From NCBI GenBank assembly GCA_020349685.1, contig CP070698.1, positions 1,595,851-1,610,195 of the forward strand: a DNA stretch of 14,345 nucleotides, given 5' to 3'. Shown here one piece after another: positions 1 through 14,345 of this stretch; within the stretch, counting starts at the first letter, position 1; the number at the start of each line of letters is the position of its first letter. The position numbers and the translations under genes were made by a program. Below the pieces are notes generated by a model that did not search any database, was not told the DNA's origin, and worked only from the letters and a program-made list of their open reading frames with translations. Origin of the DNA: a bacterium (GTDB taxonomy: Bacteria > BMS3Abin14).

Positions 1-2
1 AA

Positions 3-563
3 TACGGTCAGACGCCCTCCAACCGTTTCCGGTTTTTAGAGAGGGTCTGCCTGAGTGTGAGGGAAAAGGTGGGTCCGGAGTATCCCGTGACCATCAAGCT
101 GACCGGTTCAGACAACCTGGAGGGGGGCCTGCAGATCGAAGATGCAGTATTTTATGCCAGGGCGCTGGAAGCTCTCGGCATAGACGCCATCGAGGTCAGC
201 GCCGGCACCTCCGGTTCAGGCGAAGGTGTACCGGTGCGCAAGGGGATCAACAGCGAGGATAAGGAAGGGTACAATGCGCCTTTGGCAAAACGGATCAAAG
301 AGGCCGTGGATATTCCGGTCATGCTGGTGGGGGGGCTGCGATCCTTTCCTGTCATCCGCAGACTGCTGGAACAGGGAGTGGCAGACCTGTTCTCCCTGTC
401 CCGCCCCCTCATCAGGGAGCCGGATCTGGTGAACATCTGGCGAAGGGATCCCGGACACAGGTCTACCTGCACCTCCTGCAACCTGTGCTTCCGTCCAGGC
501 ATGAGGGAGGGGGGGATCTACTGCGTTCCGGAAAGAAAACTCCAGGAGCGCAAAGCGGAATAG
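3..563 (+). CDS. NADH:flavin oxidoreductase / Old Yellow Enzyme family protein, 5'-truncated by the window edge
   Basis: The frame is open upstream of the called GTG at 57 (YGQTPSNRFRFLERVCLSVREKVG), matching the OYE YGGSxENRxRF motif. It also has IEVSAG, VMLVGGLRS and SLSRPLIREPDL motifs and a C-terminal CxxCxxC-X11-C cluster (CTSCNLC...IYC). Stop TAG at 561-563. Confidence 0.9.
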   Translation, partial: YGQTPSNRFRFLERVCLSVREKVGPEYPVTIKLTGSDNLEGGLQIEDAVFYARALEALGIDAIEVSAGTSGSGEGVPVRKGINSEDKEGYNAPLAKRIKEAVDIPVMLVGGLRSFPVIRRLLEQGVADLFSLSRPLIREPDLVNIWRRDPGHRSTCTSCNLCFRPGMREGGIYCVPERKLQERKAE

Positions 564-585
564 TTCAGCTTTCTTTCCGGAAGGA

Positions 586-684
586 GACCAAGGCCCAAAG
601 ACCAATGACCAAAGAATATTCTCAAAATAAAGGATCACACTGCTTTTTGCCCTCCCTTTGGACCTTGGGCTTTGGACTTTGGGC
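586..684. repeat. Inverted pair of tandem heptamer arrays (GHCCAAD units)
   Basis: Left arm 586-613: gaccaag gcccaaa gaccaat gaccaaa. Right arm 657-684: tttggac cttgggc tttggac tttgggc, whose reverse complement is gcccaaa gtccaaa gcccaag gtccaaa. Confidence 0.8.
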
Positions 685-757
685 TGTTTCTCCTCCCCTT
701 GACCCCTTTCTTGCCTTATGTCACCCTTCTAACTGCAAAGGAACTTGAGGAGCCTTC

Positions 758-2122
758 ATGGCACAGAGATTGATCATCTGCGGAGCGGGTGTCATCGGCT
801 CGAACCTCGCCAAGTACCTTGCCGAGGAAGGGCACGAGGTCACACTCATCGAACAGAAGCCCAACGTGGCTATTAAATCTGCCGAGAAGCTGGATGTGCA
901 GGTAACGGTGGGGTCTGCCTTCGAACCGCAGGTCCTGGAGGAAGCCGGTGCCGCTCAGGCCGACATGGTCATAGCCGTGACCAACTCGGATGTGGCCAAC
1001 CTGGCGATCTGTTCCCTTGCCTCCGCCTTCGGAGCCAAGAAGATGATCGCGCGGGTCCGTGACATGGACCTTTCCGCGCTGGTCGAGCGGTACGGCCGGG
1101 ACCACTTTCACGTCGATGAGATAATCAACCCGGACGAAGTGGCAGCCCAGACCATCATCAAGGTCATGGAAGCTCCCGGCTCCCGGGAGGTGGCGGATTT
1201 CGCCGACGGCCGTATCCTGCTGCGGACCTTCAACGTTCCCGAAGAATCGCCTCTGGTGGGAGAGCGCCTCGGCAACCTCAGGGAGTCTGACTTTCCCTGG
1301 CCCTTCGTGATGGTCGGGATCAACCGGGACGGAAAGATCAACATCCCGCGCGGGGACGATGTCATCGAGGCGAACAACCGGATCTACGTTCTTCTGCCCA
1401 AACCTTCACTGGCAGAGTTCCTCACCTTCGTCTACCCCAGTGTGCGCCTTCCCAAAAGGGTGATCATCTACGGCGCCACCAACACCGGGACCAGCCTGGC
1501 CAAGAGCCTGGCTGAGAAGATCCCCGATGTGGTCCTTTTAGAGGAGAACCGTGCCAAAGCTGAGAAAGTTGCCGGTGAACTGGCCGGCGTGCTGGTCATC
1601 AACGGGCTGGCGTCGGAGGCCGATATCCTCAGGGAATGCGGCATCGAAGCTGCAGACGCCTACATAGCCGTGTCTTCCAGCGACCACCACAACCTGATCA
1701 GCGCTGTTCTGGCCAAACAGCTGGGGGCCAAGGCGACGGTCATAACGACCCATCAGCCCGATTACGCGCCCATCGTGGATGGCCTGGGCATCGACGCCAT
1801 CATCAATCCCAGGCTCCTCGCCACCGACCAGATCATGCGTCTGGTGAGGGGCGACAGGATCAGTCACGTGGCGAGTCTGCCCGAGGTGAAGGCCGAGGTG
1901 CTCGAGCTCGTGGCCGAACCGGACTCGCCTATCACCAGAAAACCGCTCAGGGACATCAGGTTCCCCAAGAACTCCATCGTTGGCGCCATAAGCCGGGGAG
2001 ATGAGGTTGTGCTGGCCTCGGGTGACAGCCATGTGAGGGCGGGCGAGCCTGTCGTCGTTTTCTGCCACGAAGACGCTGTCTCTCAGCTGGAAAAGCTCTT
2101 TACGAAGAGGAAGCTCCTTTAG
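758..2122 (+). CDS. trkA: Trk system K+ uptake regulatory subunit TrkA (two RCK units)
   Basis: 454 aa with N-terminal GAGVIG nucleotide-binding motif, AVTNSDVANL, IARVR, IINP and AKQLGAK motifs, and a duplicated RCK_N/RCK_C layout. RBS GAGGAG upstream; adjacent to trkH. Confidence 0.95.
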   Translation: MAQRLIICGAGVIGSNLAKYLAEEGHEVTLIEQKPNVAIKSAEKLDVQVTVGSAFEPQVLEEAGAAQADMVIAVTNSDVANLAICSLASAFGAKKMIARVRDMDLSALVERYGRDHFHVDEIINPDEVAAQTIIKVMEAPGSREVADFADGRILLRTFNVPEESPLVGERLGNLRESDFPWPFVMVGINRDGKINIPRGDDVIEANNRIYVLLPKPSLAEFLTFVYPSVRLPKRVIIYGATNTGTSLAKSLAEKIPDVVLLEENRAKAEKVAGELAGVLVINGLASEADILRECGIEAADAYIAVSSSDHHNLISAVLAKQLGAKATVITTHQPDYAPIVDGLGIDAIINPRLLATDQIMRLVRGDRISHVASLPEVKAEVLELVAEPDSPITRKPLRDIRFPKNSIVGAISRGDEVVLASGDSHVRAGEPVVVFCHEDAVSQLEKLFTKRKLL

Positions 2123-2161
2123 GTTCCTCCCCGGACCGGAGGGAGCGTCCCCGCGGCCGCC

Positions 2162-3622
2162 ATGCACAAGAAACTCGTCTTAAATATCATCTCCAGGATC
2201 CTGCTGGTGGTGTCCCTGACCATGATCCTCCCTCTCGGGTGGGCCGTCCTGGACGACCCCTCCAGCGGGGAGACCCGCGCCTTCCTTATCACGATCCTCC
2301 TCGGGTTCACATTCGCCGGAGCCACGATCAAGCTTTTCCCCGCCTCCGGCGACGATTTTGACGTCATGGGTGCCAAGGACGGGCTTGCCATCGTGGGACT
2401 TTCCTGGGTCGCTGTTTCCTTCCTCGGAGGACTGCCCTTTTACCTGAGTGGTGTCGTCCCGACCTTCACGGACGCTTTTTTCGAGACAGCAAGCGGGTTT
2501 ACGACCACTGGAGCCACCATCCTGACCTGGATCGAGGGTCAGCCCAGGGGTGTCCTGTTCTGGCGGAGCCTGACGCACTGGCTCGGCGGCATGGGGATCA
2601 TCGTGCTGTCCGTGGCCCTGCTTCCGGCCATGGGCCGGGGCGCCTACGCCCTTTACAGGGCCGAGGCGCCCGGTCCTACAGCGGAGAGGGTGAAACCACG
2701 GATGAGGGAGACGGCCAAGACTCTCTGGACCGTCTACTTTATCCTGAGCGCCCTGGAGACCCTTTTGCTGATGGCGGGCGGGATGCCTCTTTATGACGCC
2801 CTGTGCCACACCTTCGGTACCATGGCGACCGGCGGATTTTCGACCCAGAACGCGAGCATCGCGGCCTACGGCGGTTATATCCAGTGGGTCATCGTGCTGT
2901 TCATGTTCCTTGCCGGGTGCAACTTCATCCTTCACTACCAGGGACTGCGCGGAAAGGTGAAAAGCTACTGGCGAAGCGAAGAGTTCAGGGTGTACCTTGC
3001 CATCCCGCTCATCCTGACACCATTGTTCGCTGTCGTGCTCGCCCTGGGTGGCCACGGTTTAACGGAATCGACGGTGCGCGGGTCCGCGTTCCAGGTCATG
3101 TCCATATTGACCACGACAGGCTACACCACCGCGGACTTCAACATGTGGCCGGCGTTTTTGAAGATCACCCTCATCCTCCTCATGTTCATAGGCGGATGCG
3201 CCGGGTCAACGGGGGGCGGGATGAAGGTGATCAGATGCTACGTTGCGCTGAAAACAGCCGTAAAGAGCATCATACAGGTGATCCTCCCCAACGCCGTCAT
3301 GCCCGTCAAGATCGATTCCAAGCCGGTGTCCGAGACCTATGTGGTCAGGGCAGCGGCCTATTTCATCATCTACATGTTTCTCTTTGTCCTCGGAACAGTT
3401 GTCATGACCGTGACCGAAGATACCGATCTTGTCACAGCCTTCGCAGCGTCGGTGGCGTGCCTTTCCAATATCGGCCCGGGTCTGGGCAAGGTGGGCGCCG
3501 TGGAGAACTACGCCTGGATCTCACCAGCGGGCAAGTGGGTCCTTTCCTTTCTCATGCTCGCCGGACGTCTGGAGCTCTACTCCGTCCTCATCCTTTTCGT
3601 ACCGGAGACTTGGAGAAAATGA
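2162..3622 (+). CDS. trkH: Trk system K+ uptake membrane protein TrkH
   Basis: 486-aa polytopic membrane protein with SGFTTTGAT, WLGGMGII, TMATGGFS, TTTGY, FIGGCAGSTGGGMK, LSNIGPG and MLAGRLE signature motifs. Confidence 0.96.
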   Translation: MHKKLVLNIISRILLVVSLTMILPLGWAVLDDPSSGETRAFLITILLGFTFAGATIKLFPASGDDFDVMGAKDGLAIVGLSWVAVSFLGGLPFYLSGVVPTFTDAFFETASGFTTTGATILTWIEGQPRGVLFWRSLTHWLGGMGIIVLSVALLPAMGRGAYALYRAEAPGPTAERVKPRMRETAKTLWTVYFILSALETLLLMAGGMPLYDALCHTFGTMATGGFSTQNASIAAYGGYIQWVIVLFMFLAGCNFILHYQGLRGKVKSYWRSEEFRVYLAIPLILTPLFAVVLALGGHGLTESTVRGSAFQVMSILTTTGYTTADFNMWPAFLKITLILLMFIGGCAGSTGGGMKVIRCYVALKTAVKSIIQVILPNAVMPVKIDSKPVSETYVVRAAAYFIIYMFLFVLGTVVMTVTEDTDLVTAFAASVACLSNIGPGLGKVGAVENYAWISPAGKWVLSFLMLAGRLELYSVLILFVPETWRK

Positions 3623-3647
3623 TCCAGGAAATGACGGATCATTTTCT

Positions 3648-3723
3648 CCAGTGTCTGGAGTCTGGTGTCTAGCGAGGTCAAGATCAAAAATTTTTTCTAG
3701 ACACCAGAACTAGACACCAGATT
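3648..3723. repeat. Palindromic element made of CTAGACA/CCAGA(A) short units
   Basis: tctggtgtctag (3661-3672) is the exact reverse complement of ctagacaccaga, which occurs twice (3697-3708 and 3710-3721). Left arm units: ccagtgt ctggagt ctggtgt ctag. Confidence 0.85.
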
Positions 3724-3738
3724 CTCAACGAGAGCGGC

Positions 3739-3885
3739 ATGAAAAAATCAGACATCGTATTAATAGTCCTCGCTGCCGCTCTCGTTGTCGGCATGCTCCT
3801 CACCGCCATCTTCGGCCGGGGCAGCAGGCACGGGTACGGATCAGTCCCTGTGCCGACGTATGACTCTTTAAAGGTCAAGAAATAA
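3739..3885 (+). CDS. Small (48 aa) single-pass membrane protein, not in the ORF track
   Basis: ATG 3739 to TAA 3885 translates to MKKSDIVLIVLAAALVVGMLLTAIFGRGSRHGYGSVPVPTYDSLKVKK: basic N-terminus plus a ~20-aa hydrophobic helix. Weak RBS (GAGAG); same orientation as its neighbours. Confidence 0.65.
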   Translation: MKKSDIVLIVLAAALVVGMLLTAIFGRGSRHGYGSVPVPTYDSLKVKK

Positions 3886-3906
3886 AAGTTTTTTTGTAAC
3901 TATAAC

Positions 3907-3937
3907 TTGACAGAACCAGTATCTGTTGTTAGATATT
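3907..3937 (+). promoter_or_regulatory. Putative sigma70 promoter with a short dyad overlapping the -35 and spacer
   Basis: Perfect TTGACA at 3907-3912 after an AT-rich tract, imperfect -10 candidates (TGtTAGATAT, 3927-3936), and ACAGA-N7-TCTGT at 3910-3926. Confidence 0.5.
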
Positions 3938-3982
3938 CGCAGTTGCCTTTGGAGGGGCGAGGAACTGTTTCGGAGGAGTATC

Positions 3983-4408
3983 ATGAGGAAATATTTCATC
4001 ATCGGTTCGGTTGTGGCCTTTGTCCTGATAGCTGTTTCGGTCTTCGCTCTCCAGGCTAAAAGCGGAAAGGTCGCAGTGGCTCAGGAGGTCCAGCCCCTGG
4101 CTGCCTCCGCATCCGGTTCCGGCTGCGGTGCCGGGGGCTCCGGTTGCGGTGCTGCCGGTTCGGTAGGCTGCGGCGGCGCTGCAGGAGGCTGCGGCGGCGA
4201 GGCGGTGGACCCGGCTGAGGCCAGGATCCGCCAGGACAAGATCATCGCTTACCTGCAGGACTACTACACGACCAGATTGGGCTATCAGAGTGTCGAGGTA
4301 AAGATCGACGACTTCGGCTGCCACCAGGAGGCTGTCGTTTCCAGTGCCGGCAAGGTCATCGACAAGCTCTCCGTGAGCGGGAACACGATAACGAAGATAG
4401 AAGGATAA
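3983..4408 (+). CDS. Exported or membrane-anchored protein (141 aa) with a Gly/Cys-repeat linker and a DFGCH motif; possibly metal-binding
   Basis: Strong RBS GGAGGAG before ATG 3983, preferred over the ORF-track start at 3926. Signal-like N-terminus MRKYFIIGSVVAFVLIAVSVFA, repeat SGCGAGGSGCGAAGSVGCGGAAGGCGG, and a C-terminal domain containing DDFGCHQEA. Confidence 0.8.
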   Translation: MRKYFIIGSVVAFVLIAVSVFALQAKSGKVAVAQEVQPLAASASGSGCGAGGSGCGAAGSVGCGGAAGGCGGEAVDPAEARIRQDKIIAYLQDYYTTRLGYQSVEVKIDDFGCHQEAVVSSAGKVIDKLSVSGNTITKIEG

Positions 4409-4413
4409 GAGCT

Positions 4414-4441
4414 GTGACTCGTTACTCGTGATTCATGATTA
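4414..4441. repeat. Tandem heptamer array (GTGACTC-like x4)
   Basis: gtgactc gttactc gtgattc atgatta, immediately after the stop at 4408. Confidence 0.6.
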
Positions 4442-4452
4442 GTCAAGGATTC

Positions 4453-4485
4453 AAGGGCCGGGAAATTCCCGGCCCTTTGCTTTTG
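4453..4485. terminator. Intrinsic terminator between convergent genes, possibly bidirectional
   Basis: Perfect inverted repeat aagggccgggaa-a-ttcccggccctt (4453-4477) followed by tgcttttg, lying between the plus-strand 3983-4408 gene and minus-strand ald. Confidence 0.85.
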
Positions 4486-4494
4486 AATATTGAA

Positions 4495-4529
4495 TCTAAC
4501 CTCCAATCTCCAATTTCTATTTTCTAATC
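4495..4529. repeat. Tandem heptamer array (TCYAATY-like x5)
   Basis: tctaacc tccaatc tccaatt tctattt tctaatc, just downstream of the ald stop. Confidence 0.6.
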
Positions 4530-4536
4530 CCGCCCT

Positions 4537-5646
4537 TTAAATCAATTTGCCTATCTCCTTCCACTCCCTGCCCATCGCTTCCGCCACGGGCTGGCAGGTG
4601 ATGTGGCCGTCCCAGGTGTTGGCTCCCAGGGCCAGCCCGGGGTCTGCTTTCAAAACCTGATTCGTATTGCCCGCCAGCTTGATGCAGTAAGGCAGGGTGA
4701 CGTTGGTCAAGGCTATGGTGCTGGTGGCCGGAACGGAGCCCGGGATGTTGGGTACGCAGTAGTGGATGATCCCCTCCTCCACATAGGTCGGCTCGGAATG
4801 GGAGGTCGGGCGGCTGGTTTCAGCCATGCCGCCCTGGTCGATGGAAACATCAACGAAGACGGAACCCGGTCTCATACCCCTCAGGACCTCGCGCGTCACG
4901 ATCTTCGGCGCCAGGGCGCCGGGGAGGAGCACCGCCCCGACGAGCATGTCACAGGAGGCGGCCGCCTCCCTGATGTTTCTGGAGTTGGACATCAGGGTCA
5001 CGACCTTTCCGTCGAAGATGTCGTCGATGTAGCTCAGGCGGCTGTGATCGAGGTCAATGATCACAACCTCGGCGCCGAGACCATAGGCGACCTTGGCGGC
5101 GCTGATCCCGACGTTGCCCCCTCCGATGATGACGATCCGGCCGTGCTTGGTGCCGGGCACACCCCCCAGCAGGCGCCCTATTCCCCCCTTCTCCTTCTGA
5201 AGGTATGTGGCACCTAACTGAACAGCCATTTTTCCTGCCACCTGGCTCATGGGCGCCAGGAGGGGAAGGCTGCCATCGGCAGCCTGGATCGTTTCGTAGG
5301 CGATGGAACGGATCCGGCGCTGAACCAGAACGTCCACGAGGTCGGGAAGGGGGGCGAGGTGGAGAAAGGCGAAAAGAACCTGGTTCTCCTTCATGAGTAC
5401 GTATTCGGAGGGCAGGGGCTCCTTGACCTTCATGACCAGGTCGGAGCCTTCCCACAGTGCGGGTGCGTCCGGAACGATGGCTGCTCCCGCCTCCCTGAAC
5501 TCCTCATCCGATATGGCGCTCCCCCCGCCGGCCCCTGCCTGCAGGAGCACCTCATGACCCTGGCCAACGAGTTCCTCGACACCGGATGGCACGATACCGA
5601 CACGATACTCGTTGTTCTTGATCTCCGTGGGTATGCCGATCTTCAT
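4537..5646 (-). CDS. ald: Alanine dehydrogenase
   Basis: Start reassigned to the ATG at 5646 (MKIGIPTEIKNNEYRVG, RBS GGGAGGG), giving 369 aa. Motifs KVKEP, FLHLA, IAYET, LLAPMSQVAG, LLGGVPG, GGGNVG, VDVSIDQGG and HYCVPNIPG. Confidence 0.96.
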   Translation of the reverse strand: MKIGIPTEIKNNEYRVGIVPSGVEELVGQGHEVLLQAGAGGGSAISDEEFREAGAAIVPDAPALWEGSDLVMKVKEPLPSEYVLMKENQVLFAFLHLAPLPDLVDVLVQRRIRSIAYETIQAADGSLPLLAPMSQVAGKMAVQLGATYLQKEKGGIGRLLGGVPGTKHGRIVIIGGGNVGISAAKVAYGLGAEVVIIDLDHSRLSYIDDIFDGKVVTLMSNSRNIREAAASCDMLVGAVLLPGALAPKIVTREVLRGMRPGSVFVDVSIDQGGMAETSRPTSHSEPTYVEEGIIHYCVPNIPGSVPATSTIALTNVTLPYCIKLAGNTNQVLKADPGLALGANTWDGHITCQPVAEAMGREWKEIGKLI

Positions 5647-5804
5647 TGTCCGCCCTCCCGGCTGTTGGGATACCCCTTTCAGGGAAAGTTTGCCTTTTTG
5701 ACCATGATCAAGCCCCTGCAAGGGGGAGTGTGGTATTCTCCGAGTATATACGATGTCGTATTTAGTGCGCCACACGGATACGGGATGGAAAAAGGAGGAA
5801 CCGG

Positions 5805-6164
5805 ATGAGCAAGCAGGAGATTCAAAGAAAAGAGGGCGGCATGCCGGTCAGCGCGGCCGTCGACCTGGCGGGCCTGGTTGAATACGGCGAGGGGGCAGTG
5901 GTCAGCAGAACCCTCATTCAGGCTTCTGTGGGTACGGTAACGGTTTTTGCCTTTGACGAGGGACAGGGACTGAGTGAACACTCCACCCCTTACGATGCCC
6001 TGGTGCAGGTCCTCGACGGCAGTGCCGAGATAACCATAGGGGGGGAAATGGTTGTCGTTTCGGCGGGGCAGTCTCTGCTGATGCCCGCCGACATTCCCCA
6101 CGCCCTCCACGCACCGGAACGGTACAAGATGCTCCTTACGATGATAAGGGAAAGGAAGGGGTAA
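5805..6164 (+). CDS. Cupin domain protein
   Basis: RBS AGGAGG. Single cupin barrel with FAFDEGQGLSEHSTPYDALVQVLDG and LLMPADIPHAL motifs; divergent from ald. Confidence 0.88.
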   Translation: MSKQEIQRKEGGMPVSAAVDLAGLVEYGEGAVVSRTLIQASVGTVTVFAFDEGQGLSEHSTPYDALVQVLDGSAEITIGGEMVVVSAGQSLLMPADIPHALHAPERYKMLLTMIRERKG

Positions 6165-6187
6165 GAAACAAGATATGGACCTTCGAA

Positions 6188-6325
6188 GTGTCTAGGGTCT
6201 GGTTCTAGTGTCTGGATACAATGAAGATTTCAAGAGCTTTACCAGAACTAGACACTAGAACTAGAAACTAAATTATACTAGGACTAGGACTAGGACTAGG
6301 ACATTGATTTAGACTAAGACCAGGA
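6188..6325. repeat. Second CTAG-rich palindromic element plus a (CTAGGA)x4 hexamer run
   Basis: Left arm gtgtctagggtctggttctagtgtctgga (6188-6216), right arm accagaactagacactagaactagaaacta (6241-6270), then actaggactaggactaggactaggac (6277-6302). Shares accagaactagacac with the 3648-3723 element. Confidence 0.85.
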
Positions 6326-6333
6326 TATGAACC

Positions 6334-6765
6334 ATGCCCAAAGACCTGTCCCGTCACATACGCTTCCTCGAGGATGAGGTCCCCTTTAACCGCCACATGG
6401 GTTTTGAAGTGGTGCACTGCGAAGAGGGCTTTGTCAGGGTCCGGATCCCTTTCAGACCCGTGTTCATTGGAGACCCCAGGCGGCCGGCGCTTCACGGCGG
6501 CATCTTTTCCGCGGTCATCGACGCCTGCGGCGGCCTGGCCGTCTGGACCCTTTTCGATGTCGAGGACCTCATATCAACAGTGGACATGAGGGTAGACTAC
6601 CTGAGACCCGGACCGGCCACCACGATCATCGCCGAGTCCAGGGTCGTGCGCATGGGTAACCGTGTCAGCGTCGTCAACACAGTCGTTTATCCCGAAAACA
6701 GAAATGAGGAGATCCTGGCCGAAGGACGTGCCGTGTACAACACGCGGAAGGCAAAGGCCGACTGA
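6334..6765 (+). CDS. PaaI-family hotdog-fold thioesterase
   Basis: 143 aa with PFNRHMG, LHGG-x6-D (LHGGIFSAVIDACGG), STVDMRVDYLRPG and RMGNRV motifs. Confidence 0.9.
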   Translation: MPKDLSRHIRFLEDEVPFNRHMGFEVVHCEEGFVRVRIPFRPVFIGDPRRPALHGGIFSAVIDACGGLAVWTLFDVEDLISTVDMRVDYLRPGPATTIIAESRVVRMGNRVSVVNTVVYPENRNEEILAEGRAVYNTRKAKAD

Positions 6766-6849
6766 ACCACGTGACTCTTTCCGTTCACCATTCCCACCAG
6801 GAAAACAATAGTTTTTAAATTGTCCCTGTTTTCAAGTTCTTTTGTTCAC

Positions 6850-6904
6850 TTGAAGTGCACCGGTTAGTGTGCTAAAAGTAACCGTAACTGATAATTGACG
6901 GTTA
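6850..6904 (+). promoter_or_regulatory. Putative promoter and operator of the cytochrome operon
   Basis: AT-rich spacer with TTGAAG (6850-6855)-17 nt-TAAAAG (6873-6878) preceded by TGn, immediately followed by the dyad TAACCGT-N12-ACGGTTA (6879-6904). Confidence 0.45.
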
Positions 6905-7027
6905 TGCTTTTTACATGTGGATGGCGAAGGGGGATGGCTGAATCGTGCAGCTAGAAGGAGCCTTCATCAAATGCTCAGCCTCTCTTCTTTTCGTTTACCT
7001 GCGTTCTGAGAAAGGGGTTTAGGGGCC

Positions 7028-8029
7028 ATGCCGCGGTTGATCTCGAGGGTCCTGGTTAGGGTTGTCGTCTGCGGACTCATCCTGGCGGCAGCCGGAACGG
7101 TTCTTTCCTGCGCTTCGCTCAAGTCAAGCCGTCCCATGGTTCCCATGAGAGAGTACGAAAAGGTCCTCGTGGGCTCCCTCTTCGCAGATTACGTGGGGAA
7201 TGAGGCCTGCCTTTCCGCCTGCCACCAGCACGATCAGACCGCCCAGTTCCTCCAGGAGAGCGTCCATGGTCATCAGAAGGTCGAGGGTACCGAGATGCCC
7301 CTCGTCAACTGCGAGACCTGCCACGGCCCGGGGAGCGAGGCCATCGAACAGGATTTCGTCAACAGGAACGCCCGGTGCGACACCTCCAAATTCATTCCCC
7401 TTAAAAGCCTTCCCGCCGCAGCCCTTTCCATGCTCTGCCTCAAGTGCCACAGCTCCTACTCCATGGCCAACATGCAGTATTTCCCCTTCAGCGATCACGC
7501 GCTGGGTGAGGTCAGCTGCTCGGATTGCCACAAGCTCCACAAGAGCTCCGAGCAAAAGCTCAAAGGCGCCGATATCAGCAAGCTGTGCATGAGCTGTCAC
7601 GACACCGTGCGGGCTGATTTCTCCTTTTCCAACAGGCACCCCGTTCCGGAGGGCAGGATGGTCTGCACGGACTGTCATGAACCCCACGGCAGTCAGGCCC
7701 CCCGCGGGCTCGTCGCCCTGGATCAGAAGGGGCTGTGTGTCAACTGCCACGGACAGGTCGTCGGCCCCTTCGCCTGGGAGCACGCCGACGTCACCGACGA
7801 ATGCACGACCTGCCATTCGCCCCACGGGTCCGTGTTCGCCGACATGCTCAAGATCCAGCAACCGTTCCTGTGTCTCCAGTGCCACTCGGGACACTCCGAT
7901 CCCGGCACTCCGGACTCGCCTTCGCCAATCGTCAAGGGAGCCTTTTACACACGCTGTTCCAACTGTCACTCTCAGATACACGGTTCCGATACGAGGGGAC
8001 CGCATCCGGGCAGCGGCCTGATCCAGTAG
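7028..8029 (+). CDS. DmsE/MtrA-like decaheme c-type cytochrome, probable lipoprotein
   Basis: Nine CXXCH motifs (CETCH, CLKCH, CSDCH, CMSCH, CTDCH, CVNCH, CTTCH, CLQCH, CSNCH) plus one CX3CH (CLSACH). MtrA-type signatures CHGPGS, HPVPEG.M.C.DCHEPHGS, GPFAWEH, PFLCLQCH and CHSQIHGS. Lipobox-like VLSC at Cys28. Confidence 0.92.
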   Translation: MPRLISRVLVRVVVCGLILAAAGTVLSCASLKSSRPMVPMREYEKVLVGSLFADYVGNEACLSACHQHDQTAQFLQESVHGHQKVEGTEMPLVNCETCHGPGSEAIEQDFVNRNARCDTSKFIPLKSLPAAALSMLCLKCHSSYSMANMQYFPFSDHALGEVSCSDCHKLHKSSEQKLKGADISKLCMSCHDTVRADFSFSNRHPVPEGRMVCTDCHEPHGSQAPRGLVALDQKGLCVNCHGQVVGPFAWEHADVTDECTTCHSPHGSVFADMLKIQQPFLCLQCHSGHSDPGTPDSPSPIVKGAFYTRCSNCHSQIHGSDTRGPHPGSGLIQ

Positions 8030-8059
8030 GGCGATCGATCCTATCAGCTGGAGGGTCAA

Positions 8060-9943
8060 ATGAGGGGAAAGAGGTTAACAGTACTGACCGCCGCTTTCAT
8101 TACCCTTTCCATCTTCCTCGGTGGGACGGCCTTTGCCGCTCAGGCCGAGGAGCAGGAGGAAGGGTGCGAGGACAGGGCCCAGAGCGGGTACGGGCTCTGC
8201 GTCGGCTACGACGAGCTGTCCATCGACGGTGGAGGCGAGACGATCCTGCCCTACAGGCACCTCGATTCCCATGCACTGTTAAAGGCCCATTACAGGAAAC
8301 CGCTGTGGGACGGACGCCTGGACCTCAGCTTCAGTTACGAGGGGGAGGACTACTACAAACTGGATAGTGAATTTTACGGTGTGACCGATACGGTGACCTT
8401 CAGGTCCCAGAAGTTCGTGAGGAATTTAGAGCACCAGAACCTGCCAGGCCCTTCGAGCACCGCGGGGTCACCCCTTTACTGGTCCGAGGACCTCGATCCG
8501 GGAGATTCCTACCACGTGGACCTCCAGGAGCATTACGCGAGCTTCAAATACAAGTGGCACACCTACCCGGCCAACGTTTCGATAGCCGTCAGACAGTACG
8601 TCGCGGAAGGACAAAAGCAGCAGCTTTTCCTCAATGAGAACTGCACCACCAACTGTCACGGCCTTTCCCAGACGAGAAAGGTCAAAACAACCACGGAGCA
8701 GGTCTTCCTCAACGGTACAACGCATCTGGGGCTCGTGGACGTTTCCTACCACTACAAGGGCACGCAGTTCACCGATGACATGGCGGACCCGGTCTACGCT
8801 TTCGGTACCATCTCGAGCTTCGCGGGGACGAGGGATGTCCACAACACCTATCCGGACATGGATTCGACGGAGCAGCTCGTAAGTGTCAGCACCAACCACA
8901 CGGGCCGCTTTTCCGGACTCTTCGGTCTCGGCACCGGGGAGAGGGAGAACCTGGATTCGGATGTTTCGGAAAAGTATCAGCAGTTCCTGGGCCGGTTCCT
9001 CTGGCGCCCCAATGAGACAGTGGCGGTCTTCCTCGATTCCAAGCAGAAATATCAACAGGATGACAGGCCGCCGGCATCCCTGGCTTCGGACAGGTTGGCC
9101 GACGGATCCCCCCTGCGTTACGGAACTGTCCTGAACCGGCACAAGCTCACGGTCAGCTACTATCCCATAGACATCCTTGATCTAAAAGGGGAGTACGCCC
9201 TCACCGACACGGAGCGGGAGGACAACGAACTGTGGGGACTTCCCGAAGATACCTCCTCCAGCGAATGGCGCCTGACGGCCCGTATAAGGCCTGGACCAAA
9301 ACTCAAGTTCAAGGCGGACTATACCGACAGGTCCACGGACAACCCCACTTACCGGTCGTCTCCCACCGAAAGCCGCAAGCTGCACCTTTCAGGCCAGTGG
9401 GTCCCGGCAGGCGGGCTGTGTATCGATGCCGACCTCAGAGACTTTGACGACGAGAACAGCGACAGCGGCCAGGTCAGCGACCGGCAGATCCTGGGGGCCG
9501 CTGTGACCTATACCCCTCCAAGCCCCGTTTCTCTGGCCGTCCGGGTTTACAGGTTCACCAACGACATTTCGGCCGATCTCACCTTCGCCGACACGGCCCC
9601 CACACCCATCACCGATGAGGAGGTCCCCTACAAGGCCGAAGGCACGCAGTACCTGCTGCAGGCTGTCTGGAACGCCAGCAAGAAGCTCCAGCTGACCGGC
9701 CAGTACAGCTATCTCCAGGCCGAAGGGGCCTACGACGCGGATATCGCCGGTTTTGCCGACGTGGAGAGCTACTCGGGACTGGATGCCGTCCAGAAGGAAT
9801 CGTCCCTGGACCTTCAATATACCTTCAAGGAAGGTTTGTGGCTTTCCGGGCGCCTGGCTCAGCTGTCCTATGAGGACAGCAAAGGCGGTTTTCCGGACGA
9901 GGATGTCAGTGAAGTCTCAGCTTCGCTGACGAGGAAGTGGTGA
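8060..9943 (+). CDS. MtrB/PioB-like outer-membrane beta-barrel (porin of a porin-cytochrome conduit)
   Basis: 627 aa with a Sec signal ending AFA-A, alternating aromatic/hydrophobic strands joined by D/E/S-rich turns, and a C-terminal aromatic beta-signal (VSASLTRKW). Directly follows the decaheme gene. Internal CTTNCH. Confidence 0.82.
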   Translation: MRGKRLTVLTAAFITLSIFLGGTAFAAQAEEQEEGCEDRAQSGYGLCVGYDELSIDGGGETILPYRHLDSHALLKAHYRKPLWDGRLDLSFSYEGEDYYKLDSEFYGVTDTVTFRSQKFVRNLEHQNLPGPSSTAGSPLYWSEDLDPGDSYHVDLQEHYASFKYKWHTYPANVSIAVRQYVAEGQKQQLFLNENCTTNCHGLSQTRKVKTTTEQVFLNGTTHLGLVDVSYHYKGTQFTDDMADPVYAFGTISSFAGTRDVHNTYPDMDSTEQLVSVSTNHTGRFSGLFGLGTGERENLDSDVSEKYQQFLGRFLWRPNETVAVFLDSKQKYQQDDRPPASLASDRLADGSPLRYGTVLNRHKLTVSYYPIDILDLKGEYALTDTEREDNELWGLPEDTSSSEWRLTARIRPGPKLKFKADYTDRSTDNPTYRSSPTESRKLHLSGQWVPAGGLCIDADLRDFDDENSDSGQVSDRQILGAAVTYTPPSPVSLAVRVYRFTNDISADLTFADTAPTPITDEEVPYKAEGTQYLLQAVWNASKKLQLTGQYSYLQAEGAYDADIAGFADVESYSGLDAVQKESSLDLQYTFKEGLWLSGRLAQLSYEDSKGGFPDEDVSEVSASLTRKW

Positions 9944-9944
9944 A

Positions 9945-10901
9945 ATGGGTCTTTTAGCGGATTGGAAAAAACGAACTGCCCTGGCGGCGGGGCTGTCGGT
10001 CATGCTCCTTGCTATCTGGTTCCCCGCTCCTTCCTTTGCCAGCATGGTGGGCCTCATCCTTCCCAAGGACTGCGCTTTCAGTCCTGATGTCAAGGACAAG
10101 TTTTCCATGCTGTTGAGGGAAAAGGGGATCATGGATGCCGATATTCTGCTGCAAAGACCTGCGTCTGACAAGGTCTCGCGGCTCAACAGCATGCGCAAAT
10201 TCCTGGCCATCGGTGCCGACGTCATCGTGGTCTGGGGGAGCACCTCCATCACGGAGATAGCGGGGGAGGCCGGTAGAACGCCCATCGTTTTCGTGGGTGT
10301 GTGGGACCCTGTCCAGAGCGGTATCGTCCAGAGTCTTGAAGCCCCGGGCAGGAACCTGACCGGGGTCATGGGCAAAACCTCGACGGCCTTCCTTATTGAC
10401 AACGTCATCGAAACCAGCGGGGCCAAGACCATCGGTGTCGTGTACCACTCCGATAATGTGGACAGCCAGGCGCAGTACGATGAGATCGTGAAAACCGCCC
10501 CCTCCAAAGGGCTGGACCTTCCGACCGTGGACCTGAGCGACGTGTCCATGGACCAGGCGTCAGGAGTGCTCCAGCCGGCGCCGTTCCTTTACCTGGCTCA
10601 GGGGTGCAACGTTGAATCCGGGATCTTCGAGGGCCTCGCCAGGATGAACAAGCCAGCCGCCACCCAGAACCCGGGGGTCACGGGCGGTGGTGTCATCTTC
10701 ACGCTCGCTCCGGACATGGAAGAGACGATCGCCATCATCTCCGACATCACGGGACGCATTCTGAAGGGTGAAAAACCGGGGGCCATACCGGTGGCAAGGA
10801 ACAAGAAGATCAACTTCACCATCAACGTTGGTGAGGCGCAGCGGCTGGGGGTGAAGATACCATTCGGAGTTCTCAACCGCGGGACCGAGGTCATACGTTA
10901 G
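9945..10901 (+). CDS. ABC-type periplasmic substrate-binding protein (ABC_sub_bind-like), no transporter genes adjacent
   Basis: Signal peptide (…APSFA) and family motifs PIVFVGVWDPVQSGIV, PGRNLTGV, IGVVY, RILKGEKPGAIPV and INVGEAQRLGVKIP. Starts 1 nt after the porin stop. Confidence 0.88.
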   Translation: MGLLADWKKRTALAAGLSVMLLAIWFPAPSFASMVGLILPKDCAFSPDVKDKFSMLLREKGIMDADILLQRPASDKVSRLNSMRKFLAIGADVIVVWGSTSITEIAGEAGRTPIVFVGVWDPVQSGIVQSLEAPGRNLTGVMGKTSTAFLIDNVIETSGAKTIGVVYHSDNVDSQAQYDEIVKTAPSKGLDLPTVDLSDVSMDQASGVLQPAPFLYLAQGCNVESGIFEGLARMNKPAATQNPGVTGGGVIFTLAPDMEETIAIISDITGRILKGEKPGAIPVARNKKINFTINVGEAQRLGVKIPFGVLNRGTEVIR

Positions 10902-10909
10902 GGGTAGAT

Positions 10910-13036
10910 ATGATCAATTTCACCAGACTGTCCCTGAAGGTCAAGGCTGCTGTTTTCATTGCGGTTATCCTGGTGCTCGTGATCGGAGTCACGACGATGA
11001 TCTTTTCGTCGGAGGTCAACAAGCGCCTGGAAAAGGCCCTCCTTGCGACAACCACCCTGGTTGGGCAGAGTCAGGTCGACGAGATCAAGAAGACCGTTGA
11101 CATGGGGATCTACCTTTCCGAGCTCGACGGGCTGTCCATTCAACTCACGCAGGTGGTCGAGCAGGACGCCACCCTCGGGTACATATACGTCGCCGACAAA
11201 AAAGGTTCCATGCTGTATTTCAGCGAAGGGATGCCGGAGTGGGTGCGTGGACAGGTCCGGGTACCGGAGGCTTTCCTGGAGGATACCCAGACGCCGGTGA
11301 CCGACCTGATCCGCTCCGGAGGGGAAGGGTTCTACCAGATCTCCATCGCCATCGATTCCATGGGCACCCTGGAGGGATACCTTGCCATCGGTCTCAAGGA
11401 AAGGGTGATCTCCCAGCAGCTCAAGCAGATCAACCGGCGCATGGTGCTCATCGGGCTCCTGAGCTTCCTCGTGGCCACCCTCCTGATCATCGTCTTCGTC
11501 AACAGACTGATCAGCCTCCCCCTCACGAGCCTGGCGGGCACGGCCAGGCAGATCTCCGACGGTAACATCGTGGAGCCTGACCTGGATCCGCGCCACGATG
11601 AGATCGGGGAGCTGTCCGGCGCCTTTGCGGTCATGGCCAGGGAGCTCACTGCCATGATAGGAAGGTTTTCGGAAACATCCTCCAGCCTCCAGAGCTCTTC
11701 CGTGGAACTGGCCTCCGTTGCGGGCAACCTCACCAGATCCTTCGGGAAACAGATGGAAACCCTCGAGGGGGTTGTCACGGCCATCCAGGAGATGGACGGA
11801 CTGGCCCAGGACCTTTCCAGACAGGCCATCAACCTCAGCGACACGGCCAACGAATCCTCCGCCTCCATCACGGAATCCACCTCGGCCATCGGGGAGATCA
11901 ACACCAACATGGCCGAGATCAACGAGGCCATCGAGAACATCACCTCCTCCATCCTGCAGATGTCCGCCACCTTCGGCGAGCTGGCCGAGGGAGCCGATGA
12001 GACGGCGAAGCTGGGGGAAGAGTCCATGGACGCCGTTGCCAGGATCAACGAGGGCGTCAAGAACATGGAAAAGATGGTGGACCAGTCCAAAACCCTGGCC
12101 GAGGATCTGCGGGTCAACGCCCAGGACATAGGGTCCAAGGCGGTGCGGGAAACCCTTCAGGGGATCCTTTCCATCAAGGAGGACGTCCAGAATTCAGAGC
12201 AGGCCATGAAGCTCCTTAACGAGAAAGTGGACAGCATCGGAGACATCGTCACCGTCATCGAAGGCATCGCCGACCAGACGAACCTTCTTGCCCTCAACGC
12301 CGCCATCATCTCGGCCCAGGCCGGGGACGAGGGCAGGAGCTTTGCCGTGATCGCCTCCGAGATCCGGGAGCTTTCAGCCAGCACCACCGAGTCCACGAAG
12401 AAAATATCCTCGGTCATCCAGTCGGTCCAGCAGGAAGCCAGGAGTTACACCAACTACGTAAAAAGGGTCAGTCAGAGCGTGGAGGAGGGCTATAACCGGG
12501 GCCTCCAGGCCACAGAGGCTCTCGACAAGATCGTGGAGTCGGCCAACGACTCGGCCAGGATGTCGGGAGAGATCTCCCAGGTGACGCGGGAGCAGGCGTC
12601 GGCCAGTGAGATGGTGGCCAGCAGCATCGAGCACTTCACCAAACGGGCCGATGTCATCAGGCGCGCCACCTCGGAAGAGGCTCAGACGGCGAAGTTCATC
12701 CGGGAGTCCATCGAGAAGGCCAAGGGAATGGTGGAAAAGGTGTACCGGTCCACCGAGGAGCAGAACAAGACGAGCCAGATGATCAACGACATGGTCATCA
12801 AGGCCGAGGAGATCGCGGGAAGACTTCAGCAGGCCACAGAGAGAGAAAAGGACCTGGCCATGTCCATCACGGGCTCCGTGGAGTCCCTGAAAACCCTGAG
12901 CCAGGAGAATTTTGGAATGGTGAAAAGCGTCGACTCGTCCTCGGAAATGCTCACCAACCTGTCTTCTTCCCTGGGCAAGGAGTTGGGGCGGTTCAAGATA
13001 GGTGACGGCGGAAGAACAAAGGACGAGGAAGCATAA
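10910..13036 (+). CDS. Methyl-accepting chemotaxis protein (2 TM, periplasmic sensor, HAMP, extended signalling domain)
   Basis: TM1 ~13-32, ~145-aa periplasmic domain, TM2 from ~178, HAMP (PLTSL…DEIGELSGAF), and hairpin tip IADQTNLLALNAAIISAQAGDEGRSFAVIASEIRELS. No C-terminal NWETF-type pentapeptide. Confidence 0.95.
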   Translation: MINFTRLSLKVKAAVFIAVILVLVIGVTTMIFSSEVNKRLEKALLATTTLVGQSQVDEIKKTVDMGIYLSELDGLSIQLTQVVEQDATLGYIYVADKKGSMLYFSEGMPEWVRGQVRVPEAFLEDTQTPVTDLIRSGGEGFYQISIAIDSMGTLEGYLAIGLKERVISQQLKQINRRMVLIGLLSFLVATLLIIVFVNRLISLPLTSLAGTARQISDGNIVEPDLDPRHDEIGELSGAFAVMARELTAMIGRFSETSSSLQSSSVELASVAGNLTRSFGKQMETLEGVVTAIQEMDGLAQDLSRQAINLSDTANESSASITESTSAIGEINTNMAEINEAIENITSSILQMSATFGELAEGADETAKLGEESMDAVARINEGVKNMEKMVDQSKTLAEDLRVNAQDIGSKAVRETLQGILSIKEDVQNSEQAMKLLNEKVDSIGDIVTVIEGIADQTNLLALNAAIISAQAGDEGRSFAVIASEIRELSASTTESTKKISSVIQSVQQEARSYTNYVKRVSQSVEEGYNRGLQATEALDKIVESANDSARMSGEISQVTREQASASEMVASSIEHFTKRADVIRRATSEEAQTAKFIRESIEKAKGMVEKVYRSTEEQNKTSQMINDMVIKAEEIAGRLQQATEREKDLAMSITGSVESLKTLSQENFGMVKSVDSSSEMLTNLSSSLGKELGRFKIGDGGRTKDEEA

Positions 13037-13088
13037 CGCCACTTTTCGGGCCCGGTGACGGCCTGGCCCAACAAGGGAGCGGTGCTCA

Positions 13089-14345
13089 ATGAAGGTTCTC
13101 GACAGATCGATGAGGGTCCTGTTTGCAGCCTTGATACTGGCCATGTCCGCGTGTGGCAATCCCCTGAAAAACAGCAGTACGGACGATGTCTCCTTTACGC
13201 CCCAACCCCTTGGTATGGACTACTGCTACGACTGCCACAATAGACCGGGTTCCACGCAGGCCTACGAACAGGTGTTTGAGGAGTGGGTCGTCAGCAGGCA
13301 CTCCAATTTCGACTATTACGACACCTCGACTGGCAACCACGTGGCGCTGGACCCCTTCAACCTGGGGAGCTACTCTTACTCCGATGTTACAGGGTATCCC
13401 AGCTACTACTCCAACCCCTCCATCTATTCGAACAATTGCCGTCCCTGCCACATGGGGGCCGACGACGGGGGGTGGATCCTTGATGCCAACGCAGGTGGAA
13501 CCATCTTTGCCACGCCAAACCTGGGTGAGCAGTACCGTTTCCTCATCGACTGCGAAGGCTGCCACGTGAGCGGGCAGGGACACTTCGGCAGGTCCTCACC
13601 CCCTGAAGTTGCCATCCCGGCGTTTCACGAATGCACGGAATGTCATCCTCCCACGGCCGATTTCATGATCCTTCACCCCGCCTTTGCGGGGGCGGACCAT
13701 TTCGACCATCACGGGCCCGATTCAGCACGGACGTGGTTCGACGGTATTTTGGCCATCAACGACCTCCTTAGTTTCGGGGACCCGGCTCCTATTGACATCA
13801 CGTCGATGGTCCTCGGCTCCCAGTCTTTTGACGCCTACGTCATCAGCGCGACGTGGCTTGCCGCCAATGGAGGTTCCTGGATCTTTGATCCCCACGAGAC
13901 CATCAACGACAGCCATTACCAGGGCATCTGGATCACCAACGTTCCCAACGAAATGGTGGTTTACGAGGTTCCCACCTCCAAGTTCGGCTACGTGAACCTG
14001 GACAACGACTCCCCCAACACCGGGATGGCCAACGCCGATTCCCCGGACGCTTGTACCGCCAGCTGCCACGACGCCCACCAATTCGACCTCGCTATAAATG
14101 AGCAGTGGTACCACGGGGCCCATCACCCCAATATCCAGGGTCCTCTGGGAACGACCACAAGCCGGGGCCGGATCGTGGTCGATGTGCCCGGACCCGCCAA
14201 CTGGGGGGCGGTGGACCACGGTTTTAGCGCCAGCTGCTACAGGTGCCACAATGCCATGGGATTTGCCGAGGTGGCCCCCGGATACGGGGATGCCGTCCAG
14301 ACCCCGACTGGATCGGACGGTTTCATCACCTGCAACGCCTGCCAT
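13089..14345 (+). CDS. Outer-membrane multiheme c-type cytochrome lipoprotein, OmcB/OmcC-like, 3'-truncated by the window edge; not in the ORF track
   Basis: Hand translation from ATG 13089 (RBS GGGAG) gives 419 codons with no stop: MKVLDRSMRVLFAALILAMSAC-GNP (lipobox, Cys22), then CYDCH, CRPCH, CEGCH, CTECH, CTASCH, CYRCH and CNACH. Context motifs EEWVVSRH, CEGCHVSGQGHFG, INEQWYHGAH and CYRCHNAMGF resemble OmcB-type cytochromes. Confidence 0.88.
   Translation, partial: MKVLDRSMRVLFAALILAMSACGNPLKNSSTDDVSFTPQPLGMDYCYDCHNRPGSTQAYEQVFEEWVVSRHSNFDYYDTSTGNHVALDPFNLGSYSYSDVTGYPSYYSNPSIYSNNCRPCHMGADDGGWILDANAGGTIFATPNLGEQYRFLIDCEGCHVSGQGHFGRSSPPEVAIPAFHECTECHPPTADFMILHPAFAGADHFDHHGPDSARTWFDGILAINDLLSFGDPAPIDITSMVLGSQSFDAYVISATWLAANGGSWIFDPHETINDSHYQGIWITNVPNEMVVYEVPTSKFGYVNLDNDSPNTGMANADSPDACTASCHDAHQFDLAINEQWYHGAHHPNIQGPLGTTTSRGRIVVDVPGPANWGAVDHGFSASCYRCHNAMGFAEVAPGYGDAVQTPTGSDGFITCNACH

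Follow-up and report, generated by a model that had tools for sequence, protein, structure and literature searches.

What might a solute-binding protein and a chemoreceptor do in the middle of a gene cluster for a porin-cytochrome conduit? The question is raised by a locus in a 14,345-nucleotide stretch of bacterial DNA (hereafter, the window), for which the original prediction proposed an electron conduit with an embedded sensing pair.

A five-gene cluster of the porin-cytochrome type

In the list of open reading frames, five genes run in one direction on the + strand, in the order decaheme cytochrome (gene 1), beta-barrel (gene 2), solute-binding protein (SBP; gene 3), methyl-accepting chemotaxis protein (MCP; gene 4), and multiheme lipoprotein (gene 5), separated by gaps of 30, 1, 8, and 52 nt. 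A purine-rich, Shine-Dalgarno-like stretch can be read from the sequence 5' of each of the five starts. Positions 6000-14345 were scanned for terminator- and promoter-like sites by consensus match only, with shuffled sequences as control. The range contains four terminator-like sites (shuffle mean 7.0) and two promoter-like sites (shuffle mean 2.3), and neither kind occurs at any of the four gene junctions. The co-directional genes, their spacing, and the terminator-free junctions noted originally are thus borne out by the reading frames and the consensus scan. Given the tight gaps and the junctions devoid of such sites, the five genes are probably co-transcribed as a single operon. The 262 nt 5' of the cluster (6766..7027, + strand) likely serve as its promoter or leader; they include a hairpin and subsequent T-run at 6883-6906 and a stretch around TTGACGGTTATG that is partly conserved in L001. 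No Rfam family reached the gathering score in this upstream region, and positions 6600-7200 gave only a noise match.

Gene 1 (7028..8029, + strand) encodes a 333-aa c-type cytochrome of the MtrA/DmsE family, which scores 243.3 bits on the DmsE-family decaheme model TIGR03508 (cut-off 192.2); its orthologues in the related loci L002-L005 score 237-265 bits. Its PDB sequence match is 6r2q_A (E 1.4e-41, aa 56-328), and on NF041028, the GSU2203/OmcK family, it stays below the cut-off (224.3 versus 325 bits). The protein carries nine CXXCH motifs and one N-terminal CLSACH (CX3CH), and the label 'decaheme' is therefore justified only when heme is bound at the CX3CH site. All six orthologues examined share these motif counts and a lipobox-like Cys, and the product is, judged by its sequence, probably a lipoprotein.

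Gene 2 (8060..9943, + strand; 627 aa) has a signal peptide and a C-terminal Trp. The protein has no Pfam match and does not reach the MtrB/PioB models PF11854 and TIGR03509; among the related barrels, only that of L004 reaches PF11854 (32.2 bits, cut-off 23). On NF041027, the GSU2204/OmcL family of CXXCH-containing (seleno)proteins, it scores 82.1 bits against a cut-off of 350, with the match confined to aa 19-429, and the barrels of L002-L005 score 93-121. The AlphaFold2 model of gene 2 shows 26 strands (pLDDT 74), and its top Foldseek match in the PDB is 6r2q_B of the Mtr complex (E 5.5e-14, TM 0.58), followed by BtuB (1.9e-06). The large barrel of this model and the decaheme gene 30 nt upstream place gene 2, by fold and by neighbor, with MtrB/PioB. 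The barrel contains a CX3CH motif of its own, CTTNCH at aa 195-200 (codons 8642..8659, + strand), within an invariant NENC(T/A)TxCH. The motif was found in all five barrels checked; all 17 aligned barrels keep E193, N194, C195, C199, and H200 unchanged, and the motif falls in a low-confidence loop of the model (191-201).

Gene 5 (13089..14345, + strand), open at the window end and hence represented by its 5' part of 419 aa, encodes an outer multiheme lipoprotein cytochrome in an MtrC-like position. This part holds six CXXCH motifs, one CTASCH, and a lipobox-like 'MSAC'. The full-length counterpart in L002 (736 aa, 11 CXXCH) matches PF22113, the MtrC/MtrF domain II/IV, with 47 bits, and shares only 27% identity with the window protein over 185 aa. 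Genes 1, 2, and 5 are thus of the MtrA, MtrB, and MtrC kind, as TIGR03508, the 26-strand model, and the matches to 6r2q_A and 6r2q_B indicate. The conduit identity originally proposed for the cluster holds, and we regard it as highly likely.

The binding protein and the chemoreceptor across related loci

Gene 3 (9945..10901, + strand) encodes a periplasmic solute-binding protein of 318 aa with a signal peptide, which scores 87.8 bits on PF04392 (ABC_sub_bind; gathering score 25.9) and has 3lkv, 3lft, and 6hni as PDB relatives. Solved relatives serve transport and take aromatic amino acids as ligands (PMC10443332; for this and all other cited papers, statements refer to the parts of the text available to us). 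The score on the TrpX equivalog NF041285 is 80.3 bits, so far below the cut-off of 390 that the ligand cannot be inferred from it. The annotated open reading frames of the window include no ABC transporter gene. In a tree of 119 PF04392 rows, the SBPs of all five conduit loci fall into one clade of 57 rows (SH-aLRT 99), and the window SBP is of this conduit-linked subfamily. All 35 SBPs of the window clade have both C43 and C221; this clade includes every SBP known here to adjoin an MCP; C43 is absent from the SBPs of L003-L005 and from P0085-89, and C221 is also present in L003. Among the 150 best hits to the PF04392 profile, 20 long proteins were examined; all are tandem SBP repeats, one of them (P0209) joined to an ABC permease domain, and none carries a signaling domain.

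The five-gene arrangement is conserved and not a one-off: L002, a distant metagenome-assembled genome (MAG), keeps the same order between different flanks at identities of 67% (cytochrome), 41% (barrel), 53% (SBP), and 62% (MCP), with gaps of 1 nt each at the barrel/SBP and SBP/MCP junctions, and in another two MAG records the accessions of barrel, SBP, and MCP follow one another directly. The SBP and MCP of bin676 have consecutive accessions, although the barrel gene is cut there. All homologues found come from MAGs or metagenomes, and the MCP-bearing loci all lie within one set of related uncultured bacteria, whereas the SBP part spans Desulfuromonadales and other lineages. In all four intact related loci the SBP gene follows the decaheme-barrel pair, and three of these (L003, L004, and L005) have no MCP within the fetched stretch. 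In L004 and L005, MlaE, ABC ATPase, and MlaD genes lie immediately upstream of the trio; no ABC genes were found among the L002 and L003 reading frames scanned. Since the SBP gene is kept behind the barrel in every intact locus, three times without an MCP, the SBP belongs to the conduit family first and is an old, ancestral partner of this conduit type. Given the same distribution and the single clade of conduit-linked SBPs, the MCP is a newer, lineage-specific addition to the cluster. That the SBP is functionally tied to the conduit appears somewhat more probable than the contrary.

Gene 4 (10910..13036, + strand) encodes a transmembrane MCP of 708 aa, laid out as TM1, periplasmic domain, TM2, HAMP, and a long signaling hairpin of about 64 heptads by length. 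HAMP (PF00672) matches at aa 196-247 with 40.1 bits and MCPsignal (PF00015) at aa 424-577 with 133.9 bits. The hairpin tip region does not vary among the 19 aligned proteins and the TM helices are visible in the AlphaFold2 model, so that signaling domain, tip, HAMP, and two TM helices identify an MCP. The periplasmic sensor domain (aa 35-177; 11012..11440, + strand) is predicted to have a single-Cache (PDC)-like fold, modeled as helix, helix, two strands, short helices, three strands, and helix at pLDDT 75-91. The Atlas lead for this domain, sCache_3_2 at 0.95, is consistent with the modeled order; the corresponding PF17203 is matched by 4 of 19 MCP orthologues (best E 2.5e-05), and the window MCP lacks a match even at E<=10. 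With a Cache-like domain of its own, the MCP need not use the SBP and, according to the model, could bind a ligand directly. The proposal of a sensing pair therefore stands in part. SBP and MCP genes do lie inside the conduit cluster, and their synteny with the cytochromes recurs in L002 and, for barrel, SBP, and MCP, in the two MAG records. Within the stretches fetched, it does not extend to the MCP in L003-L005, and the SBP is not simply the MCP's half, as three of four intact loci keep it alone and the MCP has its own sensor domain.

Possible coupling between binding protein and chemoreceptor

As a whole, the observations are best explained, in a reading that we hold tentatively, by a five-gene MtrAB-type conduit operon with an ancestral SBP and an added MCP on which the SBP docks. 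The lipoprotein decaheme cytochrome would be threaded into the 26-strand barrel and paired with the outer multiheme lipoprotein, and the operon would carry two extra periplasm-facing proteins, SBP and MCP. The PF04392 SBP would be the ancestral third component of the conduit family, and in one uncultured lineage the MCP would have been placed immediately after it. The SBP, either alone or loaded with a small ligand, would dock on the periplasmic Cache-like domain of the MCP, and the MCP would then drive a pathway of the Che type. By building the conduit, cells might in this way also gain a sensory input that links extracellular electron transfer to motility or surface behavior, and may sense something tied to mineral respiration. 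In this explanation, the order of the genes, the protein families, the fold of the barrel, the conserved arrangement, and the SBP clade are shown, and we infer co-transcription, the direction and substrate of the conduit, the SBP-MCP contact, the ligand, and the output; that the SBP signals through the MCP is a plausible step, if somewhat short of probable. The tight 1- and 8-nt gaps around the SBP-MCP pair were counted for coupling, and the invariant C43 and C221 of the window-clade SBPs for the explanation as a whole. Counted against it were the three intact loci with an SBP and no MCP nearby, which argue for an MCP-independent role of the SBP, the Cache-like domain through which the MCP could bind a ligand itself, and the origin of all homologues from MAGs or metagenomes, as well as the lack of signaling fusions among the 20 long PF04392 relatives and the transport function of the solved ones.

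The MCP might instead be co-transcribed so that it is produced together with the conduit, with SBP and MCP never touching. The SBP would then be a conduit accessory, which docks on the decaheme cytochrome or barrel, for example, or retains a small periplasmic ligand that is redox-active or a metal, and the MCP would sense its own ligand through the Cache-like domain. The SBPs that L003, L004, and L005 keep downstream of the barrel in the absence of an MCP, the common clade of the conduit-linked SBPs, the complete single-Cache-like sensor of the MCP, and the absence of fusions (0 of 20) all agree with such independent roles. Yet the MCP gene entered at precisely the position after the SBP gene, at 8 nt in the window and 1 nt in L002, this adjacency persists in bin676 despite the cut barrel gene, and the SBP clade that accompanies MCPs has its own invariant Cys43; we consider independent roles possible but doubtful. 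An ordinary ABC-importer binding protein, with the permease encoded elsewhere, would give the locus a role in uptake, in which the MtrA/MtrB-like pair reduces or passes a metal or other substrate for capture by the SBP and the MCP directs chemotaxis toward it. ABC ATP-binding and SBP genes in operons of the DmsE/MtrA plus MtrB/PioB type, for which metal uptake was suggested (PMC11492766), the amino acid-binding solved relatives (PMC10443332), the permease fusion of P0209, and the MlaE-ATPase-MlaD genes of L004 and L005 point this way. However, ABC genes are missing from the window and from the scanned reading frames of L002 and L003, and the low TrpX score (80 versus 390 bits) leaves the ligand not inferable. 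Moreover, MlaFED systems are not known to use PBP-type binding proteins, and we judge transport unlikely.

A chemosensory SBP-MCP pair unrelated to electron transfer could also have been acquired by the operon in a single lineage and been kept by vertical inheritance alone. The restriction of MCP-bearing loci to one set of related bacteria would fit, as synteny among relatives can persist without selection, but the gene order has been maintained although the barrels share 41% identity and the flanks differ, the SBP component is of much greater age, and the intergenic gaps are still minimal, making such hitch-hiking very improbable. Returning to coupling between SBP and MCP, a bolder version casts the SBP as a reporter of conduit activity rather than a nutrient binder. 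C43 (after the first strand of lobe 1) and C221 (after a strand of lobe 2) would lie on opposite sides of the cleft, where they would be linked by a reversible disulfide or bind a metal ion that is a conduit product or substrate, e.g. Fe(II)/Mn(II), and the Cache domain of the MCP would sense the loaded or oxidized state. We rate this as a long shot; if true, the cell would approach or leave mineral surfaces by a dedicated taxis that senses 'electron flux' or a product.

Comparison with known conduits and receptors

MtrCAB of Shewanella (6r2q) is a close structural reference: the window decaheme cytochrome resembles chain A, the barrel model chain B, a gene for an outer multiheme lipoprotein is present, and the outer cytochrome of L002 matches the MtrC/MtrF domain. 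MtrB has 26 strands, as has the window barrel model. The mtr gene order is C-A-B, in contrast to A-B-[SBP-MCP]-C in the window, and mtrCAB is not known to include an SBP or MCP. Further differences are the lipobox-like Cys and the CX3CH as first heme motif in the window decaheme cytochrome, and a barrel that carries an invariant CX3CH and misses the Pfam/NCBIfam MtrB/PioB models. The best specific NCBIfam neighbors are OmcK/OmcL (GSU2203/GSU2204) of Geobacter and syntrophic sulfate reducers, with 224 bits on NF041028 and 82 bits on NF041027. As both scores lie under the curated cut-offs (325 and 350), the window conduit is a sister family rather than a member. A function as porin:cytochrome conduit has been suggested for OmcKL (PMC10553843), and the OmcK and OmcL genes are up-regulated with hematite/magnetite (PMC4070692). 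The available OmcKL literature mentions neither binding protein nor chemoreceptor ('substrate-binding' and 'chemotaxis' are absent from the main text of PMC10553843).

Each half of the arrangement is already known in part. [quoted passage not shown] They share with the window an SBP gene in one operon with an MtrA-like decaheme cytochrome and an MtrB-like porin, and L004 and L005 are of this form. However, they include an ABC ATP-binding protein and were read as transport, whereas the window lacks ABC genes and has an MCP and an outer cytochrome; the available text of PMC11492766 does not mention a chemoreceptor ('chemotaxis' does not occur). A predicted MCP gene (MtoY) lies inside the mtoDAB(Y)X porin-cytochrome cluster of 'Ca. 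Dechloromonas occultata' (bioRxiv 10.1101/695007). This cluster is betaproteobacterial and MtoAB-type, and the accessible text mentions no binding protein; we liken MtoY to the window MCP by its description, and its function is predicted there. Whether the arrangement had been described was left undecided originally. Both halves have brief precedents, and their combination in one conduit cluster was not found in the literature searched.

SBPs are known to stimulate chemoreceptors and kinases, and an SBP can act as the ligand of Cache/PAS-like sensor domains (PMC8050422); SBP genes often adjoin their sensor gene (PMC11113362). Tar-MBP, LuxP-LuxQ, HptA-HptS, and CtpL-PstS similarly feature a periplasmic binding protein that cooperates with a transmembrane sensor or has its gene next to that of the sensor. 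The SBP-dependent receptors given in the available text of PMC8050422 include no PF04392 member ('ABC_sub_bind' does not occur). In contrast to these systems, the window-type SBP also occurs without a receptor in related conduits, and its pairing with the MCP is putative. Finally, the electrode-sensing network EsnABCD of G. sulfurreducens differs in that EsnA lacks a periplasmic domain and its gene does not accompany those of a conduit, but the network provides a chemotaxis-type pathway tied to extracellular electron transfer, whose mutants are defective on electrodes (PMC5585712).

The five-gene cluster and its upstream region

The cluster opens with a decahaem cytochrome gene (gene 1, cytA; 7028-8029, + strand, 333 aa) and continues on the same strand with a barrel gene (gene 2; 8060-9943, 627 aa), the gene of a PF04392 substrate-binding protein (gene 3, SBP; 9945-10901, 318 aa), a chemoreceptor gene (gene 4, MCP; 10910-13036, 708 aa) and an outer multihaem lipoprotein gene (gene 5; 13089-14345), whose ORF runs for 419 aa with no stop before the end of the window. 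This order and the gaps of 30, 1, 8 and 52 nt agree exactly with the original prediction, which had also reported no terminators between the genes; in a consensus scan of 6000-14345, the four junctions contained neither a terminator-like nor a promoter-like site. Over the scanned region, terminator-like sites numbered 4 (7.0 expected from shuffles) and promoter-like sites 2 (2.3 expected). A purine-rich Shine-Dalgarno-like stretch precedes every start of the five genes, and GC content is even over the cluster (0.58-0.61).

Upstream of the cluster lie an OYE-like fragment, trkA, trkH, a 160-aa ORF, alanine dehydrogenase on the opposite strand and a hotdog thioesterase gene, with no ABC transporter or che genes among the ORFs of this part of the window. 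The product of the 160-aa ORF (3926-4408, + strand) has a single hydrophobic segment at its N-terminus, contains a low-complexity stretch rich in Gly, Cys and Ala (GSGCGAGGSGCG...) and belongs to no Pfam or NCBIfam family; a 48% identical counterpart occupies the same place between trkH and alanine dehydrogenase in L001 (5721-6221), a related locus from the MAG bin676. A hairpin with a T-run at 6883-6906, within the 262-nt region between the thioesterase gene and gene 1, could be the terminator of the upstream gene or part of the cluster promoter region, and its 3' arm (TTGACGGTTATG) is partly conserved in L001. Conservation was patchy when the upstream regions of the window, L001 and L002 (a second related locus) were aligned, and the alignment yielded no nameable promoter. 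No riboswitch was found, as the window contains no Rfam match at gathering score and the leader gave a single noise hit (E 0.3).

The conduit genes and their related loci

The prediction of a decahaem, a beta-barrel and a multihaem lipoprotein proved right by family scores, fold match and motifs, and genes 1, 2 and 5 are a trio of the MtrA/MtrB/MtrC kind. Gene 1 scores 243 bits against TIGR03508 (the DmsE/MtrA decahaem family), above the curated cut-off of 192, and 224 bits against the family of GSU2203 (OmcK), below the cut-off of 325. Among solved structures it is closest to chain A (MtrA) of the Mtr complex 6r2q (E 1.4e-41); the sequence file labels this chain 'Cystathionine beta-synthase', apparently a mislabelling for a component of that complex. 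The protein carries nine CXXCH motifs as well as an N-terminal CLSACH, and its signal peptide is followed by a lipobox-like cysteine. In all six MtrA-like decahaems (from the window and L001-L005), the lipobox-like cysteine is present and the first haem motif is replaced by CX3CH (CL..CH). Shewanella MtrA is a soluble periplasmic protein.

Gene 2 has no Pfam domain and matches the GSU2204 (OmcL) family only weakly and in part (82 bits against 350). Its AlphaFold2 model, built with 17 homologues, has 26 strands (pLDDT 74, pTM 0.61), and the best PDB fold match is 6r2q_B (E 5.5e-14, TM 0.58), with BtuB (1.9e-06) following eight orders of magnitude behind. At 8642-8659 (residues 195-200) the barrel bears the motif NENC(T/A)TxCH, of CX3CH type. 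It is conserved without exception in the 17 aligned family members, occurs in each of the five barrels checked, including those of L002-L005, and lies on a loop of low confidence that joins strands 7 and 8 of the model. Judged from the motif, this is a possible haem site; a haem-carrying porin would be unusual. The barrels of L003 and of the homologues P0030-P0032 have an extra N-terminal CXXCH, and the GSU2204 family, to which the barrel is related, bears the name 'CXXCH-containing (seleno)protein'.

Gene 5 starts with a lipoprotein-type signal and contains six CXXCH and one CX3CH in the available 419 residues. Its counterpart in L002 is full-length (736 aa) with 11 CXXCH and a match to MtrC/MtrF domain II/IV; it gave 0 hits against PDB sequences. 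The conduit part most likely works by the Mtr paradigm.

The barrel family is small: of 8000 candidates scored, only 32 proteins reached E<=0.001, and every one of them comes from a metagenome or MAG. With two barrel motifs as query, a scan covering one genome of each GTDB species gave 58 matching stretches, five of which were confirmed as related loci (L001-L005). L002 (MAG bin47) repeats the five-gene order of the window; barrel and SBP, and likewise SBP and MCP, are separated by 1 nt, and the flanks differ. Identities to the window are 67% for cytA, 41% for the barrel, 53% for the SBP, 62% for the MCP and 27% for the outer cytochrome. L003, from a 'delta proteobacterium' MAG, consists of a divergent 867-aa MtrC-like cytochrome, decahaem, barrel and SBP, followed by a Fic gene. 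In L004 and L005, both from Desulfuromonadales, MlaE, ABC ATPase and MlaD genes precede decahaem, barrel and SBP, and unrelated genes follow. The Mla genes (L004 5925-8754, L005 5726-8461) encode an MlaE permease, an ABC ATPase and a long (~360 aa) MlaD/MCE protein directly 5' of the trio, and each MlaE gene is preceded by that of a ~495-aa protein without assignment.

L001 shares its upstream synteny with the window. At 10001-11805, its barrel gene matches only as far as residue 558, where a reversed trkA fragment of 43 residues adjoins it, and the locus contains a run of N. Two explanations fit: an inversion whose breakpoints lie in trkA and the barrel, or an assembly join. In bin676, SBP and MCP carry consecutive accessions, ~700 locus tags from the partial barrel. 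Hence the SBP follows the barrel in 4/4 intact related loci, and the MCP is present in one of those four. Two further MAG records have barrel, SBP and MCP under consecutive accessions. Equal longest-contig sizes, which hint indirectly at possible further linked cases, tie barrel, SBP and MCP hits (16097, 13914 nt), SBP and MCP hits (8308, 16363 nt), and barrel and SBP hits (3978, 3119, 59084, 25870 nt).

The binding protein and the chemoreceptor

The best reading of the SBP is as an old third partner of the conduit family. It has a signal peptide, matches PF04392 with 88 bits and has 3lkv, 3lft and 6hni as solved relatives. The three ligand-bound PF04392 structures are reported to hold L-Trp, L-Tyr or L-Phe (PMC10443332). 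Given that gene 3 reaches 80 bits with the TrpX equivalog, far under the cut-off of 390, its ligand cannot be read off. A quick IQ-TREE phylogeny was computed from 119 PF04392 rows (5 SBPs from conduit loci, 47 sequences closely related to the window SBP and 67 more distant hits), leaving out four rows outside 250-360 aa and P0084, an SBP joined to a permease domain that looks chimeric past residue 185 and was dismissed. All five conduit-locus SBPs, the 47 relatives and five proteins of unknown context fall into a 57-row clade (SH-aLRT 99), in which the L003 SBP groups with the window clade (support 100). As the tree is unrooted and has several long branches, this clade is support, not proof, for the conduit-linked SBPs being a single subfamily within PF04392.

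C43 and C221 are invariant in 35/35 aligned SBPs of the window clade. Compared with the SBPs of L003, L004 and L005 and with the homologues P0085-89, C43 occurs in none and C221 in L003 only. By analogy with the general binding-protein fold, both cysteines would be placed in the cleft. A fusion (Rosetta-stone) search covered 20 long hits (372-1532 aa) among the 150 best SBP-clade profile matches; all were tandem PF04392 repeats, one also with an ABC permease domain, and none of the 20 contained a signalling domain. Many of the best profile hits, such as P0192, P0198 and P0285, are 620-1530 aa long with two to five tandem PF04392 domains, and P0209 joins a tandem PF04392 protein to a BPD_transp_2 permease domain. 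These long proteins could be genuine binding proteins with several domains, or else run-on gene calls.

Gene 4 encodes a transmembrane MCP with HAMP and signalling domains, whose hairpin tip is invariant in 19/19 aligned relatives. The arms of ~227 and ~223 residues around residue 474 correspond, by length, to ~64 heptads. Desulfuromonas reportedly has receptors of the 64H class, and motility or matrix production is the presumed role of its chemotaxis-like clusters (PMC8235581). The N-terminus has no meaningful Pfam match at E<=10, and the periplasmic domain (aa 35-177) gave 0 hits against PDB sequences at E<=10. Its AlphaFold2 model (pLDDT 75-91) follows a helix-helix-strand-strand-helix-three-strand-helix order, as in a single Cache/PDC domain; sCache_3_2 (0.95) is the lead from the ESM Atlas, and PF17203 is matched by 4 of the 19 orthologues (best E 2.5e-05).

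The original prediction joined SBP and MCP into a sense-and-respire unit. Both are indeed embedded in the conduit cluster, but the SBP does not depend on the presence of the MCP, persisting without it in three loci; the observation is confirmed and the interpretation supported in part only. Most likely the MCP was added directly behind the SBP in the lineage to which the window, L002, bin676 and the P1S46/RRA32 MAGs belong, and our preferred, though tentative, reading is that in this lineage the SBP reports to the Cache-like domain of the MCP. This reading draws on the position of the MCP exactly after the SBP with minimal gaps, on the pair remaining together in bin676, on the absence of ABC transporter genes nearby and on the MCP-travelling SBP clade having its own invariant residue. 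Moreover, sbp genes beside sensor genes are described as a signature of SBP-activated sensors (PMC11113362, PMC8050422).

Arguing against the pairing are the retention of the SBP without MCP in L003-L005, the complete ligand-binding fold of the MCP and the lack of signalling fusions among the 20 long relatives. Nearly as likely as the pairing is that the MCP senses a ligand directly and the SBP serves the conduit alone. With the mark at 0.32, complex prediction for MCP aa 35-177 (18-row alignment) and SBP aa 34-318 (35 rows) scored 0.10 and 0.09, which counts neither way. Less likely is a transport system: ABC transporter genes are described in MtrA/MtrB-like operons (PMC11492766), an association to which the Mla genes of L004 and L005 may correspond, and the annotated ORFs of the window include no such genes. 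Simple hitch-hiking of the SBP and MCP genes is likewise less likely; the gene order persists in L002 although the barrels share 41% identity and the flanks have changed, the SBP is much older and also occurs in Desulfuromonadales and other lineages, and the gaps between the genes have stayed minimal. The ligand, the direction of electron flow and the behavioural output of the system are matters of inference.

Relation to known conduits and sensory systems

Little is understood so far of how metal-respiring bacteria locate insoluble electron acceptors and remain on them. Energy taxis is a known sensory link in Shewanella, which is not known to be genetically linked to conduits. The Esn chemosensory network of G. 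sulfurreducens affects growth on electrodes and is not linked to conduit genes in the account of PMC5585712, and a 2020 preprint describes a predicted MCP, MtoY, within the mtoDAB(Y)X cluster (10.1101/695007). An MCP conserved inside a probable conduit operon, right behind an old SBP companion, offers two concrete candidate signal proteins. In the literature on porin-cytochromes with MCP/SBP or PF04392/ABC_sub_bind, we found neither the SBP and MCP insertion nor a conduit-linked SBP clade; subscription papers and further supplements may hold more.

OmcK/OmcL (GSU2203/GSU2204) have been proposed as a conduit in syntrophic sulfate reducers in a study whose main text mentions no binding protein or chemotaxis, and whose supplements, in their readable part, hold nothing useful on the gene neighbours of OmcKL (PMC10553843). 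Papers on GSU2201, GSU2202, GSU2205 and GSU2206 gave no annotation of these neighbours. The PF04392 protein might be a neglected third partner in MtrAB/OmcKL-like conduits, both of Desulfuromonadales and of other lineages, and is genetically testable in cultured relatives. Among known systems, the conduit of the window is nearest to the OmcK and OmcL families but lies outside both.

Follow-up and report, generated by a model that had tools for sequence, protein, structure and literature searches.

A candidate c-type heme attachment site at a hairpin tip of a predicted MtrB/PioB-type outer-membrane barrel encoded beside a decaheme cytochrome

In the textbook view of MtrCAB, the outer-membrane barrel is a passive, cofactor-free insulator, and a separate surface cytochrome passes electrons outward. 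The locus described here, which lies in a window of 14,345 nucleotides (the whole stretch of DNA that was analysed), raises the question of whether such a barrel can carry a heme of its own, as a sequence-only reading had suggested from a CTTNCH motif in a barrel gene that follows a decaheme cytochrome gene. Our analysis indicated that the two gene products probably form an MtrAB-like trans-outer-membrane conduit in which the barrel has its own c-type heme site at the tip of loop L4 (Table 1).

Table 1. Positions of the genes and sites discussed, numbered from the first nucleotide of the window
Feature	Position	Strand	Basis or remark
DmsE/MtrA-family decaheme c-type cytochrome, probable lipoprotein (P0002), 333 aa	7028..8029	+	TIGR03508, motif list
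MtrB/PioB-type outer-membrane barrel (P0001)	8060..9943	+	627 aa; AF2, Foldseek
Probable Sec signal peptide, residues 1-26, AFA end before AQ	8060..8137	+	sequence reading
H125, candidate distal axial ligand, neighbouring L3 arm	8432..8434	+	weak; enrichment among motif-bearers
Hairpin beta7 (171-192) + beta8 (199-222), loop L4	8570..8725	+	DSSP of AF2 model
C195-T-T-N-C-H200, candidate c-type heme attachment site (C-X3-C-H), L4 tip	8642..8659	+	
ABC-type substrate-binding protein	9945..10901	+	PF04392, 87.8 bits; starts 1 nt past barrel stop
Methyl-accepting chemotaxis protein	10910..13036	+	Pfam HAMP + MCPsignal
Multiheme c-type cytochrome, 3' end open	13089..14345	+	motif list, translation

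The nucleotide sequence and its in-frame translation agreed with the position and flanks first reported for the motif: the codons tgc acc acc aac tgt cac are preceded by QQLFLNEN and followed by GLSQTRKV, in an ORF that has GGAGG 7 nt 5' of its ATG and W as its last residue. The description of the motif as heme-binding-like held for its C-Xn-C-H type, while the spacing is that of C-X3-C-H, a known but rarer variant, and not the canonical C-X2-C-H. CTTNCH in the barrel is more than a chance occurrence; in 200,000 residue shuffles of the barrel protein, CX3CH arose at a frequency of 7.2e-4 and any CX2-4CH at 2.2e-3, and no such motif was found in the window's 9 non-cytochrome ORFs. The Ccm system tolerates CX3CH. 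Motifs with CX2CH, CX3CH, CX4CH and longer spacings have been described for heme c (PMC11492766), and genome surveys count CX3CH among them (PMC5566968, PMC10734462); no mention of CXXXCH was found in PMC9084895. At this locus, CX3CH is plausible as a heme site because both neighbouring cytochromes use it. The signal-peptide-like N-terminus (helix 4-19 in the AF2 model, followed by low-confidence residues 20-34) and the predicted fold of an outer-membrane barrel imply that the polypeptide is routed via the periplasm, the compartment of heme attachment, as expected of c-type cytochromes.

The AF2 model of the barrel had the 26 strands of an MtrB-like fold (pLDDT 89.8, pTM 0.83), and the best Foldseek match was Shewanella MtrB, 6r2q_B (E 5.7e-19, TM 0.69/0.67, identity 13%), with runners-up at TM 0.49 or below. 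Only this fold search tied the barrel to MtrB. The Pfam scan of the barrel at E<=0.01 returned no family, PF11854 included, TIGR03509 gave no match, and PDB sequence searches yielded nothing significant with a 141-row profile (best E 0.096) and no match at E<=10 with the heme-free relative P0061. NF041027, the GSU2204 family, matched the barrel with 82.1 bits (E 3.8e-23), under its cutoff of 350. Among the representatives, PF11854 (cutoff 23 bits) was passed by 17 of 45 with the motif and 20 of 28 without it, and it occurred in 55% and 52% of the members of the nearest Atlas clusters. The barrel's likely place in the MtrB/PioB decaheme-associated family is therefore one of transitive homology only, as the query itself falls under the curated cutoffs while some of its relatives pass PF11854.

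The motif had been placed between predicted strands, and the AF2 strand assignment bore this out, with the motif at the tip of the hairpin formed by beta7 and beta8, the barrel's two longest strands. A length-variability track and a by-eye strand count had put the motif in L4, and AF2 later agreed; strand counting by hydrophobic alternation or Chou-Fasman propensity was too noisy to be used. Confidence at the tip was moderate (residues 191-200, mean pLDDT 69). Hairpin length is conserved across the superfamily, the median being 52 residues among the 43 representatives with the motif and 53 among the 88 without it. The connectors running from odd to even strands span 4-27 residues (mean 11.8) and those from even to odd strands 2-5 (mean 3.6), and the net charge is -43 over the 241 loop residues and +7 over the 88 turn residues. 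This pattern of short turns and acidic loops matches that published for the MtrB family, in which tight turns are periplasmic and negatively charged loops extracellular (PMC7198977). By outer-membrane-protein convention and by likeness to MtrB, the motif would lie on the loop-rich acidic face, which is presumably extracellular.

A DmsE/MtrA-family decaheme cytochrome is encoded adjacent to the barrel, and its position inside the barrel is predicted in silico. It matched TIGR03508 with 243.3 bits (cutoff 192.2) and NF041028, the GSU2203/OmcK family, with 224.3 bits, under the cutoff of 325. Of its ten heme sites, site 1 (CLSACH, residues 61-66, nt 7208-7225) is itself CX3CH, and this spacing was kept in 62/62 aligned homologs, in which C28, C61, C65 and H66 were invariant; the lipobox was conserved as well. 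The complex model of barrel and decaheme reached an ipSAE of 0.92 (best of 3 controls, 0.00), with at least 85% of contacts in agreement among runs and a partner pLDDT of at least 78. Of 157 solved complexes, 116 attained the mark applied to the model, as did 2 of 215 mismatched pairs; these counts apply only roughly here because own alignments were used and heme was co-modelled. The co-modelled hemes were unattached, and as MtrAB has already been solved, the pass may also reflect likeness to that complex. In the model, barrel residues 195, 196, 199 and 201 are listed at the decaheme interface, residues 178/180/212/214 pair with decaheme residues 238-243 (heme site 7), and residues 503/524 pair with decaheme residue 280, just before heme site 9. 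The site-7 and pre-site-9 contacts suggested that the C-terminal end of the decaheme faces the loop side of the barrel, which is also the side of the L4 tip. The expectation that a structure prediction would place the motif on a loop was thus borne out by the model, in which the L4 hairpin tip touches the decaheme.

The motif is conserved as a unit. At 32-99% identity, 31/31 homologs that span the site kept C-X3-C-H; one further homolog, P0032, was left out as a fragment without the motif region. Among 140 superfamily representatives covering the site, 46 had an aligned C-Xn-C-H and 94 had no Cys in the segment, and partial states (one Cys only, or two Cys but no His) were found in 0/140. Both Cys and the His, for which conservation had been the suggested check, are therefore either present together or absent together among the representatives, and present in all the close homologs that span the site. 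Spacing among the 46 motif-bearers was distributed as n=2 in 15, 3 in 18, 4 in 10, 6 in 2 and 8 in 1, so the C-H dipeptide is the sole fixed element of the motif, the same pattern as in known heme c sites.

On the trees, presence of the motif changed rarely and its spacing often. Presence of the motif required 3 changes on a 131-row FastTree, compared with a mean of ~36 for shuffled data (0/500 shuffles as low), and 3 changes on a 66-row IQ-TREE, on which spacing required at least 13 changes among its 43 motif-bearers. The query, with CX3CH, was sister to P0038, with CX2CH, at a support of 99 in the IQ-TREE. Nested among the motif-bearers, P0042 had lost both Cys and the His together, and a 10-row clade was likewise without the motif. 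An AU test rejected the tree uniting the motif-bearers (p 2.4e-8), a group that was defined after inspection of the tree. The motif is evolutionarily dispensable, given P0042, the nested clade and the result of the AU test against the motif-bearers as one group. When 185,579 species representatives were scanned with the close-family alignment, 72 pattern matches were obtained and 2 were confirmed, L001 and L002. The latter, from Nocardia, was discounted since its match spans only 35 residues. The former has the same decaheme-barrel gene pair; its barrel gene enters an assembly gap and then reads through into an unrelated secretion ATPase, which makes the downstream context unusable and limits the synteny comparison to one genome.

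Candidates for a distal ligand were sought in the same alignments. His at position 125 was present in 34/40 motif-bearing and 22/77 motif-free representatives, enriched but not exclusive, whereas H222 and H261 were near-universal in both groups, and no distal ligand specific to motif-bearers was found among the representatives compared. The decaheme offers no spare conserved His for this role either, as its conserved non-proximal His number exactly 10. Positions that covary with the motif in the neighbouring loops L3 and L5 were D144, P147, D239, P244, F248 and G249. At the hairpin tip, the mean number of F/Y/W residues was 1.5 in heme-free relatives and 0.21 in motif-bearers.

The closest known system is that of GSU2204/OmcL of Geobacter (NF041027, 'GSU2204 family CXXCH-containing (seleno)protein'), which together with its partner GSU2203/OmcK makes up the 'OmcKL' conduit. 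As at our locus, an MtrB/PioB-like barrel with one heme-type motif adjoins a DmsE-like decaheme; the OmcL family differs in having CXXCH in place of CX3CH. Both query proteins score under the family cutoffs (82.1 < 350 for the barrel, 224.3 < 325 for the decaheme) and are thus outside the curated family, and 73/73 representatives tested also fell under the NF041027 cutoff (best 279.4). In the proteins nearest to NF041027 (the P0174 group, 239-310 bits), CXXCH aligned to the query motif, and in an alignment of the query with such proteins (A4), C195, C199 and H200 were invariant in 16/16. In the AF2 model of P0316 (pLDDT 89.5), CSQCH 184-188 forms the tip of the corresponding hairpin, beta7-beta8. 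Judging from these near relatives, the motif of GSU2204 itself would be homologous to the query site. CXXCH-bearing MtrB/PioB-like barrels are thus already known by name, and the query is a CX3CH form outside the curated family. GSU2204 is annotated as 'cytochrome c family protein, putative' and was listed as up-regulated on hematite and magnetite (PMC4070692, Table 2). In syntrophic sulfate reducers, OmcL has been assigned the porin role in a porin:cytochrome conduit (PMC10553843), and among 12 of the 15 supplementary files of that paper it was found only in a list of trees. A selenocysteine form is known in the GSU2204 family according to a table in PMC13188914; in contrast, the query ORF needs no recoding.

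Shewanella MtrB (MtrCAB, 6R2Q chain B; PioB/MtoB) resembles the predicted query barrel as a 26-strand sheath for a decaheme, in having its tight turns and its long acidic loops on opposite faces, and as the partner of a DmsE/MtrA-family protein, a pairing for which the query's complex model passed. MtrB has an N-terminal CXXC. No mention of this was found in the available part of PMC7198977, which places all 20 MtrCAB hemes on MtrA and MtrC and so describes MtrB as cofactor-free. The premise that barrels of this kind are heme-free therefore stood for Shewanella MtrB and failed for the family as a whole, as NF041027 and the name OmcL already flag a CXXCH-bearing barrel. Unlike MtrB, the query barrel bears a candidate heme site, the query decaheme has a conserved lipobox, and no MtrC-family gene lies beside the barrel.

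Cyc2/Cyt572 of iron oxidizers is likewise an outer-membrane barrel polypeptide bearing one c-type heme, and Cyc2 has been shown experimentally to be an outer-membrane c-type cytochrome (PMC13741234, PMC5566968). Cyc2 demonstrates that cells are able to mature and insert a barrel precursor that contains heme. Its modelled architecture is a barrel of 16 strands preceded by a distinct cytochrome domain, with the motif near residue 45, and it works without a multiheme partner (PMC13741234). The architecture predicted for the query is not of the Cyc2 type, as its motif joins strand 7 to strand 8 of a 26-strand barrel around a decaheme, and no sequence relationship between the query barrel and Cyc2 was seen.

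Other roles for the conserved residues were weighed against a heme. A structural disulfide between C195 and C199, made by Dsb in the periplasm before insertion, could staple the L4 tip, with His200 unrelated to it. A Cys pair 3 residues apart in a hairpin tip is able to close a small disulfide loop, and the AF2 strand map puts the remaining Cys, C36, C47 and C454, on the turn side, at the other end of the barrel, so that C195 and C199 can pair only with each other; the equally long hairpin of heme-free relatives also indicated that the tip exists without a cofactor. We nonetheless consider a plain disulfide unlikely, since it leaves unexplained the His after the second Cys in 46/46 representatives and 31/31 close homologs, as well as the joint loss of all three residues in P0042. 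Variation of the spacing between 2 and 8 next to a constant C-H is equally unaccounted for by a disulfide, and it also speaks against a metal site, where ligand spacing is usually fixed. Such a site, at the outward opening of the barrel, would bind Fe, Cu or Zn, as a Fe(II)/Fe(III) substrate site or a structural or sensing one, possibly with H125 or H261 as a further ligand. Cys2His is a common metal-ligand set, and the enrichment of H125 among motif-bearers, the covarying positions in L3 and L5 and the acidic surroundings would suit it. Adjacent 'CH' is, in contrast, a specific signature of heme c, and the barrel would be exported unfolded into a compartment where the host evidently matures CX3CH heme sites, which makes metal binding by the three residues improbable.

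The barrel might instead lack a cofactor of its own, with His200 or a Cys serving a partner heme, either the decaheme's last or one of an external cytochrome, by axial ligation or by packing. The contacts of motif residues with the decaheme in the complex model are consistent with this, and the aromatics at the tip of heme-free relatives suggest that the tip makes packing contacts. The 10 hemes of the decaheme are already matched by its own 10 conserved non-proximal His, and the need for two Cys is left unexplained; we regard this alternative as very improbable. Heme c is favoured over a disulfide or a metal because the Cys-Cys spacing varies while C-H is invariant. The proposal that the barrel may itself bear heme c in a loop was thus supported by the conservation of the motif as a unit and by the contact of the L4 tip with the decaheme, the heme itself being a prediction.

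With a covalent heme on L4, maturation of the conduit could proceed as follows. Sec would export the unfolded barrel precursor, and periplasmic cytochrome c maturation would attach heme to both Cys, with H200 as the proximal ligand. BAM would then fold the barrel around or alongside the decaheme, which would leave the L4 heme at the outward mouth beside the decaheme's last hemes. There it could act as an eleventh, surface-side relay moving electrons out or in, to or from minerals, partner cells or the downstream lipoprotein cytochrome. We infer the covalent heme, its sidedness and its relay function from the evidence above. We know of no precedent for a covalent heme on an extracellular loop that crosses the outer membrane during BAM folding, and no report of an experimentally observed heme in OmcL or in any MtrB/PioB-type barrel was found in the literature. 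The 'monoheme' proteins of a Methylobacter bioanode paper are separate cytochromes and not the barrel.

Among the other genes of the window, the downstream multiheme cytochrome has 6 CXXCH and 1 CX3CH (CTASCH, nt 14052-14069) and a lipobox-like N-terminus, gave generic cytochrome matches only, and is a possible external redox partner of the conduit. Neither the Rfam nor the tRNA scan of the window produced a hit, and a promoter/terminator scan of the window gave no excess over chance.

On a more tentative level, about a third of MtrB/PioB-like representatives (46/140) could carry a covalent heme on an extracellular hairpin that caps the decaheme, forming a two-protein, eleven-heme conduit whose own surface port replaces a docked MtrC-type cytochrome. 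We put this forward as a possibility held with less confidence than the heme site at the locus itself. A genuine L4 heme would mean that the sheath is redox-active in a large, old branch of the superfamily, and would be the first case of a covalent redox cofactor located on an extracellular loop of a barrel inserted by BAM. The export capacity ascribed to BAM would then have to be revised, as a heme-loaded loop would cross the outer membrane during folding. The scoring of hemes and conduits in genome surveys would also change, since a barrel with a single motif is readily taken for a mere porin. How minimal two-gene conduits reach external partners would need to be rethought, for example for OmcKL in Geobacter and in the syntrophic partners of methane-oxidizing archaea.

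The hexapeptide CTTNCH, which the sequence-only reading had placed in a predicted beta-barrel protein, was present with the described flanks in the in-frame translation of the 627-aa MtrB/PioB-type barrel ORF. Its two cysteines and histidine are spaced as C-X3-C-H; the canonical heme c motif is shorter by one residue. CX3CH arose at a frequency of 7.2e-4, and any CX2-4CH at 2.2e-3, in 200,000 residue shuffles of the barrel protein, and heme-type motifs were absent from all nine non-cytochrome ORFs in the window. The barrel ORF carried GGAGG 7 nt 5' of its ATG, had a signal-peptide-like N-terminal sequence, matched no family in a Pfam scan, and scored 82.1 bits, below the cutoff of 350, against NCBIfam NF041027 ("GSU2204 family CXXCH-containing (seleno)protein"). 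Its further cysteines all lay opposite the motif side, C36 and C47 in the N-terminal segment preceding strand 1 and C454 just past the periplasmic turn T9. C36 and C47 may form a disulfide, and the pair is reminiscent of the N-terminal CXXC of Shewanella MtrB.

Positions of the barrel motif, neighboring features, and the related barrel locus (nt of the window, except the last row, which is in coordinates of locus L001)
Feature	Position	Strand	Remarks
Barrel ORF	8060-9943	+	627 aa, ATG start, C-terminal residue W
Candidate heme c motif of barrel	8642-8659	+	tgc acc acc aac tgt cac, in frame, C195-T-T-N-C-H200
Barrel C36	8165-8167		conserved in most of close family
Barrel C47	8198-8200		conserved in most of close family
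Barrel C454	9419-9421		conserved in most of close family
Decaheme C28	7109-7111		within lipobox-like sequence, invariant
Decaheme heme site 1, CX3CH (CLSACH)	7208-7225		residues 61-66; in 62/62 aligned homologs
ABC-type substrate-binding protein (PF04392), then methyl-accepting chemotaxis protein	within 9945-13036		gaps 1 and 8 nt
Multiheme cytochrome	13089-14345		52-nt gap after chemotaxis gene; lipobox-like N-terminus; runs off window 3' end
CX3CH (CTASCH) of that cytochrome	14052-14069		
160-aa ORF, 6 Cys	3926-4408		between trkH and alanine dehydrogenase gene; no Pfam/NCBIfam match
Barrel ORF of L001	6989-9517		cut by assembly gap; reads through run of N into type II/IV secretion ATPase

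Conservation of both cysteines and the histidine, proposed earlier as a check, was confirmed, with the three residues kept together in close and distant relatives alike. A word-indexed search recovered 32 close homologs at 32-99% identity, one of which (P0032) is a fragment without the motif region and was left out of the motif count; C-X3-C-H was kept in all 31 that cover the site, within a conserved context of L-N/D-E-N-C-x-T-x-C-H-x-x-S-x-T-R. The most divergent three, P0035-P0037 (each 661 aa), carried an additional CXXCH of the canonical type around residue 62, in the place of the query's C36...C47 pair, and judging by motif content this sister group possibly consists of diheme barrels. 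P0042, a member of the 661-aa sister group, kept the N-terminal CXXCH, and its internal Cys, Cys, and His were all replaced together.

An exhaustive superfamily search, run over 1.84 billion cluster representatives, returned 208 proteins at E<=0.001. The query and 149 of the best 150 of these were aligned (P0012, from the query's own close family, was omitted), and 140 rows, query included, covered the site, the other 10 being without it. C-Xn-C-H aligned at the site in 46 of the 140 (n=2 in 15, n=3 in 18, n=4 in 10, n=6 in 2, and n=8 in 1), the other 94 had zero cysteines in the segment, and neither a cysteine pair without histidine nor a lone cysteine occurred in any of the 140. The barrel motif is genuine, and its conservation goes well past what chance would give. 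The flanks were conserved in motif-bearing and motif-free groups, indicating that the site is homologous, and heme-free members had an aromatic-rich G-S-G-Y/F-F-N-type turn in place of the motif. NF041027 was matched below cutoff by all 73 representatives tested, 16 of which also matched TIGR03509 (MtrB/PioB) below cutoff; PF11854 was passed by 17/45 motif-bearing and 20/28 motif-free representatives, and was found in 55% and 52% of the members of the nearest ESM Atlas clusters. By these family scans, the whole set is assigned to one superfamily.

The AlphaFold2 (AF2) model of the barrel, built from a 141-row alignment, had 26 strands with a mean pLDDT of 89.8 and a pTM of 0.83. [quoted passage not shown] The earlier placement of the motif between predicted strands agreed with the model, in which it forms the tip of a hairpin made by the barrel's two longest strands, beta7 (171-192) and beta8 (199-222), with the turn at residues 193-198 and C199-H200 at the start of beta8. 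Confidence at the tip itself was moderate (mean pLDDT 69, residues 191-200). The hairpin loop, L4, comes fourth among the 13 odd-to-even connectors, counted from either terminus. These connectors were 4-27 residues long (mean 11.8) and length-variable in alignments, whereas the 12 even-to-odd connectors were 2-5 residues long (mean 3.6) and not variable, and net charge was -43 over 241 loop residues versus +7 over 88 turn residues, with segments drawn by eye. For the MtrB family, tight turns on the periplasmic side, extracellular loops of up to about 45 A, and an extracellular face whose negative charge is conserved have been described (PMC7198977). From the long, variable, acidic connectors, convention, and the likeness to MtrB, we infer that L4 and its motif face outward. 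Hairpin length was nearly equal in both groups (median 52 in motif-bearing, n=43, versus 53 in motif-free, n=88), suggesting that the hairpin was already in place when it gained the candidate heme site.

On a FastTree of 131 full-length rows with the motif columns removed, motif presence or absence required 3 changes, against a shuffled mean of about 36, and 0/500 shuffles were that low; FastTree flagged long branches, including P0042 and P0045 joined. A 66-row IQ-TREE likewise gave 3 changes for presence and at least 13 for spacing among 43 motif-bearers, the CX3CH query being sister to P0038, which has CX2CH, with a support of 99. A tree holding the motif-bearers together was rejected by the AU test (delta lnL 180.6, p-AU 2.4e-8) for a group named post hoc from the tree itself. 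This rejection nests heme-free P0042 and a 10-row clade among motif-bearers, implying losses or parallel gains.

A c-type heme site consists of two thioether cysteines, with the proximal histidine immediately after the second. The gain and loss of Cys, Cys, and His as a unit, with C-H fixed and the first cysteine wandering, is the pattern such a site predicts. A plain disulfide between C195 and C199 would not need the histidine, and a metal site at the three residues would usually keep its spacing, and each is less able than heme attachment to explain an invariant C-H with drifting spacing. The same holds for a third alternative, in which the motif donates a ligand and holds no heme of its own. 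The E. coli Ccm system accepts both CX3CH and CX4CH. Undoubted cytochromes encoded near the barrel use CX3CH, namely the DmsE/MtrA-family decaheme encoded upstream of the barrel (CLSACH, whose DmsE-family homologs with this site include named Geobacter proteins) and the downstream cytochrome (CTASCH). CX3CH and CX4CH are among the heme c motifs that have been described (PMC11492766), and genome surveys score them as such (PMC5566968, PMC10734462). The reading we favor, and consider rather probable, is that in this MtrB-type sheath the motif serves to attach a c-type heme on the outward L4 hairpin, in contact with the decaheme's outer end.

Barrel residues 27-627 were co-folded with decaheme residues 29-333 and two free hemes, scoring 0.92 (0.92, 0.92, 0.93) against 0.00 for the best control. 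This mark was reached by 116/157 solved complexes and 2/215 mismatched pairs, counts that apply only approximately because the alignments were custom-made and the model included a ligand, and since MtrAB is already solved, the pass may reflect likeness and not binding by this pair. Runs shared at least 85% of contacts, with partner pLDDT of at least 78, and in the best run the barrel residues touching the decaheme included 188-191, 193, 195-196, 199, and 201. The lowest-error pairs joined barrel 178/180/212/214 to decaheme 238-243 (heme site 7) and barrel 503/524 to decaheme 280, just before site 9; measured from the turns, these barrel positions stand about 9-11 and about 14 residues up, respectively. 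Decaheme 44-126 (sites 1-2) lay outside the interface. These contacts put the lipid-anchored N-terminal end of the decaheme turn-side and its C-terminal hemes loop-side, the same orientation as that described for MtrA in MtrB (PMC7198977). The tip of L4 stands 24-25 residues above the turns, level with the last hemes or past them in this model. Besides its 10 proximal histidines, the decaheme had exactly 10 further conserved ones, leaving no spare ligand from it; among barrels, H125 was enriched in motif-bearers (34/40 versus 22/77) and H261 was near-universal, and either could be a candidate distal ligand. Aromatics at the hairpin tip (aligned to query 192-201) averaged 1.5 in motif-free versus 0.21 in motif-bearing members, and at the decaheme's outer end such residues might be relevant to electron exit in heme-free conduits.

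The decaheme gene (333 aa) is separated from the barrel gene by 30 nt. Its product passed the DmsE-family model TIGR03508 (243.3 bits, cutoff 192.2) and scored 224.3 bits, under the cutoff of 325, against the GSU2203-family model. An invariant C28 in a lipobox-like sequence makes it probable that the MtrA-like subunit is a lipoprotein, a difference from Shewanella MtrA. The downstream cytochrome had six CXXCH and one CX3CH, matched generic cytochrome families only, and could be an external partner of the conduit. A terminator scan gave no convincing terminator separating the barrel gene from its neighbors or these from one another. The PF04392 protein and the chemotaxis protein are encoded between the conduit genes and this cytochrome, an arrangement suggestive of a link between the conduit and taxis or sensing. 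A Desulfuromonadia cytochrome survey describes operons, including in Geobacterales, in which a gene for an ABC substrate-binding protein accompanies those of DmsE/MtrA-like and MtrB/PioB-like type, and the gene order here is alike in having such a gene beside the conduit genes (PMC11492766). Further upstream were TrkA, TrkH, alanine dehydrogenase (minus strand), a cupin, and a thioesterase; the coding status of the 160-aa ORF is uncertain, as a 131-aa ORF overlaps it on the opposite strand.

Patterns of the close family, too specific to recover the wider superfamily, confirmed one relative among 185,579 species (one genome per species), suggesting that the close family is rare in sequenced genomes. 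This locus, L001, on an unclassified bacterial MAG chromosome, shares with the window the order TrkH ... cupin, thioesterase, decaheme, barrel. An apparent barrel-ATPase fusion protein in L001 was rejected, the run of N being an assembly join.

The name of NF041027 indicates that curators saw CXXCH in an MtrB/PioB-like barrel. Its namesake GSU2204 is annotated as "cytochrome c family protein, putative", beside GSU2203 (OmcK), both being upregulated on hematite and magnetite (PMC4070692). For syntrophic sulfate reducers, a study describes an "OmcKL" conduit with OmcL as porin and OmcK as cytochrome, in a cluster without a third cytochrome (PMC10553843); in 12 of its 15 supplement files, OmcL occurred only in a list of trees. 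The group closest to NF041027 among the proteins recovered here, that of P0174 (239-310 bits, all below 350), had CXXCH aligned to the query motif, and in an AF2 model of the relative P0316 (pLDDT 89.5, 26 strands) CSQCH at 184-188 stood at the tip of the corresponding beta7-beta8 hairpin. The barrel motif is a CX3CH variant, outside the curated family, of the kind flagged by the GSU2204/OmcL annotation. Cyc2, the one well-established heme-bearing barrel, is built differently, with a cytochrome domain N-terminal to a 16-strand porin (PMC13741234, PMC5566968), and not as a 26-strand barrel with a hairpin motif. A literature search, thin on subscription journals, found no paper testing or discussing heme on an MtrB/PioB-type barrel; as far as these searches reach, barrels of this kind have been flagged by annotation but never examined. 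Among the relatives, P0043 and P0049 carry C-X6-C-H and P0080 carries C-X8-C-H at the site, and if these proteins bind heme, the list of natural heme c spacings would be extended.
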